From NCBI GenBank assembly GCA_051646105.1, contig JBOFCO010000234.1:14000-77999 (forward strand): DNA of 64,000 nt. Reading direction: 5' to 3'. The notes below the pieces were generated by a model. The model was not told the origin of the DNA, searched no databases, and saw only the letters and a program-made list of their open reading frames with translations. This stretch comes from Paracoccaceae bacterium (GTDB taxonomy: Bacteria; Pseudomonadota; Alphaproteobacteria; Rhodobacterales; Rhodobacteraceae). Below are positions 1-64,000 of the stretch, piece after piece (the stretch's first letter is position 1; the number at the start of each line of letters is the position of its first letter). Position numbers and translations under genes: made by a program.

Positions 1-2876
1 TCGGCCACCCCGGCGATACGCTGGCATCCGCGTTGCTGGCCAATGGCGTGAGGCTGATGGGCCGCAGCTTCAAGTACCACCGCCCCCGCGGACCAATGTC
101 GGCCGGATCAGAGGAACCCAACGCGCTGGTGCAGTTGCGCAGCGGTGCCCGACAGGAACCGAACACGCGGGCAACTGTGGCGGAACTGTTCGATGGGCTG
201 GAGGCGACCAGCCAGAACCGCTGGCCGTCCTTGCGCTTCGACGCGATGGCGGTGAACGACCGGCTGTCGGCCTTTTTCGCGGCGGGGTTCTATTACAAGA
301 CCTTCATGTGGCCGAAATCCTTCTGGGAAAAGCTGTACGAGCCGATGATCCGCCGCGCGGCGGGGCTTGGCGCGATGTCGCGGCAGGACGACCCGGATGA
401 ATATGACAAGGGCTTCCTGCACTGCGACCTGCTGGTAATCGGGGCCGGTCCTGCCGGGCTGATGGCGGCACTGACAGCGGCGCGGGCGGGCGCACGGGTG
501 ATCCTTGCGGATGAGGATTTCCGCATGGGCGGGCGGCTGAATGCCGAGACTTTCGCGTTGGGCGATCAGGACGGGGCCGATTGGGCGGCCGGGGTCGTCG
601 CTGAACTGACGACGATGCCGAATGTGCGGCTGTTGCCCCGGACCACCGTTGTCGGGGCCTTTGACCACGGCATCTATGGCGCGGTGGAACGGGTTTCAGA
701 CCACCTGTCGGTGCCACTGCCCGGCAAGCCGCGGCAGACGCTGTGGCGCATCTATTCGCGCCGCGCGGTGCTGGCGGGCGGGGCGACAGAACGGCCCATC
801 GCGTTTGAAAGCAACGACCGCCCGGGTATCATGCTGGCGGCCAGCTTGCGCGCCTATGCCAACCGCTGGGGCGTGGCGGTGGGCGACCGCGTGGCGGTGT
901 TCACCAACAACGACGACGGTTTGCGCAGCGCCCGCGATCTTCAAGCCTGCGGCGTGGATGTCGTGGCCGTGATCGACAGCCGTGATGGCGGCGACCTTCT
1001 GCCCGGCATCCGTCACCTGCGCGGGGCAGAGGTTGTGGACAGCGCCGGCCGGCTGGGGCTGGCATCGATCACCGTGCGGCAGGCCAATGGCAAGCATGAA
1101 ACCATCGCCTGTACGGCGCTGGGCGTTTCCGGTGGCTGGAATCCGAATGTCAACATCGCTTCGCACCACCGCGCCCGGCCCGTCTGGAACGAAACGCTGG
1201 CGGCTTTCGTTCCGGGGGAGGGCGGCCCACCCGGCCTGACGGCAGCGGGTGCGGCCTCTGGGGTAATGTCGACCCACGGCGCGCTTGTCAGCGGGCAGGC
1301 GGCGGCGCTGGCGGCGCTGTCCGATCTTGGGATCGCGGCAAAGGGCGATACGCTGCCGCAGGCCGAAGATGCGCCGGTTTCGATCACGCCGAAATGGTAT
1401 GTCGCGGGCGGCAAGGGCCGCGCCTGGATCGACCCGCAGAATGACGTGACCGTCAAGGATGTGAAGCTGGCGCATCAGGAAAACTTCGCATCCGTTGAAC
1501 ATCTGAAACGCTACACGACGCTTGGCATGGCCACAGACCAAGGCAAGACCGGTAATGTTCTTGGCCTTGCCGTGATGGCGGGGCTGACGGGCAAGACCAT
1601 TGCTGAAACCGGCACCACCATCTATCGTCCGCCCTATACGCCGGTTGCCATGGGCACATTGGCGGGACGGTCGCGGGGGAAGGATTTCAAACCTTTCCGC
1701 CTGACGCCCAGCCACAAATGGGCGGAAGAACAGGGCGCGGTCTTTGTCGAGGTGGGCATGTGGCTGCGCACGCAGTGGCTGCCGCGACCCGGCGAAACGA
1801 CATGGCGCGAAAGCGTGGACCGCGAGGTTCTGGCAACCCGCAGATCGGTTGGCATCTGTGATGTAACAACTCTGGGCAAGATCGACATTCAGGGCGCGGA
1901 TGCCGGGGCCTTTCTGGACAGGGTCTATTGCAACACGTTTTCGACCCTCGCCGTGGGCAAGTGCCGCTACGGGCTGATGCTGCGCGAGGACGGCATGGTG
2001 TTCGACGACGGCACCACGGCGCGGATGGGTGAGCATGAATATGTGATGACCACCACCACCGCCAATGCCGTGCCGGTGTTCCGGCATCTGGAATATGTGC
2101 GGCAGTGCCTGTTACCGGACATGGACGTGCAACTGGTTTCCACTACCGAAGCCTGGGCGCAATACTCGGTGGCCGGGCCGAACGCGCGCAAGCTGCTGCA
2201 AAAGATCGTCGATCAGGATATTTCCGATGCCGCTTTCCCCTATATGGGCGCGGGCAGTATCACCGTCTGCGGCGGGCTGCGTGCGCGGCTGTTCCGCATC
2301 AGCTTTTCCGGGGAACTGGCCTATGAAATCGCCGTGCCGACCCGCTATGGCGATGCGCTGATCCGAAAGCTGGTCGCGGCAGGGGCAGAATTCGATGCCG
2401 TCGTCTACGGGACAGAAGCGCTGGGCGTGATGCGGGTGGAAAAGGGCCATGTCGCGGGGAACGAGCTGAACGGGCAATCGTCCGCGCTGAACATGGGGCT
2501 TGGCAAGATGGTGTCGAAAAAGAAGGACAGCATCGGGATGGTGCTGTCACAACGCGAGGGGATGACCGACCCGAACGGCTACAGACTTGTGGGGGTGAAA
2601 CCCGTCGATCCGGCGGGAAAGCTGACGGCAGGCAGCCATTTCCTTGAAATCGGGGCCGATCCGGTGATCGAAAACGACGGCGGCTGGCTGACATCAAAGG
2701 TCTATTCCCCGCATCTGGGCCATGACATCGCGCTGGGCTATCTGAAGGGCGGCGATGCAAAGATCGGCAATCGGATGCGGGCGGTGAACCTGCTGGCGAA
2801 ACCACCGACCGATACAGAGGTTGAAATCGTCAGCCCGCATTTCTTCGATCCGGAAGGGGAGCGTCTTCGTGGCTGA
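1..2876 (+). CDS. soxA: Sarcosine-oxidase-family alpha subunit (SoxA type; by context possibly N-methylglutamate dehydrogenase subunit MgdC); 5' end lies outside the window
   Basis: The frame of ORF 33..2876 stays open to the window edge (in-frame GHPGDTLASALLANGV precedes the TTG at 33). Dinucleotide-binding motif LLVIGAGPAGLMAAL. C-terminal GcvT-like folate-binding half (ICDVTTLGKIDIQG). Followed by a coupled gamma-subunit gene. Confidence 0.9.
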   Translation, partial: GHPGDTLASALLANGVRLMGRSFKYHRPRGPMSAGSEEPNALVQLRSGARQEPNTRATVAELFDGLEATSQNRWPSLRFDAMAVNDRLSAFFAAGFYYKTFMWPKSFWEKLYEPMIRRAAGLGAMSRQDDPDEYDKGFLHCDLLVIGAGPAGLMAALTAARAGARVILADEDFRMGGRLNAETFALGDQDGADWAAGVVAELTTMPNVRLLPRTTVVGAFDHGIYGAVERVSDHLSVPLPGKPRQTLWRIYSRRAVLAGGATERPIAFESNDRPGIMLAASLRAYANRWGVAVGDRVAVFTNNDDGLRSARDLQACGVDVVAVIDSRDGGDLLPGIRHLRGAEVVDSAGRLGLASITVRQANGKHETIACTALGVSGGWNPNVNIASHHRARPVWNETLAAFVPGEGGPPGLTAAGAASGVMSTHGALVSGQAAALAALSDLGIAAKGDTLPQAEDAPVSITPKWYVAGGKGRAWIDPQNDVTVKDVKLAHQENFASVEHLKRYTTLGMATDQGKTGNVLGLAVMAGLTGKTIAETGTTIYRPPYTPVAMGTLAGRSRGKDFKPFRLTPSHKWAEEQGAVFVEVGMWLRTQWLPRPGETTWRESVDREVLATRRSVGICDVTTLGKIDIQGADAGAFLDRVYCNTFSTLAVGKCRYGLMLREDGMVFDDGTTARMGEHEYVMTTTTANAVPVFRHLEYVRQCLLPDMDVQLVSTTEAWAQYSVAGPNARKLLQKIVDQDISDAAFPYMGAGSITVCGGLRARLFRISFSGELAYEIAVPTRYGDALIRKLVAAGAEFDAVVYGTEALGVMRVEKGHVAGNELNGQSSALNMGLGKMVSKKKDSIGMVLSQREGMTDPNGYRLVGVKPVDPAGKLTAGSHFLEIGADPVIENDGGWLTSKVYSPHLGHDIALGYLKGGDAKIGNRMRAVNLLAKPPTDTEVEIVSPHFFDPEGERLRG

Positions 2877-3435
2877 GCATGGCTTGAACCCGCTGACCGC
2901 CCTTGGTCATCACGCGCCGGAGATGGTCGAGATCGGGCCGTATCGGATCGTGGAACGTTTCGACCTGGCTTTGGCATCGCTCGCGGTGCGGCGGGGTCGC
3001 GATGGCGATGTGGCAAGGGCGGCAAAGGCCGCGCAGCTGCCGCTGCCCGGCCCGATGCAGGCCGAAAGCGGCCCTGTCTGGGCCAGCTTCTGGATGACGC
3101 CGGATATGTGGATGGTCGAAGCGCCTTTTGCTAGCCACGAAGACATAGCCTCGCATCTGAAGGCAACCTTTGGGGATGCCGCTTCCATCACCGAACAGAC
3201 GGATGCCTGGGTGCGGTTTGATATCAGCGCGCCCGATCCGGTGCCGTTGTTCGAACGTCTGTCAAATATCGATCTGGCCAAGGCCCCGGCCGGTTTCGCC
3301 TGCCGCACGGTGATCGAGCATCTGGGCTGCTATCTGATCAAGCGTGCAGTGGACGATGTCACGCTTTATGGCCCGCGATCTTCTGCCAGAAGCCTGCTGC
3401 ACGCGCTGGAAGTGGCGGCGCGTTCGGTGACCTGA
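2869..3435 (+). CDS. soxG: Sarcosine-oxidase-family gamma subunit (SoxG/MgdD type)
   Basis: ORF 2821..3435. A GTG at 2869 overlaps the soxA stop (GTGGCTGA), which suggests translational coupling. Size (~188 aa) and position directly after the alpha subunit fit a gamma subunit. The start codon is inferred. Confidence 0.7.
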   Translation: MAEHGLNPLTALGHHAPEMVEIGPYRIVERFDLALASLAVRRGRDGDVARAAKAAQLPLPGPMQAESGPVWASFWMTPDMWMVEAPFASHEDIASHLKATFGDAASITEQTDAWVRFDISAPDPVPLFERLSNIDLAKAPAGFACRTVIEHLGCYLIKRAVDDVTLYGPRSSARSLLHALEVAARSVT

Positions 3436-3566
3436 GCGTGTCAGATAAAAGTGAACTCCGGTTTTGTCGCCCGACACGCGAAAATCAAAAGAGCTGCGCG
3501 CAATTCTTGCGTGCAGGGGTGTTTCCTTATAGTGAAATTCTGAGTGGATTTTAAAAGGTCACGCCG

Positions 3567-4226
3567 ATGCCCAAGGCCGATGTTCAGCCCCTGTTGCCCC
3601 GCGGAAAGCCCGCTTTCGATCAGGATCCGCACCGTGTTCGCGAGATTTCGGAACGCAATCTGGAAGCAGCCATCGGGCGCGAGGTGCGGAATTTCCGCCG
3701 CCAGCAGGGCATGACGGTCGCCGATCTGGCGGCTGTGACCGGGCTTTCCATCGGAATGCTGTCCAAGATCGAAAACGGCAATACCTCGCCCTCCCTCACC
3801 ACGTTGCAGGTGCTGAGCCACGCCTTTTCCGTGCCGGTGACGGCGTTTTTCAAAAGCTATGAGGAACGGCGCGAGGCGCAGCATGTAAAGGCGGGCGAGC
3901 ATATCGAGATCGAACGGCGCGGCACCCGGGCCGGACATCAATACAACCTGCTTGGCCATATCGGCTCGAACTCATCCGGTGTGGTGGTCGAGCCGTATCT
4001 GATCACCCTGACCACGGAAAGCGATACCTTTCCGGCTTTTCAGCATGACGGGCTGGAACTGCTTTACATGCTGGAAGGGGAGGTCGATTACCGTCACGGC
4101 GATCAGGTTTATCCGCTGAAAGCGGGTGACAGTCTGTTTTTCGATGCCGATGCGCCGCATGGGCCGGAAGTGCTGGTAAAGCTGCCCGCGCGTTATCTTT
4201 CGGTAATTTCCTACCCGCAGCGCTAA
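3567..4226 (+). CDS. XRE-family transcriptional regulator with C-terminal cupin domain
   Basis: HTH_3-like segment GMTVADLAAVTGLSIGMLSKIENGNTSPSLTTL. Cupin-like segment LLYMLEGEVDYRHGDQVYPLKAGDSLFFDADAPHGPE. Confidence 0.85.
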   Translation: MPKADVQPLLPRGKPAFDQDPHRVREISERNLEAAIGREVRNFRRQQGMTVADLAAVTGLSIGMLSKIENGNTSPSLTTLQVLSHAFSVPVTAFFKSYEERREAQHVKAGEHIEIERRGTRAGHQYNLLGHIGSNSSGVVVEPYLITLTTESDTFPAFQHDGLELLYMLEGEVDYRHGDQVYPLKAGDSLFFDADAPHGPEVLVKLPARYLSVISYPQR

Positions 4227-4492
4227 CCGGGCTTGTGTGACCAGACAGCATGGCGGATGCGCGCGAAGCGATAGGCATCCAGGATCGACATTGCCCAGAC
4301 GAACAGCCCGCCCGCGAACTTGCCGACCACCGAAACCTCTGGTGCGGCGGTTTTCAGGGTGAAGCCGCCGAGCAGGATGATGAAGAACACGAAGATCAGT
4401 CCGCGCACCGGCTGGCGGTTCAGCACCTGCCCGACACCGGGAAGGATGACGGCGACGGCCAGAACCAGCCAGGGCGACAATGGCCTTGTCAT
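4223..4492 (-). CDS. Small integral membrane protein (about 3 hydrophobic helices), function unknown
   Basis: 89-aa ORF with hydrophobic stretches (LVLAVAVILPGVG, LIFVFFIILLGGF, LFVWAMSIL). Its start overlaps the stop of the upstream ORF by 4 nt (4489..4492). Confidence 0.5.
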   Translation of the reverse strand: MTRPLSPWLVLAVAVILPGVGQVLNRQPVRGLIFVFFIILLGGFTLKTAAPEVSVVGKFAGGLFVWAMSILDAYRFARIRHAVWSHKPG

Positions 4493-5166
4493 GCAGCATC
4501 CTTCGCTTGTGCGATCAGATCATCGCGCAGCGCGCGCAATCTGTCGAGGATCGGGGCAAGGCGTGCGGACGGCAGCGGCGTCATCCCGACCTCGCCGTCG
4601 CGAAAGATCAGGTAGCGGCCCCGGTCGGCCTCATCCCCCAGAATGACGATGCGCAGGCCTTTGGGCGAAATCACCAGCTCCTTCACGCGCGGGTCGTCAA
4701 ACAAGGCCGCATGACGGGCAAGGATGTGTTCGGGCGGGATACGGGCGGCATCGTCGCTGCGGATGCCGGTTCCTTCCGGCAGGAAAGCTGGGCAGGGCAG
4801 CGATTGCGGCAGGGTCGCAAAGGCTGAAAACGGCTCGTTTCCGGTCGGCCTTGTCATGATGTTCAGCGTGGCGCGCATCGGCATCGGCGCGGGCAGCGTC
4901 ACCATGACCCACAGAGCGGGCAACTTGCGGAAGGTCAGGCTGTCCGGCAGCGCCTGCAGGTCAAATGCGTCGGTCCCGCGCCGGGCTGTCAGTCGGGGGA
5001 AGCCCGTTGGCTGGGTCTGTACGCTGGTGCTGTCGAACAGCGGCATGACAGCGGAGAAATAGGCTGACCGTGCCTGGCTGCGGACACGGGCGGCGCGCAA
5101 GGTCAGCACGCCCAGCCACAGAACGACTGCACCAAGAGCGATAGCCAGAAGGACGGGGAGGGTCAT
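4489..5166 (-). CDS. Hypothetical protein with N-terminal membrane anchor
   Basis: 225-aa ORF with N-terminal hydrophobic helix MTLPVLLAIALGAVVLWLGVLTL. It sits 51 nt downstream of the permease gene on the same strand. I recognise no family. Confidence 0.45.
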   Translation of the reverse strand: MTLPVLLAIALGAVVLWLGVLTLRAARVRSQARSAYFSAVMPLFDSTSVQTQPTGFPRLTARRGTDAFDLQALPDSLTFRKLPALWVMVTLPAPMPMRATLNIMTRPTGNEPFSAFATLPQSLPCPAFLPEGTGIRSDDAARIPPEHILARHAALFDDPRVKELVISPKGLRIVILGDEADRGRYLIFRDGEVGMTPLPSARLAPILDRLRALRDDLIAQAKDAA

Positions 5167-5217
5167 GAGGGTGCCGGCAAAGGGACACGGCCCGCCAGGC
5201 AGGCGGGCCGTGTCGGA

Positions 5218-6654
5218 TCAATAGCCACGTGGTTTTGGCCAGGGCATGGTGAACTGTGCGCCCCGGTTCACAAAGCGGTAGCGCCAGAAGTGGAACCAGA
5301 GCGACACCACGATGTAGAAGCCGATCATCGCCACAAGCTGCGTGCCATAGCCCAGGAACACCGCAAAGAAGGTGATTCCGCACAGGCACAGCAGCACGAT
5401 GGCGGGCAGCGGGTGGAACGGGTGTTCATAGCCACGCTTGATCGTGCCCATCGGCCATTTCCGGCGGAACAGGATGATGTTCAGCGGCATGAAAGTGTAT
5501 TCCAGAAGCCCCGACAGGATCGAGAAGGTGATGACCTGATCCAGCGGCGCGCCAAGGGCGAAGATGAGCGCGATCGGCACAAGGAAGATGATCGCGCGAT
5601 AGGGGGTGCGGTATTTCGGATGCACGGCCCCGAACCAGCCGGGCAGATACTTGTCGCGTCCCATGGCAAACCAGGCGCGGCTGGCATCGTTGATGCAGCC
5701 GTTGGCGGATGCCAGGGTGGCGAACAGCGTGCCGAAACCCAGCAGCCAGATCAGCCCGTTCGATCCCGACAGCCGCGCGGTATCAAACAGCGGTGCCACC
5801 GATCCGTTCACACCATCGCCCAGAAACTCCCACGGCAGCACACCGGAACAGATATACCAGGTCAGCGTGGCGGCGATCAGCAGGGTCATGATGCCTGCCA
5901 GCGTGCCGAACGGCAGCGCACGGGCGGGGGAGCGGACTTCTTCCGCCGCCTGCGTCGTGCCCTCGATCCCAAGGTAATACCACAGGCCGAAGTGCATCGC
6001 TGCGAGAACGCCGATCCAGCCATAAGGCATTTCATGGCCCGCAAAAAGGTCGGCGTGATGCATGATGCCGTCGCCAATAATGCCCGAGGTGGACAGGAAC
6101 AGGATCAGGATCGCGACAAAAGCAATGGCGGTGATGACCAGGTTAAAGGTCAGCGTCGCCAGAACGCCGCGATAGTTCAGCCATGCAAGGAACATGATGA
6201 CGAGGATGATGAAGGGCCGCTGGTCCAGCGTGCCTGCATACCCCGACATGGTGGCCACGACCGAAAACAGGTAGCCCGCTGTGATCGCGTTCGCCGCTTC
6301 CAGCATCGTGTAGGCGAAGACAAGATACAGCCCGACGTTAAAGGCCATCAGCGGCCCCACGATGTGCTTGGCCTGCGTATACTGCCCGCCTGCGGCCGCG
6401 ACGGTGGAGGTGACTTCCGAGTCGATCATGGCGACGCAGGTGTAAAGAATACCTGCAAACCAGCAGGCAATCAGCGCGGCATAGGCGCCACCTTTGCCAA
6501 CGGCAAAGTTCCAACCCATGTATTCGCCCACCAGAACGATGCCCACGCCAAGTGCCCAGACATGTGCCGGGCCAAGCACGCGCAGCAGGCCGACCTTGGT
6601 GCCATGTGGCCCCATGCCGTCCATCGTTTTCGAAGTGATGTCGATGTCTGACAT
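5218..6654 (-). CDS. APC-superfamily permease, ethanolamine-permease-like
   Basis: 478 aa, about 12 hydrophobic helices. The N-terminal region LLRVLGPAHVWALGVGIVLVGEYMGWNF resembles the ethanolamine/amino-acid permease family. The long antisense ORF 5290..6651 is a shadow. Confidence 0.85.
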   Translation of the reverse strand: MSDIDITSKTMDGMGPHGTKVGLLRVLGPAHVWALGVGIVLVGEYMGWNFAVGKGGAYAALIACWFAGILYTCVAMIDSEVTSTVAAAGGQYTQAKHIVGPLMAFNVGLYLVFAYTMLEAANAITAGYLFSVVATMSGYAGTLDQRPFIILVIMFLAWLNYRGVLATLTFNLVITAIAFVAILILFLSTSGIIGDGIMHHADLFAGHEMPYGWIGVLAAMHFGLWYYLGIEGTTQAAEEVRSPARALPFGTLAGIMTLLIAATLTWYICSGVLPWEFLGDGVNGSVAPLFDTARLSGSNGLIWLLGFGTLFATLASANGCINDASRAWFAMGRDKYLPGWFGAVHPKYRTPYRAIIFLVPIALIFALGAPLDQVITFSILSGLLEYTFMPLNIILFRRKWPMGTIKRGYEHPFHPLPAIVLLCLCGITFFAVFLGYGTQLVAMIGFYIVVSLWFHFWRYRFVNRGAQFTMPWPKPRGY

Positions 6655-6660
6655 GATGCC

Positions 6661-6828
6661 CTAGCCCCTGTGCTCTTCGGTCATGGCCTCAAGCTCTCCC
6701 TCGCGGGAGGAGGTCAGGACATCTTCGGAATAGGTGCTGTCGGTCTTGAACCAGTCGATCAGCATGTACAGGCCGAGGATCGCAGAAAGCCCCCAGGCCG
6801 CATATTCGAGGTAATTCCAGGTTTCCAT
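6661..6828 (-). CDS. Small single-pass membrane protein (55 aa), absent from the supplied ORF track
   Basis: Hand translation of the minus strand gives METWNYLEYAAWGLSAILGLYMLIDWFKTDSTYSEDVLTSSREGELEAMTEEHRG. The ATG at 6828 lies 9 nt after the stop of the upstream ORF, with a GGGGG Shine-Dalgarno-like run. The stop at 6661 lies 6 nt before the permease ATG. It fills an otherwise unexplained gap. Confidence 0.45.
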   Translation of the reverse strand: METWNYLEYAAWGLSAILGLYMLIDWFKTDSTYSEDVLTSSREGELEAMTEEHRG

Positions 6829-6837
6829 CGCAGCCCC

Positions 6838-7218
6838 CTATTTGCCGCCGAATTTTTCAGAGATCACTTCGCGATATTCGGACTCGGAAAAACGCAGCAT
6901 CAGCACGTAGTAGGCCACGATGACGGCAACCATCAGGATCAGCGCACCGAAGCCGAAACTGTAATCGAAGCGGGCCAGGATCAGGTCATGGGCGCTTTCG
7001 GGGGTGTAGCCCAGCGCTTCGTATCTGGCCGCCTGTGCGGGGGTCTGGCCAAGCGCCTCCCATGTCGGATTCTCAACGGGCGTAGCTACGGTTTTTGACG
7101 AACCCGCCAGCCCTATCCACAGGGGAACGAACAGCGCGCCGACGGTCAGGGCGACAAGAACGACAACATCGACCAGCTGGCTGAGCTTGCTTTGCCTGGG
7201 TGGATCATAATGTGCCAC
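6838..7218 (-). CDS. Two-helix membrane protein, function unknown
   Basis: 126-aa ORF with hydrophobic segments VVVLVALTVGALFVPLWIGLAG and FGALILMVAVIVAYYVLML. Tightly packed between two other small membrane ORFs upstream of the permease. Confidence 0.55.
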   Translation of the reverse strand: MAHYDPPRQSKLSQLVDVVVLVALTVGALFVPLWIGLAGSSKTVATPVENPTWEALGQTPAQAARYEALGYTPESAHDLILARFDYSFGFGALILMVAVIVAYYVLMLRFSESEYREVISEKFGGK

Positions 7219-7221
7219 AGG

Positions 7222-7509
7222 TCAGCCCTTTCTGCTGCGGGCTTCATCAAGAAACTTGATGTCCAGCCCGTATATGAAATCGCGGTCTTCGCGGTAATGG
7301 CGCAGCATCGCCAGGATCGCCCCTGTGTTGAACACCAGAATGATCGCCCCGCCGATCAACAGCAGGATGCGGGCAGCCCCGGTCGGGGCAAGATCCCAGG
7401 TTGCGGTGGCGACAAAGATCATCGCCAGCCAAAGGCCGATCACAAACGCCCATGCGACAAGCACGTCACGTTTGTGCATGGCCTCAATCCGTTGATTAAG
7501 GTCAGACAC
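7222..7509 (-). CDS. Small membrane protein (2 helices), function unknown
   Basis: ORF 7222..7614. I prefer the GTG at 7509 because a GGGAGG lies 6 nt upstream (product MSDLNQRIEAMHKRDVLVAWAFVIGLWLAMIFV...). Its stop is 3 nt from the start of the next ORF. Confidence 0.5.
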   Translation of the reverse strand: MSDLNQRIEAMHKRDVLVAWAFVIGLWLAMIFVATATWDLAPTGAARILLLIGGAIILVFNTGAILAMLRHYREDRDFIYGLDIKFLDEARSRKG

Positions 7510-7583
7510 GGTTTTCCTCCCACCCGGGCCGGGTTCGTGCCGGTTTTGGCGTGGCCCGTCGCCGTTTTCTTTCCGGCAAATTT

Positions 7584-7601
7584 GTTTTCTGAAAGGAAAA
7601 C
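7584..7601. promoter_or_regulatory. Inverted repeat GTTTTC-N6-GAAAAC in the divergent mgsA / permease-operon control region
   Basis: Sequence GTTTTCTGAAAGGAAAAC read directly. It lies in the 238-bp divergent intergenic region. Confidence 0.3.
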
Positions 7602-7667
7602 GAACCTGCGACATTCTGTCAAGGAAAACCGGGAATGTCCGACCCGTAAGGAATCAGTTTCCCGTTG

Positions 7668-7687
7668 GGTGAAAAAAGTTTCTCACC
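7668..7687. promoter_or_regulatory. Imperfect palindrome GGTGAAAAA-AG-TTTCTCACC about 60 nt upstream of mgsA
   Basis: 8 of 9 arm positions are complementary. It contains a TTTCTCAC core that recurs upstream of dmmD (17191..17206), and as TTTCTCGC upstream of the APC permease (15109..15117). Confidence 0.35.
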
Positions 7688-7747
7688 AGTTGAAGTGCGG
7701 ATTCTTCGGTGCTAGCGTTCATTCAATGACTGAAAGGAGACGAATCC

Positions 7748-8644
7748 ATGTGTGGTATCGTTGGGCTTTTTCTGAAGGATCCCAAGCTGGAACCGAAGCT
7801 GGGCGCGATGTTGACCGACATGCTGGTCACGATGACCGACCGGGGCCCGGATTCCGCAGGGATCGCGATTTATTCAGGCGCGAAGGACGGTATCGGCAAA
7901 ATTACCGTGCAGTCGGCAAAGCCGGACACGGATTTCAGGAACCTTGACGAGGACCTGAAAGACGCCATCGGCAAGCCGGTATTGATGCTGGTGAAAAATA
8001 CCCATGCCGTGCTGGAAGTACCGGTTGATCAACTGGAGGCCGCGCGTTCGGCCTTGGCGCACCTTCGCCCGGACATCAAAGTGATGAGCGCGGGCGACAG
8101 CATCGAGATTTTCAAGGAGGTCGGTCTGCCCAAGGACGTCGCGGCGCGCTTTGGCGTGTCAAAGATGCGTGGAACGCATGGCATTGGTCACACCCGCATG
8201 GCAACGGAAAGCGCGGTCACGACGATGGGCGCGCATCCGTTTTCCACCGGGTCTGACCAGTGCCTTGTTCATAACGGATCGCTTTCCAACCACAACGGCG
8301 TGCGGCGCGAACTGAAGCGTCATGGGATGACATTCGAGACCGAAAATGACACCGAAGTCGCCGCAGCATTCATCAGCCACAAGCTTCAGGAAGGCGGCAA
8401 GCTGGGTGAGGCGATGGAAGCGACGCTGACCGATCTGGACGGCTTTTTCACCTTTGTCGTGGGCACCAAGAATGGCTTCGGTGTGGTCCGTGATCCCATC
8501 GCCTGCAAGCCTGCGGTGATGGCGGAAACCGACCAGTATGTCGCCTTCGGATCCGAATATCGCGCGCTGGTGAACCTGCCCGGTATCGAGGATGCGCGTG
8601 TGTGGGAGCCGGAACCGGCGACAGTGTATTTCTGGGAGCGTTGA
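7748..8644 (+). CDS. mgsA: N-methylglutamate synthase subunit A (class-II glutamine amidotransferase-like)
   Basis: N-terminal nucleophile MCGIVGLF and the GHTRMATES motif. First gene of a GATase / GXGXG / FMN-glutamate-synthase-like triad followed by a GS-like gene, which is the canonical mgsABC-gmaS layout. Confidence 0.85.
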   Translation: MCGIVGLFLKDPKLEPKLGAMLTDMLVTMTDRGPDSAGIAIYSGAKDGIGKITVQSAKPDTDFRNLDEDLKDAIGKPVLMLVKNTHAVLEVPVDQLEAARSALAHLRPDIKVMSAGDSIEIFKEVGLPKDVAARFGVSKMRGTHGIGHTRMATESAVTTMGAHPFSTGSDQCLVHNGSLSNHNGVRRELKRHGMTFETENDTEVAAAFISHKLQEGGKLGEAMEATLTDLDGFFTFVVGTKNGFGVVRDPIACKPAVMAETDQYVAFGSEYRALVNLPGIEDARVWEPEPATVYFWER

Positions 8645-8648
8645 GCGA

Positions 8649-9338
8649 ATGCAGACTTTCGACCTTGGAGCAGAGGGCCTGCGGGCGCTTAATGCTGCGC
8701 TACATGCCCTGAAGGGTCAGACCAACAGTACGGCGTGGGAGGTCATCAACCCCAAGGGTGCGCATGCGATAGCGGCCGGTGTTGATGCACCGGTGGAAAT
8801 CACCGTGCGGGGATCAACGGGCTATTACTGCGCAGGCATGAACAAGCAGGCGACGATCCGCATCAAGGGATCGGCGGGGCCTGGCGTGGCCGAAAACATC
8901 ATGTCGGGCGCGGTCATCATCGATGGCGATGCAAGCCAGTATGCCGGGGCTACCGGCAGGGGCGGCCTGCTTGTCGTCAAGGGCAATGCGTCAAGCCGGT
9001 GCGGGATTTCGATGAAGGGCATCGACATCGTGGTGCATGGCAACATCGGCCATATGTCGGCCTTCATGGCGCAGTCGGGCAATCTCGTCGTATTGGGCGA
9101 TGCTGGCGAAGCACTGGGCGACAGCCTGTACGAGGCACGGCTTTTCGTGCGGGGCAAGGTGAAATCCCTGGGCACCGACTGCATCGAAAAGGAAATGCGG
9201 TCGGAACACTATGCCATTCTGGAGGATCTTTTGCGCCGCGGCGAAGCCGATGCAAAGGCCAAACCCGAAGAATTCCGCCGCTACGGTTCGGCCCGCAAGC
9301 TTTACAATTTCAACGTCGACAACGCATCAGCGTATTAA
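8649..9338 (+). CDS. mgsB: N-methylglutamate synthase subunit B (GXGXG-motif, glutamate synthase beta-helix-like domain)
   Basis: Repetitive G-rich beta-helix signature (GSAGPGVAENIMSGAVIIDGDASQYAGATGRGGLLVVKGNAS...VVHGNIGHMSAF). The ATG at 8649 lies 5 nt after the mgsA stop. Confidence 0.85.
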   Translation: MQTFDLGAEGLRALNAALHALKGQTNSTAWEVINPKGAHAIAAGVDAPVEITVRGSTGYYCAGMNKQATIRIKGSAGPGVAENIMSGAVIIDGDASQYAGATGRGGLLVVKGNASSRCGISMKGIDIVVHGNIGHMSAFMAQSGNLVVLGDAGEALGDSLYEARLFVRGKVKSLGTDCIEKEMRSEHYAILEDLLRRGEADAKAKPEEFRRYGSARKLYNFNVDNASAY

Positions 9339-9351
9339 GGCAGCTCCCAGA

Positions 9352-10680
9352 ATGACCGATTTTCCCCGCACTCCGCCGCGTTTTTCGGCCACTTTCACAC
9401 CTGCGGTGAACGCCGAAATCCGCCGGGCAGCGGCATCCGGCATCTATGATATTCGCGGTGGTGGTACGAAACGCCACCTACCGCATTTCGACGACCTGCT
9501 GTTCCTTGGTGCCTCGATCAGCCGCTATCCGCTTGAAGGCTACCGCGAGAAATGCGCGACCGATGTGTGGCTGGGCACCCGTCATGCCAAAAGACCGATA
9601 CACCTCGATATCCCCGTCACGATTGCAGGGATGAGCTTCGGCGCGCTGTCCGGCCCCGCGAAAGAGGCGCTCGGGCGTGGTGCTTCGGAAGCGGGCACAT
9701 CGACCACCACCGGCGACGGCGGCATGACCGAGGAAGAGCGCGGCCATTCCAGGACATTGGTCTATCAATACCTGCCTAGCCGCTATGGCATGAACCCCGA
9801 CGACCTGCGTCGCGCCGATGCGATTGAAATCGTCGTTGGTCAGGGTGCCAAACCCGGCGGCGGCGGGATGCTGCTGGGGCAAAAGATTTCCGACCGCGTG
9901 GCGAACATGCGCAATCTTCCCAAGGGGATCGATCAACGGTCTGCCTGCCGCCACCCCGACTGGACCGGGCCGGATGATCTTGAAATCAAGATCATGGAAC
10001 TGCGCGAGATCACCGATTGGGAAAAGCCGATCTACGTCAAGGTCGGTGGGGCGCGGCCCTATTACGACACGGCGCTGGCGGTGAAGGCCGGGGCGGATGT
10101 CGTGGTGGTGGACGGCATGCAGGGCGGCACAGCGGCAACACAGGACGTGTTCATCGAACATGTCGGGATGCCGATCCTTGCCTGTATCCCGCAGGCGGTG
10201 AAGGCGCTGCAAGACCTGGGGATGCACCGCAAGGTGCAACTGATCGTATCGGGTGGCATCCGTTCCGGCGCCGATGTGGCCAAGGCCATGGCGATGGGGG
10301 CCGATGCGGTGGCCATCGGCACGGCGGCGCTGATCGCCTTGGGCGACAACGACCCGAAATGGGAAGAAGAATATCAGAAGCTTGGGACAACCGCCGACGC
10401 CTATGACGACTGGCACGAAGGCCGCGATCCCGCAGGCATCACCACACAGGATCCGGAGCTGTTCAAACGTTTCGATCCGGTGCTGGGCGGGCGGCGACTG
10501 AAGAACTATCTGAAGGTGATGACGCTGGAGGCGCAGACCATCGCGCGGGCCTGCGGCAAGAACCATCTGCACAATCTGGAACCCGAAGACCTGTGCGCGC
10601 TGACCATCGAGGCGGCGGCCATGGCAGGGGTTCCGCTGGCGGGAACGAACTGGATCCCCGGTCGGAATGGTGGCTTCTGA
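9352..10680 (+). CDS. mgsC: N-methylglutamate synthase subunit C (FMN-binding glutamate synthase central-domain-like)
   Basis: GltB-type FMN domain signature IEIVVGQGAKPGGGGMLLGQK and GGIRSGADVAKAMAMGADAV. Start taken at MTDFPRTPP (aa 48 of ORF 9211..10680). Confidence 0.85.
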   Translation: MTDFPRTPPRFSATFTPAVNAEIRRAAASGIYDIRGGGTKRHLPHFDDLLFLGASISRYPLEGYREKCATDVWLGTRHAKRPIHLDIPVTIAGMSFGALSGPAKEALGRGASEAGTSTTTGDGGMTEEERGHSRTLVYQYLPSRYGMNPDDLRRADAIEIVVGQGAKPGGGGMLLGQKISDRVANMRNLPKGIDQRSACRHPDWTGPDDLEIKIMELREITDWEKPIYVKVGGARPYYDTALAVKAGADVVVVDGMQGGTAATQDVFIEHVGMPILACIPQAVKALQDLGMHRKVQLIVSGGIRSGADVAKAMAMGADAVAIGTAALIALGDNDPKWEEEYQKLGTTADAYDDWHEGRDPAGITTQDPELFKRFDPVLGGRRLKNYLKVMTLEAQTIARACGKNHLHNLEPEDLCALTIEAAAMAGVPLAGTNWIPGRNGGF

Positions 10681-10720
10681 CGCAGCGGGTCTGAACATAA
10701 TAACGACGGGGAGTTCAATA

Positions 10721-12028
10721 ATGGTCAAAGACCTTGCCAAATGGGCGAAGGACAAGGGCGTAAAGTATTTCATGATCTCCTACACCGACCTTTTCGGTGG
10801 GCAACGGGCCAAGCTGGTGCCGATGCAGGCGATCAACGACATGGCGGAAGAGGGCGCGGGTTTCGCCGGGTTCGCCACCTGGCTTGATCTGACCCCGGCG
10901 CATCCCGACCTGATGGCGGTGCCAGACCCCGCATCTGTGATCCAGTTGCCATGGAAGAAAGACGTGGCCTGGGTCGCCGCCCGCGCGACGATGGAAGGCA
11001 AGCTGGTCGATCAGGCCCCGCGCAACGTGCTGGAAAAGCTGGTTGCCGAAGCGGCGAAGGAAGGCCTGCGGGTCAAGACGGGGGTGGAGCCGGAATTCTT
11101 CATCCTGAATGCCGATGGGTCCGCCGCATCCGATATTTACGATACCGCCGAAAAGCCTTGCTACGACCAGCAGGCGGTGATGCGCCGCTATGACGTGATT
11201 TCCGAAATCTGCGACTACATGCTGGAACTGGGCTGGGAACCCTATCAGAACGACCATGAGGACGCGATCGGCCAGTTCGAGATGAACTGGAAATACGACG
11301 ATGCGCTGGCCACCGCCGACAAGCACAGCTTTTTCAAGTTCATGGTGAAGTCGATCAGCGAAAAGCACGGCTTTCGCGCCACCTTCATGCCGAAGCCGTT
11401 CAAGGGGCTGACGGGATCCGGCTGCCATGCGCATATTTCCGTCTGGTCGATGGACGGGAAAAGCAATGCTTTTGCCGACGACAAGAAGGAACTGGGCCTG
11501 TCTGACCGTGGCCGCACCTTCCTTGGCGGCATCATGAAGCACGCGAGCGCCCTGGCCGCGATCACCAACCCGACGGTGAACAGCTACAAGCGGATCAACG
11601 CGCCGCGTACCACCTCGGGCGCGACCTGGGCACCGAACACGGTGACGTGGACCGGCAACAACCGCACCCATATGGTGCGCGTGCCGGGACCGGGGCGGTT
11701 TGAACTGCGCCTGCCCGATGGTGCGGCGAACCCCTATCTGTTGCAGGCGGTTATCATCGCGGCGGGGCTGGATGGCGTGCGGTCCAAGGCCGACCCGGGG
11801 AGGCGCTATGACATCGACATGTATCAGATGGGCCATACGGTTAAGAACGCGCCGAAGCTGCCGCTGAACCTGCTGGATGCTCTGCGGGAATATGACCGTG
11901 ACAAGACACTGAAGGCGATGATGGGCGAGGAGTTTTCGACCGCATTCCTAAAGCTGAAGCAACAGGAATGGAACAGCTACGCTGCCCACTTCTCGGCCTG
12001 GGAAACCGAAAACACGCTGGATATCTGA
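10721..12028 (+). CDS. gmaS: Gamma-glutamylmethylamide synthetase (glutamine-synthetase type III-like)
   Basis: 435-aa GS-fold protein (YFMISYTDLFGGQRAKLVP, GSGCHAHISVW, NSYKRI). It immediately follows mgsABC. Confidence 0.85.
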   Translation: MVKDLAKWAKDKGVKYFMISYTDLFGGQRAKLVPMQAINDMAEEGAGFAGFATWLDLTPAHPDLMAVPDPASVIQLPWKKDVAWVAARATMEGKLVDQAPRNVLEKLVAEAAKEGLRVKTGVEPEFFILNADGSAASDIYDTAEKPCYDQQAVMRRYDVISEICDYMLELGWEPYQNDHEDAIGQFEMNWKYDDALATADKHSFFKFMVKSISEKHGFRATFMPKPFKGLTGSGCHAHISVWSMDGKSNAFADDKKELGLSDRGRTFLGGIMKHASALAAITNPTVNSYKRINAPRTTSGATWAPNTVTWTGNNRTHMVRVPGPGRFELRLPDGAANPYLLQAVIIAAGLDGVRSKADPGRRYDIDMYQMGHTVKNAPKLPLNLLDALREYDRDKTLKAMMGEEFSTAFLKLKQQEWNSYAAHFSAWETENTLDI

Positions 12029-12070
12029 TCCCCCACGGTCCGGCGTGATCCGGCCCCGGCGCGTCCGACA

Positions 12071-12865
12071 TTGGCGGGCCGGGGTCGTCGGCGCCCGTTC
12101 TTGCCGCTTTTCCCTTGTGACCGCCGCTGCTACAACCGTCAGGCCTTACACAGGACGACGGAGGGTGCCATTTCACGGGCGGAACGACTGTTGAACCTGA
12201 TCGAGGAATTCAGGTGCCATCGTCGCCCGGTTTCCGGAAGCGATCTGTCAGAGACCGTGGGTGTTTCGATCCGCACGCTGTATCGCGACATTGCATCGCT
12301 AAGGGCGCTTGGTGCCTGCATCGAGGGCGAACCGGGCATTGGCTATGTCCTGCGGTCCGGTTTTCTGCTACCCCCCGTGATGTTCACTGTCGAGGAAGTT
12401 GACGCACTTATCCTGGGTTCGCGCTGGGTTGCCGACCGGGCCGACAAACCGTTGGCCGAAGCCGCACGCAGGGCCATGGCGCGGCTGACGGCGATCATGC
12501 CGGATGAACTGGCCAGACGTGTCGAGGCGCAGTATCTGGTCATCGGGCCGAACGACAGTCTGACACATGAAACGGTCGATATGACCGTCATCCGGCAGGC
12601 TATTCATCTGGAACGCAGGCTGGGCATCCAGTACAGCGACGCGGATGGCAGGGCTTCGGAACGCATCATCTGGCCGTTTCTGATCAACTATTTCGACGGC
12701 GTCCGGCTGATTTCGGCATGGTGCGAGTTGCGGAATGACTTTCGCCATTTCCGGACCGACCGGATCGCATCACTGACGGAAATCGCATCCCGGTACCCGC
12801 AACGGCGTCACGATCTTATCCGGCGGTGGAGAGAGATCGACCGTTGTGGTGCGGCGCTTATCTGA
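12071..12865 (+). CDS. YafY-family transcriptional regulator (HTH plus WYL domain)
   Basis: SRAERLLNLIEEF...VSIRTLYRDIASLRALG HTH. WYL-type C-terminal half (IQYSDADGRASERIIWPFLINYFDGVRLISAWCELRNDFRHFRTDRI). The start is uncertain: TTG at 12071, or an internal non-canonical start just before ISRAERLL preceded by GGAGGG. Confidence 0.75.
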   Translation: MAGRGRRRPFLPLFPCDRRCYNRQALHRTTEGAISRAERLLNLIEEFRCHRRPVSGSDLSETVGVSIRTLYRDIASLRALGACIEGEPGIGYVLRSGFLLPPVMFTVEEVDALILGSRWVADRADKPLAEAARRAMARLTAIMPDELARRVEAQYLVIGPNDSLTHETVDMTVIRQAIHLERRLGIQYSDADGRASERIIWPFLINYFDGVRLISAWCELRNDFRHFRTDRIASLTEIASRYPQRRHDLIRRWREIDRCGAALI

Positions 12866-12925
12866 CTGCTGCCACTTTCTGACAGGCGGTTGGTCTAGCT
12901 TTCCCTGACAACCAGAGGAAAGCAG

Positions 12926-13417
12926 ATGCCGTCAAAGATCATTTTCCCGCTCATATGCCTGTCGTTCATGCTGTCCGGCGTGCCGTCAGCCCATGCCCAA
13001 TCCCAGACAGACGAAGGAACCGAAATAATGGACCACGCCCGGATTCAATCCGCCATCGATACGAACAACGCCGCTGTGGCCGCACAGGATATGGCGGGTA
13101 TTCTTGCCACATATGAACCTGATGCCGTGCTTGTCGTGCAGCCTGGAATACCCGTGCAAGGTACGTCTGCACTGCGCGAGGGCTTCGGCCAGTTCCTTGC
13201 GCTTGATCCACAGCTTGCCGTGACGGGACATGACATAGTTCAGGCAGGTGACATCGCGCTTCATACCTATACCTGGAAAATGTCGGGCAAAGCGCCTGAT
13301 GGCACCGCGATCGAGCAGACCGGGTTGTCTGTCGTGGTGTTGCGCAGACAGGCAGACGGGCGGTGGCTGATGGTCATCGACAACCCGTTTGGCGATCACC
13401 TGCTGGGCAAGAGCTGA
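12926..13417 (+). CDS. Secreted SnoaL/DUF4440-like (NTF2-fold) protein
   Basis: Signal peptide MPSKIIFPLICLSFMLSGVPSAHA followed by an NTF2-like pattern (IDTNNAAVAAQDMAGILATYEPDAVLV...GRWLMVIDNPF). Confidence 0.6.
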   Translation: MPSKIIFPLICLSFMLSGVPSAHAQSQTDEGTEIMDHARIQSAIDTNNAAVAAQDMAGILATYEPDAVLVVQPGIPVQGTSALREGFGQFLALDPQLAVTGHDIVQAGDIALHTYTWKMSGKAPDGTAIEQTGLSVVVLRRQADGRWLMVIDNPFGDHLLGKS

Positions 13418-13433
13418 CAGCTTTTGCTGATGC

Positions 13434-13468
13434 CGGTCCCGGTGCGCCTTGTTGGTGGTCCGGGACCG
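13434..13468 (+). terminator. Possible hairpin terminator after the DUF4440-like gene
   Basis: CGGTCCCGG ... CCGGGACCG is a 9-bp stem with a ~17-nt loop. Only a weak T-tract follows. Confidence 0.3.
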
Positions 13469-13646
13469 TTGGTTGCTGGCTGGCTGCCGCTGTGTCTGCA
13501 GGTGTTGCCTGCCAAACGGCCAGACAACTGGTCATATGCCGATTTCAATGTTTACCATGAGGAAGAAGATTTGACACACACGCAACGCCTCTTTTAGGCT
13601 TTCCGGCAGAGCAGCGCGCGAACCCTGCCAGCATCCGGAGGTTTTC

Positions 13647-14990
13647 ATGAAGAAGAGAGTTGCAGTGATCGGTGCGGGGCCGTCCGGTCTTGCGCAGTTA
13701 CGGGCGTTTCAGTCGGCGCGGAACAAGGGCGCGGATATTCCGGAAATCGTCTGTTTTGAAAAGCAGGGCAACTGGGGTGGATTGTGGAACTACACGTGGC
13801 GCACCGGGCTGGATGAGCATGGCGAGCCTGTGCATTGCTCGATGTATCGCTACCTGTGGTCGAACGGACCGAAAGAGGGTCTGGAATTTGCCGACTATTC
13901 TTTCGAGGAACATTTCGGCAAACAGATCGCCAGCTATCCGCCGCGGGCCGTTCTGTTCGACTATATCGAAGGCCGGGTGAAAAAGGCGGGCGTGCGCGAC
14001 TGGATCAGGTTCCATACGCCGGTGCGCTTTGTCCGCTACGATCAGGCGAAGGGTAATTTCACCGTCACCGCGCACGATATGGTCAACGACCGGATGTATG
14101 AGGAAGAGTTCGACAACGTCATCGTATGTTCGGGCCATTTCTCGGTGCCGAACGTCCCCGAATACCCCGGTTTTTCCAAATTCGGCGGGCGCGTCCTGCA
14201 TGCCCATGATTTCCGCGACGCGATGGAGTTCAAGGGCAAGGACCTGCTTCTGCTCGGGTCATCCTATTCGGCAGAGGATATCGGTTCGCAGTGCTGGAAA
14301 TACGGTGCGAAATCGATCACCGTCGCCTATCGCAACGCGCCAATGGGATACAACTGGCCCGACAACTGGAAAGAGGTGCCAAAGCTGGAACGGGTGGATG
14401 AAACCACCGCCTATTTTGCCGACGGCACCAGCAAAAAGGTCGACGCGATCATCCTGTGTACGGGATACAAGCACCACTTCCCCTTCCTGCCCGACGACCT
14501 GCGCCTGAAAACCGCGAACCGGCTGGCCACCGCCGATCTGTATAAGGGCGTGGTCTGGGTGCATAATCCCAAGCTGTTCTATGTCGGCATGCAGGACCAG
14601 TGGTTCACCTTCAACATGTTCGACGCGCAGGCGTGGTGGGTGCGCGACGCGATCATGGGACGGATTGCCATCCCTTCCGACAAGAAGCTGTTGCAGAAAG
14701 ACGTAACGGATCGCGTGGCGGGTGAGGATGCCGGTGAGGATGCGCATGACGCCATCCACTATCAAGGCGATTATGTGAAGGAACTGATTGCCGAAACCGA
14801 CTACCCAACTTTTGATGTCGATGGGGCCTGCGAAGCCTTCTACGAGTGGAAGGAACACAAGAAGCAGGACATCATGGCCTTCCGCAACCATGCCTATCGT
14901 TCGGTCATCACCGGCACCATGGCACCGGTGCATCATACACCGTGGAAGGACGCGCTGGAGGATTCCATGGAAAGCTATCTGAAGAACTGA
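13647..14990 (+). CDS. tmm: Trimethylamine monooxygenase (bacterial flavin-containing monooxygenase)
   Basis: FAD motif [12 protein letters not shown]-identifying motif [11 protein letters not shown] (FxGxxxHxxxF), second dinucleotide motif [11 protein letters not shown]. 447 aa, typical of marine/alphaproteobacterial Tmm. GGAGG RBS. Confidence 0.9.
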
Positions 14991-15011
14991 CCGGAAATTC
15001 GGCGACAGAAA

Positions 15012-15043
15012 GGCCCCGGAAACTGCCGGGGCCTTTTCTTTTT
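15012..15043 (+). terminator. Rho-independent terminator of tmm
   Basis: GGCCCCGG-aaactg-CCGGGGCC stem-loop followed by TTTTCTTTTT. Confidence 0.65.
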
Positions 15044-15350
15044 GCAGGTTAAAAACAGATGTGGGTTCCAAGCTAACACTAGGAAACAATTTTTCGCCTA
15101 AATTAAAATTTTCTCGCAAACATGCCGCGCCCGTGCTTTCTTTCGCGTATCGGGTCGTCGGAGATACCCGCAGGTGGGTTGCCGAAGGCCCGATCGAAGG
15201 GGATGCGGGAACAAGGAGATGGCTCAAGGCCGCTGCGGGCGACGCAGGGCCTGCCCATGCCGGATCAATCAGACATCGAAGCGCGGCATCTTGGCCATCC
15301 GCAAGCGGAAGCCATTCGCATAAGCCGCCGGTTCAACAGGAGTGAGGGAA

Positions 15351-17138
15351 ATGACAACGACGGAATACGTGTCGGGGGAACACGCTTCGGGCCAGATGGT
15401 CCGGGCGCTCGACTGGAAGGGTGCGTTCTGGGTTGCGGCGGGTGTGCCGCCACTGGTGTTGTTTTCGATCGGCGGCATTGCAGGAACCACCGGAAAGCTG
15501 GCCTTTCTGGTCTGGATCATCTCGATGGTGATGGGCTTTCTGCAAAGCTTCACCTATGCGGAAATGGCCGGGATGTTCGGCAACAAATCCGGCGGTACCT
15601 CCGTTTATGGCGCTACGGCCTGGCTGCGCTACTCCAAGCTGATCGCGCCGCTGTCGGTCTGGTGCAACTGGTTCGCCTGGTCGCCGGTGCTGTCTTTGGG
15701 CTGCGCGATAGCAGCGGGCTATATCCTGAACGCGCTGTTCCCGATCCCGCTTGCCGAAAGTCAGCAGGTTGTGGACTGGATCGCCGCGAATATCGGCAGC
15801 TACACGGCGGAAACCCAATCGGTCGTCGACTATATCAAGGCGAATGCGGGGACCGGCGTCGAGGACGCCATCAAGGCCGTTGCCGCAGCCGACGGTGTCG
15901 CAGCCCTTACCCCGGCCTTCCGGGTATGGGAGGCCTTCAACATCACTATCCCCGGCCTTGGCACGCTGCACTTCAACTCAACCTTCATCATCGGCGTCCT
16001 TCTGATGCTGCTCATCCTTCTGATCCAGCATCGTGGCATCGCATCGACCGCGAGTGCGCAGAAATGGCTGGCGATCATAGTGCTTGTGCCGCTGCTGCTG
16101 GTTGGGCTTGTGCCGATCTTTACCGGCGCAATCAATTCAGCCAATGTCACCAACCTGCTGCCGCCAACCGCAGCCTATTCCGGCGTGGACGGGGAGTGGA
16201 ACATTGGCGGCTGGACGCTGTTCCTTGGCGGGCTCTATATCGCGGCCTGGTCGACGTACGGCTTTGAAACCGCAGTCTGCTATACCCGCGAACTGAAGGA
16301 CCCGCGGCGCGATACTTTCCGGGCGATCTTCTATTCGGGGCTGCTGTGCTGCGTCTTCTTCTTCCTGATCCCGTACTCGTTCCAGGGTGTTCTGGGTATG
16401 GAAGGCATGCTGGCGACCGGCATCGTCGACGGCACCGGCATCGGTGAAGCGCTTGGCAACATGATTGGCGGCGGCAAGGTCGTTACCCAGATCTTCGTGA
16501 TCCTGATGATCCTTGCGCTGTTCCTGGCGATCATGACCGCGATGGCGGGGTCGTCGCGCACGCTGTACCAGGGTTCCCGCGATGGATGGCTGCCGAAATA
16601 TCTGGGCGACCTGAACAGCCACGGCGCCCCGTCCAAGGCGATGTGGACCGACTTCGGCTTCAACGTCATCCTGCTGGCGCTGGCATCCGACATTGTGGGC
16701 TACTTCTATGTGCTCGCCATTTCCAACGTCGGTTACATCCTCTTCAACTTCCTGAACCTGAATGCCGGGTGGATCCACCGCATCGATTCGCCACATATGG
16801 ATCGCCCGTGGAAAGCACCCGGTTGGCTGATCGGGTTGAACACCATCCTTGCTTTCGTGAATGCCCTTTTTCTGGGCGCAGGTGCAAAGGTATGGGGTTA
16901 TGAAAACGCGCTGTGGTCAGGGCTGGCTTTCGCGGCTTTGATCTTCCCCGTGTTCTGGTATCGCCACTATTTGCAGGATGGCGGCAGGTTCCCGAAGGAG
17001 GCCTATGACGATCTTGGCCTGAAAGAAGGCGATCTTGGCGAGCGCAGGGCCGGGATGCTGCCTTATCTGGCACTGTTGGCTGGTGCCGCTGTGGTGCTGT
17101 GGGCAAACTGGTTCTTTGTCCTGCCAACCCCAGGCTGA
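15351..17138 (+). CDS. APC-superfamily permease (about 595 aa, 12+ helices), substrate unknown
   Basis: ORF 15342..17138. The ATG at 15351 is preceded by AGGAG. Multi-helix hydrophobic profile with an APC-like N-terminal region (FWVAAGVPPLVLFSIGGIAGTTGKLAFLVWIISMVMGFLQSFTYAEMAGMF). Confidence 0.8.
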   Translation: MTTTEYVSGEHASGQMVRALDWKGAFWVAAGVPPLVLFSIGGIAGTTGKLAFLVWIISMVMGFLQSFTYAEMAGMFGNKSGGTSVYGATAWLRYSKLIAPLSVWCNWFAWSPVLSLGCAIAAGYILNALFPIPLAESQQVVDWIAANIGSYTAETQSVVDYIKANAGTGVEDAIKAVAAADGVAALTPAFRVWEAFNITIPGLGTLHFNSTFIIGVLLMLLILLIQHRGIASTASAQKWLAIIVLVPLLLVGLVPIFTGAINSANVTNLLPPTAAYSGVDGEWNIGGWTLFLGGLYIAAWSTYGFETAVCYTRELKDPRRDTFRAIFYSGLLCCVFFFLIPYSFQGVLGMEGMLATGIVDGTGIGEALGNMIGGGKVVTQIFVILMILALFLAIMTAMAGSSRTLYQGSRDGWLPKYLGDLNSHGAPSKAMWTDFGFNVILLALASDIVGYFYVLAISNVGYILFNFLNLNAGWIHRIDSPHMDRPWKAPGWLIGLNTILAFVNALFLGAGAKVWGYENALWSGLAFAALIFPVFWYRHYLQDGGRFPKEAYDDLGLKEGDLGERRAGMLPYLALLAGAAVVLWANWFFVLPTPG

Positions 17139-17151
17139 GTGTGAAGGATCC

Positions 17152-17178
17152 AAAAAGGGGGCTTCGGCCCCCTTTTTT
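17152..17178. terminator. Strong bidirectional-looking rho-independent terminator
   Basis: AAAAAGGGGGC-TTCG-GCCCCCTTTTTT: perfect 6-bp GC stem, TTCG loop, T6 tail and a leading A-run. Confidence 0.8.
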
Positions 17179-17187
17179 GCTGGTCAG

Positions 17188-17209
17188 ATGTTTTCTCACA
17201 AGAAAATAT
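17188..17209. promoter_or_regulatory. Inverted repeat TTTTCT-CACA-AGAAAA upstream of dmmD
   Basis: ATGTTTTCTCACAAGAAAATAT read directly, about 80 nt upstream of the dmmD ATG in an AT-rich stretch. It shares the TTTCTCAC core with the mgsA upstream palindrome. Confidence 0.35.
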
Positions 17210-17287
17210 GTTGAACTTCATTATTGATTTCCGTCGCAACTCCCCACAGACTTGGCGAAAATCACATGAGAAACGGGGAGCCCGCAG

Positions 17288-18427
17288 ATGACCAATTCAT
17301 GGCGTTTTTCGACCCTGATCGACCGCCACCGTGCCCTGGGGTCGGATCTGGAAGACTGGAGCGGCATGGGCACCGCATGGTCCTATTCCAAGGGTGACCC
17401 GGATGCCGAATACATGGCGATCCGCACCAAGGCGGGGCTGATGGATGTGTCTGGGCTGAAGAAGGTGCATATCACCGGCCATGCGGCCAGCCACATCATC
17501 GACCGGGCCACAACGCGCGATCCGGAAAAGCTGATGCCCGGGCGCGCGATCTATGCGTCGATGCTGAACGACGCGGGCAAGTTCGTGGACGATTGCATCA
17601 TCTACCGGATGGGGCCGAACTCTTACACCGTCGTCCACGGCTCCGGTCAGGGGCATGAGCAGTTGACGATGGCAGCAACCGGGCGGGATGTTTCGCTGCG
17701 GTTTGACGACAACCTGCACGACCTGTCTTTGCAAGGCCCGCTGGCGGTGGATTATCTGGAAAAGCATATCCCCGGTGTCCGCGCGCTGCCCTACATGAGC
17801 CATATGCCGGCATCGCTGTTCGGCAAGCCGATCACCCTGTCACGCACCGGCTATACCGGCGAGCGGGGCTATGAAATCTTCGTTCGTGGCCAGGATGCTG
17901 TAGAGGTCTGGGACCGTATTCTGGACGAAGGGAAATCGATGGGCATCATCCCCTGCCGTTTCACCACGCTGGATATGTTGCGCACCGAAAGCTATTTGCT
18001 GTTCTTCCCCTTCGACAATTCGGAAATGTACCCGTTCGAAGACGAAGGCCCCGGCGATACGCTTTGGGAACTCGGGCTCGACTTTACCGTTACACCCGGC
18101 AAGACCGGCTTCCGCGGAGCGGAGGAGCACTACCGCCTGAAGGGCAAGGAACGCTTCAAGATCTGGGGCCTGAAGCTGGAGGGCAAGAATGTTCCCGGCA
18201 ACGGCGCACCGGTGTTCCGCGACGGGAAAAAGGTCGGTGTGGTTACGCAGGCGATGTATTCGCCGCTGAACAAGCACAACATCGCCATTGCCCGACTGCC
18301 GGTTGACTGTGCGAATGACGGCACCAAACTGGAAGTGCGCTGCGGCACGCATGGGCCCATCGCAGCAACCACCCATTCGATGCCCTTCTTCGACCCCGAA
18401 AAAAAGCGCCGGACGGCAAAGGGCTGA
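17288..18427 (+). CDS. dmmD: Dimethylamine monooxygenase subunit DmmD (GcvT-like, tetrahydrofolate-binding)
   Basis: Aminomethyltransferase-family motifs (GLMDVSGLKKVHITG, SRTGYTGERGYEIFV). First gene of a GcvT-like / small Cys-rich / FNR-2Fe2S / DUF3445 tetrad, which is the dmmDABC layout. Confidence 0.8.
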   Translation: MTNSWRFSTLIDRHRALGSDLEDWSGMGTAWSYSKGDPDAEYMAIRTKAGLMDVSGLKKVHITGHAASHIIDRATTRDPEKLMPGRAIYASMLNDAGKFVDDCIIYRMGPNSYTVVHGSGQGHEQLTMAATGRDVSLRFDDNLHDLSLQGPLAVDYLEKHIPGVRALPYMSHMPASLFGKPITLSRTGYTGERGYEIFVRGQDAVEVWDRILDEGKSMGIIPCRFTTLDMLRTESYLLFFPFDNSEMYPFEDEGPGDTLWELGLDFTVTPGKTGFRGAEEHYRLKGKERFKIWGLKLEGKNVPGNGAPVFRDGKKVGVVTQAMYSPLNKHNIAIARLPVDCANDGTKLEVRCGTHGPIAATTHSMPFFDPEKKRRTAKG

Positions 18428-18513
18428 ACCGCATCACTGTTCCGGTCGGGGCCAGTCGGCGCGGACAGGGGCCTTGACCGGGGCAGGATGCGGACCATGA
18501 CGGACAGGAACGA

Positions 18514-19131
18514 ATGACCAAGACGGAATTTCCACCCTCGATCAAAAGCCGCCCGGTCTATGGCGTGCTTGAACCGCGCCCCGGACACCAGCACCTGATC
18601 GTCGCCGACGGCGAAGGTGCCGATGCCGTGACCGACCTTGTGGGCAGGGTCGAAGACCACGCCGCTATGCTGGCCGCCGCGCATATCCTTTACACGCCGG
18701 GACCGAACGGCACCGATCTCTCCACCCGGCTGGAAGCGCTGGGCGCCGCGCAGTTCTTTCGCGCTCCGTCGATCCCCACGCTGCTGCCACGCCTGCAAAG
18801 GGTCTTGTCCGATGCCCATATGGGCACGCAATTCTATCTGGCTGGTACGGAAGGGCTGATCGGGCAGGCAGAACGCGAAGTCATGCAGACCGGCTTTCCC
18901 TTTGCCGCGATCCAGAAGGAACATCGCGGATCGACCGTGCGCCGGGTGCAATGTGTGCATTGCAAGGGCATCACCGAAAATGTCGCGACCGACCCGTTCA
19001 AGTGCAGCCACTGTGGGTTGATGCTGTTTGTGCGGGATCACTACTCCCGCCGCCTTGCCGCTTTTCAGGGGGTGAACATCGATGCCGAGGAACCCGGCAA
19101 TATCCCCCAGCCGGTGGTGAGGTTCACATGA
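18514..19131 (+). CDS. dmmA: Dimethylamine monooxygenase subunit DmmA (small subunit with C-terminal CxxC...CxxC motif)
   Basis: 205 aa. C-terminal VQCVHCKGITENVATDPFKCSHCG four-Cys motif (zinc-ribbon/rubredoxin-like). Position between dmmD and dmmB. Confidence 0.7.
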   Translation: MTKTEFPPSIKSRPVYGVLEPRPGHQHLIVADGEGADAVTDLVGRVEDHAAMLAAAHILYTPGPNGTDLSTRLEALGAAQFFRAPSIPTLLPRLQRVLSDAHMGTQFYLAGTEGLIGQAEREVMQTGFPFAAIQKEHRGSTVRRVQCVHCKGITENVATDPFKCSHCGLMLFVRDHYSRRLAAFQGVNIDAEEPGNIPQPVVRFT

Positions 19132-20090
19132 GCGGCGGGGCAAAACTGCAAGTCCGCGTGGCCGAGGTGGTCGAGGTCAACGACCTGATAAAGCGCTTTC
19201 GTTTCGTGCCGCGTGATGGTGGGCAGCTTCCGGCGTTTTCCGGTGGCGCGCATACCGTGGTCGAGATGGACGACAACGGCACCCGCCGCCTGAACCCCTA
19301 TTCGCTGATGAGCGATCCGGAAGACCGGAGCGGCTACGAAATCTCTGTCCGGCGCGACGATCAGGGGCGGGGCGGATCGCTCTACATGCACCGCCACGTC
19401 AAACCAGGCATGGATATGGTGCTGTCACATCCGGTCAATCTTTTCCCTCTCGACAACCGGGCGAAGAAGCATCTGATGATTGCGGGCGGCATCGGCATCA
19501 CGCCGTTCCTTGCCCAGATCGCGCAGCTTTCGCATTTCGGCGGCAGGTTCGAGCTGCATTATTCCGCCCGCTCGCGCCCGCTGGGTGCCTATATGGACCG
19601 TCTGACTGCGACGCATCCCACCTCGGTGCATTGTTACTTTGATGACGACAAGCAGATGATCGACCTGTCGCGCATCCTGTCGATGCAGCCGATGGGCACA
19701 CATCTTTATGTCTGCGGGCCAAAGGGAATGATCGGCTGGGTTCTGTCCACCGCCGAAAGGATGGGCTGGCCTGCCAAGGCCCTGCATCACGAGGAATTCC
19801 TTGCCCCCGGAACCGGCCTGCCCTTTACCGTCGAACTGGCGGCATCGGGCAAGGTGCTGACCGTTGGCACCACGCAATCCCTGCTGGAGGCGATCGAGGC
19901 AGCGGGTGTGGATGCGCCCTATCTGTGCCGGGGCGGGGCCTGCGGGCAATGCGAAACCAATGTGATCCGCTGCGACGGCACCATCCTGCACCGCGACCAC
20001 TGGCTGACGCCGGAGGAACAGGCGGCAGGGCAGAAGATCATGCCTTGTGTATCGCGGTTCGAGGGCAGGACCCTCGTCATTGACCGATAG
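19128..20090 (+). CDS. dmmB: Dimethylamine monooxygenase reductase subunit DmmB (FNR-like flavin/NAD(P)H domains plus plant-type 2Fe-2S)
   Basis: The ATG at 19128 overlaps the dmmA stop (ATGA). NAD-binding HLMIAGGIGITPFLA. C-terminal CRGGACGQCETNVIRC...C ferredoxin motif. Confidence 0.8.
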   Translation: MSGGAKLQVRVAEVVEVNDLIKRFRFVPRDGGQLPAFSGGAHTVVEMDDNGTRRLNPYSLMSDPEDRSGYEISVRRDDQGRGGSLYMHRHVKPGMDMVLSHPVNLFPLDNRAKKHLMIAGGIGITPFLAQIAQLSHFGGRFELHYSARSRPLGAYMDRLTATHPTSVHCYFDDDKQMIDLSRILSMQPMGTHLYVCGPKGMIGWVLSTAERMGWPAKALHHEEFLAPGTGLPFTVELAASGKVLTVGTTQSLLEAIEAAGVDAPYLCRGGACGQCETNVIRCDGTILHRDHWLTPEEQAAGQKIMPCVSRFEGRTLVIDR

Positions 20091-20099
20091 GAGAGGAAG

Positions 20100-21170
20100 A
20101 TGAGCCTCGATTTCAGGCCCGGTGCGTTCAGCGAGTTTTTCCGCGACGAAACTTTCCGCGATGATTTCACCTATCGCAATTCGGCCGAGGGCATCCGCCG
20201 CTTTCCGTTCCCGTTTGACCGCGACGACTACATGTATTCGGTCAACATGGAACCGCATGTGTCGGGGCGAAAGGGATCGGTTTTCGAACACGCCTTCGAT
20301 GTCGATGAACATTACGTCGCCGAAATGATCGACCGCGCCAAGGTTCTGGCCGAAGATCCGCTGCGCTGTCAGTCGCTGCCGCACATGGCGCTGGCGGGTT
20401 GGGATCTGCTGGAACTCATCATGGAATCCAAGGCGCGGGACTATCCGCAGTGGTTCAGCCTTGAACAGAACGGTAACCGCTGGCGCTGGATCAACCGACC
20501 CTTGGGCATCGATCACAGCTTTACCTTCCTTGACGACTCCACGCTGCCGTATGGCCCGTTCGAATACATCACCCGCCAGACCCAGGGCGACTTCACCCTT
20601 CAGGACGAACGCGACAACGATCTGTGGATGGATGCCGGCATCGCCACATCGCAGGCCGACTGGTCGGTGGATTTCGACATCGGGATGAGCTTCATGGAAT
20701 GGCACGCCCCGGTGCCGCTGGCGCACGAAAAGGGCGTGTTCGACCGGGCGCTGAAATTTCTGCTGAAATTGCAGCATGGGTCACCTGTCCGGCGTTTCAA
20801 CTGGACGATGACGGTAAACCCGTTGCTGGACACGGCACCCGAAACCTATCCGAAATGGGGGCCGACGCGCACGACGCTGACGCAGGCCAATATGGGTGAC
20901 AAGATGCACCTGCGGGTCGAATTGCAGGCCCTGTTCCGGCTGCCGCGGTCTAACGCCATCGCCTTTTCGATCCGCTGCTACCTTGGCAAGTTCGAGGAGC
21001 TGGTGACGGTGCCAAAATGGGGCCGTCGTCTGCACCGGGTGGTGCGCGATCTGCATCCCGATCTGGCGGCCTACAAGGGTTTCCTCCGCAACCGGGATGC
21101 GATGGCCGAATGGCTGTCAAAGTATGATGACGGCAAGCCGACATCGCCCGGTTGGTGGCCAGAGGATTGA
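20100..21170 (+). CDS. dmmC: Dimethylamine monooxygenase catalytic subunit DmmC (DUF3445 / haem-dependent oxidative N-demethylase alpha-like)
   Basis: 356 aa. Position and size match DmmC. The family assignment rests on recognition of the N-terminal FRDDFTYRNSAEGIRRFPFPFDRDDYMYSVN region and on operon context. Confidence 0.75.
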   Translation: MSLDFRPGAFSEFFRDETFRDDFTYRNSAEGIRRFPFPFDRDDYMYSVNMEPHVSGRKGSVFEHAFDVDEHYVAEMIDRAKVLAEDPLRCQSLPHMALAGWDLLELIMESKARDYPQWFSLEQNGNRWRWINRPLGIDHSFTFLDDSTLPYGPFEYITRQTQGDFTLQDERDNDLWMDAGIATSQADWSVDFDIGMSFMEWHAPVPLAHEKGVFDRALKFLLKLQHGSPVRRFNWTMTVNPLLDTAPETYPKWGPTRTTLTQANMGDKMHLRVELQALFRLPRSNAIAFSIRCYLGKFEELVTVPKWGRRLHRVVRDLHPDLAAYKGFLRNRDAMAEWLSKYDDGKPTSPGWWPED

Positions 21171-21177
21171 TGCCACG

Positions 21178-22182
21178 ATGACTGCTGACGCGCCCCTTCG
21201 GCTTGGCTTTCTGATGTTCCCGGGGTTCCCGATGGCCTGTCTGACATCAGCCATCGAGCCCCTGCGGGCAGCCAACGAAATCAGCGGGCGAAGGGAGTTC
21301 GACTGGAAGCTGCTGGGGGAAAGCCTCTCCCCCGTCCGCTCCTCTGCCGACCTGCGGTTTGAACCGGACGTTACCTTGGCCCAGTGCCCTGATCTGGATC
21401 AGCTTTACCTGCTGTCGCCACCTACCGGCAGCTTTGCCGACCTGCGCCGCAGCCCGGCCCGGTTGCGCTGGCTGGATCGCACGGGTGTCGCGATCGGTGC
21501 CTTTTCCGGCGGTATATTCCCGTTAGCCCGCGCCGGCCTGATGGAGGGCCGCCGCTGTTCCGTGCATTGGTGTTATGACGCGGCGTTCAAGGCAGAATTT
21601 CCCAAGGTGCAGGCCAGCGAGGCCGTCATCCTGCGGGAAGGGCGGCGTATCACCGCATCTGGCGCTGGCGCGGTCTTTGACCTGATGCTGCGACTGATCG
21701 AGGAGCGTCTGGGGCGCGCAACGATGACGGAAGTCGCCTGCTGGTTCCAGCATCCTTTCGTGCGGAATGAAGATGCCAGCCAGAAGGTGCCGGTGGCCCG
21801 CGCCGGAAACACCGCCGATGCCCTTCCATCCACGATCCGCGAGGCGATCCGGCTGTTTGAAAACCATGTCGAAGACCCCTTGCGCATCCCGGATGTGGCA
21901 GCAGCCGTCGGTTTGTCAGGGCGGCATTTCGAGCGCCTTTTCAAACGCGAAACCGGGCAAAGTCCCTTGCGCTACTATCACCGCCTGCGGCTGGCCAAGG
22001 CGCGGCAAAGGGTGCTCTATTCCAACGACACACTGCGCGACATTGCGGCATCGGTCGGTTATCTGACATCCGGCCCGATGATCCGGCACTACACCGATCT
22101 GTTCGGGGTCAGCCCACGGGACGAGCGCCGCCTGACATCAGGCTTGCGGCACCTGACCGCGCCGTCGGTCGCGGCGGAATAG
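21178..22182 (+). CDS. GlxA-family transcriptional regulator (DJ-1/PfpI-like domain plus AraC HTH)
   Basis: LRLGFLMFPGFPMACLTSAIEPLRAANE N-terminal amidotransferase-like fold. C-terminal AraC HTH (LSGRHFERLFKRETGQSPLRYYHRLRLAKARQ...IAASVGY). Start at aa 28 of ORF 21097..22182, 8 nt after the dmmC stop. Confidence 0.85.
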   Translation: MTADAPLRLGFLMFPGFPMACLTSAIEPLRAANEISGRREFDWKLLGESLSPVRSSADLRFEPDVTLAQCPDLDQLYLLSPPTGSFADLRRSPARLRWLDRTGVAIGAFSGGIFPLARAGLMEGRRCSVHWCYDAAFKAEFPKVQASEAVILREGRRITASGAGAVFDLMLRLIEERLGRATMTEVACWFQHPFVRNEDASQKVPVARAGNTADALPSTIREAIRLFENHVEDPLRIPDVAAAVGLSGRHFERLFKRETGQSPLRYYHRLRLAKARQRVLYSNDTLRDIAASVGYLTSGPMIRHYTDLFGVSPRDERRLTSGLRHLTAPSVAAE

Positions 22183-22194
22183 GAGAACGGCATC

Positions 22195-24573
22195 ATGCTT
22201 GACCTTCCCTATCCCCATGTCACGCCGGGGCCGCCACGGCCCAGCCGCATCCTGCTGCCGCGCGATCTGGAAAGGCATCATGGCCGCGAACGCCATGTGG
22301 TTCCCGGCGGCGGTGCCAGCCTGATCGCGATCCAGACCGGAGACCGGCTGATCGTGGTGAATGACGAAGGTGGCCAGCCTGCGGAAATCGTTGTGGCGGC
22401 AAAGGACGGGCGCATCGATCCCGCCATTCTGGGGCAGGTACCGAACTCTGATGCTGGCGGGTTGAAGGCCATGCTGGCGCTGGGCGATCTGGCGGGCGAA
22501 GGGATGTCGCGGCTGCGCAGGGGCATAGCGACGCGCGGCGTCGATCTGGCAAAGGCGGGCGGGCTGCGGCTTTTTGGCGGCGACAGTCCCGCTGGCACCA
22601 GCGCCGAATTTACCGCGATTGATGATGGCTGGCTGATCCTTGCCGCGCCGGGCGCGCCCATGATGCCGGAGGCGCAGGATACGGCCACGTCGCTGACCTT
22701 GATGATCCAGCGTGCCAATCTCCGCGCCACCCGCAGATACGATCTTCCCGATCCGCTGGCTGATCCCGTGCTTGATCTGCGGGTCAAATCGGCGACCGCC
22801 GAGGCTTATTTCGTAAAGGCGGGGGATTACATCCAGATCCTGGATGTGGATGGGCGGCAATGCACCGATTTCCAGTGTTTCGATGCCCGCAAGCTGGACA
22901 GGGGTATCCAGCACCCGCTGGATGTCACCACATCGCGCACCTTGATGGGTCATGCCTATTCGATGCCGGGCCTGCACTCGAAATACTATGATCACGACTG
23001 GGTGCCACTTGTCGAAGTGGTGCAGGATACCGTGGGCCGCCACGACGCCTTTGCGCTGGCCTGTTCGGCAAAATACTATGACGAGATCGGCTATCCGGGT
23101 CATGTCAACTGTTCTGACAATTTCAATGCGGCGCTTTCGTCTTATGGCGTAACCGCGCGTCCCGGCTGGATGGCGGTGAACCTGTTTTTCAACACCGCCA
23201 TCGATGCGCATGGCACGCTGATTTCCGATGAGCCGTGGAGCAGGCCCGGCGATTACGTGCTATTTCGCGCGCTGACGGATATCGTCTGCGTCAACTCCGC
23301 ATGCCCTGATGACACCTCTCCCGCCAACGGCTGGTATCTGTCGGATATTCATGTGCGCACCTATTCCGGCGCGGAAAAATTCAGCCGCGCCATCGCCTAT
23401 CGCCCCACCCCAGATGCGGAGCCGAAGATGACCAGGGAAACCGCCTTTCATCAGCGGATCACTGAAAAGACCCGGCACATGGTCGAATATCGCGGCTATT
23501 GGTTGCCGCAGGTCTATGCGCAGAACGGTACGATCGAGGAATACTGGGCCTGCCGCGAAAAGGCGGTGGTGCTGGACCTGTCCCCCCTGCGCAAGTTCGA
23601 GGTAACGGGGCCTGATGCGGAAGCGCTGATGCAATATGTGCTGACCCGCGACATGAAGAAGCTGTCGCAGGGGCAGGTCGTCTATTCCGCCATGTGCTAC
23701 GAACACGGCGGCATGATCGACGACGGCACGGTGTTCCGCCTTGGCCGCGACAATTTCCGCTGGATCGGCGGTGACGATTTCGGCGGAATATGGCTGCGCA
23801 ACTGGGCTGAAAAGCTGGGGTTGAAGGTGATGGTGCGGTCGTCGACCGACCAGTTGCACAACCTTGCGGTACAAGGGCCGAACAGCCGGGAAATCATGCG
23901 TCGCACGGTGTGGACCGCGCCGCACCAGCCGACGGTGGAGGAACTGGGTTGGTTCCGCTTTGCCGTTGGCCGGATCGGTGGGCCGAACGGCGCGCCGGTG
24001 GTCGTGTCGCGCACCGGCTATACCGGCGAACTGGGGTATGAGGTGTTCTGCCACCCCAAGGACGGCAATGAAGTTTACGACGCAATCTGTGCGAATGGAG
24101 ACGACCAGGGCCTGCGCCCGATGGGCCTTGCAGCGCTGGACATGGTGCGGATCGAAGCGGGGCTGATCTTTGCGGGCTACGACTTCACAGATCAGACCGA
24201 CCCGTTCGAGGCGGGCATCGGGTTCACCGTGCCCCTGAAAACCAAACCCGACGATTTCATCGGTCGCGAGGCGCTGATCCGCCGCAAGGAACACCCGAGC
24301 CGCAAACTCGTCGGGCTGGACATCGACGGCAATGTCGATGTGGGCCACGGCGATTGCCTGCATGTCGGGCGCGCGCAGGTGGGCGAGGTCACCTCTGCCA
24401 TGCGCTCACCGCTTCTGGGCAAGAACATCGCGCTGGCCCGCGTCGATGTCACCCATGCCGATGTCGGAACGGCGGTCGAGGTCGGCAAGCTCGACGGCCA
24501 GCAAAAGCGGCTTCCGGCGATGATCGTACCGCTGTCGCATTACGACCCGAAAAAGACCCGCCCGCAAAGCTGA
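22195..24573 (+). CDS. tdm: Trimethylamine N-oxide demethylase (DUF1989 N-terminal half plus GcvT-like tetrahydrofolate-binding C-terminal half)
   Basis: 792 aa. N-terminal DUF1989-like region (YFVKAGDYIQILDVDGRQCTDFQCFDA...GDYVLFRALTDIVCV) fused to an aminomethyltransferase-like region (VVLDLSPLRKFEVTGPDA, SRTGYTGELGYEVF). This is the architecture described for Tdm. Confidence 0.85.
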   Translation: MLDLPYPHVTPGPPRPSRILLPRDLERHHGRERHVVPGGGASLIAIQTGDRLIVVNDEGGQPAEIVVAAKDGRIDPAILGQVPNSDAGGLKAMLALGDLAGEGMSRLRRGIATRGVDLAKAGGLRLFGGDSPAGTSAEFTAIDDGWLILAAPGAPMMPEAQDTATSLTLMIQRANLRATRRYDLPDPLADPVLDLRVKSATAEAYFVKAGDYIQILDVDGRQCTDFQCFDARKLDRGIQHPLDVTTSRTLMGHAYSMPGLHSKYYDHDWVPLVEVVQDTVGRHDAFALACSAKYYDEIGYPGHVNCSDNFNAALSSYGVTARPGWMAVNLFFNTAIDAHGTLISDEPWSRPGDYVLFRALTDIVCVNSACPDDTSPANGWYLSDIHVRTYSGAEKFSRAIAYRPTPDAEPKMTRETAFHQRITEKTRHMVEYRGYWLPQVYAQNGTIEEYWACREKAVVLDLSPLRKFEVTGPDAEALMQYVLTRDMKKLSQGQVVYSAMCYEHGGMIDDGTVFRLGRDNFRWIGGDDFGGIWLRNWAEKLGLKVMVRSSTDQLHNLAVQGPNSREIMRRTVWTAPHQPTVEELGWFRFAVGRIGGPNGAPVVVSRTGYTGELGYEVFCHPKDGNEVYDAICANGDDQGLRPMGLAALDMVRIEAGLIFAGYDFTDQTDPFEAGIGFTVPLKTKPDDFIGREALIRRKEHPSRKLVGLDIDGNVDVGHGDCLHVGRAQVGEVTSAMRSPLLGKNIALARVDVTHADVGTAVEVGKLDGQQKRLPAMIVPLSHYDPKKTRPQS

Positions 24574-24582
24574 AGGCGTGCC

Positions 24583-24966
24583 ATGAAAACCATGATCGAC
24601 CGGATCGGCGGGGAAGAGAAGGTTCACGAACTGGTCGACCATTTCTACGACCTGATCGAAACCCTGCCGCAGGGCGAGGCGATCCTGACCATGCACCTGA
24701 AAGGGCATGGGTTAAGCCATGCGCGCCCGGAACAATTCGCCTTTCTCTGCGGGTTTTTCGGCGGGCGGCGATATTACCACGAACGCCACGGCCACATGAA
24801 CCTGCGCGAAATCCATCAGCATGTGGAAATCCGGGCCGAGGATGCCGAAAACTGGCTGGCGGTGATGGATATGGCGATGACCGATACCGGCGTGGCGGAA
24901 CCGATGAAATCGCAGATAGCGGCCACCTTTCACCGCGCGGCAATGACATTGGTCAACGTCGGCTGA
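24583..24966 (+). CDS. Truncated haemoglobin (group II/III-like globin)
   Basis: 127 aa. MIDRIGGEEKVHELVDHFYDLIE... is the typical trHb N-terminus. FAFLCGFFGGRRYYHERHGHMNLREIH contains the proximal-His region. It starts 9 nt after the tdm stop. Confidence 0.75.
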   Translation: MKTMIDRIGGEEKVHELVDHFYDLIETLPQGEAILTMHLKGHGLSHARPEQFAFLCGFFGGRRYYHERHGHMNLREIHQHVEIRAEDAENWLAVMDMAMTDTGVAEPMKSQIAATFHRAAMTLVNVG

Positions 24967-25126
24967 TGGAGATGGGCGACAGTCTTATCCGGGTCATCGA
25001 GGGCGCTTGATGCGCCCCGCGCATTGCGCCGCGTAAAGGTATCATGCCCCCGGCACCCGCAGATCAATCATATCGACCGGCAGGCCCATTGCGCACCCAA
25101 CCAGCACTGTCCTGTCCGATATTTGA

Positions 25127-25996
25127 CTATTGCCCTGTGACCACGGGGATGCGCGGCTGTGCAGTGTCTTTCTGCAACCGCGCCGCCAGCGCCACGCACA
25201 GCGCCTGTGCAAGACACATCGGGGCCGCGAGTGACCGCGAAAAGGTGTATTCATGTTCCGGCACCGCCAGAAGTACCTGTGCCAGCTTGGAAAACGGCGA
25301 CAGAGTGCTGTCGGTGATTGCAATGATAGGAACGCCCCTTGCGGCGGTTTCTTCCGCAGCGTTCACCACCTCTGTCGCGTAAAAGCGGAACGAGACAAGG
25401 AACAGGATATCCGTGGGCCGCGCGGCCTTGGCCATATGGGTGGCAAGGCCGCCGCTGGCATCCAGAAGGACGGTGCGCTTGCCCAGCATAGTCAGCACGT
25501 AACGCAGCAGATCGACGACAGGGGCAGATCGCAACTGCCCGATCAGGTAGATCGTATCAGCCTTTTCCATCAGATCCGCTGCTGTTGCCACCGCAGCAGC
25601 ATCGGTGTTGGCAAGAAGATCCTGAAGCGAGGCGACATCGCGAGCCACCAGATCGCGCAGAAAGCCAAGATCGCCTTCACGCGCGCCTCCCAACTCTGCC
25701 TCAAGCGCCTTGACCCGGGCATCAAAACCCGGTGCAGCAGTAGACAGACGGCGCCGGAACACCGCCTGCAGCTCCTTGAACCCCTTGTAGCCCAGCGACT
25801 GTGCATATCGCACGAAGCTGGAGGCATGGATCCCGCATTTCTGTCCGATGGCATTGACGGAAAGGACCGCGACATCGTTCGGGTTCTGCGTCAGATAGAG
25901 CGCGATCTTCTGGTATGAGTTCGACATGTTGTCATACCGGTCGTGGATCAGCCGGATCAGCTCTTCGTAGGAGTCCGGCGGGCGATAGGGCGACAT
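25127..25996 (-). CDS. MurR/RpiR-family transcriptional regulator (HTH_6 plus SIS domain)
   Basis: YQKIALYLTQNPNDVAVLSVNAIGQKCGIHASSFVRYAQSLGYKGFKELQ HTH. SIS-type IYLIGQLRSAPVV. Start taken at MSPYRPP (aa 24 of ORF 25127..26065). Confidence 0.85.
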   Translation of the reverse strand: MSPYRPPDSYEELIRLIHDRYDNMSNSYQKIALYLTQNPNDVAVLSVNAIGQKCGIHASSFVRYAQSLGYKGFKELQAVFRRRLSTAAPGFDARVKALEAELGGAREGDLGFLRDLVARDVASLQDLLANTDAAAVATAADLMEKADTIYLIGQLRSAPVVDLLRYVLTMLGKRTVLLDASGGLATHMAKAARPTDILFLVSFRFYATEVVNAAEETAARGVPIIAITDSTLSPFSKLAQVLLAVPEHEYTFSRSLAAPMCLAQALCVALAARLQKDTAQPRIPVVTGQ

Positions 25997-26316
25997 ATCG
26001 GGTTCTTCCTTTCGCGGACCAGCGGCATCCGCGAATATGGAGCATGTCGCAGCAAAGCTTGTCAATTACGGCGCAATGCAAGGATCAGTGCGATTTGACC
26101 CTGGCGGGAATCGTATCGCATCGGGCGATCCGTCAACGTCTCAGCCTGAGGCCCAGCCGGGCTGACAGCACACAAACACGGATATCCTACTGCATAGGTA
26201 TTCGCAGAATGACGCGAATTGATGCAGTGTCATGGCCAGCGCGGATTTTCCTGTTGCCGGTCGCGGTGATGGGCGGCATCCGTACGGGACAGCAATCTGC
26301 CGCATTGGGGTTTCCG

Positions 26317-27105
26317 ATGAAAAAGACCGATGTCCACACCCTGCTGTCCGAAAAGGGCAAGCGGAAATGGGTGCAGCTTCATGTCGACACCGCGGCCGAG
26401 GCCGCCGCAGCGGTGGAGGCAGGCATCGTTATCCTGTCCTGTGAAGCAGGCCCGGTGCTTGAGGCCGTGCGTGCCGCCGCGCCCACGGCATTTGTCTCTG
26501 CCGGTGTGCCGCATGGCATGATGACAAGTGCAGAAGACGCATTGCGCATCGGTTTCGCCACGCTGCAACAGGGGGCGGATGCGGTTTATGTTTCGCAGTC
26601 GCCCTGGATGATTGAAACTATGGCGCGAGAGGGTATTCCTGTGACCGGCCACGTCGGGCTTGTGCCCAACCTGGCTGCCTGGACCGGCTTCCGTGCCGTG
26701 GGGCGCACCGCAGAGGAGGCATTCGCCGTTGTGCGCAAGGTCAGGGATATCGAAAACGCAGGCGCCGCGTGCCTGGAGGTCGAGGTCGTGCCGGTGGAAC
26801 TTGCCGACCGGATCACACGGGCGACGCCGATGGTGACCATGGGTATGGGGTGCGGCACGGCTTGCGATACGCAGTATCTGTTTTCCTGCGACGTGCTGGG
26901 CACCAATACCGGGCATTATCCGCGCCACGCCAAACGCTATGCCGATTTCGCCGCGCTGGAGGCCGAGTTGCAGCAGAAGCGGGTCGCGACATTCCGTGCT
27001 TTTGCCGAGGATGTGTCGACCGGTGGCTATCCGCAGGCCGGGCATGAAATCCATATGGACGATGCGACGCGCGAACAGTTCGAAAAGCTGGCACAAACGC
27101 TCTGA
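26317..27105 (+). CDS. 3-methyl-2-oxobutanoate hydroxymethyltransferase (PanB)-family protein, probable paralogue
   Basis: 262 aa from MKKTDVHTLL. PanB/isocitrate-lyase-superfamily pattern (GHVGLVPNLAAWTGFRAVGRT, VTMGMGCGTACDTQYLFSCDVLG). The N-terminal 134 aa of ORF 25915..27105 overlap the divergent promoter and are rejected. Confidence 0.7.
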   Translation: MKKTDVHTLLSEKGKRKWVQLHVDTAAEAAAAVEAGIVILSCEAGPVLEAVRAAAPTAFVSAGVPHGMMTSAEDALRIGFATLQQGADAVYVSQSPWMIETMAREGIPVTGHVGLVPNLAAWTGFRAVGRTAEEAFAVVRKVRDIENAGAACLEVEVVPVELADRITRATPMVTMGMGCGTACDTQYLFSCDVLGTNTGHYPRHAKRYADFAALEAELQQKRVATFRAFAEDVSTGGYPQAGHEIHMDDATREQFEKLAQTL

Positions 27106-27166
27106 CCTTGTAGAAAGCGCATGATTGACGCAATCTGAGCAGATTGGTTCAGATTGAGCAATACCG

Positions 27167-28168
27167 ATGCGTCGTGTCACCGTAGCAGCGATCATGCAGG
27201 AAACCGGCCTTTCAAGGGCGACGGTCGACAGGGTGCTGAACGGCCGGGGCAATGTTCATCCCCGCACGAAAGCCGTGGTCGAGCAGGCCTTTCGACAGCT
27301 CGCAGCCCCACAACCTGATCAACGTCCGCTAACGCCTGTCGCCGACATCGCTCTTCGTGTCGGGCGCGGGATGCTGGCACAGATGCGGGACGGCTGGGCG
27401 GAATCCGGGGCGCAGGGGGCGTTCGAAGACCTGCACCTGGCATCCGAGGAACAGGTGCTGCGCAGGGTAGAGGGCCTGTGCAAGGATATCACACGCCCGC
27501 TGATCCTGACCGCAAAGAATTCCGACCGGTTGGTGGCTTTGCTGAAAGCGGCCCGGGCGCGGGGCAAGCGCGTCATCGCGGTCGTGTCCGATCTGGCGCC
27601 GGCGGCACGGGATGCCTTCGTCGGGATCGATGATCGCGCTGCAGGACAAACTGCGGCCTTTCTGATCGGCCGCATGCTTGGTGACCGGCCTACAACTGTG
27701 GGCGTGGTGCTGGGCAACATCGCCTTTCGTTGTCACGAAGACCGTGAAATCGGGTTCCGCACCGGGCTTCGGGCCCATTTCCCGAAAGTGATCCTGTCAG
27801 CCGAGGCGCAGGGCGAAGACAGCGCCACGCTGACGCGGGAAGCCGTGCTGCGGATGCTGAAAAACAACCCGGCGCTTGGGGCCATCTACAATGTCGGCGG
27901 CGGCAATGTCGGTCTGGTCGAGGCCCTGCGACAGGTGGATCGCGGCCGCGACATACTTGTTGTCGGACACGAGGTGAATGGTGTGACCGCGCCGTTGTTG
28001 CGCGACGGCGGCATGGATTTCGCACTGGCAGGCAGCACCCGCGCGGTGCTTGACCGTGCTTTGGAACTGGCCATGTCCGCCACGACCGAAACCCTTCCTG
28101 ACAGGTCGCTGGTCGATCTGGCGGTCTATACACGGTTCAACCTGCCGATGGCTGTCGATACCGCCTGA
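27167..28168 (+). CDS. LacI-family transcriptional regulator
   Basis: N-terminal VTVAAIMQETGLSRATVDRVLNGRGNVHPRTKAVVEQA HTH followed by a periplasmic-binding-protein-like effector domain. Confidence 0.85.
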   Translation: MRRVTVAAIMQETGLSRATVDRVLNGRGNVHPRTKAVVEQAFRQLAAPQPDQRPLTPVADIALRVGRGMLAQMRDGWAESGAQGAFEDLHLASEEQVLRRVEGLCKDITRPLILTAKNSDRLVALLKAARARGKRVIAVVSDLAPAARDAFVGIDDRAAGQTAAFLIGRMLGDRPTTVGVVLGNIAFRCHEDREIGFRTGLRAHFPKVILSAEAQGEDSATLTREAVLRMLKNNPALGAIYNVGGGNVGLVEALRQVDRGRDILVVGHEVNGVTAPLLRDGGMDFALAGSTRAVLDRALELAMSATTETLPDRSLVDLAVYTRFNLPMAVDTA

Positions 28169-28465
28169 TCCCGAATCGCCATCGCGGGATACAGGATTGA
28201 TCCGGCACCATCCCATGTCTCACGCCGCTGCATTCGTCTTGCAGGATTTCGGGCCGGGCAAAGTGGAGATCGCATGAAAGATGCAAAAAGACGCATCTTG
28301 AGCGGAAACTGGACGTGAAATGAATATTCCGATTGCGTCAAAACTGGAATGCGAACCAATAGGCCCAAGACCGCATTGCGGTTGGCAATCTTCCTCCACG
28401 GAAGACGCTCCCAAAGCGGATGGCCGGGCAGGCTGCTGCCCGGCCAGCAATCGGAGAAGACGGCG

Positions 28466-29470
28466 ATGGACGACCTGAAATTCGGCACCCGCGACAAGCG
28501 TGGAAACTGGAGCCCGAGCGAACCGCTCGTCCATGCGCCGTTGTTTGCGTTTCCACCGAAACCGTTGGCCCTGCTGAAATGGCTGCCACACTACTTTCTG
28601 CCGTGGAATGTGATCTGGGCCGCATCCGCAGTGGCATGGTGGCTGTGGGTGGTGCCGGAAAAGACCGCCATGCAATCGCTGCACTGGGGTTGGGTGCTGT
28701 GGCTGTTTGCCGTCAACTGTATCGCCGTCTTTCTGTTCTACGGCGCGATGGAGTTGCATCTGTATGTGCGCCGGGCACAGGGGACGCGTTTCAAGTACAA
28801 CGCCAAGTTTCCCGCCGACCACAAGTCATCCGCCTTCATGTTCCAAAGCCAGACAATCGATAGCCTGATCCGGGCTTTTGGCACCGGCGTTCCGATCTGG
28901 ACCGCATGGGAAGTTCTGGTTCTGTGGGCCTGGGCGAATGACATTGGCCTATGGGTCAGTCTGACCGAACATCCATGGTATCTTTTCGCGGTCTGGCTTG
29001 TGCTGCCGGTGATCCATGAATTCCATTTCTTCGTGATCCACCGTCTGATCCACACGCCGTTCCTGTATAAGTGGGTTCATTCGGTGCACCACAATTCGGT
29101 GAACCCCAGCCCCTGGTCATCGCTGTCGATGCATCCGGTGGAACATCTGCTGTACTTCGCGACCGCCGCCTATCATTTCATCATCCCGTCCCACCCGCTG
29201 CTGGCCATCTATCAGCTGCATTTCGCCGGGTTTGGGGCTGTTGTCGGCCATATCGGCTTTGACAAGATCGAGGTGACAGACGACGGCGGCGTCGACAGCC
29301 ACGCCTTCGCCCACTACCTGCATCACAAGTATTTCGAAGTGAACTACGGCGACGGGTTGATCCCTCTCGACCGATGGTTCGGCACCTGGCACGACGGCAG
29401 CAAGGATGGCGATGCGCGGATGAACGCCCGCTATGAACGCCGCAAGGCCAAGGCCAACGCCAGCACCTGA
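28466..29470 (+). CDS. Fatty-acid-hydroxylase/sterol-desaturase-superfamily membrane di-iron oxygenase (MocD-like)
   Basis: His boxes HEFHFFVIHRLIH, HSVHHNSVNP and HYLHHKYFEVNYG, with several N-terminal hydrophobic helices. ATG at 28466 (aa 40 of ORF 28349..29470) preceded by GGAGAAG. Confidence 0.75.
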   Translation: MDDLKFGTRDKRGNWSPSEPLVHAPLFAFPPKPLALLKWLPHYFLPWNVIWAASAVAWWLWVVPEKTAMQSLHWGWVLWLFAVNCIAVFLFYGAMELHLYVRRAQGTRFKYNAKFPADHKSSAFMFQSQTIDSLIRAFGTGVPIWTAWEVLVLWAWANDIGLWVSLTEHPWYLFAVWLVLPVIHEFHFFVIHRLIHTPFLYKWVHSVHHNSVNPSPWSSLSMHPVEHLLYFATAAYHFIIPSHPLLAIYQLHFAGFGAVVGHIGFDKIEVTDDGGVDSHAFAHYLHHKYFEVNYGDGLIPLDRWFGTWHDGSKDGDARMNARYERRKAKANAST

Positions 29471-29557
29471 GATTACCGAAATCAGTGTCTGACCTGACGC
29501 CAGGATTGGCGAAGGGCGGCGCTGTGTCCGAAGACTGCAACCAAAAGGGAGGAAACC

Positions 29558-30499
29558 ATGAAACAACTTGCTCTTGCCGCCAGCATGACGGCGCTGCTGG
29601 CCGGGACCGCCGGGGCCGAAACGATCGGCGTCAGCATCGTGAATTTCGACAACAACTTTCAGACTCTGCTTCGTCAGGGGATCGAGGCCCGCGCGGGCGA
29701 GGTCGGCGCCGAGGTGCAGATAGAGGATGCACAGAACGACAGCGCCAAGCAGCTTGACCAGATCAACAACTTCATCGCCAGCGGCGTGGATGCGATCATC
29801 GTGACGCTGGTTGATACCGCAGCCTCGCCCGCGATTACCGAAGCGGCAAAGGCTGGCGGCGTGCCGCTGGTCTATGTCAACCTTGAACCGCAAGACCTGT
29901 CGGCCCTGCCGGAAAATCAGGTCTATGTCGGCTCGAATGAAATCGAATCCGGCACACTGGGTGCTTTCGAAGCCTGCAAGCTGCTGCGCGCGCAGGGCAA
30001 GTCCTCCGGTGCGGAAGGGTTCATCATCATGGGCAGCCTGTCGCATCAGGCGGCCTTGCAGCGGACGAAGGATGTCGAGGATATCGTCGGCACCGACATG
30101 TGCAGTTTCATCAAGATCAACGACAAGCAATCGTCGGAATGGTCGCGCGAAGGAGCGCAGAACCTGATGACGAACTGGCTTTCGACGGGTGCGACGCCGG
30201 ATGTGGTTTTTGCCAACAACGATGAATCGGCCTTGGGTGCGATCCTTTCCCTGAAGTCCGCGAACATCCCGATGGAGGATGTGGTGGTTGTCGGCGTGGA
30301 CGCCACTGCCGACGCGCTGCAATTCATGCAGGCGGGCGATCTGGACGTGACCGTGTTCCAGAACGCCAAGGCACAGGGTGGTGGTGGCGTCGACGTGGCG
30401 CTGAAGCTGGTCAAGGGCGAGCCCGTGGAAAGGGTCAATTACGTGCCCTTCGAACTTGTCACCCCCGCCAACATGGCCGATTACGTCGGCAAGAACTGA
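29558..30499 (+). CDS. Periplasmic sugar/inositol-type substrate-binding protein (ribose-binding-protein fold; MocB-like), with no adjacent permease or ATPase
   Basis: Signal peptide MKQLALAASMTALLAGTAGA, then ETIGVSIVNFDNNFQTLLRQGIE, typical of cluster-B sugar SBPs. GGGAGG RBS. Confidence 0.85.
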   Translation: MKQLALAASMTALLAGTAGAETIGVSIVNFDNNFQTLLRQGIEARAGEVGAEVQIEDAQNDSAKQLDQINNFIASGVDAIIVTLVDTAASPAITEAAKAGGVPLVYVNLEPQDLSALPENQVYVGSNEIESGTLGAFEACKLLRAQGKSSGAEGFIIMGSLSHQAALQRTKDVEDIVGTDMCSFIKINDKQSSEWSREGAQNLMTNWLSTGATPDVVFANNDESALGAILSLKSANIPMEDVVVVGVDATADALQFMQAGDLDVTVFQNAKAQGGGGVDVALKLVKGEPVERVNYVPFELVTPANMADYVGKN

Positions 30500-30550
30500 A
30501 ACACCGGGCCGGGTTTCGCGCCCGGCCCCACCTGCCTGAGGATTGTTACG

Positions 30551-30865
30551 ATGACCGCATGGATTGACGTTTGTCCGCTGGACGAGATCGAGGAAGAGGG
30601 CGTAAGGCGGTTTGATCACAGTGGGCAGACCTATGCCGTCTACCGCATGACCGGGGAGGAAGTGTTCTGTTCCGACGGGCTTTGCACACACGAAGCTGTG
30701 CATCTGTCGGAAGGGATGCTGATGGACTACGAAATCGAATGCCCCAAGCATTCGGGCATTTTCGATATCCGCAGCGGAGAGGCAAGGCGCCTGCCCGCCT
30801 GCGTGAACCTGCGGACCTATCCGGCCGAAGTGTCAGGCGGAACCATTCGTATTCTTGTCGGATAG
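30551..30865 (+). CDS. Rieske [2Fe-2S] ferredoxin (MocE-like small electron carrier)
   Basis: 104 aa with CTHEAVH...CPKHSGIFD (CxH...CxxH) Rieske ligands. Confidence 0.85.
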   Translation: MTAWIDVCPLDEIEEEGVRRFDHSGQTYAVYRMTGEEVFCSDGLCTHEAVHLSEGMLMDYEIECPKHSGIFDIRSGEARRLPACVNLRTYPAEVSGGTIRILVG

Positions 30866-31051
30866 CAGGATCACCAGCACCTTTTCCGCACTGATATCGG
30901 CACGACTGCGCCGCTGACCGGGCTCGGCTTTCCATTGCGCAAGGTTTTTGCGCCAACCTGCCTCTGGATGTCATCATTTCGGGCAACGGCGGATAGCGGC
31001 CTTTCCTGTCACTCTTTCCCGAAGAGCTCCTTGTTACGAATCGGCATTTGC

Positions 31052-31069
31052 TTTTACCGTTTGGTAAAA
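31052..31069. promoter_or_regulatory. Perfect inverted repeat TTTTACC-gttt-GGTAAAA upstream of the BMP-type binding protein gene
   Basis: Read directly. About 40 nt upstream of the ATG at 31109. Candidate operator. Confidence 0.35.
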
Positions 31070-31108
31070 AATACCGGCTTCCACAGCTCCAACGGGATGG
31101 GTGACAGA

Positions 31109-32122
31109 ATGGACAAAGGGATTTTCAGCGTTTCAAGGCGCGGCCTGCTGGCGGGCGGCGCTGCCTCGCTTGCGGTTGCCGGGGTGCCGCTTCGCGTGTT
31201 CGCGGCCGATCCGGTCAAGATGGCGGGTATCTATACCGTGCCCGTTGAACAACAGTGGGTCAGCCGGATCCATCAGGCAGCAGAGGCTGCCAAGGCGGCA
31301 GGTCTCGTGGAATACACCTACACCGAGAATGTCGCAAATACCGACTATCCCCGCGTGATGCGCGAGTATTGTGAATCCGGGGTCAGGCTGATCGTCGGCG
31401 AAATCTTCGGCGCAGAACAGGAAGCGCGCGAGGTCTGCACGGAATATCCGGATGTGGCCTTCCTGCTTGGCTCGTCCTTCATGCCCGATGCCGCGGCCAA
31501 TCCCAATCTTTCGGTATTCGACAACTACATCCAGGACGCGGCCTATCTTTCCGGGATCGTCGCCGGCGGGATGACCAAAGGCAACATCGGCATGGTGGGC
31601 GGTTTCCCCATTCCAGAGGTGAACCGACTGATGAATGCCTTCATGGCCGGTGTGCGTGAGGTGAAGCCGGATGCGAAATTCCAGGTGTCCTTCATTGGCT
31701 CGTGGTTTGATCCGCCCAAGGCCAAGGAAACCGCAATCGCGATGATCGACGGAGGTGCCGATCTGCTTTACGCGGAACGGTTCGGTGTGTCCGACGCCGC
31801 GAAAGAGCGGGGGGTTCTGGCCATCGGCAACGTCATCGACACGCAGGCCGACTATCCGGATACTGTCGTCGCCAGCGCGCTGTGGCATTTCGAACCGACC
31901 CTGAACAAGGCCATCGAAGCGGTCGCCGGCGGCAGCTTTGCCGCCGAAAATTACGGAATCTATTCCCAGATGAATGCGGGTGGCTGCTCTCTGGCGCCCC
32001 TAGGCACGTTCGAGGGCAAGGTTCCGGCAGAAGTCATGACACTGGTGGCAGAAAAGGAAGCGGCAATCAGATCGGGCGCGTTTACAGTGACGATTGATGA
32101 CAGCGAGCCGAAGCCATCGTGA
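31109..32122 (+). CDS. BMP-family (PnrA/Med-like) ABC transporter substrate-binding protein
   Basis: Tat/Sec-like leader MDKGIFSVSRRGLLAGGAASLAVAG. BMP-family pattern (GMVGGFPIPEVNRLMNAFMAGV). Followed by a duplicated ATPase and two permeases, the standard BMP/nucleoside transporter layout. Confidence 0.85.
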   Translation: MDKGIFSVSRRGLLAGGAASLAVAGVPLRVFAADPVKMAGIYTVPVEQQWVSRIHQAAEAAKAAGLVEYTYTENVANTDYPRVMREYCESGVRLIVGEIFGAEQEAREVCTEYPDVAFLLGSSFMPDAAANPNLSVFDNYIQDAAYLSGIVAGGMTKGNIGMVGGFPIPEVNRLMNAFMAGVREVKPDAKFQVSFIGSWFDPPKAKETAIAMIDGGADLLYAERFGVSDAAKERGVLAIGNVIDTQADYPDTVVASALWHFEPTLNKAIEAVAGGSFAAENYGIYSQMNAGGCSLAPLGTFEGKVPAEVMTLVAEKEAAIRSGAFTVTIDDSEPKPS

Positions 32123-33669
32123 TGACGCGCCGGAGTGAGGCGGGGGAAACGGTCCTCCGCCTTGACGGCATCAGCAAAAGGTTTGGCGCGTTTCTGGCCA
32201 ATGACAACATTTCCCTTGTCGTCAGGGCGGGGGAAGTTGTCGCGCTTCTTGGCGAAAACGGGGCTGGAAAGACCACGCTGATGAACATCCTGTTCGGGCA
32301 CTACGTGGCCGATGCAGGGCAGGTGGAGGTGTTCGGGAAACCCCTTCCGCCCGGAAATCCGCGTGTGGCGCTGACCGCCGGTGTGGGCATGGTTCACCAG
32401 CACTTCACGCTGGCCGACAATCTGACCGTGGCGGAAAATATCGGGCTGGGCACGGAAAGCCTGTGGTCTGCGGGCACGGGCAAGGCGGCTGTGCGGGCGC
32501 GCATCCAGACGATTGCACGGGATTTCGGCCTTGCGATCCATCCAGATGCCACGGTTGCCAGCCTGAGCGTCGGTGAACGGCAACGGGTCGAGATACTCAA
32601 GGCACTGTATCGGCGGGCACGGGTGCTGATCCTGGATGAACCGACTGCCGTTTTGACACCACAGGAAAGTGAGGCGCTGTTTGCTACCCTGCGCAAGGCG
32701 ACGGCGCAGGGACTGGCGGTCGTTCTTATCAGCCACAAGCTGCACGAGGTAATGGGCATCGCCGATCGGGCAGTAGTGCTGCGCCACGGTCGTGTTGTTG
32801 CCGAAACCGCGATTGCGGAAACTGACCGGGACAGACTCGCTGCGGCGATGGTGGGCGGAGAGGTGCCCTTGCCCAAGGCGGGGCTTCGTGCGCCCGGAAC
32901 AGTGCTTATGCGGCTGGACAGGGTGACAGTGCCTGTTCAGGGCGCCGCCCCGGGATTGCAAGGGATCGATCTGGATATTTGCGCCGGGCAGATTGTCGGT
33001 CTTGCCGGGGTGTCCGGGAACGGGCAATCGGCCATTGCGGATCTGATATCTGGTCTTGTGCGCCCGTCCGGCGGCACTTTGTGGCTGAAGGGCGTGCCGG
33101 TCCGGGGCTGGTCGCCGCGTCAGGCTCTGGCGCATGGCATCGCGCGGATACCGGAAGACCGTCACAGGACCGGTACGGTTGCAGATTTCACATTGACGGA
33201 GAATGCGGTTCTGGAAGCCTACAGCCGCGCGCCGTTCAGCCGGGGTGGCTGGATGAACTGGCCTGCTGCCGAAAATTTCGCCCGTGACATCATCGGCAAG
33301 TATGACGTGCGCTGCCCCGGCCCTGATCAACGCATCCGGCTGCTTTCGGGTGGCAACATGCAGAAGCTGATCCTGGGCCGCGTTCTGGAGGCGCGGCCAG
33401 AGATCATCCTGGCCAACCAACCGGTGCGCGGGCTGGATGTGGGTGCCATTGCGTATGTCCATTCCCAACTGATCGCTGCGCGTGATGCGGGCGCTGCCGT
33501 CATGCTGATTTCCGAGGATCTGGACGAAGTCATGGCCCTGTCCGATGTCATTCATGTGATTTCACAGGGGCGCCTTTCACCGGCCTTTGCACGCGGCAGC
33601 AAAACCCAGGCGGAACTGGGCGTGTGGATGGCGGGTCAGGGATTCAGGGACGGTGCTGATGCGGCTTGA
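32119..33669 (+). CDS. ABC transporter ATP-binding protein (two fused ATPase domains)
   Basis: Walker A GENGAGKTT and second-domain GVSGNGQSA. Signatures LSVGERQRVEI and LSGGNMQKL. Confidence 0.9.
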   Translation: MMTRRSEAGETVLRLDGISKRFGAFLANDNISLVVRAGEVVALLGENGAGKTTLMNILFGHYVADAGQVEVFGKPLPPGNPRVALTAGVGMVHQHFTLADNLTVAENIGLGTESLWSAGTGKAAVRARIQTIARDFGLAIHPDATVASLSVGERQRVEILKALYRRARVLILDEPTAVLTPQESEALFATLRKATAQGLAVVLISHKLHEVMGIADRAVVLRHGRVVAETAIAETDRDRLAAAMVGGEVPLPKAGLRAPGTVLMRLDRVTVPVQGAAPGLQGIDLDICAGQIVGLAGVSGNGQSAIADLISGLVRPSGGTLWLKGVPVRGWSPRQALAHGIARIPEDRHRTGTVADFTLTENAVLEAYSRAPFSRGGWMNWPAAENFARDIIGKYDVRCPGPDQRIRLLSGGNMQKLILGRVLEARPEIILANQPVRGLDVGAIAYVHSQLIAARDAGAAVMLISEDLDEVMALSDVIHVISQGRLSPAFARGSKTQAELGVWMAGQGFRDGADAA

Positions 33670-34702
33670 GCCAATTGAAAACCCATCAGTGGCGCGCCGG
33701 ATCGGGATGCCGCTTGCCGCGCTTGGGGCGACACTGGTCGTTGCGGCAGTGCTTGCCCTGATTGCAGGCGCAAATCCGGTTGCCGCACTGGTGCAGATCG
33801 CTGTCGGTGCCATGGGATCAAAGCTGGCCATCCTTGAAACCCTGAACCGTGCGACGCCGCTTGTGTTTACCGGGCTGGCGGTCGCCGTGGCATTTCGGGC
33901 AAAGCTGTGGAACATCGGCGCAGAGGCGCAGCTTTATGCCGGGGCCATCACGGCGGTCGTTCTGGGCACAGGCGCGCTGGGTAGCCCCCTTGCTTTGCCG
34001 GTTTCCGCACTGGCGGCGATGCTGGCGGGTGCGCTGGTGCTTCTGCTGCCCGTTATCCTGAAAACGCGGCTTGGTGTGGACGAGGTGGTGACGACGCTGC
34101 TGTTCAACTTCATCATGCTGCTTTTTGTCAGTTACCTGCTGGAAGGACCGATGAAGGATCCTATGGGCATGGGCTGGCCAAAGTCCTCTCCCCTGATAAA
34201 GGAGGCGCGCCTGCCGCGTCTGGTCGATGGCCTGCGTCTGCACTGGGGGTTTGGTCTGGCGCTGATTGCCGCCTGTGTTGTGTGGGTGATCCAGACCCGC
34301 ACCACGCTCGGGTTCGAGATGCGCGCCGTCGGTCAGAACCCGGCAGCGGCGCGCTTTGCCGGAATGCCGGTGAATGCGGTTCTGATAAAGACCGCACTCC
34401 TGTCCGGGGGGCTTGCCGCACTTGCCGGCTGGTCCGAGGTGGCGGGGCTGAAAGGGCACCTCAGCCTCGATCTCTCTCCGGGGTTCGGTTACACGGGCAT
34501 CATCGTGGCCATGCTGGCGCTACTGCATCCGCTTGGCGTTGTGGCGACAGCGATCTTTGTTGCGGGTATTTTCGTGGGCTCTGACGCGATGAGCCGTGCG
34601 GCGAACGTTCCGACCTATATTGCCGACATGCTGCTGGCGACCGCGCTTCTGGCGATGGTGCTGGCGATCTTCCTGACAAGGGTGAGGGTGCTGCGGGGAT
34701 GA
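33659..34702 (+). CDS. ABC transporter permease
   Basis: Polytopic hydrophobic protein. ATG at 33659 (aa 25 of ORF 33587..34702) overlaps the ATPase end. Confidence 0.85.
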   Translation: MRLEPIENPSVARRIGMPLAALGATLVVAAVLALIAGANPVAALVQIAVGAMGSKLAILETLNRATPLVFTGLAVAVAFRAKLWNIGAEAQLYAGAITAVVLGTGALGSPLALPVSALAAMLAGALVLLLPVILKTRLGVDEVVTTLLFNFIMLLFVSYLLEGPMKDPMGMGWPKSSPLIKEARLPRLVDGLRLHWGFGLALIAACVVWVIQTRTTLGFEMRAVGQNPAAARFAGMPVNAVLIKTALLSGGLAALAGWSEVAGLKGHLSLDLSPGFGYTGIIVAMLALLHPLGVVATAIFVAGIFVGSDAMSRAANVPTYIADMLLATALLAMVLAIFLTRVRVLRG

Positions 34703-35646
34703 GCGCGCTTTACGAAATTCTCATTTCAGCAAGCTTCTGGGCGGCGGTGGTGCGCATAGCGTCGCCGCTGATCTTTGCCACCATGGGGGAATTGATCTGT
34801 GAAAGGGCGGGCGTCCTGAACCTGGGGATCGAGGGGATCATGGTCGTGGGCGCCTTTACCGGGTGGATGGCTGTCTATCTGGGATTTCCGCTTTGGGGTG
34901 GGGTGGGGGTGGCGATGCTGGCGGGCATGCTGTTCGGCCTGCTGCATTCTGTTCTGACCGTGCCCTTTGGCCTGTCGCAGCATGTCGTCGGCCTGGGGGT
35001 AACGCTGCTGGCCACTTCGACAAGCTCTTTCGCCTATCGGTTGCTGCTGCCCGAGGTGACAAGCCCGCCAAAGATCGACCCGTTTCAACCGCTTGAAATC
35101 CCGGTCCTGTCCGATCTGCCATTGATCGGCGAAGCATTGTTCAGCCAGACCGCGCTGACCTATCTGGCCTTTGTGGTGGCAATCGCAACGGCGCTTGTCC
35201 TGTTCCGTACGCCGTTGGGGCTGGCGCTGCGGGCGGTGGGTGAAAACCCCGCCGCGGTCGAGGCGCAGGGGCTTTCCGTTACCGGCCTGCGCATGGGGGC
35301 GGTGATCGCAGGATCGGGGCTGATGGCGGTTGGCGGGGCGTTCCTGACGCTTTCCGCCTTTTCCAGCTTTTTCTTTGAAATGGTCAACGGGCGTGGCTGG
35401 ATCTGTATTGCGCTCGTGGTCTTCGGGGCATGGAAACCGGGCAAGGCTCTGCTGGGCGCACTTCTGTTTGCCGCTTTTGACGCGATGCAGATACGTCTTC
35501 AGCAAACACCGATCGGCGCAGGGATACCCTATCAGGTGTTCCTGATGGCACCCTATGTGCTGTCCATCCTGGCGCTGATCCTGATGTCGCGCCGGGCGCA
35601 GGTGCCCGCCGCATTGATGATACCCTACACCAAGGGGGAGCGGTGA
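34699..35646 (+). CDS. ABC transporter permease
   Basis: Polytopic hydrophobic protein. Its start overlaps the upstream stop (ATGA). Confidence 0.85.
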   Translation: MSALYEILISASFWAAVVRIASPLIFATMGELICERAGVLNLGIEGIMVVGAFTGWMAVYLGFPLWGGVGVAMLAGMLFGLLHSVLTVPFGLSQHVVGLGVTLLATSTSSFAYRLLLPEVTSPPKIDPFQPLEIPVLSDLPLIGEALFSQTALTYLAFVVAIATALVLFRTPLGLALRAVGENPAAVEAQGLSVTGLRMGAVIAGSGLMAVGGAFLTLSAFSSFFFEMVNGRGWICIALVVFGAWKPGKALLGALLFAAFDAMQIRLQQTPIGAGIPYQVFLMAPYVLSILALILMSRRAQVPAALMIPYTKGER

Positions 35647-36914
35647 TGTTCGATCTTCTGATAAAGGGCGGAACCCTGCCCGACGGAAACGTTGCCGACA
35701 TTGGCATCACTGGCGACCGTATTGCAGCCATGGGGCGGCTGGATGGGGCCGCGGCAAAGATGATCGACGCAACGGGCGATCTTGTTTCCCCGCCCTTTGT
35801 CGATCCGCATTTCCACATGGATGCGACGCTGTCGTACGGGTTGCCGCGCGTGAATGCCAGCGGCACGCTTCTGGAAGGCATCGGCCTGTGGGGAGAGTTG
35901 CGCGAAGTTGCCACGGTCGATGACATGGTCGACCGCGCAGTGACCTATTGTGACTGGGCGGCCAGCATGGGCCTGCTGGCGATCCGTACCCATGTCGACA
36001 CCACGCCCGACCACCTGCGGGGGGTGGAGGCGATGCTGGAGGTGAAACGCCGCGTTGCAGGCTATATCGACCTGCAACTGGTGGCCTTTCCGCAGGATGG
36101 GCTTTACCGCACCGCGACCGGGCGCGAAAACCTGCTGCGGGCGCTGGATATGGGGGTGGATGTCGTTGGCGGCATCCCCCATTTCGAACGCACAATGGAG
36201 GAGGGCGCGGAAAGCCTGCGCGATCTGGCGCGCATCGCAGCCGAGCGCGGCCTGATGTGGGATGTGCACTGCGATGAAACCGATGATCCGATGTCGCGGC
36301 ATGTGGAAACCATGGCGCGAGAGGTGACGCGGCACGGCCTGGCGGGCCGCGCGGCGGGCAGTCATCTGACATCCATGCATTCGATGGACAATTACTATGT
36401 GTCCAAGCTGCTGCCGCTGATTGCGGAAAGCGGCATGACGGCAATTCCCAACCCCCTGATCAACATCACCCTGCAAGGCCGCCATGACAGCTATCCCAAG
36501 CGGCGCGGCCTGACCCGGGTGAAGGAGATGCAGGCGCTGGGCATACCCGTGGGCTGGGGTCAGGATTGCGTGCTGGACCCATGGTATTCACTGGGAACGG
36601 CGGACATGCTGGATGTGGCCTTCATGGGGCTGCATGTCGCGCAGATGACGCATCCTGACGAAATGGCACGCTGCTTCACCATGGTGACGGAAACAAATGC
36701 GCAGATCATGGGGCTTGAGGGGTATGGCCTGAAGGTCGGCGCTACCGCGAGCCTTGTGGTGCTGGATGCAGGCAACCGGGTCGAGGCATTGCGCCTGCGT
36801 CCCGACCGCCTTCTGGTCGTATCAAAGGGAAAGGTCGTCGCGACGCGCGACCGCAACGACGCACGCCTTTCCATTCCCGGCAGGCCGACCAGCGTCAGGC
36901 GCCGTCACGGATAG
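35646..36914 (+). CDS. Cytosine-deaminase-family amidohydrolase
   Basis: FDLLIKGGTLPDG...PPFVDPHFHMD (HxH metal site) and the overall amidohydrolase_3/CodA-like pattern. ATG at 35646 overlaps the permease stop; a GTG at 35643 is an alternative start. Confidence 0.8.
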   Translation: MFDLLIKGGTLPDGNVADIGITGDRIAAMGRLDGAAAKMIDATGDLVSPPFVDPHFHMDATLSYGLPRVNASGTLLEGIGLWGELREVATVDDMVDRAVTYCDWAASMGLLAIRTHVDTTPDHLRGVEAMLEVKRRVAGYIDLQLVAFPQDGLYRTATGRENLLRALDMGVDVVGGIPHFERTMEEGAESLRDLARIAAERGLMWDVHCDETDDPMSRHVETMAREVTRHGLAGRAAGSHLTSMHSMDNYYVSKLLPLIAESGMTAIPNPLINITLQGRHDSYPKRRGLTRVKEMQALGIPVGWGQDCVLDPWYSLGTADMLDVAFMGLHVAQMTHPDEMARCFTMVTETNAQIMGLEGYGLKVGATASLVVLDAGNRVEALRLRPDRLLVVSKGKVVATRDRNDARLSIPGRPTSVRRRHG

Positions 36915-36932
36915 CGGAACTGGCTTTGTCGA

Positions 36933-37718
36933 TCATGACATGATCAACCCGCCGTCGACATTGATGGTCTGCCCGGTGATGTAGGCCGCATCGGGAGAGG
37001 CGAGGAAGGCCACCAGTGCGCCCACCTCTGCCGGTGTACCCGCACGACCCATGGGAATGCCGCGCACCCACTCTGCCATAAGTTCGCCCGGGCCATAGTC
37101 GCCCAGCATCTGGCCCCAGACGCGGTCGTTGTAATCCCACATTTCGGTATGGATGATGCCGGGACAGATCGCATTTGCGGTGATCCCCTCGCGGGCCAGC
37201 TCCTTGGCCAGGCTCTGCGTCAACCCGACCACGCCGAATTTCGATGCGGCGTAATGCGGGGTATAGATGAAGCCCTGCCGCGCCTGTCCCGATGCCGTGT
37301 TGATCAGCCTGCCCTTCGTTCCGCTGGCGCGGAAGCGGCGGATCGCCTCCTGACAGCACAGGAACACACCCTTGGTGTTCACATCAAGGTTCAGGTCCCA
37401 TTCCCGTTCGGTCAGATCCTCGACCTTTGCGATGGTGATGACGCCAGCGTTCTGGACCGAAACGGAAAGCGTACCCAGCCTTGCCTCGGTTTCGGTAAAG
37501 GCATCCCTGACAGCCTGAGCATCCGTCACATCCAGAACCAGCCCCAACACCTCTGCCCCGCAGTCCTGCGCAATAGCTGCCGCTGCATCCGGCGTATCCT
37601 TTTCGATGGCGGCTATCGCCACCTTCGCGCCTTCCTGCGCGAAACGGGTGGCGATGCCCCGCCCGATACCCTTGTTGCCACCGGTCACCATGACCGTCTG
37701 TCCTGCAAAGCGTTTCAT
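36933..37718 (-). CDS. SDR-family polyol (sorbitol/iditol-type) dehydrogenase
   Basis: VTGGNKGIGRGIA cofactor motif, YAASKFGVVG catalytic YxxxK. Resembles short-chain sorbitol dehydrogenases of Rhodobacter-type bacteria. Confidence 0.8.
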   Translation of the reverse strand: MKRFAGQTVMVTGGNKGIGRGIATRFAQEGAKVAIAAIEKDTPDAAAAIAQDCGAEVLGLVLDVTDAQAVRDAFTETEARLGTLSVSVQNAGVITIAKVEDLTEREWDLNLDVNTKGVFLCCQEAIRRFRASGTKGRLINTASGQARQGFIYTPHYAASKFGVVGLTQSLAKELAREGITANAICPGIIHTEMWDYNDRVWGQMLGDYGPGELMAEWVRGIPMGRAGTPAEVGALVAFLASPDAAYITGQTINVDGGLIMS

Positions 37719-37766
37719 GTCGTTCCTCCGTAAACGCGGCAGGCAAGGCGGGCTTTCCCGATGGGA

Positions 37767-38717
37767 TCACTCCGTCAGACGTGCCGCGGTGAATTTGTCT
37801 GTCACCAGAATGTCGATCACACCCAGCCGAAGCGCCCCGGCGATGGCGGTTGTCTTGGATTCTCCGCCAGCCAGCGCCATGACGCGACCGGCCTTTCTAA
37901 GCTGTTCCAGCGATATGCCGATGACCCGTTCATTCAGGGGCGTTTCGACCGGCTGGCCGTGCCTGTCGAAGAAGCGGAAGGATATCTCGCCCACGGCGCC
38001 CGCCTCATTCAGCATTGTCAGTTCCTGCGGCGAAAAGACATTGCCCGATCGCGCCAGAAGCTCTGAGGGTTCCACCGCTCCGATCCCGACGATTGCAAGG
38101 TCAAGGCGGGCGAACAGATCCATCGTTCCGCGCACGACCGGATCCGCGAGCATGACCAGCTTTGCCTCTCGCGAGGATGTGATGCCCTGCACCAGCAACA
38201 GCCGGGATTCGGCCCCGGTCAGCCTGGCAAGCCGCCCGATCAGTTCTGTTGCATGGGTCTGGACCGAAGCCTCGCCCATGCCGCCAAGCATCTGCACGAC
38301 ATATTTCGCCTTAGTTCCGCGGAAAGGATGGATGTTGTCCACCATACGCAGGATCGTTTGACTCCAGCTTGAAACGCCGATGATTTCGTCCTGCTGGATC
38401 GTCACTTCCAGAAAATGCGCTGCGGCTTCGCCGATCCGCGCCATGATCGCGCCCGCGCGGTCTTCCGAGCAGTCGATGACGATGGCTTCTGTCAGGCCAT
38501 ATTTCTCTCGCAGCGCCCCTTCCAGATCGGCAAAAGTGCCGGGCGGCGGAATGACCGTTGTGCGAACGATCTCCTCCGTTTCCGCGCGCTTCAGCATTCG
38601 GGAAACCGTTGCTTGTGACATGCGCAGGATTTCTGCGATCTCCGCCTGTCGCTTGCCTTCGATGTGATACATCTGTGCGACACGGGCGATCAGGCGTAGT
38701 TCATTGATCCGACCCAT
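37767..38717 (-). CDS. SorC/DeoR-type sugar-binding transcriptional regulator
   Basis: Start at MGRINELRLIARVAQMYHIEGKRQAEIAEILRMSQATVSRMLKRAE (aa 77 of ORF 37767..38945), followed by a sugar-binding domain. Confidence 0.8.
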   Translation of the reverse strand: MGRINELRLIARVAQMYHIEGKRQAEIAEILRMSQATVSRMLKRAETEEIVRTTVIPPPGTFADLEGALREKYGLTEAIVIDCSEDRAGAIMARIGEAAAHFLEVTIQQDEIIGVSSWSQTILRMVDNIHPFRGTKAKYVVQMLGGMGEASVQTHATELIGRLARLTGAESRLLLVQGITSSREAKLVMLADPVVRGTMDLFARLDLAIVGIGAVEPSELLARSGNVFSPQELTMLNEAGAVGEISFRFFDRHGQPVETPLNERVIGISLEQLRKAGRVMALAGGESKTTAIAGALRLGVIDILVTDKFTAARLTE

Positions 38718-38739
38718 CTGCTTCTCCGGGCATGAATTT

Positions 38740-40209
38740 TTATTCACCCTTATTGGAGAAAGACGGGGCAGTCGAGCGGGCAATGGCATCCTGCCAGATA
38801 CGCAACCGTTCCGGGGTATCACCAGCGCGGGGTGACAGTTCGGTACCCTGCCGTGGCAGTGCGGCAATGGCTGCAAGATCAGGCCAGATGCCCAAGGACA
38901 ATCCGGCAAGATATGCGGCACCCAGGGCGGATGCTTCCGGGGCATCGCACTGGATGAGTGGATGGTTGATCGTGTCGGCCACGCACTGCATCAGGAAGGT
39001 GTTGCTGCTGGGGCCGCCATCGGCAAACAGCCGCCCCAGCGGAACGGGGGATTGGGCCGACATCACTGCGAACACGTCATGCGCCTGAAGGGCCATGGAA
39101 TCCGTTACTGCCCGCGCCATTTGCGCCCGCGTGGTGTTGAAGGTGATGCCGCAGAACAGCGCCCGGGCATCGCTGTGCCAGTGGGGGGCGCCAAGCCCGA
39201 CGAAGGCGGGGACAAAGCCGGGGCCATGCGGTTCGGCCGTGGCGGCCAGATCGGTCAGCGCCTGCACATCGGACAGGCCCAGAATATCGACCATCCAGGG
39301 CAGCGCGGCGGCGGAAACAAGGATGTTGCCTTCAAAGGCATAGGTGGGCATTCCGGCGATGGACCAGGCGATGGTGGTGGTGATGCCGTTTCTTGGTGCG
39401 ATATAGGCAGGCAGGGTCGTCATGATGGATGACCCCGTGCCGAAGGTCACCTTGCCGTCACCGGGGACAAAGGCGCCGTGGCCGAACAGGGCCGCATGGC
39501 TGTCGCCGATGGCGGAGCAGATCGGTGTTCCATCCGGCAGACCGGGGATGCCACGAGTCATGCCAAAGGCCGAAGCACTGTCGCGGACCGCCGGCAGGCA
39601 GGATACGGGCACGCCGAACAATGCGCAAAGCTCCTCGCTCCACCGCTGGCCCTTCAGGTCATACAGCTGGCTTCGCGCCGCGTTGGAAGCATCGCAGGCA
39701 TGAACGGCACCGCCCGTAAAGCAGTGGATCAGCCAGGCATCGACGGTGCCAAGCCGCACGTTGTTGCCCGCAGGCACCCGATCCAGCAGCCATTTCATCT
39801 TTGGTCCGGGGAACATCGGATCGATGGGCAGGCCGGTCAGTTCCTGCACGCGCGGCGCATGACCTGCCGCGACCAGACTTGCGCAGTCGGGTGCCGTGCG
39901 GCGGCATTGCCAGCTTACGACAGGGCCAAGCGGTTGTCCGGTGACGGCGTCCCAGGCTGTGACCGACTCTCGCTGGTTGGAAATCGCGACCCCAAGGATT
40001 TCTGTTGCCGGGGCAGCTTTCAGGCAGTTCGAGATGGCTTCAAGAACCGAAGTCCACAGCCGTATCGGATCCTGCTCCACCCAGCCGGGTTGCGGATGTG
40101 AAATGCCGACAGGGGAAGACCCGCGCGCCAGTATTTCGCCGCTCTCGGCAACCAGAACGGCCTTGGAGTTCGTTGTCCCCTGATCGATGGCAAGAATGGC
40201 GCGGGTCAT
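38740..40209 (-). CDS. FGGY-family carbohydrate kinase
   Basis: N-terminal ILAIDQGTTNSKAVL phosphate-1 motif. 489 aa, glycerol/xylulose-kinase-like. Confidence 0.85.
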   Translation of the reverse strand: MTRAILAIDQGTTNSKAVLVAESGEILARGSSPVGISHPQPGWVEQDPIRLWTSVLEAISNCLKAAPATEILGVAISNQRESVTAWDAVTGQPLGPVVSWQCRRTAPDCASLVAAGHAPRVQELTGLPIDPMFPGPKMKWLLDRVPAGNNVRLGTVDAWLIHCFTGGAVHACDASNAARSQLYDLKGQRWSEELCALFGVPVSCLPAVRDSASAFGMTRGIPGLPDGTPICSAIGDSHAALFGHGAFVPGDGKVTFGTGSSIMTTLPAYIAPRNGITTTIAWSIAGMPTYAFEGNILVSAAALPWMVDILGLSDVQALTDLAATAEPHGPGFVPAFVGLGAPHWHSDARALFCGITFNTTRAQMARAVTDSMALQAHDVFAVMSAQSPVPLGRLFADGGPSSNTFLMQCVADTINHPLIQCDAPEASALGAAYLAGLSLGIWPDLAAIAALPRQGTELSPRAGDTPERLRIWQDAIARSTAPSFSNKGE

Positions 40210-40251
40210 GTCAGCCTCTGCGGGTTCGGTTCATGTGATGGGGGATTGCCG

Positions 40252-41235
40252 TCAACCCCGGCCTGATTTGCGCGCGATCAGCACCTTTGCGGCCTCGGCC
40301 ACGGCTGCCGGGGCCATGCCGAATTCATCCAGCAGAAACTCTGCCGATCCCGTGGGCGCAAAGATACCGGGCACGCCCAGAATTTTCATCGGGGCGGGTG
40401 CCTCTGCCACCACGACCTCGGCTATGGCGGAGCCAAGGCCGCCGAAAACCGAATGCTCCTCGGCCGTCAGGATCGCGCCTGTGTCGCGCACCGCTGCAAT
40501 GACGGCATCGGTGTCGATGGGGCGCACGGTGGCCATGTTCAGAACCCGCGCCTCGATCCCTTCCAGCGCAAGAATATCGGCTGCCTTCATCATCCGGTGG
40601 GTCAATGTGCCGTTGGCGATCAGCGTTACCGCATCCCCATCGCGCAGCAGGTTGGCCTTGCCCGGTTCAAAGCGATGATCCGACGGCAGCAGATCGGGGA
40701 CGCCCACCCGCGACAGGCGCAGGAACACCGGACCATCGTGACCGGCAGCCCATTCCACGGCGGCGGCGGTTTCGATGGAATCGCAGGGCGCGATCACCGG
40801 AAGGTTCGGAAGCACGCGGGTCCAGGCGAAATCCTCGACCGAATGATGCGTCGGCCCCAACTCTCCATAAGCCATGCCGGACGAGATTCCGATCAGTTTC
40901 ACATTGGCATTCGAATAGGCGATGTCAGCCTTGATCTGTTCCAGCGAACGCCCCGTCAGAAAGCAGGCAGCGCCGCAGACAAATGGCAGCAATCCACCAT
41001 TTGCCAGACCGGCACCCACACCAACCATGTTCTGTTCGGCAATACCGACGTTCACCAGCCGTTCCGGAAAACGGGATTTGAAACCGCCCAGTTTGGACGA
41101 CCCGACTGAATCGTTGCAGACAGCCACGATACGCGGGTTTTCGGCGCCGAGACGTTCCAGAACTGCGACAAAGGCGTCGCGGCAGTCATGCAACTTTGCG
41201 GGAGATGTCGAAGATACCGTCGAGGCGTTCATCAC
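40252..41235 (-). CDS. Transketolase, C-terminal (pyrimidine-binding) subunit of a split transketolase
   Basis: VNVGIAEQNMVGVGAGLANGG motif. 327 aa. Its start overlaps the stop of the N-terminal subunit gene. Confidence 0.9.
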   Translation of the reverse strand: MMNASTVSSTSPAKLHDCRDAFVAVLERLGAENPRIVAVCNDSVGSSKLGGFKSRFPERLVNVGIAEQNMVGVGAGLANGGLLPFVCGAACFLTGRSLEQIKADIAYSNANVKLIGISSGMAYGELGPTHHSVEDFAWTRVLPNLPVIAPCDSIETAAAVEWAAGHDGPVFLRLSRVGVPDLLPSDHRFEPGKANLLRDGDAVTLIANGTLTHRMMKAADILALEGIEARVLNMATVRPIDTDAVIAAVRDTGAILTAEEHSVFGGLGSAIAEVVVAEAPAPMKILGVPGIFAPTGSAEFLLDEFGMAPAAVAEAAKVLIARKSGRG

Positions 41236-42053
41236 AGGGTCTCCGAAAGTTCGGCCAGGGCAATTTTGTATTGTTCGGCGTTCGGCACCTTGTGATGCCA
41301 GTCAACCTTGTCCTGCATGAAAGAAATGCCATGACCCTTGTTGGTGTGGGCGATGATTGCATGAGGCCGCGAGGTTCGCTTTTCCAGTGCAGGGACAATC
41401 TGCGCCATGTCGTTGCCGTCGATCTCTGTCACGTCCCAGCCAAAGGCAGCCAGTTTCGACGCGAAGGGGGCCAGATTGTTGGTGTCTTTCAGCGCTGCGC
41501 CCTGCTGAAAACGGTTGTGGTCGATGATCAGGGTCATGTTGTCCAGCCCGAACTGTGCCGCAGCGCTGATCGCTTCCCAGTTGGAGCCTTCCTGCATCTC
41601 GCCATCGCCGGTCATGACATAGGTGTGGTAGTCGGCGCCCGTCAGTTTGGCCGCTTTCGCCATTCCCACGGCAACCGGCAGGCCATGCCCCAGCGGCCCG
41701 GTGTTCGTTTCAACGCCGGGAACCTTGTTGCAGTTGGGGTGGCCGTTCAGACGGGAATAGGGTTTCAGAAAGGTTGCGATCTCTTCTTCCGGCAGGAAAC
41801 CGCGCTTTGCCAGCGTGACATAAAGCACAAGGGCCACATGGCCCTTCGACAACACGAAACGGTCGCGGTCCGGGTGCCTTGGCTGATCCGGCCAGATGCG
41901 GAGAACGCGAAAGTAAAGCGCCGTCAGAATGTCGGTCGCCGACATTTCACCACCGATATGGCCTGCGCCTGCTTCGACAACGGCTTGAAGATCGCGCCTG
42001 CGAATCTGGCGTGCGACCTGCGTTAGCTGCGATTCCGAATACTTGGTCTGCAC
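41232..42053 (-). CDS. Transketolase, N-terminal (thiamine-diphosphate-binding) subunit
   Basis: GHIGGEMSATDILTALYF, LSKGH and GDGEMQEGSNWEA motifs. 273 aa. Confidence 0.9.
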   Translation of the reverse strand: MQTKYSESQLTQVARQIRRRDLQAVVEAGAGHIGGEMSATDILTALYFRVLRIWPDQPRHPDRDRFVLSKGHVALVLYVTLAKRGFLPEEEIATFLKPYSRLNGHPNCNKVPGVETNTGPLGHGLPVAVGMAKAAKLTGADYHTYVMTGDGEMQEGSNWEAISAAAQFGLDNMTLIIDHNRFQQGAALKDTNNLAPFASKLAAFGWDVTEIDGNDMAQIVPALEKRTSRPHAIIAHTNKGHGISFMQDKVDWHHKVPNAEQYKIALAELSETL

Positions 42054-42231
42054 GGCATCCTCATGGCATAAATATTCAATATTAAAAAATTGTGCATTAC
42101 CACCAAGAAGTCAAGAGAATTATAGCAAGGGGGCGTCCACAATTGCCATTGACAGCGCGATACGAGAACAGATAAGTATTTTATACACAGTATGAATAAT
42201 TATGCTATAACTGTGGGCGGAGGTGAATGGG

Positions 42232-43206
42232 ATGGAGACACTGGCTGCGGATCGAGGGGACGGGCAGCGAAGCCTGTGGAAAGTGCTGAGCGGGGCCACA
42301 GGCCCCTTGATCGGCCTGATCCTGCTATGTGTTTTTCTGAGCATTGCGACAGACAAGTTTCTGTCGGTGCGGAACTTTCTGAACATCCTCGATCAGGTGA
42401 CCGTCCTTGGCATCATCGCGGTCGGCATGACGATGGTAATCCTGATCGGCGGTATCGATCTTGCCGTCGGTTCGGTTCTGGCCCTTGCGATGATGGTGCT
42501 TGGCTACCTGAACATCGAACTTGGCGTGCCGATGTATCTTGCCATGCCGGCAGCGCTGTTTGCGGCAGGAATGAACGGGTTTGCGGCTGGTATTCTCATT
42601 ACCAGGTTCAATGTTCCGGCTTTTATCGCAACTCTGGCAATGATGTCGGTGACACGCGGCATTGCAAACATGATCACCGACGGGCAGCAGCTGACAGGTT
42701 TTCCTGCCTGGTTCAACCTTGCGGCCATATCCCGATACGGCGGGATACTGACGACAACGGTCGCAGTCATGCTTGCCGTGTTTCTGGTGGCGCTGTTGTA
42801 CCTTCGGTATCGTTATGGTGGCCGGTCGCTTTATGCCATCGGCGGCAATCCCGAGGTGGCGCGTCTGGCCGGGATCAATGTCGCCCGCATGACCGTGCTC
42901 GTCTATACCATCTGCAGCGTGCTTGCAGGTCTTGCCGGACTGGTCCTGGCTGCCCGGCTGGATTCGGCGCAGCCCTCACTTGGAACATCCTACGAGCTCG
43001 ATGCGATTGCAGCGGTCGTTATCGGCGGCACGTCGCTGTCTGGTGGAACGGGCGGTATCGGCGGCACGATCATCGGCGTGCTGATCATTGGTGTTTTGCG
43101 CAACGGCCTGAACCTTCTGTCCGTTTCACCCTTCGTCCAGCAGGTCGTGATCGGGCTGGTCATCCTGATGGCCGTCGCAGCAGAGACGTTCCGCAAGCGG
43201 AACTGA
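42232..43206 (+). CDS. Ribose-type sugar ABC transporter permease
   Basis: ORF 42223..43206. The ATG at 42232 lies 8 nt after GGAGG. Typical RbsC-like hydrophobic profile. Confidence 0.85.
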   Translation: METLAADRGDGQRSLWKVLSGATGPLIGLILLCVFLSIATDKFLSVRNFLNILDQVTVLGIIAVGMTMVILIGGIDLAVGSVLALAMMVLGYLNIELGVPMYLAMPAALFAAGMNGFAAGILITRFNVPAFIATLAMMSVTRGIANMITDGQQLTGFPAWFNLAAISRYGGILTTTVAVMLAVFLVALLYLRYRYGGRSLYAIGGNPEVARLAGINVARMTVLVYTICSVLAGLAGLVLAARLDSAQPSLGTSYELDAIAAVVIGGTSLSGGTGGIGGTIIGVLIIGVLRNGLNLLSVSPFVQQVVIGLVILMAVAAETFRKRN

Positions 43207-43310
43207 ACATTCACCGCGGGGGATATCCCGCGGAAGAAGCGCCTGTCCCGTGCAGGCATCAAAGCGGACACCATGCTTCGGGTGCACCGCATCAACAGAG
43301 GAGGAACAAG

Positions 43311-44246
43311 ATGAAATTCAGCAAGACACTATTTACGGCGACAGCCTTGGCGCTGTCGATCCCCGGTATCGCAGCCGCGCAAGAGGTGAAGAAGATTGGC
43401 CTTGCCGTGCCGAACCTTCAGGCTGACTTCTTCAACCAGATCAAGCTGGGCGTTGAAAACTACGGCAAGGAAAAAGGGATCGAGGTCATCGTCGTTGACG
43501 CCAAGAACGACACCAACACACAGGTCAGCCAGGTGCAGGATCTGATGACCCAGGACATAGATGCCTTTATCTATATCCCCGCCGGTGCCGCTGCGGCAGC
43601 CGTTCCTACGCGCCTTGCCCGCGAGGCAGGGATTCCGGTCATCAACGTTGACCGCTTCCCCGAAGGAGAGCCGGGCGACACGTTCATCGCCGGGGAAAGC
43701 GTCGAATCGGCCTATCAGGTCTGCAAGTTCATCATCGAAAAGGCTGGCGGTTCCGGCAAAATGGCCATCATTCACGGCCAGAAAGGCACCACACCAGAAG
43801 TTGACCGCTTCACAGGCTGCAAGCGCGCCATCGACGAAAACGCCGGTGTGGAACTGATCGATCAGCAGTGGTCGCAGATGTGGTCGGCCGACGAGGGTTT
43901 CTCTATCGCGCAGAACATGCTTCAGGCGAACCCCGATCTGAAGATCATCTTCGGCCAGGCAGACGGTCTGGCGATGGGTGCGGCGAAAGCGGTCGAAGGC
44001 GCCGGTCTTGCCGATCAGGTCATCATCGGTGGCTATGACGGTGACATGTCGGCGCTGGAATATCTGTCGAAATGCGAAGGTCCGTATATCGTGACGGCGA
44101 CGCAAAGCACGCGCACGATGGGCAAGATGGCTGTTGACGCCGCCATTGCCGCAGCCGCGGGCGAAACGCTGCCCGAACGTCAGACCCCCAATGCCGTGCT
44201 TACACCCTGCGAAGACGCAGGCAAGTATCTTACCGATCACCCGTGA
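43311..44246 (+). CDS. Sugar ABC transporter substrate-binding protein
   Basis: Signal peptide MKFSKTLFTATALALSIPGIAAA, then KKIGLAVPNLQADFFNQIKLG. GAGGAG RBS. It is the in-frame C-terminal part of the artefactual 684-aa ORF 42192..44246. Confidence 0.85.
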   Translation: MKFSKTLFTATALALSIPGIAAAQEVKKIGLAVPNLQADFFNQIKLGVENYGKEKGIEVIVVDAKNDTNTQVSQVQDLMTQDIDAFIYIPAGAAAAAVPTRLAREAGIPVINVDRFPEGEPGDTFIAGESVESAYQVCKFIIEKAGGSGKMAIIHGQKGTTPEVDRFTGCKRAIDENAGVELIDQQWSQMWSADEGFSIAQNMLQANPDLKIIFGQADGLAMGAAKAVEGAGLADQVIIGGYDGDMSALEYLSKCEGPYIVTATQSTRTMGKMAVDAAIAAAAGETLPERQTPNAVLTPCEDAGKYLTDHP

Positions 44247-44253
44247 GGCAGTG

Positions 44254-45741
44254 ATGACCGGGCGCACACCGATCCTTTCCCTTCGCGGTATCCACAAGTC
44301 ATACGGCCCGACAGAGGTGCTGCATGGCGTGGATTTCGATGTGAATCCGGGGGAGGTCGTGGCGCTTCTGGGGGAAAACGGTGCCGGAAAGTCAACGCTT
44401 TCCGGCATCATTGCCGGGTCGATCCAACCTTCGACAGGCACGATGACCTGGTTGGGGCAGCCCTATGCCCCGGCCAACCCGCGCGAGGCGCTGGACAGTG
44501 GGCTTGGCCTTATCCATCAGGAATTGCGATTGCTTCCGCACCTGTCCATTGCCGAAAACGTCTTTGTCGGTCGCTACATGATGAAAGGCGGCAGGATCGA
44601 CCGCCCCGCGATGGAGGTACGTGCCCATGCGGGATTGCAGCGACTGGGGTTGGAAATCTCACCTCGTCGCAAGGTTGCGGGGCTTTCCACGGCGAACCAG
44701 CAACTGATCGAAATTGCCAAGGCACTGACACTGAATGCCAGGCTTCTGATCCTGGATGAGCCGACCGCTGCATTAGGCGGTGACGAAACACAATTGCTTT
44801 TCCGTCAGATCGAACGACTGAAATCCGAAGGGGTCGGGATCATCTACATCTCGCACCGGCTTGAGGAAATCCGCCAGATCGCGGACCGCATCGTGGTCAT
44901 GCGCGATGGGTCAAAGGTGCAGGAATTCGATACCGGCAATGTTCCCGTCCGCAACATCGTCGAGGCGATGGTAGGGCGGTCGCTGGATCGCATGTTCCCG
45001 GCGATGCCCGATCCGCAGCAGGCGGTCACACTGGAAGTGCGGGGCCTGTCCTCACCTGCCGGGCCGTTCCGCGACATCAGTTTTTCCGTGCGCAAGGGAG
45101 AGATCTTTGGCATCGCGGGCCTTGTCGGCGCAGGCAGGACCGAACTTGTGCGCGCGATCACCGGCGCCGATCCGGTCGCGGCGGGGCAGGTGCTACTTGA
45201 TGGTGCCGAAATCACACCCCGCCAGCCCTGGCAGGCGATCGGACATGGGATCGTGCTGGTTCCCGAGGATCGCAAGCAGCAGGGGCTGATCCTTGACCAT
45301 TCGATTGCCGAGAACATCGGCTATTGTAATCGGGATGCCCTGGGAACGCGGGGTTTTGTGAATGCGCGCAGGCTTCGTGATTTTGCTGCCGCCAATATCC
45401 GCAGGTTTGGCGTGAAGGGCACAGGAAGCCAGAACGCCGGGGAAATGTCCGGAGGAAACCAGCAGAAGATCGTGCTTGCCAAGTGGCTGGCCCGCGATCC
45501 TCGCGTCGTCGTGCTGGACGAACCGACGCGCGGGATTGATGTTGGCGCACGTTCGTCGATCTATGAAATCATTCGTGATCTTGCAGCCGATGGCCGCAGC
45601 GTGATCGTGGTCAGCTCTGATCTCGAAGAAGTGTTGGGCGTATCGCACAGGATCATGGTGATGGCCCATGGCCGTCAGGCCGGCATTCTGGATCGAAGCG
45701 CGGCCAACGACGTGTCCGTGATGGAACTTGCCACCAGTTGA
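44254..45741 (+). CDS. Sugar ABC transporter ATP-binding protein (duplicated ATPase)
   Basis: Walker A GENGAGKST and signature MSGGNQQK. Start at aa 41 of ORF 44134..45741. Confidence 0.9.
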   Translation: MTGRTPILSLRGIHKSYGPTEVLHGVDFDVNPGEVVALLGENGAGKSTLSGIIAGSIQPSTGTMTWLGQPYAPANPREALDSGLGLIHQELRLLPHLSIAENVFVGRYMMKGGRIDRPAMEVRAHAGLQRLGLEISPRRKVAGLSTANQQLIEIAKALTLNARLLILDEPTAALGGDETQLLFRQIERLKSEGVGIIYISHRLEEIRQIADRIVVMRDGSKVQEFDTGNVPVRNIVEAMVGRSLDRMFPAMPDPQQAVTLEVRGLSSPAGPFRDISFSVRKGEIFGIAGLVGAGRTELVRAITGADPVAAGQVLLDGAEITPRQPWQAIGHGIVLVPEDRKQQGLILDHSIAENIGYCNRDALGTRGFVNARRLRDFAAANIRRFGVKGTGSQNAGEMSGGNQQKIVLAKWLARDPRVVVLDEPTRGIDVGARSSIYEIIRDLAADGRSVIVVSSDLEEVLGVSHRIMVMAHGRQAGILDRSAANDVSVMELATS

Positions 45742-45754
45742 TCCAAGGAAAACC

Positions 45755-46543
45755 ATGTCTGACATGACCCTGAATGCCCCGAAGCTGTTTGAACTTTCCG
45801 GAAACGTTGCGCTTGTCACCGGGGCTGGCAGCGGCATCGGTCAGCGGATCGCAATTGGCCTTGCGCAATGCGGGGCCGATGTCGCGCTGCTGGACAGACG
45901 CAGCGATGACGGGCTTGCACATACGGCAGAATTCATCGCTGGAACCGGTCGTCGCAGCATCAGGATAGCTGCAGATGTTACCCAGGGCACAGCACTGAAC
46001 GAAGCCGTCGCCCGGACGGAGGCAGAGCTGGGCCCGCTGACGCTGGCGGTCAACGCGGCGGGTATCGCCAACGCGAACCCCGCCGAAGAGATGGAGGAAA
46101 GCCAGTTCCAGACCATGATGGACATCAACCTGAAGGGCGTTTTCCTTTCCTGTCAGGCAGAGGCGCGGGCCATGCTGAAAAATGGCCGGGGATCCATCGT
46201 CAACATCGCTTCGATGTCTGGTGTCATCGTGAACCGCGGCCTGATGCAATGCCATTACAACGCCTCAAAGGCGGGTGTGATCCACATGACCAAATCCATG
46301 GCAATGGAATGGGTCGGGCGGGGCGTGCGGGTCAACACCATCAGCCCAGGCTATACGGCCACGCCGATGAACACACGGCCGGAAATGGTGCATCAGACAA
46401 AGCTGTTCGAGGAGCAGACGCCGATGCAGCGCATGGCCACGGTCGATGAAATGGTCGGCCCGGCAGTGTTTTTGCTGTCGAATGCTGCAAGCTTTGTCAC
46501 CGGAGTCGACCTGCTGGTTGACGGCGGCTTCTGCTGTTGGTGA
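45755..46543 (+). CDS. SDR-family oxidoreductase
   Basis: VTGAGSGIGQRIA and YNASKAGVIH motifs. ATG at 45755 preceded by AAGGAA. Confidence 0.85.
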   Translation: MSDMTLNAPKLFELSGNVALVTGAGSGIGQRIAIGLAQCGADVALLDRRSDDGLAHTAEFIAGTGRRSIRIAADVTQGTALNEAVARTEAELGPLTLAVNAAGIANANPAEEMEESQFQTMMDINLKGVFLSCQAEARAMLKNGRGSIVNIASMSGVIVNRGLMQCHYNASKAGVIHMTKSMAMEWVGRGVRVNTISPGYTATPMNTRPEMVHQTKLFEEQTPMQRMATVDEMVGPAVFLLSNAASFVTGVDLLVDGGFCCW

Positions 46544-46664
46544 CAAAGGCCGGGATGGCGAACCGAAAGGGATGATCGCGCGTGCTGCCGGTCGCCCGAT
46601 CAAACCCTCGGCATTGTAGAAATTACAGAGTGCGCCGTGTCCATGAGCCACTTATATTGGTGGC

Positions 46665-47264
46665 ATGAACCTTCGTACCGCCCTTTTGGCCCCGCTCACC
46701 CTTTTGGCCCTTTCGCTTCCTGCGGTGGCGGAAAAGCTGCCGCTGAAGACAGTTTCGACCTATCTGAACAGCATCAAGACGGTCGAAGCGCCCTTTACGC
46801 AGGTCAATGCCGACGGGTCGGAATCCTATGGCACGCTGTTCATTCACCGCCCGAACCGGATGCGGTTCGAATATGCCACGCCTGACAAGACTGTGGTCCT
46901 TGCCTCTGGCGGGCAGGTGGCGATTTTCGATGGCAAGTCGAACCAGCCGCCGGAACAGTATCCGCTGAAGCGCACACCGCTGAACCTGATCCTGGCAAGG
47001 AACGTCGATCTGGGTCGTGCCAGGATGGTCGTCGGCCACGATCAGGCGGGCGACATGACCGTCGTGCGCGCGCAGGATCCTGAAAATCCGGAATACGGCT
47101 ATATCGACCTGTTCTTTGATGCCGATCCGGTCGAGCTGCGCGAATGGGTGGTGACGGACGAATATGGCACAAAGACCCATGTGATGCTGGGCCAGATCAC
47201 GGCGGGCAGCACCTATCCTGCGTCAAAGTTCACGATTGAATCGGAAATTGCCCGCCGCAAATAA
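46665..47264 (+). CDS. lolA: Outer-membrane lipoprotein carrier protein LolA
   Basis: Signal peptide plus LolA-like FTQVNADGSESYGTLFIHRPNRMRFEY pattern. 199 aa. Confidence 0.8.
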   Translation: MNLRTALLAPLTLLALSLPAVAEKLPLKTVSTYLNSIKTVEAPFTQVNADGSESYGTLFIHRPNRMRFEYATPDKTVVLASGGQVAIFDGKSNQPPEQYPLKRTPLNLILARNVDLGRARMVVGHDQAGDMTVVRAQDPENPEYGYIDLFFDADPVELREWVVTDEYGTKTHVMLGQITAGSTYPASKFTIESEIARRK

Positions 47265-47285
47265 ACGGGCATGCAGCCCGTCGTT

Positions 47286-47867
47286 TCAGATCAGCCCGCA
47301 AGCGGAAAGCTGGGTGTTGTAAAGCACAGCCCGGGATTCCACTTCTGATGCGACGCGAAGCAACCATGACTTGCCGTTATGGCTGCCACGTGCATATCCC
47401 CCATGGCCCTCGTGATAGGCGAGATATTGGTTCCGCGCATCGTGAAGAGACAGACCCAGCTTTTCCTGGCTGCGGTTCATGTACCAGCCCATGAAATCGG
47501 TGGCATCCACGATATCGTCGCGGTCTGCCCCGCGTCGGCCTGTCTCGCTGCGATAGTCATCCCAGGTGCCGTCAATCGCCTGCGCATATCCAAAGGCCGA
47601 GGATTGCCGGCCAGCCGGGATGAAGCCAAGGGCATATTGGCGCGGCGTTCGGGCATCGCCGTCGAACTTCGACTCCTGATAGATCGTCGCCATCTGCACC
47701 GCGATCGGCACCCCCCAGCGCCTTTCGCTGTCCTGCATGGCGCGAAGATAACCGGGCCGTTGTTCGATGATGCTGCAGGCGTCGTCAAGATTGCGTGGCG
47801 AGGTCGCGTTCCCGCCGCAAGACACCACCAGCAACAGCAATGCCGCTGCCCCAATATGCCTGCTCAT
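47286..47867 (-). CDS. Lipoprotein with lytic-transglycosylase (SLT)-like domain
   Basis: Lipobox LLLVVSCGG. IYQESKFDGDA contains the catalytic-Glu context of SLT-type domains. Confidence 0.6.
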   Translation of the reverse strand: MSRHIGAAALLLLVVSCGGNATSPRNLDDACSIIEQRPGYLRAMQDSERRWGVPIAVQMATIYQESKFDGDARTPRQYALGFIPAGRQSSAFGYAQAIDGTWDDYRSETGRRGADRDDIVDATDFMGWYMNRSQEKLGLSLHDARNQYLAYHEGHGGYARGSHNGKSWLLRVASEVESRAVLYNTQLSACGLI

Positions 47868-48250
47868 CCTGCCTCACACCTTTCTGGTTTTGTCTCATAC
47901 TAGCGAAAATCGATCCGCTGATAAACGGCAAATGCGAACGGGAAACATCCTGCGGCGGGCCCTTGCCGGGGCGCAGATCATCCGGAGATAGCTAGGCATT
48001 CACACAGGGCGATTCGCCTGTAACGGGAAATGTTGCCGATTCCGGAACGGTGACAGATGCTCAACCCCACGCAGAAAGCAGGCAAGTTGGGGCAAAAAAT
48101 AAGGTAATTTCTTAACGCAAGGCCGTGAAGTCGAAACAATCAGAGGTATTTGTCAGGCAGGGGGCCACAGACTGTTTCTCTCAGAGGCGCCCACCCAGAT
48201 TTACATCGCATCGGGAGAGTCCTAGTAAGACGCAGGGGGCGTCAAAGATC

Positions 48251-48577
48251 ATGCTGAAGTCGGTTGCAAAGTATCATATCGGGCAGATCGTGCGACACCG
48301 GAAACATCCTTTCCGGGGCGTTGTGTTCGATGTGGATGCGATGTTCAGCAACACCGAAGAATGGTATGATGCCATCCCCGAGGAAAGCCGTCCGCAGCGG
48401 GATCAGCCATTTTATCACCTTCTGGCCGAAAACGACCAAAGCTATTATGTGGCCTATGTTTCGGAACAGAACCTGATCCCTGACGAAACCGGCCAGCCTG
48501 TCGATCATCCCGACCTGCCCGACCTGTTCGGTGATTTCGACAACGGCCGTTATCCGCTGCAGTTCCAGTTGAACTGA
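48251..48577 (+). CDS. hspQ: Heat-shock protein HspQ (YccV/hemimethylated-DNA-binding domain)
   Basis: 108 aa. KYHIGQIVRHRKHPFRGVVFDVD...PFYHLLAEN...YVAYVSEQNL matches the HspQ pattern. Start at aa 43 of ORF 48125..48577. Confidence 0.8.
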   Translation: MLKSVAKYHIGQIVRHRKHPFRGVVFDVDAMFSNTEEWYDAIPEESRPQRDQPFYHLLAENDQSYYVAYVSEQNLIPDETGQPVDHPDLPDLFGDFDNGRYPLQFQLN

Positions 48578-48930
48578 CGCATCGCGAATTCGCACGTCGC
48601 TGTGCAGTGTCACCGGGACAGCGCTGCCCGTTTCTTGATCAGCTTCGCACCCCACAGGAGCATCGAACGCCATTCTCGGTGTTCTGTCGGTTGCTCTGGA
48701 AATGGGCCGGATTCTGGCAAACGCCCCGGTGCCGCGAACTGGGTGGGGGGCTATGGGCGCGGCACCGGGGGAAGCCTCGTTCGGCTATGCGACAAGCTAT
48801 CGCCAGACATTCGGGCAGTGTTGCGGAGGCAAGGAGGCAAAGTTGCGGCAGCGATATTTTCCCTTGCCGCCGGTTCTGCCGATCATTCTTTTCCGGCCAG
48901 TCCGTTCGTCTGTCGTCGAGTGCAAAGAGC

Positions 48931-49539
48931 TTAGCCCAGTGAGGGCCGCGCCGGATCCTGCGCTTCGTTTTCGGCCAGTTCCGGACGCGTCAGTGCCAGG
49001 CGGAAATACAGGCAATTGCGTCCCGAACGGCGATTGTACCGCAACACCTCCGCCAATTCGCGGATCATGAACCAACCGAAACCGCCTTCCGGCAGATCAT
49101 CAATACTGGGCAGCATCGGATGATCGCCCTGTGGCAACGCATCGCCCGGCATGGCGGTCCCCGTATCGATGATTTCGCAGGACAATGCATCGGGGTCGCG
49201 CGTCAGGCGCACCACGATCCGGCCATCCGGGCTGTCAAGATAGGCATGTTCTACAATGTTGTTCATGGCTTCCGCCAGAACCAGCTCCAGCCGGCCCAGA
49301 TCAGAACCGGGGACTGCCGCGCTTTGCAGGGCTTCCCGCACCTGCGCCAGCGCAGCCCGCACCGACATCGGGGTGCTGTGCAGGCGCAGAACCATTTTTG
49401 GCCCCATGCCGTTTTCACCGGGCCTGGTACGCAGGCGGGCCTTTTCCTGCCGGGCTGTACTCTCGGTGCCGGGTGCCTCGATCAATGCGCTTACCTTGTC
49501 ACAGGGCAAATCCCTGCGCGGGAAAACATTACCTGTCAT
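48931..49539 (-). CDS. Anti-sigma regulatory factor-type Ser/Thr kinase (HATPase_c, RsbW/SpoIIAB-like)
   Basis: N-box-like LVLAEAMNNIVEHAY and G-box-like GGFGWFMIRELA. It lies downstream of a STAS gene. The true start may be an internal Met (49407 or 49395). Confidence 0.65.
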   Translation of the reverse strand: MTGNVFPRRDLPCDKVSALIEAPGTESTARQEKARLRTRPGENGMGPKMVLRLHSTPMSVRAALAQVREALQSAAVPGSDLGRLELVLAEAMNNIVEHAYLDSPDGRIVVRLTRDPDALSCEIIDTGTAMPGDALPQGDHPMLPSIDDLPEGGFGWFMIRELAEVLRYNRRSGRNCLYFRLALTRPELAENEAQDPARPSLG

Positions 49540-49563
49540 GCTTGCCCTGTGTCTTGCTTGCCG

Positions 49564-49905
49564 TCATGCCGCATCCCTCGGAGAGATCGCCGCCGTCGCA
49601 TCCTTGTGTATGGTGAACACCCTGTCCATGCGCGTCAGGCGCAACACGCGCTCGACCGGCGGGGTCAGCCCGGCAAGTTCAAGCCTGCGGCCATTTTCCA
49701 TCATCTTCAGGGCCGCGACGATTGCGCCAAGACCGCTGCTGTCAACAAAGTCGACACGCGCAAGATCAAGGACTACGCGCCGCGACGGTGTCGCGAAGGC
49801 TTCGCGCACGCGGTCCTTGAACTGGATGGCGACAGCCGCGTCGATCCTCGCCTCGGCCACTGTGATCAACAGCAGGTCATCATGTTGGCTGATTTCAAGG
49901 TTCAT
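49564..49905 (-). CDS. STAS-domain anti-sigma-factor antagonist
   Basis: 113 aa from MNLEISQHDD. LDLARVDFVDSSGLGAIVAA carries the phosphorylatable Ser context. GGAGGG RBS. The rest of ORF 49564..50331 is rejected. Confidence 0.75.
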   Translation of the reverse strand: MNLEISQHDDLLLITVAEARIDAAVAIQFKDRVREAFATPSRRVVLDLARVDFVDSSGLGAIVAALKMMENGRRLELAGLTPPVERVLRLTRMDRVFTIHKDATAAISPRDAA

Positions 49906-50031
49906 TCCACCCTCCGTGATTTTACGGAAAGCTAGGACCAACCCATTACCAATTCGTTTGCGTGATACGGCGAATTTGATCGGCCTTTTACTTTTCGATA
50001 AACAGGGCGTGCACCATGGAACGGACCGAAC

Positions 50032-50499
50032 ATGCCGACCCACCCACCGCTCGACTACTCCGCTCTTGCCGGCCGCATTGGCAGCCTGACCCATGGCGAA
50101 ACGGACGAGGTCGCCCTGATGGCCACGATTGCCTGTGAAGTCCATCACGCCGACGACAGGTTCGACTGGACGGGATTTTACCGCGTTAGCGGCCCGCAGA
50201 TGCTGAAAATCGGCCCGTATCAGGGCGGCCACGGCTGTCTTGTCATCCCGTTTTCGCGTGGTGTCTGCGGCGCGGCGGCGCGCACGGGGCAGGCGCAGCT
50301 TGTTCCGGATGTGGACGCGTTCCCCGGCCATATCGCCTGCGCGTCCACCACACGGTCCGAACTGGTGATTCCGGTCTTCGGTCGGGGTGGGCGACTGATC
50401 GGGGTTTTTGACATCGACAGCGACCGGCCTGCGGCCTTTACCGAAACCGATGCGTCGGAACTGGGCGCAATACTGGCGACGGTATTCAGCGCGCTTTAG
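50032..50499 (+). CDS. GAF-domain protein (YebR/MsrC free-methionine-R-sulfoxide-reductase-like)
   Basis: FDWTGFYRV...LKIGPYQGGHGCLVIPFSRGVCGAAA...HIACASTTRSELVIPVF is the characteristic single-GAF YebR pattern. Confidence 0.8.
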   Translation: MPTHPPLDYSALAGRIGSLTHGETDEVALMATIACEVHHADDRFDWTGFYRVSGPQMLKIGPYQGGHGCLVIPFSRGVCGAAARTGQAQLVPDVDAFPGHIACASTTRSELVIPVFGRGGRLIGVFDIDSDRPAAFTETDASELGAILATVFSAL

Positions 50500-50502
50500 C
50501 GA

Positions 50503-51138
50503 TTACCAGCGCAGCCACCGCGGCCCCAGAGCAGCCCCCAACGCCCCAAGCGACAGGATTGCAAGCCCGTACCAGGTGACAAAGAACAGCGGGTCATCCT
50601 CGTTACAATGGGTTGCATATAATGCGGCGGCAAGACCGCCCACGGCAAGACCTGCAACAAGACCACAGAACGCGGGCCGTGTGGTGGCCCCGCGCCGCAG
50701 GATGCCAAGGCCAAGCAACAGACCCGGCAGGCCAAGTCCAAAGATCGATGAAAGACAGATCAGATGCGTCTTTCCCATCATCGCCGGTCGCCAGTCGGCC
50801 ACGGGCAACACCGACAGCCGCCACATCACCAATCCTGCCGCAAGCACAAGTGCCAGCCCGGCAGCAAGCGGGGCATAGCCCACGCGCCCCTCGGGACGCG
50901 ACAGCCGGGCAGCACTTGCCATACCTGCGCCCAAAAAGATCATCGGCAGCAGCCATTTCCATAGCGTGATCTGCCCGACAAGCGCCGTTGCCAGATCGGG
51001 CCGGATGCCGATTGCCCACAGAAAACAGGCGCCCAGCGTCAGGACAGGCAGCATCATCCATAGGGCAAGCCCTGGCCACACCCTGTGCGGCGGCGTGGCA
51101 TCGGTCGCCAGCAGTGTCACCAGATCGTCGGTTTTCAT
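50503..51138 (-). CDS. nrsF: NrsF-family (DUF1109) membrane anti-sigma factor
   Basis: [17 protein letters not shown]-terminus followed by about six hydrophobic helices. Its start overlaps the sigma gene stop (ATGA). Confidence 0.8.
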   Translation of the reverse strand: MKTDDLVTLLATDATPPHRVWPGLALWMMLPVLTLGACFLWAIGIRPDLATALVGQITLWKWLLPMIFLGAGMASAARLSRPEGRVGYAPLAAGLALVLAAGLVMWRLSVLPVADWRPAMMGKTHLICLSSIFGLGLPGLLLGLGILRRGATTRPAFCGLVAGLAVGGLAAALYATHCNEDDPLFFVTWYGLAILSLGALGAALGPRWLRW

Positions 51139-51692
51139 CCGTTTTCCCTTTCGCGAAGGGCGGCCAGTTTGTTCAGGGCGCGGTGCAGCGCAACGCGGGC
51201 GGCGCCGTCGCTCAGCGCAAAGCGCTTGGCGACCTCGGCCATGCCAAGCCCCTCAAAGGCGAGCGCCCGAAGGATGCCGCCCGACCGCGTATCAAGCGCA
51301 TCAAGATTGCGCGCCACATCCCGTGTGGCGAAAACATCCGCCTCTGTCGGCGCGGCGATTGTGTCGGGGGTTTCGTCCAGCAGCTCCGCCAGTGGTTCCC
51401 TCCCGCGCTTTCGAAGGGCATCGACGATCTTGTGCCGGGCAATGGCGTAAAGCCATGGCCTTGGCGGGCGGTCCGGTTGCCACGTTCCGCGCTTCAGGTG
51501 GATGGCAAGCAACACGTCCTGCACGATATCCTCTTGCATATGCGTATCCAGCATGCGGGCCCTTGCCCGCACAATTCCACGCAGAACCGGCGTGGCCGCG
51601 CGCAGAAAGGCGGCATAGGCGGCGCTGTCGCCCCTATTGGCCGCATCAAGCAGCCGTGCCCATTCGTCGTCCGTTTCTGTCATCTCTGCCAT
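51135..51692 (-). CDS. sigF: ECF RNA polymerase sigma factor (SigF type)
   Basis: Region 2 ([17 protein letters not shown]...[16 protein letters not shown]) and region 4 ([29 protein letters not shown]). Start at [10 protein letters not shown] (51692) or MTETDDE (51683). Confidence 0.85.
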
Positions 51693-51696
51693 GCAA

Positions 51697-51721
51697 TTCG
51701 CATCCGTCCGGTGTTTGTTAC
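51697..51721 (-). promoter_or_regulatory. Possible SigF-type promoter for sigF-nrsF (GTAACA-N15-CGAA on the minus strand)
   Basis: Minus strand reads GTAACA aacaccggacggatg CGAA ttgc ATG. The spacer is 15 rather than 16 nt, and the -10 lies only 4 nt before the first ATG, which would imply a near-leaderless mRNA. Confidence 0.3.
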
Positions 51722-51777
51722 ATCGCCCTGGCAAAATGCCCGTCATTGTTGCGGCTGAACACCCTTTCGTGAACGGG

Positions 51778-51803
51778 GTAACAAATCCCACTCCTCTGAC
51801 GAA
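51778..51803 (+). promoter_or_regulatory. SigF-type ECF promoter for the DUF2282 operon (GTAACA-N16-CGAA)
   Basis: GTAACA (51778..51783), a 16-nt spacer, then CGAA (51800..51803), 53 nt upstream of the bufA ATG. As I recall it, this matches the GTAACC-N16-CGAA motif reported for Caulobacter SigF-dependent promoters. Confidence 0.55.
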
Positions 51804-51855
51804 CTGGCAAGTGCGGACCCGAAAGGCGGGCCGCCAGACCGACACGGAGGATGAC

Positions 51856-52146
51856 ATGTCGATGATGAAGAACACCCTTGGGCTTGGCGCTTCGCTGGCT
51901 TGCGCACTGACGATGATGGCGGGTGCGGCCCAGGCCGAGGGCGATATGGAAAAGTGCTACGGCGTGGCCGAAGCGGGCAAGAATGACTGTGCCGCCGGGG
52001 CGGGCACCACCTGCGCCGGAACCTCGAAAGTCGATTTCCAGGGCAACGCATGGAAATATGTGCCCGTCGGCACCTGCGTCACGATGGAAGCGCCCGAGGG
52101 CCGCATGGGCAGCCTGGAGCCGCTTGAGCGCGACATGGCGTCGTAA
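51856..52146 (+). CDS. bufA: DUF2282-family secreted precursor peptide (BufA1/bufferin-1 type)
   Basis: 96 aa. Signal peptide [27 protein letters not shown]. Core with four Cys in conserved contexts: EKCYGV, KNDCAAG, GTTCAGT, VGTCVTM. GGAGGA RBS. Start at aa 74 of ORF 51637..52146. Confidence 0.8.
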
Positions 52147-52205
52147 CCTCAAGGGGGCGCGGGAACAACCCGCGCCCCGTTTCCGCAAATCTGAAAGGTG
52201 CCGCC

Positions 52206-53057
52206 ATGACCCTGCCCGTCTCTGCCGGTGTCGGCTTCAAGCCGCAGCATTTCGCCGCGATCCGCAGTGCCCCCACAGGGCTGGGATTTTTCGAGGTGCA
52301 TGCCGAAAACTACATGGGTGCGGGTGGGTTGCCCCATGCGCAACTGGCAGCGTTGCGGGCGGATTATGCGATTTCGCTGCACGGCGTCGGCCTTTCCATC
52401 GGCGGCGCGGGCGGGCTGGACCGCCAACATCTGGCACGGTTGAAAGCGCTGTGCGACCGGTATCAGCCCGACAGCTTTTCCGAACACCTGGCATGGTCCA
52501 GCCATGGCAGCGAGTATCTGAACGATCTGCTGCCCTTGCCCTATACCGAAGAAACCCTTGCCATGGTTTGCGCCCACGTTGCCCAGGTGCAGGATCATCT
52601 TGGCCGCCGGATGCTTCTGGAAAATCCGTCGACCTATGTATTGTTCGAACACTCCACGATCCCGGAAACCGAATTTCTGACCCAGATTGTACGGCGTACC
52701 GGCTGCGGTTTGCTTCTTGATGTAAACAATGTGTTTGTCAGCGCCACCAATCACCGGACCGATGCCCGCGCCTATCTGGATGCCTTTCCGCTGGACCATG
52801 TGGGTGAAATTCATCTTGGCGGCCACGACACGGAAGAGCTGCCATCTGGCCCGCTGCTGATTGACGCACATGGTGCGCCGGTGGCCGATCCGGTATGGGC
52901 ACTTTATGGCGAGGTTCTGGATCGTGCGGGACCGCTGCCCACGCTGATCGAATGGGACAATGACGTGCCGGAATGGCCCGTCCTGCGGGAGGAAGCCGCC
53001 AGGGCAGAAGCCAGGCTGGCCATGGCAAAGGGGGTGCGCCTTGCCCACGCATCCTGA
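52206..53057 (+). CDS. bufB: DUF692-family multinuclear non-haem iron oxidative enzyme (MNIO; MbnB/BufB-like)
   Basis: 283 aa. GVGFKPQHF...[11 protein letters not shown]...SFSEHLAWS...LLENPSTY...[11 protein letters not shown] is the DUF692 TIM-barrel pattern. Confidence 0.9.
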
Positions 53058-53805
53058 ATTTCTTGCGGCCTTTGCAGACGGGATCACCAGCGGCACGCTT
53101 CCCCCCGGTCTGACCGCGCAGGTACCCGGTGAAGCCGCGCGCCGCTTTGCCGTCTATCGCAACAATGTCACCGTCAGCCTGATTGACGCGCTGGGCAAAC
53201 GTTTTCCTGTGATCGCCCGTCTGGTGGGGGATGACTTCTTTCGTGCCATGGCACGGCATTACGCGGAACAGCACAGGCCCAAAACACCCGTCATTCATGA
53301 GTGGGGCGACAGTTTCCCCGATTTTCTTGCAGGGTTCGAACCCCTGGCCGCCTATCCTTACATGGCCGACGTGGCCAGGATCGAACTGGCGCGGGGTTAT
53401 GCCTATCACGCCGCCGATGCTGAACCGCTGTCACCCGCCCTTATTGCCGCCGCAGCCGCCAGCCCGGAAACCGCACGGCTTTTTCTGCATCCTTCGGTGC
53501 AGGTCCTGCAATCGCACCACCCCGCTGTCAGCATCTGGCGTGCAAACCAGCCGGGGGTGGCCCCTGGCCCGATTGCTGCCGGGGGTGAAACTGCGCTGAT
53601 CCTGCGCAGTCGCAGCTTCGATGTGTCCGTGGAAAGCCTTTCGGCAGGCGATACCGCGTTTCTTCGGGCCATACTTGGGGGCGAGCGCCTGCTTGCCGCC
53701 GCCGAAATCGCCCGCTTTGCCGACCCTGACCACGACCCGCAGCCGATCCTGCTGCATCTCATGCACGCGGGTGCCGTCGTCACCACAGCCGAGGACAAGC
53801 CATGA
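53041..53805 (+). CDS. bufC: DUF2063-family protein (BufC/HvfC-like MNIO partner)
   Basis: [10 protein letters not shown]...[41 protein letters not shown] is the DUF2063 N-terminal pattern. The start is inferred as the TTG at 53041, overlapping bufB by 17 nt; the only in-frame ATG (52960) would overlap by 98 nt. Confidence 0.7.
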
Positions 53806-54269
53806 TCGCAACCATCCGCAGCCTGAACACCCTGCTTTCACATATTCCGAAGGACTTCACTGCGCTTGCCCTGCGCTTTTTTCCGGCGATGGTTTTCCTT
53901 CAGTCCGGTCGTACGAAGGTCGACGGGCTGTTTTCCATCAAGGACTCAACCTATTTCCTGTTCAGGGAAGAGTTCGCCCTTCCGCTGATCCCGCCGAACA
54001 TCGCGGCAGTGATGGCGACGACGGCGGAACATGTGCTGCCCTTATTGATGATCCTTGGCTTGTTTACACGTTTTTCCGCGTTAGGTCTGCTCGTGATGAC
54101 GGCGGTGATCCAGATATTCGTCTATCCGGATGCCTGGGTCACGCATGGGCTTTGGGCGGCGGCGCTACTGGCCACCGTTGCATGCGGCCCGGGGGCATGG
54201 TCGCTGGACCGGCTGCTTGGACTTGATGGCGCGGAAACCGGAACAAGCCATGCGGACAGAACGGCTTAG
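53802..54269 (+). CDS. DoxX-family membrane protein
   Basis: 155 aa, 4 hydrophobic helices, with [19 protein letters not shown] and [27 protein letters not shown] patterns. Its start overlaps the bufC stop (ATGA). Confidence 0.8.
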
Positions 54270-54353
54270 GCAGTTGCGCTGCTTGCAACTTTCGCCCAGA
54301 GGCTGACGTATCTTGCCCATGACCCACGCGGCGACACCCCGGACGGCTGACCC

Positions 54354-56504
54354 TTGACCAAGAAAATTGCCTTTCTGCTGATTGCCGCTGCCCTGCTGGG
54401 GGCTTTCTGGTGGCTGTCCGGTCAGAATCTCGATCTGGCGGGCCTGCGGGAAAGGCTGACCGCCGTCGAGGACTGGCGTCAGTCACGACCGCTGACCTTT
54501 GCCACCCTGTTCTTTGCCGGTTATGTCGCCATCACGGCGCTGTCGCTGCCGCTGGCCGTCTGGATGACGCTGGCCGCCGGCGCGCTGTTCGGATTCTGGC
54601 AGGGACTTGTGCTGGTGTCCTTTGCCTCGACCATCGGGGCGACGCTGGCCTTTCTGGCCGCGCGGTATCTGTTGCGCGACTGGGTTCGCGGGCGGCTGGG
54701 CACGCGCACCAAGGGGATCGAGGACGGCCTGCACCGCGACGGGCCGTTCTATCTGTTCACGCTGCGGCTGATCCCGGTGGTGCCGTTTTTTGCCGTCAAC
54801 CTGGTTATGGGGCTGACGCCGATGCGGGCGGCAACATTCTACCTTGTTTCGCAGGCGGGAATGCTGGCCGGGACGGCGGTCTATGTGAATGCGGGCACGC
54901 AGCTTGCACGGCTCGACAGCCTGTCGGGGCTCGTCTCCCCCGCGATGCTGGCATCTTTCGCAGCCCTGGGTCTGTTTCCCTGGCTCGCGCGGCTGGTGCT
55001 GGGCGCGGTCCGGCGCCGCAAGGTCTATGCGCGATGGAAAAGGCCCGCGAAATTTGACCGCAACCTGATCGTCATCGGCGCAGGCGCGGCGGGACTGGTT
55101 TCCAGCTATATCGCCGCTGCGACGAAGGCGAAGGTGACGCTGGTCGAGGCAGGCGAGATGGGTGGTGATTGCCTGAATTTCGGCTGCGTGCCGTCAAAGG
55201 CGCTGATCCGCAGCGCGAAACTGGCCCACCAGATGCGGCATGCTGATCGCTATGGCCTTGCCCCCAAAGACCCGCCGGTTCCTTTCGCTCAGGTCATGGA
55301 AAGGGTGCACGGCGTCATTTCCGAAATCGCGCCGCATGACTCCGTCGAACGCTATACCGGGTTGGGGGTGGAGGTCCTGAAAGGACGCGCTCGTCTGATC
55401 GATCCGTGGACCGTGGAAATCGCGCTGAATGACGGCGGCACACAGCGCCTGACCACGCGCGGCATTATAATCACCACCGGGGCCGCGCCCTTTGTACCGC
55501 CGCTGCCGGGGCTGGCGGACGTGGGGTATCTGACATCGGACACCATGTGGCAGGCGCTGCGCCACCACAATGCTGCACCGAAGCGGTTGGTGATGCTGGG
55601 CGGCGGCCCGATCGGCTGCGAGCTTGTGCAGGCCTTTGCCCGGCTTGGGTCGGAGGTAACACAGGTGGAAATGGCCCCGCGTCTGATGATGCGCGAGGAT
55701 GAGGAGGTTTCAGCGCTGGTCAGGTCCGCGCTGGAAGCCGATGGCGTAAAGGTGCTGACAGGACACCGGGCGTTGGCCTGTGGCCTGAGCGACGGGGAAA
55801 GGTGGATCGAGGTGGAGACCGGTGTCGACCGCCAGCGCATCGCCTTTGACGAGATCATTGTCGCCGTGGGCCGCGCCCCGCGCCTGCAAGGCTTCGGGCT
55901 GGAGGAGTTGGGTATTCCTGTCGGGCGCGTTGTCGAAACCAACGAATACCTTGAAACGCTTTACCCCAACATCCTCGCGGCAGGCGATGTGGCCGGACCA
56001 TACCAGTTTACCCATGCCGCCAGTCATCAGGCGTGGTTCGCCACGGTCAACGCACTGTTCGGCGGCATCAAGCGGTTCAAGGTTGATTACCGGGTGATCC
56101 CCTGGGCTACATTCACCGACCCGGAAGTGGCCCGTGTCGGGCTGTCAGAGGCAGAGGCGGCGGAGCAGGGTATCGCGGTCGAAGTAACACGCTATGGCAT
56201 CGACGACCTTGACCGGGCGATTGCAGATGGTTCGGCCAAAGGTTTCGTGAAGGTGCTGACGCCGCCCGGCAAGGACCGTATCCTTGGCGTGACCATCGTC
56301 GGCGAACATGCGGGCGATCTGCTGGCGGAATTCGTGCTGGCGATGAAGCACGGGCTGGGGCTGAAAAGGATACTGGGCACGATCCACATCTATCCGACGC
56401 TGGCCGAGGCGAACAAATACGCTGCGGGGGAATGGCAGCGGGCACATGTGAACCCGCGCCTGCTGCGCGTCGTCGAGCGCTATCATGGGTGGAGACGCCG
56501 ATGA
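54354..56504 (+). CDS. Fusion protein: N-terminal TVP38/TMEM64 (DedA-superfamily) membrane domain plus C-terminal class-I pyridine-nucleotide-disulfide oxidoreductase (mercuric-reductase/dihydrolipoamide-dehydrogenase-like)
   Basis: About 230 aa of membrane helices with the DedA-like LRLIPVVPFFAVNLVMGLT segment. Then LIVIGAGAAGL (FAD), GGDCLNFGCVPSKAL (redox-active CxxxxC), LVMLGGGPIGCE (NAD) and the C-terminal HIYPTLAE interface motif. TTG start as in the ORF track. Confidence 0.8.
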   Translation: MTKKIAFLLIAAALLGAFWWLSGQNLDLAGLRERLTAVEDWRQSRPLTFATLFFAGYVAITALSLPLAVWMTLAAGALFGFWQGLVLVSFASTIGATLAFLAARYLLRDWVRGRLGTRTKGIEDGLHRDGPFYLFTLRLIPVVPFFAVNLVMGLTPMRAATFYLVSQAGMLAGTAVYVNAGTQLARLDSLSGLVSPAMLASFAALGLFPWLARLVLGAVRRRKVYARWKRPAKFDRNLIVIGAGAAGLVSSYIAAATKAKVTLVEAGEMGGDCLNFGCVPSKALIRSAKLAHQMRHADRYGLAPKDPPVPFAQVMERVHGVISEIAPHDSVERYTGLGVEVLKGRARLIDPWTVEIALNDGGTQRLTTRGIIITTGAAPFVPPLPGLADVGYLTSDTMWQALRHHNAAPKRLVMLGGGPIGCELVQAFARLGSEVTQVEMAPRLMMREDEEVSALVRSALEADGVKVLTGHRALACGLSDGERWIEVETGVDRQRIAFDEIIVAVGRAPRLQGFGLEELGIPVGRVVETNEYLETLYPNILAAGDVAGPYQFTHAASHQAWFATVNALFGGIKRFKVDYRVIPWATFTDPEVARVGLSEAEAAEQGIAVEVTRYGIDDLDRAIADGSAKGFVKVLTPPGKDRILGVTIVGEHAGDLLAEFVLAMKHGLGLKRILGTIHIYPTLAEANKYAAGEWQRAHVNPRLLRVVERYHGWRRR

Positions 56505-57139
56505 TCGACGCCCTTCTTCTGCCCGCGCAGCGCCAACTGCTGTCCTATCCGGCACGTCTGCTTGCAAGGCGGGGCATTTCGGCAGATCACATCACACTGG
56601 CGGGTTTCGGGGTTGGTCTGCTGACCCTGCCTGCCCTGGCCTTCGGTGCCTATGCCCTTACTCTGGGGCTGATGGCCCTGAACCGGCTGGCCGACGGGCT
56701 GGACGGGGCTGTTGCGCGCGAAACCGGCACGACGGATCGGGGCGCATTTCTGGACATATCGCTCGACTTCCTGTTTTACGCGATTTTTCCGTTGGGTTTC
56801 GCGCTGGCCGATCCCACCACCAACGCATTGCCCGCCGCCATTCTGATCGCGGCCTTTGTCGGAACAGGGTCGTCCTTCCTTGCCTATGCCGTGATTGCAG
56901 CGAAGCGGGGAGAGATCGCCGCGCGCTATCCGATGAAGGGCATCCATTACCTTGGCGGGCTGACCGAAGGGTTCGAGACCATCGCAATTTTCACCGCCAT
57001 GTGCCTGTTCCCTGCGATGTTCCCCATACTCGCGTATATCTTCGCTGCCGCCTGCGCAGTGACCACCGGCTTTCGCTGGTATCGCGGCTGGCTTGCCTTT
57101 ACCGATCCGACCATGACCAACCGACCGGAGTCAGAATGA
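56501..57139 (+). CDS. CDP-alcohol phosphatidyltransferase-family membrane protein (YnjF-like)
   Basis: DGLDGAVARETGTTDRGAFLDISLDFLFY fits D-G-x2-A-R-x7,8-G-x3-D-x3-D. 212 aa. The ATG at 56501 overlaps the upstream stop. Confidence 0.8.
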   Translation: MIDALLLPAQRQLLSYPARLLARRGISADHITLAGFGVGLLTLPALAFGAYALTLGLMALNRLADGLDGAVARETGTTDRGAFLDISLDFLFYAIFPLGFALADPTTNALPAAILIAAFVGTGSSFLAYAVIAAKRGEIAARYPMKGIHYLGGLTEGFETIAIFTAMCLFPAMFPILAYIFAAACAVTTGFRWYRGWLAFTDPTMTNRPESE

Positions 57140-58320
57140 AATTTCCCTTTCTTGCCGTGCTCGCTGCAACCCTTGCCAACCCTGCATTTGCCGATTGGCA
57201 GGCAACACTTGATGCCGCACGTGGCCAGACGGTGTATTTCAATGCCTGGGGCGGGGATGCACGTACCAATGCCTTCATCGAATGGGTCAATACCCAGACA
57301 GAGGCGCAATTCGGCGTCAAGGTCGAGCAGGTGAAGCTGACCGACACCGCAGAGGCGGTGACGCGAGTCATTTCGGAAAAGGCCGCAGGCGTGAACGATG
57401 GTGGTACGGTCGACCTTATCTGGATCAACGGGCCCAATTTCCTGACGATGAAGGAACAGGGGCTGCTGCACGGGCCTTTCGTGGCCGACCTGCCGAATGC
57501 GCGTTACCTTGATCTTGCGGGGAACGCCCCGGCTGCGGTCGATTTCACCGTGCCGGTCGACGGCATGGAAAGCCCCTGGCGGCTGGCAAAGTTCGTGATG
57601 ATCCATGACAGCGCGCGCTTGCCGGAACCGCCGCGCAGCATGGCGGCACTGGGCGAATGGGTGGCAGCGCATCCTGGGCGCTTCACCCACCCGGAACCGT
57701 CGAACTTCATGGGAGCGACATTCCTGAAACAGGCGCTGATCGAACTGGCCCCCGATCCCGCGTTGTTGCAACAGCCGGTGACAGAGCAAAGCTTTGCCGC
57801 CGCAACCGCACCGTTCTGGACCTGGTATGACCGGCTGAAACCGAACCTGTGGCGGGGCGGCGAGACATTTCCGGAAAACCAGTCAGTCCAGGAACAGCTT
57901 CTGAACGATGGAGAGGTGGACATCGCCATGTCCTTCGATCCGACATCGACCGCCGCAGGGATCGCGCAGGGGCTGCTGCCGGAAACCGCGCGGGTCTTCG
58001 TGCCGGAAACGGGCAGCATTGGCAATGTCAGCTTTGTCGCCATACCGTTCAACGCCGCGCACAAGGACGGTGCGATGGTGGTTGCGAACTTCCTGCTGGA
58101 CCCGGCCACACAGGCGCATATGCAGGATATAGAGGTTCTGGGCAGCTATTCGGTGTTGGATATGGGCAAGCTGGACGACGGGGCAAAGGCCGCCTTTGCC
58201 GCTTTGCCGACTGCCCCGGCGTTGCCAACGGTTGAACAGCTTGGCCCGACGCTGCTGGAACCCCATGCAAGCTGGATGACACGGCTGACCGAGGAATGGG
58301 CAAGACGTTACACAAAATAG
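57136..58320 (+). CDS. ABC transporter periplasmic substrate-binding protein (YnjB-like)
   Basis: Signal peptide MKFPFLAVLAATLANPAFA, then GQTVYFNAWGGDARTNAFIEWV, which I recognise as YnjB-type. The ATG at 57136 overlaps the upstream stop (ATGA). It is the C-terminal 394 aa of artefactual ORF 56485..58320. Confidence 0.7.
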   Translation: MKFPFLAVLAATLANPAFADWQATLDAARGQTVYFNAWGGDARTNAFIEWVNTQTEAQFGVKVEQVKLTDTAEAVTRVISEKAAGVNDGGTVDLIWINGPNFLTMKEQGLLHGPFVADLPNARYLDLAGNAPAAVDFTVPVDGMESPWRLAKFVMIHDSARLPEPPRSMAALGEWVAAHPGRFTHPEPSNFMGATFLKQALIELAPDPALLQQPVTEQSFAAATAPFWTWYDRLKPNLWRGGETFPENQSVQEQLLNDGEVDIAMSFDPTSTAAGIAQGLLPETARVFVPETGSIGNVSFVAIPFNAAHKDGAMVVANFLLDPATQAHMQDIEVLGSYSVLDMGKLDDGAKAAFAALPTAPALPTVEQLGPTLLEPHASWMTRLTEEWARRYTK

Positions 58321-60008
58321 GCGCCGGGGATCGCGGGCTGCGGGGCGTTGTGCTGGGGATCGCGGGGATTGGGCTGATCGGCCCCATAGCCCTCGGCTTC
58401 CTTGAAACCGCGCGTGCGGCTTTCGGCATATTTCCGGCTTTGGGGCATGAAGCGTTGTCGCTTGATCCATGGCGGCAACTTTTTGCCCTGCCCGGGTTTG
58501 CGACCAGCCTGCGACTGACGCTGATCACGGGCTTTGGGTCCACGCTGATCGCGCTGGTGCTGGCGGTCGCTGTCTGTGCGGCGTTGTTCGGCAAGGGCGG
58601 ATTGAACCGGCTGGCGCGGGGCATTGCGCCGCTGCTGGCCATTCCCCATGCCGCGATGGCGGTCGGGCTGGTGTTCGTTCTGTCACCGTCGGGATGGATC
58701 GCCCGGCTGGTCGCACCATGGGCTGGCTGGACCGTGCCGCCAGACCTTGCCAGCGTGAACGATGCCAATGGCCTGGCCCTGATGCTGGGACTGGTGGTCA
58801 AGGAACTGCCGTTCCTGCTGCTGGTGATGGTCGCCGGACTGGGCCAGATTGACGCCACCCGGCAGATCGCGGCAGCGCGCGCGCTGGGCCATGCGCGGGC
58901 TGCGGCATTCATCAAGGTGGCCCTGCCACAGCTTTGGCCGATGATCCGGCTGCCGGTCTGGGTGGTGCTGGCCTATGCGCTGTCTGTGGTCGATATGGCA
59001 CTGATCCTTGGTCCATCGAACCCGCCGACGCTGGCGGTGGCCGTGACACGCTGGTTCACCGACCCGCAGGCGGCGCTGATCCTGCCTGCCTCTGCCGGGG
59101 CGCTGCTGCAGGCGCTGGTGGTGGTGGCGGGTATACTTTTGTTGTGGCTGCTGGAACGGTCGGTAGGATGGTTTGGTCTGTTCTGGTTGCGGCAGGGGGG
59201 ACGGGGGCAGGCGCTGTCACGGTTGCTGCATCTGACGGCGGGGTGGGCAGGGCTGCTGGCAAACCTTTCATTGCTTGCCATGATCGCGCTGCTGGTCTGG
59301 TCGCTGGCCTGGCGATGGCCCTGGCCGATGATCCTTCCCGAAAGCTGGTCTTTGGCTGTGTGGAGCGGGGGTGACGGCTGGTTGCGTGCGCTCGGCCATA
59401 CGCTGGTGTTGGCAGGGGTGACAGTTACACTTTCCCTGCTGCTCGCCATCGCCTGGCTGGAAAGCGAGGATCGCGCCCGCCGGGGCAGCGCGGGGTGGGC
59501 GCAGGCGCTGATTTATCTGCCGCTGATCCTGCCACAGATCGGTTTCCTGTACGGGTTGAACGTTGCATTTCTTAGCGCGGGTGTGGCTGGTGGAATGGCG
59601 GCGGTCGTCTGGGCGCAGACGCTGTTCGTCTTTCCCTATGTGATGATTGCCCTGTCCGACCCGTGGCGGGCGCTGGACCGGCGGATGGTGCAGGCCGCCG
59701 CCGGACTGGGCGCCGGGCCCTGGCGCAGGCTGGTCGCCCTGAAGCTGCCGATGCTGCTGCGTCCGATCCTGACTGCGGCGGCGATCGGTGTTGCCGTGTC
59801 GGTCGCGCAATATCTGCCGACGCTGTTCATGGGGGCGGGCCGTATCCCCACCCTGACGACTGAGGCCGTGACGCTTTCCTCGGGCTCCGACCGGCGCGTG
59901 ACAGCGGTTTATGCAACCCTGCAGGCGGTGGTTCCACTTGTCGCCTATCTGGCGGCGGCGATGATTCCGGTCGTGATCCACCGCAACCGTCGCGGGTTGT
60001 GGTCATGA
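58296..60008 (+). CDS. ABC transporter permease with two fused transmembrane modules (YnjC-like)
   Basis: 570 aa, about 12 helices in two similar halves. The start (58296) overlaps the SBP gene end and may lie slightly downstream. Confidence 0.8.
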   Translation: MGKTLHKIGAGDRGLRGVVLGIAGIGLIGPIALGFLETARAAFGIFPALGHEALSLDPWRQLFALPGFATSLRLTLITGFGSTLIALVLAVAVCAALFGKGGLNRLARGIAPLLAIPHAAMAVGLVFVLSPSGWIARLVAPWAGWTVPPDLASVNDANGLALMLGLVVKELPFLLLVMVAGLGQIDATRQIAAARALGHARAAAFIKVALPQLWPMIRLPVWVVLAYALSVVDMALILGPSNPPTLAVAVTRWFTDPQAALILPASAGALLQALVVVAGILLLWLLERSVGWFGLFWLRQGGRGQALSRLLHLTAGWAGLLANLSLLAMIALLVWSLAWRWPWPMILPESWSLAVWSGGDGWLRALGHTLVLAGVTVTLSLLLAIAWLESEDRARRGSAGWAQALIYLPLILPQIGFLYGLNVAFLSAGVAGGMAAVVWAQTLFVFPYVMIALSDPWRALDRRMVQAAAGLGAGPWRRLVALKLPMLLRPILTAAAIGVAVSVAQYLPTLFMGAGRIPTLTTEAVTLSSGSDRRVTAVYATLQAVVPLVAYLAAAMIPVVIHRNRRGLWS

Positions 60009-60640
60009 CGCTGGACCTGCGCAATCTTTCGGTTTTCCTTTCTGATGGGACAACGGTCTTTGATCCCTTGTCGCTTTCGATCAGCCCTGGACAGGTAGCC
60101 ACGGTGATGGGGCCTTCCGGCGCGGGAAAGTCGACGCTGCTCGACGCGATTGGCGGGCATCTGGCGCCGGGCCTGCGGATGTCTGGCACAATAGGATTGA
60201 ACGGGCGCGACCTGACCACACAGCCCGCCGAGAAACGTCGCATCGGCATCCTTTTTCAGGACGCGCTTCTGTTCCCGCATCTGTCTGTGGGGGACAATCT
60301 GGCGTTTGGGCTTAGGCCCGGTGTGAAAGGGCGCATGGCGCGGCGCGCGGCGGTGGATGCGGCGCTGGATCAGGCGGGGCTGAAGGGTTTCTATGCCCGC
60401 GATCCGGCCACCTTGTCCGGCGGGCAGAAAACGCGCGCCGCGCTGATGAGAACCCTGCTGGCCGAACCGCAGGCGCTGCTTCTGGACGAGCCGTTTTCAA
60501 GACTGGATGCGGGACTGCGGGCCGGGATTCGTGCCTTTGTGCTGGACCATATTCGCACCCGTGCCATTCCCGCGCTACTGGTCACCCACGATGGTGCCGA
60601 TGCCGAAGCGGCGGGCGGGCAGGTGGTGCGGATCGGCTAA
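60005..60640 (+). CDS. ABC transporter ATP-binding protein (YnjD-like)
   Basis: Walker A GPSGAGKSTLL, signature LSGGQKTRAAL, Walker B LLLDEPFS. The ATG at 60005 overlaps the permease stop (ATGA). Confidence 0.85.
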   Translation: MTLDLRNLSVFLSDGTTVFDPLSLSISPGQVATVMGPSGAGKSTLLDAIGGHLAPGLRMSGTIGLNGRDLTTQPAEKRRIGILFQDALLFPHLSVGDNLAFGLRPGVKGRMARRAAVDAALDQAGLKGFYARDPATLSGGQKTRAALMRTLLAEPQALLLDEPFSRLDAGLRAGIRAFVLDHIRTRAIPALLVTHDGADAEAAGGQVVRIG

Positions 60641-61026
60641 AGGCTGCTCCACAGGACCAGGATCAGAAACACGCCCGTGCCCAGCATCATGCAGGCAACG
60701 GCAAAAGACCCCAGATCCTTGGCGTGCTTGGCAAATTCGGCCCAGCCGGGTGACACGTGGTCGACAACCTCCTCTATGGCGGTGTTGATCGCCTCGGCCG
60801 CGACGACCATCAGATACAGGATGATAAATCCTGCATGGCCCCATGCGGGTGCCCCGATCAGCACAAAGACCGCCAGAATGATCGCCGCGGCCAGTGTTTC
60901 GTGCCGGAACGCGGTTTCGCGCCACAGCCTGCGGCAGCCATCCAGCGAATAGCGGGCGGCCGCCAACAGATGCGACAGACCCGTCACACGATCGGGGCGG
61001 GAATTGCCGGAAGCAGGGTCTTTCAT
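60637..61026 (-). CDS. dgkA: Diacylglycerol kinase (DgkA family)
   Basis: AAARYSLDGCRRLWRETAFRHE...AAEAINTAIEEVVDHVSP...AKDLGSFAV is the DgkA pattern. Start at aa 28 of ORF 60637..61107. Confidence 0.8.
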   Translation of the reverse strand: MKDPASGNSRPDRVTGLSHLLAAARYSLDGCRRLWRETAFRHETLAAAIILAVFVLIGAPAWGHAGFIILYLMVVAAEAINTAIEEVVDHVSPGWAEFAKHAKDLGSFAVACMMLGTGVFLILVLWSSL

Positions 61027-61135
61027 TACAGCCTGTCCTTTGGATGCCTGCATGACCTTAGCCGTCCTGTCCGCAGGGCCGCAAGCCGGTGGCGTTCGGG
61101 CTAGCATTTCACGGCGTCTCTGCTATGGCGCGGGG

Positions 61136-61786
61136 ATGACCGGCTTTACTTATGCCCCGCCCGACGAACCGCTGCGCATCCTTCACCGTGACGCGCATCT
61201 TCTGGTGCTGGACAAGCCTGCCGGGCTGCTGTCGGTGCCGGGCAAGGGCGATCATCTGGCGGATTGCATGATCGCCCGCGCGCAGGCAGTTTTTCCCGAG
61301 GCGCTGCTTGTCCACAGGCTAGATCTTGACACATCGGGCGTGATCGTCTTTGCGCTGACCCGCCATGCGCAGCGGCATCTCGGGCTGGCCTTTGAAACCC
61401 GACAGACGAAAAAGGTTTATGTCGCGCGATTGTGGGGAGAGTTGCAGCCAAAGGAGGGGCGCGTCGACCTGCCGCTGTGCGTCGACTGGCCGAACCGGCC
61501 CCGGCAGCATGTTGATCCGGTGAACGGCAAGCCTGCGCAGACCGACTGGCGCGTGCTGCGGCACGAAGACGGCACGACCCGCGTGCGGCTGTATCCGGTG
61601 ACGGGGCGCAGCCACCAGTTGCGCGTGCACATGCTGTCACTGGGCCACCCGATCCTGGGCGATCCGCTATACGCAACGGGCGCGGCGCGTGAGTTTCCCA
61701 GGCTGATGCTGCATGCCGAAAGCTTGCGCTTTCGCCACCCGGAAAGCGGGGTGGGCATGACGTTTTCGGCGGCTTGCCCGTTCTGA
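61136..61786 (+). CDS. RluA-family pseudouridine synthase
   Basis: LLVLDKPAGLLSVPG and the catalytic HRLDLDTSGVIVFA motif. 216 aa from MTGFTYAPPDE. Confidence 0.85.
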   Translation: MTGFTYAPPDEPLRILHRDAHLLVLDKPAGLLSVPGKGDHLADCMIARAQAVFPEALLVHRLDLDTSGVIVFALTRHAQRHLGLAFETRQTKKVYVARLWGELQPKEGRVDLPLCVDWPNRPRQHVDPVNGKPAQTDWRVLRHEDGTTRVRLYPVTGRSHQLRVHMLSLGHPILGDPLYATGAAREFPRLMLHAESLRFRHPESGVGMTFSAACPF

Positions 61787-61828
61787 TCCCCCGGCATTCA
61801 GGCGAACACCGGGGGGTACTGTTGGCTG

Positions 61829-63004
61829 TCAGATGCGTTCGATGGCCAGCGCGATGCCCTGCCCGCCGCCGATGCACATGGTGACGATGGCGCGCTTGCC
61901 GCCGGTGCGTTCCAGTTCATACAGCGCCTTGACGGTCAGGATCGCCCCGGTTGCGCCAACCGGATGGCCCAGTGCGATGGCCCCGCCGTTCGGATTGACC
62001 TTTGCCGGATCAAGCCCCAGCCCCCGGCTGACAGCCAGTGCTTGCGCTGCGAAGGCTTCGTTCGACTCGATCAGGTCGAAATCCGCAATGCTCAGTCCGG
62101 TGCGCGCCAGAAGCTGCTGCACCGCAGGAACAGGGCCTATGCCCATGATGTCTGGCCGCACGCCCGCAACCGAATAGCCCAGAACGCGGGCCCGTGGCTT
62201 CAGCCCGGCCTTTTGCGCCGCCTCGGCACGGGCAAGCACCAGCGCGGCCGCCCCGTCGTTGATGCCCGACGCATTGCCTGCCGTCACGCTGCCGTCTTTC
62301 TGAAAGGCGGGGCGCAGGCCGGCCAGCGCCTCGGCCGTCGTCGCCTTGGGATGTTCATCGGTATCGAAGGTCACCGGCCCCTTGCGGCTGGCGATTTCAA
62401 GCGGCGCGATCTGGTCCTTGAACCGGCCTTCGGCTATGGCGCGGGCTGCGCGGTTCTGGCTTTCCAGCGCAAAGGCATCCTGATCGGCGCGGCTGATGGT
62501 GTTTTCACGGGCGACGTTTTCCGCTGTCACACCCATATGCCCCGTGCCGAACGGGCAGGTCAGCGTACCGACCATCATGTCCACCGCTTTCGTATCGCCC
62601 ATTTTCTGGCCGAAGCGCGCGGCAGACAGGGCATAGGGTGCGCGGCTCATGCTTTCAGCGCCGCCCGCCAGACCGAAGTCGGCATCGCCCAGCATCAGCG
62701 ACTGCACCACCGAAACCACCGCCTGCGCGCCCGAGCCGCACAGCCGGTTGACATTCATCGCGGGTGCTGTGTCGGGCACGCCCGCCTCGATGGCTGCAAC
62801 ACGACCCAGATACATGTCACGCGGTTCCGTATTGATGACATGGCCAAAGACGACATTGCCGATCTGTCCGCCCTCGACACCCGCGCGTTCCAGCGCCGCC
62901 TTTGCCACATGCGCACCCAGGGCCGTGGGTGGAATGCTGGCCAGCGAACCGCCGAAGCCGCCAATGGCGGTGCGCGCACCGCTCAGGATCACGATATCTG
63001 TCAT
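61829..63004 (-). CDS. Acetyl-CoA C-acetyltransferase (thiolase II)
   Basis: MTDIVILSGARTAIGGFGGSL, active-site NRLCGSGAQAV and C-terminal CIGGGQGIA. 391 aa. Confidence 0.9.
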   Translation of the reverse strand: MTDIVILSGARTAIGGFGGSLASIPPTALGAHVAKAALERAGVEGGQIGNVVFGHVINTEPRDMYLGRVAAIEAGVPDTAPAMNVNRLCGSGAQAVVSVVQSLMLGDADFGLAGGAESMSRAPYALSAARFGQKMGDTKAVDMMVGTLTCPFGTGHMGVTAENVARENTISRADQDAFALESQNRAARAIAEGRFKDQIAPLEIASRKGPVTFDTDEHPKATTAEALAGLRPAFQKDGSVTAGNASGINDGAAALVLARAEAAQKAGLKPRARVLGYSVAGVRPDIMGIGPVPAVQQLLARTGLSIADFDLIESNEAFAAQALAVSRGLGLDPAKVNPNGGAIALGHPVGATGAILTVKALYELERTGGKRAIVTMCIGGGQGIALAIERI

Positions 63005-63088
63005 GCTGTCCCTCACTCCCGTTGATCTGCAAGTCTCTTCCACGGGAAAGTGGAAACGCCACCGTGCATCAGGTCAAGCGGATTCGAC

Positions 63089-63910
63089 TTAGGTCGAAGA
63101 TGTTAACGTAATCAGGGTGATTTCCGGGGGCTGCCGCCAGCGAAGCGGCACGCCGGAATAGCCGATGCCGCCCGATACGACCAGATGCCGCCCGGCCTCC
63201 TGCACATGCCCCCAGGCATAGCGGTCGCCATGTTCCGACGGCACGACAAGGCGGCGGCCGAAAGGCCGGATCTGCCCGCCATGAGTGTGACCGGAGATTT
63301 GTAGCAGCGCGCGATCGTGGCCTTCGGCGAAAATGTCCGGTTCATGTGCCAGCAGCAGGGCCGGGGCATCGTCCGATACCCAGGAAAGAGCGGCGGCATA
63401 ATCGTCAAATCCAGGTTTGCGCGCGGGTCTCAGTGCCATGCGGCTGTCCAGCCCCATCAGCCAGAAATGCCCGTCGCCGTGGGATATCCGCCTGCTTTCG
63501 TTGCGCAACAGTGGCAGCCCAAGACCATGATGGGCGGCAATCACAGAATTCTCACGAAAGTCCGTGCGCCGCGACACCGTGCAATCCCACCAGTCGTGGT
63601 TGCCCATAATTGACCACACGCCGCAAGTGGCCCGCAGAGCCATAAGCGGCGTCAGGATTTGCTCGGCGGTATATCGGCGGGCAGGCACATTGCGGTCGGC
63701 AAGGTAATCGCCGCCCAGCACGATCAGATCGGGCAGGCTGGCATTGACGCGCGCCACCAGCCCGCGCAGCCGGGAAAGGGTCGTCCACGGCGCGCAGGCG
63801 TGCAGGTCAGACAGCACGGCGATTTTCAGGGGTGGCAGGGTCCATCCGGGATGATGAACATCGTGACGGTGCAGAACCGCCCGGCTGCTGACGCTGGCGG
63901 GCCAGATCAT
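63089..63910 (-). CDS. Calcineurin-like metallophosphoesterase
   Basis: SDLHA, GGDY, GNHDWW and GHTHGG motifs in the canonical order. Confidence 0.8.
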   Translation of the reverse strand: MIWPASVSSRAVLHRHDVHHPGWTLPPLKIAVLSDLHACAPWTTLSRLRGLVARVNASLPDLIVLGGDYLADRNVPARRYTAEQILTPLMALRATCGVWSIMGNHDWWDCTVSRRTDFRENSVIAAHHGLGLPLLRNESRRISHGDGHFWLMGLDSRMALRPARKPGFDDYAAALSWVSDDAPALLLAHEPDIFAEGHDRALLQISGHTHGGQIRPFGRRLVVPSEHGDRYAWGHVQEAGRHLVVSGGIGYSGVPLRWRQPPEITLITLTSST

Positions 63911-63917
63911 TGTGGTG

Positions 63918-64000
63918 TCATTCCGCCAGGACGACGGGCACGCGACCCGTATCTGTCAGTTCCCAGGCATCGCGGCCCTCGATCACCACGGCGGTCAGCG
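63918..64000 (-). CDS. 3' end of an unidentified minus-strand gene, truncated by the window edge
   Basis: Hand translation gives ...LTAVVIEGRDAWELTDTGRVPVVLAE-stop, with high GC3 consistent with coding. No family recognised. Confidence 0.3.
   Translation of the reverse strand, partial: LTAVVIEGRDAWELTDTGRVPVVLAE

Follow-up and report, generated by a model that had tools for sequence, protein, structure and literature searches.

A probable bufferin-1 gene cluster with an adjoining SigF/NrsF-type sigma/anti-sigma pair in a Paracoccaceae bacterium

Identity and organization of the locus

Positions 50503-54269 of the window, the 64-kb stretch of DNA that was analysed, very probably hold a bufferin-1 (Buf1, DUF2282-type) RiPP cluster, bufABCD, controlled by an ECF16 sigma/anti-sigma pair of its own, of the SigF/NrsF type. 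The minus strand carries the genes for NrsF and the ECF sigma factor, which are transcribed away from bufA, bufB, bufC and bufD (Table 1), and every element that the initial annotation had listed was found where it had been placed. HMM searches assigned all six proteins to the families expected by that annotation (DUF2282, DUF692, DUF2063, DoxX and DUF1109, beside the sigma factor), and all Pfam assignments passed the curated cut-offs. Observed directly at this locus are the genes present and their families, the conservation of catalytic, substrate and sensor residues, the promoter motifs and the synteny; no sequence feature conflicts with the bufferin-1 explanation.

The arrangement is widely shared. 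Among 80 related loci from Alphaproteobacteria, 42-45 keep the gene order; the bufABCD genes themselves are syntenic in 64-80 of the 80, bufA is always linked to bufB and bufC, bufD was found in 64, and sigF-nrsF adjoins the cluster in 42-45. The nearest BufB relatives are from Paracoccaceae (77% identity). Genes flanking the locus look like chromosomal housekeeping genes, and no buf2 paralogue was found within the 64-kb window.

Table 1. Features of the locus, in window coordinates
Feature	Position	Strand	Match or motif
nrsF, membrane anti-sigma factor (DUF1109/NrsF), 211 aa	50503..51138	-	PF06532
sigF, ECF sigma of SigF/RpoE7 type (ECF16)	51135..51692	-	Sigma70_r2, Sigma70_r4_2, Sigma70_ECF
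SigF-type promoter of sigF-nrsF	51697..51721	-	GTAACA-N15-CGAA
SigF-type promoter of buf operon	51778..51803	+	GTAACA-N16-CGAA
bufA, bufferin-1 precursor, 96 aa	51856..52146	+	PF10048 (DUF2282)
bufA signal peptide (Sec, predicted), residues 1-27	51856-51936	+	
bufA core, 69 aa	51937-52143	+	
Intercistronic GC-rich hairpin, 10-bp stem	52154..52178	+	GGGGCGCGGG-aacaa-CCCGCGCCCC, then GTTTCC
bufB, MNIO (DUF692) enzyme, 283 aa	52206..53057	+	PF05114, E=2.9e-107
bufC, DUF2063 partner, 254 aa from TTG	53041..53805	+	PF09836
bufD, DoxX-family membrane protein, 155 aa	53802..54269	+	PF07681, E=1e-17

The sigma/anti-sigma pair and its promoters

The divergent sigma factor and DUF1109/NrsF protein noticed in the initial annotation are borne out by the domain matches. 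NrsF matches PF06532 over its full length (E=4.4e-44), and of its hydrophobic segments five are clear and a sixth is weaker; its score with the NCBIfam NrsF equivalog (90.5 bits) is under the cut-off of 300. Cys128 and Cys178 are invariant in all 42 homologues and lie 50 residues apart, which is the spacing of C131 and C181 in Caulobacter NrsF, where functional tests showed both to be required to keep SigF inactive. The sigma factor passes NCBIfam sigma70-ECF TIGR02937 (57 bits, cut-off 42.9), and its best NCBIfam sigma equivalog scores 188, under the cut-off of 198. The two genes are coupled through a 4-nt overlap (51135-51138) of the nrsF start with the sigF stop.

The ORF caller stretches sigF to a GTG at 51875, but the start is probably the ATG at 51692 or, more likely, that at 51683, from which the product begins MTETDDEW (MTETEDLW in the relative L013). 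The -10 element ends at 51697, and sigF starts upstream of 51692 would therefore fall outside the transcript. If the assignment holds, the sigF-side promoter would imply that sigF is autoregulated and that its mRNA has a very short leader or none.

When the whole 64-kb window was scanned with the pattern GTAAC, 15-19 nt, CGAA, only two matches were obtained (about 0.7 expected by chance across the window), both in the 160-bp divergent intergenic region and one facing each operon. The buf promoter begins 78 nt upstream of the bufA ATG; the closest relatives carry the motif about 75-85 nt upstream of bufA, with a strict match in 22 of 79 loci, and the sigF-side motif is present in 23 of 42. In Caulobacter, SigF promoters have the published consensus GTAACC-N16-CGAA, and sigF itself was shown to be preceded by a SigF-dependent promoter. 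In Sinorhizobium meliloti, the rpoE7 promoter reads TGTAACA...CGAAT, and the buf-side motif found here also matches the SMb20530 promoter.

The initial annotation had proposed a bufferin-1-type metallophore under metal-responsive ECF control, which the protein families, the cysteine register and the SigF-type promoters support. What induces it, whether copper, other metals or oxidants, we infer by homology, and the signal is not safely transferable between species, because H2O2, Cd and chromate all failed to induce the S. meliloti promoters and an Azospira SigF/NrsF pair senses chlorite/hypochlorite. It is possible, if on balance unlikely, that the same cluster and product respond here to reactive chlorine, other oxidants or thiol-reactive metals (Cd, chromate, Au), and that the peptide would serve against those stresses and not in copper defence. 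Besides these two cases, Caulobacter SigF was first described as chromate- and cadmium-responsive, orthologous operons elsewhere are gold- or cadmium-induced or BvgAS-controlled, and a family survey's authors foresee functions that involve other metals. The Azospira regulon is, however, a different operon (yedYZ-mrpX) and not buf, and in Caulobacter, the only directly tested system, bufA1 responds to Cu but is not induced by Fe, Zn or Mn, and the Buf1 peptide is copper-selective and protects against Cu.

Operon structure

Coupling of the genes that follow bufA, as read in the initial annotation, holds for bufB/bufC, which overlap by 17 nt given a bufC start at TTG 53041, and for bufC/bufD, with the overlap ATGA (53802-53805), but not for the first pair. 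Judged from the sequence, bufA and bufB lack translational coupling: a 59-nt spacer (52147-52205) lies between them and holds a hairpin whose onset is 8 nt past the bufA stop. The local fold energy of this hairpin is -25.9 kcal/mol vs -14.6 +/- 2.6 for shuffles. Of 79 related loci, 90% have a hairpin with an energy of -18 kcal/mol or lower no more than 60 nt from the bufA stop, vs only 5% for a control stretch inside bufB; the stem sequences vary between loci while the structure is conserved, and a U-rich tail after it is uncommon.

We assign the bufC start to TTG 53041, as read from the sequence, in place of the ATG at 52960 chosen by the ORF caller. Relatives have TTG, GTG or ATG at this site, which lies 16 nt short of the bufB end, and in three of them (L001, L006 and L017) it is the sole candidate start; AAGGGGG lies 6 nt 5' of the TTG.

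BufD, the DoxX protein, is an accessory protein, and in Caulobacter bufD was dispensable for both modification and copper protection. The gene after it (54354-56504), encoding a VTT/DedA-FAD oxidoreductase, could be read as a functional fifth gene of the operon, supplying for example membrane reducing power. It is on the same strand just 84 nt past bufD, the interval has only a 6-bp hairpin and no convincing terminator, and the protein, which has a CxxxxC redox motif, is similar to disulfide reductases and to MerA. This is nevertheless improbable: a similar sequence adjoins bufD in only 1 of the 80 related loci, with partial query coverage (567 nt), the scan of the 64-kb window gave no SigF-type motif before the oxidoreductase gene, and the published bufferin cluster core consists of four genes, bufABCD.

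The maturation enzymes

BufB passes the NCBIfam equivalog NF050167 MNIO_BufB, "MNIO family bufferin maturase" (391 bits, cut-off 310, model positions 1-262 of 262). All nine MNIO iron-ligand positions, which correspond to the listed MbnB ligands, are present (H59, H94, E139, D172, N175, H203, D220, H222 and E249); seven are invariant in 80 of 80 homologues, and N175 and E249 each differ in one. The nearest solved structure is 3BWW (E=4e-42). BufC in its 254-aa version matches PF09836 at residues 9-96 (E=5e-26; E=7e-26 in another search) and the NCBIfam HvfC RiPP maturation model at residues 28-214 (E=4e-15, under the cut-off).

In Caulobacter, BufB and BufC turn Cys II and Cys III of the precursor into 5-thiooxazoles, Cys I and Cys IV form a disulfide, and the product binds periplasmic copper; buf1ABCD belongs to the SigF regulon. 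The published background given in the initial annotation is accurate. It is very unlikely that the BufA cysteines would instead become methanobactin-like pairs of oxazolone and thioamide. Telling the two modifications apart is difficult; both were proposed for closely related MNIOs, and structural assignments of related products have conflicted. Against this, NMR of Caulobacter Buf1 favoured the 5-thiooxazole, BufB scores only 48 bits on the MbnB equivalog (cut-off 325), and later work replaced the earlier oxazolin structure by a 5-thiooxazole and took this to hold for the whole of this MNIO group; the title of one further study points the same way.

The BufA precursor

The 96-aa frame singled out in the initial annotation matches DUF2282 (E=7e-25, 87 bits, cut-off 22.4) and is indeed buried in a longer call, a mechanical 169-aa TTG ORF at 51637-52146. 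A Shine-Dalgarno sequence, GGAGG, lies 5 nt 5' of its ATG. The expectation that automatic annotation would leave all four genes hypothetical or DUF is outdated: NCBI names homologues "BufA1 family periplasmic bufferin-type metallophore", and NCBIfam has the BufB equivalog.

The sole hydrophobic segment of BufA is at residues 7-25, followed by AQA/EG with predicted cleavage between; the single N-terminal segment and the AQA are consistent with a Sec signal. The core cysteines, at core positions 7, 18, 26 and 47, are invariant in 79 aligned sequences, in which a fifth cysteine (residue 16, within the signal peptide) is not conserved. Comparison with the published core positions of Caulobacter BufA1 (Cys12/23/31/52) gave the same 11/8/21 spacing, a match of cysteine register and not of sequence identity. 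The AlphaFold2 model of BufA is of low confidence (pLDDT 56.6). The predicted monoisotopic mass of mature BufA is about 7136.09 Da, 10.08 Da less than that of the unmodified core (7146.17 Da).

Sec export and signal peptide cleavage were shown for Caulobacter BufA1, and the mature peptide was detected modified with its predicted signal peptide removed, consistent with a periplasmic location. It is extremely improbable that the DUF2282 protein sits in the membrane as an integral protein, or that it is a Cys-rich protein of the periplasm left unmodified, in a cluster that makes no RiPP: Pfam describes PF10048 as "Predicted integral membrane protein" and JGI labels homologues "uncharacterized membrane protein", but the signal sequence is the only hydrophobic stretch of BufA, the mature Caulobacter peptide fits the periplasm, and bufA is invariably linked to bufB and bufC.

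Relation to known systems

The closest system is that of Caulobacter vibrioides, where buf1ABCD (CCNA_03363-03366 / CC3254-3257) and sigF-nrsF (CC3253-CC3252) represent the same six families. There sigF-nrsF has adjacent numbering and was reported in the vicinity of buf1ABCD; the likeness drawn here is one of proximity. Both loci have a DUF2282 precursor with a Sec signal and a 68-69-residue core, a sigma promoter motif before both operons, the two NrsF cysteines and a precursor gene buried in an over-long ORF call. The -35 element differs (GTAACA here, GTAACC in Caulobacter), and the Caulobacter system was experimentally tested; the present locus belongs to another organism, its function being predicted from sequence.

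In S. meliloti, the ECF16 sigma and anti-sigma genes (rpoE7-ecfR7) likewise adjoin a four-gene cluster (SMb20530-SMb20527: membrane protein, DUF692, DUF2063 and hypothetical protein) that is up on sigma overexpression, from promoters (TGTAACA-N16-CGAAT) nearly identical to those here. That locus is on the pSymB megaplasmid, unlike the chromosomal-looking setting here, and its inducer was not found. The gig (gold-induced genes) operon of Cupriavidus metallidurans and its Legionella and Bordetella orthologues are the same four-gene bufABCD-type operon but are regulated differently, some orthologues being metal-induced and that of Bordetella being under BvgAS; sigma/NrsF genes accompany only some Buf1 clusters.

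More distant are HvfABC/oxazolin and fontiphorin ("captophorins"), in which an MNIO and an RRE-type partner put 5-thiooxazoles on cysteines of signal-peptide precursors, with a link to copper. The next-best NCBIfam matches of BufB, BufC and BufD are HvfB, HvfC and HvfX, all below cut-off (239 vs 360, 56 vs 142 and 50 vs 80), and Hvf-type precursors form a different sequence cluster with EGKCG-type motifs. Methanobactin MbnABC has the MNIO fold and iron-ligand set in common with BufB, and in both a Cys-derived heterocycle binds copper. Methanobactin, however, is an oxazolone-thioamide on a short secreted copper-acquisition peptide, whereas bufferin is a periplasmic 69-residue buffer, and MbnC, the transporter and the leader-peptide logic of methanobactin are absent from this locus.

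Proposed pathway and conclusion

In the pathway that we propose, the chemistry, export, copper binding and inducing signal are all carried over from homologues. NrsF, a putative six-helix inner-membrane protein with its two conserved cysteines at the periplasmic face, would tether the sigma factor at the membrane in unstressed cells and be inactivated when the periplasm is stressed, most likely by too much copper or by some other thiol-reactive metal. The freed sigma factor would transcribe both its own operon and bufABCD. In the cytoplasm, the iron enzyme BufB and its partner BufC would oxidise core Cys18 and Cys26 of BufA to 5-thiooxazoles; the precursor would then be exported via Sec and cleaved after Ala27, and the outer Cys7 and Cys47 would form a disulfide. 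The 69-residue product may chelate periplasmic copper, buffering its toxicity.

In summary, this locus is a well-preserved, ordinary copy of the known bufferin 1 cluster. It is not novel, because experiments in Caulobacter and S. meliloti have already described the same architecture, homologues number in the thousands, and BufA1 and BufB are already named by NCBI; a family survey explicitly calls the Buf1 cluster with associated sigma/NrsF genes a common architecture.

Locus organization and gene starts

The locus at 50503-54269 consists of six genes in two divergent units, nrsF and sigF on the minus strand and bufABCD on the plus strand (see table). The initial annotation had placed a bufferin-type operon with its sigma/anti-sigma pair here, and profile searches agree with it: DUF2282, MNIO, DUF2063, DoxX and NrsF were all matched above the Pfam cut-offs, and every Pfam match of the six locus proteins exceeds the gathering score. 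These matches, together with an NCBIfam equivalog match for BufB (described below), establish the six genes at their coordinates and in the predicted families.

Features of the buf locus and its neighbors (window positions), with the number of related loci in which each gene is present
Feature	Coordinates	Strand	Description	Related loci
HATPase_c_2 and STAS genes	48931-49920	-	tandem pair
GAF protein gene	50032-50499	+	155 aa, single domain
nrsF	50503-51138	-	211 aa; Pfam NrsF, E=4e-44, 151 bits (cut-off 26.8)	42/80
sigF (ECF sigma gene)	real start ATG 51692 or ATG 51683; mechanical ORF from GTG 51875	-	Sigma70_r2, Sigma70_r4_2, Sigma70_ECF	45/80
Putative SigF-type promoter, sigF side	51697-51721	-	GTAACA-N15-CGAA
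Putative SigF-type promoter, bufA side	51778-51803	+	GTAACA-N16-CGAA; starts 78 nt before bufA
bufA	51856-52146	+	96 aa; DUF2282 (PF10048), E=7e-25, 87.2 bits (cut-off 22.4)	79/80
Hairpin	52154-52178	+	perfect 10-bp GC stem
bufB	52206-53057	+	283 aa; MbnB_TglH_ChrH/MNIO, E=3e-107
bufC	ORF caller 52960-53805; start most likely TTG 53041	+	DUF2063, E=7e-26 (5e-26 for the re-started protein)	80/80
bufD	53802-54269	+	155 aa; DoxX (PF07681), E=1e-17; overlaps bufC stop	64/80
VTT-FAD oxidoreductase gene	54354-56504	+	716-aa fusion
CDP-alcohol phosphatidyltransferase gene	56432-57139	+	ORF as called

There is a 4-nt overlap between sigF and nrsF, and bufC and bufD share an ATGA. The first ATG of bufC (52960) would mean a 98-nt overlap with bufB. 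The most likely start is instead the TTG, which reduces the overlap to 17 nt, because relatives have TTG, GTG or ATG at this site, 16 nt short of the bufB end, because it is the sole possible start in several of them, and because it is preceded by AAGGGGG. The coupling of bufA to bufB that had been proposed does not hold, since a 59-nt spacer with a GC stem separates the two genes.

As had been pointed out, bufA is masked by an over-long upstream call, a 169-aa ORF at 51637-52146. The original annotation of Caulobacter CB15 likewise gave CC3254 a 57-aa N-terminal extension, and this looks like a recurrent annotation artifact. The mechanical ORF of sigF is also about 60 codons too long and spans the promoter region. 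Along with the mis-start of the TTG-started bufC, these over-long ORFs illustrate the pitfalls of ORF calling at such loci. The further expectation that automatic annotation would miss the locus is outdated for BufA and BufB, for which "BufA1 family" names at NCBI and an NCBIfam BufB equivalog now exist.

The BufA precursor

BufA has a single hydrophobic segment (residues 7-25), with Lys5 in the n-region and AQA at positions -3 to -1, from which a signal peptide was judged by simple rules. The predicted cut after Ala27 leaves an acidic core of 69 residues with Cys at core positions 7, 18, 26 and 47 (Cys I-IV). In the core of Caulobacter BufA1 the corresponding residues are Cys12, 23, 31 and 52; there, Cys II and III become 5-thiooxazoles and a disulfide links Cys I to Cys IV. 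The spacing of 11/8/21 is identical in the two peptides, compared by the published Cys positions alone, so that the suggested four-Cys register is borne out. In an alignment of BufA with 78 homologs from related loci (n=79), the four core Cys are invariant, as is the motif around them, KC.G....G.NDCAAG.GT.CAGT...D.Q...W..V..GTC. A fifth Cys, Cys16 of the signal peptide, is variable among the same sequences. This variability, and a preceding S-L-A that by our own reading of the rule is not lipobox-like, argue against BufA being a lipoprotein anchored through Cys16.

Database matches to the precursor number more than 7,900, and some of these are named "BufA1 family periplasmic bufferin-type metallophore" by NCBI. 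A PDB sequence search found no solved structure related to BufA. The predicted AlphaFold2 model (54-sequence alignment) has a mean pLDDT of 56.6, lowest in the Cys II-III segment (<50), and adds nothing.

BufB, BufC and BufD

BufB matches the NCBIfam equivalog NF050167 ("MNIO family bufferin maturase") over the full length with 391.3 bits (cut-off 310), and falls below the NCBIfam cut-offs of the MbnB, HvfB, ApyH and ChrH equivalogs. From shared motifs in alignments with 3BWW and 7DZ9 and from spacing, BufB residues H59, H94, E139, D172, N175, H203, D220, H222 and E249 appear to correspond to the MbnB iron ligands H54, H90, E133, D163, N166, H192, D208, H210 and E239, respectively. Each of the nine positions is retained in 80 or 81 of 81 sequences.

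The DUF2063 domain forms the N-terminus of BufC, and BufC1 has been described with an RRE-like C-terminal domain; no solved structure related to BufC was found by PDB sequence search. The DoxX protein is dispensable for modification in Caulobacter and, by analogy, probably here as well.

Two other kinds of MNIO cluster were considered. A methanobactin (MbnABC) cluster is contradicted by the TIGR04159 MbnB score of only 48 bits (cut-off 325), and by the partners: methanobactin loci carry MbnC and a short MbnA, whereas here the enzyme is accompanied by a DUF2063 protein and a DUF2282 precursor with a Sec signal. As for an HvfABC/oxazolin cluster, BufC resembles the HvfC RiPP-maturation model over residues 28-214, which takes in its C-terminal part, but HvfB (239 bits against 360), HvfC (56 against 142) and HvfX (50 against 80) all score below cut-off. 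Judged by these scores, BufB, BufC and BufD are related to the Hvf proteins but of another subfamily. The bufferin-type reading of the locus is correct.

Conservation of the locus and neighboring genes

Synteny was assessed in 80 alphaproteobacterial loci encoding BufB relatives of 62-77% identity. The nearest relatives are from Roseovarius, Tabrizicola, Rhodobacter, Gemmobacter and Paracoccus, with Paracoccaceae relatives at 77% identity. Where present, the sigma/anti-sigma pair usually has the same divergent layout. A survey of MNIO clusters also describes sigma and NrsF genes in Buf1 clusters, with the four buf genes as the core. The window holds no second buf locus.

The flanking genes, which are not conserved neighbors of buf loci, encode an SLT transglycosylase, a YccV-like protein, a HATPase/STAS pair, a GAF protein, a VTT-FAD oxidoreductase, a CDP-alcohol transferase and a solute-binding protein. 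Three of these (GAF, STAS/HATPase and VTT-FAD oxidoreductase) were considered as possible parts of the system and rejected, since none is a conserved neighbor across the 80 loci. The single-domain GAF gene is convergent with nrsF, with 3 nt between the ends, and no GAF gene was found next to the buf loci of relatives. The tandem pair beyond it, an anti-sigma-type HATPase_c_2 kinase and a STAS protein, is of the partner-switching type and appears unrelated to the buf locus; its STAS ORF (49564-50331) is over-extended, the domain being matched in 118 aa from 49564-49920.

Starting 84 nt downstream of bufD is a fusion in which an N-terminal VTT/DedA membrane domain is joined to a pyridine nucleotide-disulfide oxidoreductase that is FAD-dependent and carries the redox motif GGDCLNFGC. 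The protein is MerA- and lipoamide dehydrogenase-like, yet under every equivalog cut-off, and a similar sequence adjoins bufD in only 1 of the 80 loci. The CDP-alcohol phosphatidyltransferase ORF that follows probably starts further downstream than called, because its first 73 nt as called lie within the tail of the oxidoreductase gene. A homolog also lies downstream of bufD in two of the related loci (L001 and L006), which hints at a local gene order shared with Roseovarius and Paracoccus relatives.

Sigma factor, NrsF and promoters

With NrsF, the sigma factor is assigned to the ECF16 SigF/NrsF type of sigma/anti-sigma pair. The sigma protein scores 57.3 bits against TIGR02937 (cut-off 42.9); its best specific NCBIfam equivalog, PRK12512, is matched with 188 bits, just under the cut-off of 198. 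NrsF has five clear and one weaker hydrophobic segments and scores 90.5 bits against the narrow NCBIfam NrsF equivalog, below the cut-off of 300. All 42 of the homologs compared keep its Cys128 and Cys178, which are spaced exactly as C131 and C181 of the Caulobacter protein and are predicted by simple topology reasoning to lie at periplasmic helix ends. Replacing C131/C181 in Caulobacter releases SigF.

The published SigF-binding sequence is GTAACC-N16-CGAA. The entire window was searched for GTAAC and CGAA separated by 15-19 nt, and only two matches were found (about 0.7 expected by chance), one in front of each divergent unit. We put the chance of both falling, correctly oriented, in the one intergenic region of 160 bp at around one in a million. 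The bufA-side motif is found at the same distance in the nearest relatives and by strict match in 22 of 79 loci; the sigF-side motif is present in 23 of 42. Overexpressing RpoE7, an ECF16 sigma factor of S. meliloti, switched on precisely the same set of genes there, from promoters of the form TGTAACA-N16-CGAAT.

On the sigF side, just 4 nt separate the end of CGAA from ATG 51692, and 13 nt separate it from ATG 51683, so that the sigF mRNA is probably leaderless or nearly so. The predicted transcription starts are about 51683-51692 (-) for sigF and about 51809-51812 (+) for bufA. In relatives, 8-13 nt lie between CGAA and the ATG. Of the two candidate starts, ATG 51683 is preferred because the predicted N-terminus, MTETDDEW, matches that of one relative.

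A conserved hairpin after bufA

The spacer between bufA and bufB carries a perfect GC stem, GGGGCGCGGG-aacaa-CCCGCGCCCC, with a local energy of -25.9 kcal/mol, compared with -14.6 +/- 2.6 in shuffled sequences. Of 79 related loci, 90% have a hairpin at least as strong as -18 kcal/mol no more than 60 nt from the bufA stop, compared with 5% for a control stretch inside bufB of the same loci. The structure is conserved, and the sequence of the stem varies from locus to locus. An Rfam scan of 49500-55000 matched no known RNA family, so that the hairpin is not a member of one. A terminator scanner left the hairpin unflagged because its T-run is too short, and U-rich tails are uncommon in the relatives too, so that a canonical intrinsic terminator is unsupported.

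In other operons for RiPPs and bacteriocins, hairpin devices are known that set the ratio of gene products. We read the present one as a conserved attenuating or stabilizing stem-loop that may raise precursor output relative to the enzymes. More specifically, we suggest tentatively, as a possibility falling just short of likely, that it is a functional RNA element setting a high precursor-to-enzyme ratio, either by partial termination or by protecting a processed bufA transcript, and that with a near-leaderless, autoregulated sigF it gives the locus a defined expression logic. The PNAS bufferin paper makes no mention of such a hairpin element.

Discussion

The best explanation of the locus is the pathway already published for bufferins, carried over by homology. 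Stress would inactivate NrsF, and the freed sigma factor would transcribe its own operon and bufABCD. BufB and BufC would then convert core Cys18 and Cys26 to 5-thiooxazoles, Sec would export the peptide, and signal peptidase would cut after Ala27. With a disulfide joining core Cys7 and Cys47, the 69-residue product would bind periplasmic copper. The 5-thiooxazoles, the Cys I-IV disulfide and 1:1 copper binding have been shown for the Caulobacter homolog only. The thiooxazole assignment was disputed earlier, and recent work backs it.

The inducing signal is the weakest link of this explanation, and the literature on homologs disagrees. The Caulobacter buf operons are copper-induced, and chromate and cadmium act through Caulobacter SigF too. 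The S. meliloti ortholog is unresponsive to Cd, chromate and H2O2, and the SigF/NrsF pair of Azospira senses chlorite/hypochlorite.

The locus is an ordinary new member of a very large family that is already known, and its regulatory arrangement is known as well; gene set, chemistry, regulator and promoter have all been published for homologs. It adds a further intact case of a copper-defense system that is very widespread, and opens no new question. It does provide a clean annotation case and a precise prediction that is open to testing, a computed monoisotopic mass of about 7136.09 Da for mature BufA against 7146.17 Da for the unmodified core (EGDMEKC...DMAS). The predicted loss is made up of 2 x 4.03 Da for the thiooxazoles and 2.02 Da for one disulfide. 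The conserved hairpin after the precursor gene is the only, and mildly, new element; if its proposed role is true, the stem-loop could explain how cells produce substrate peptide in amounts well above those of the modifying enzyme.
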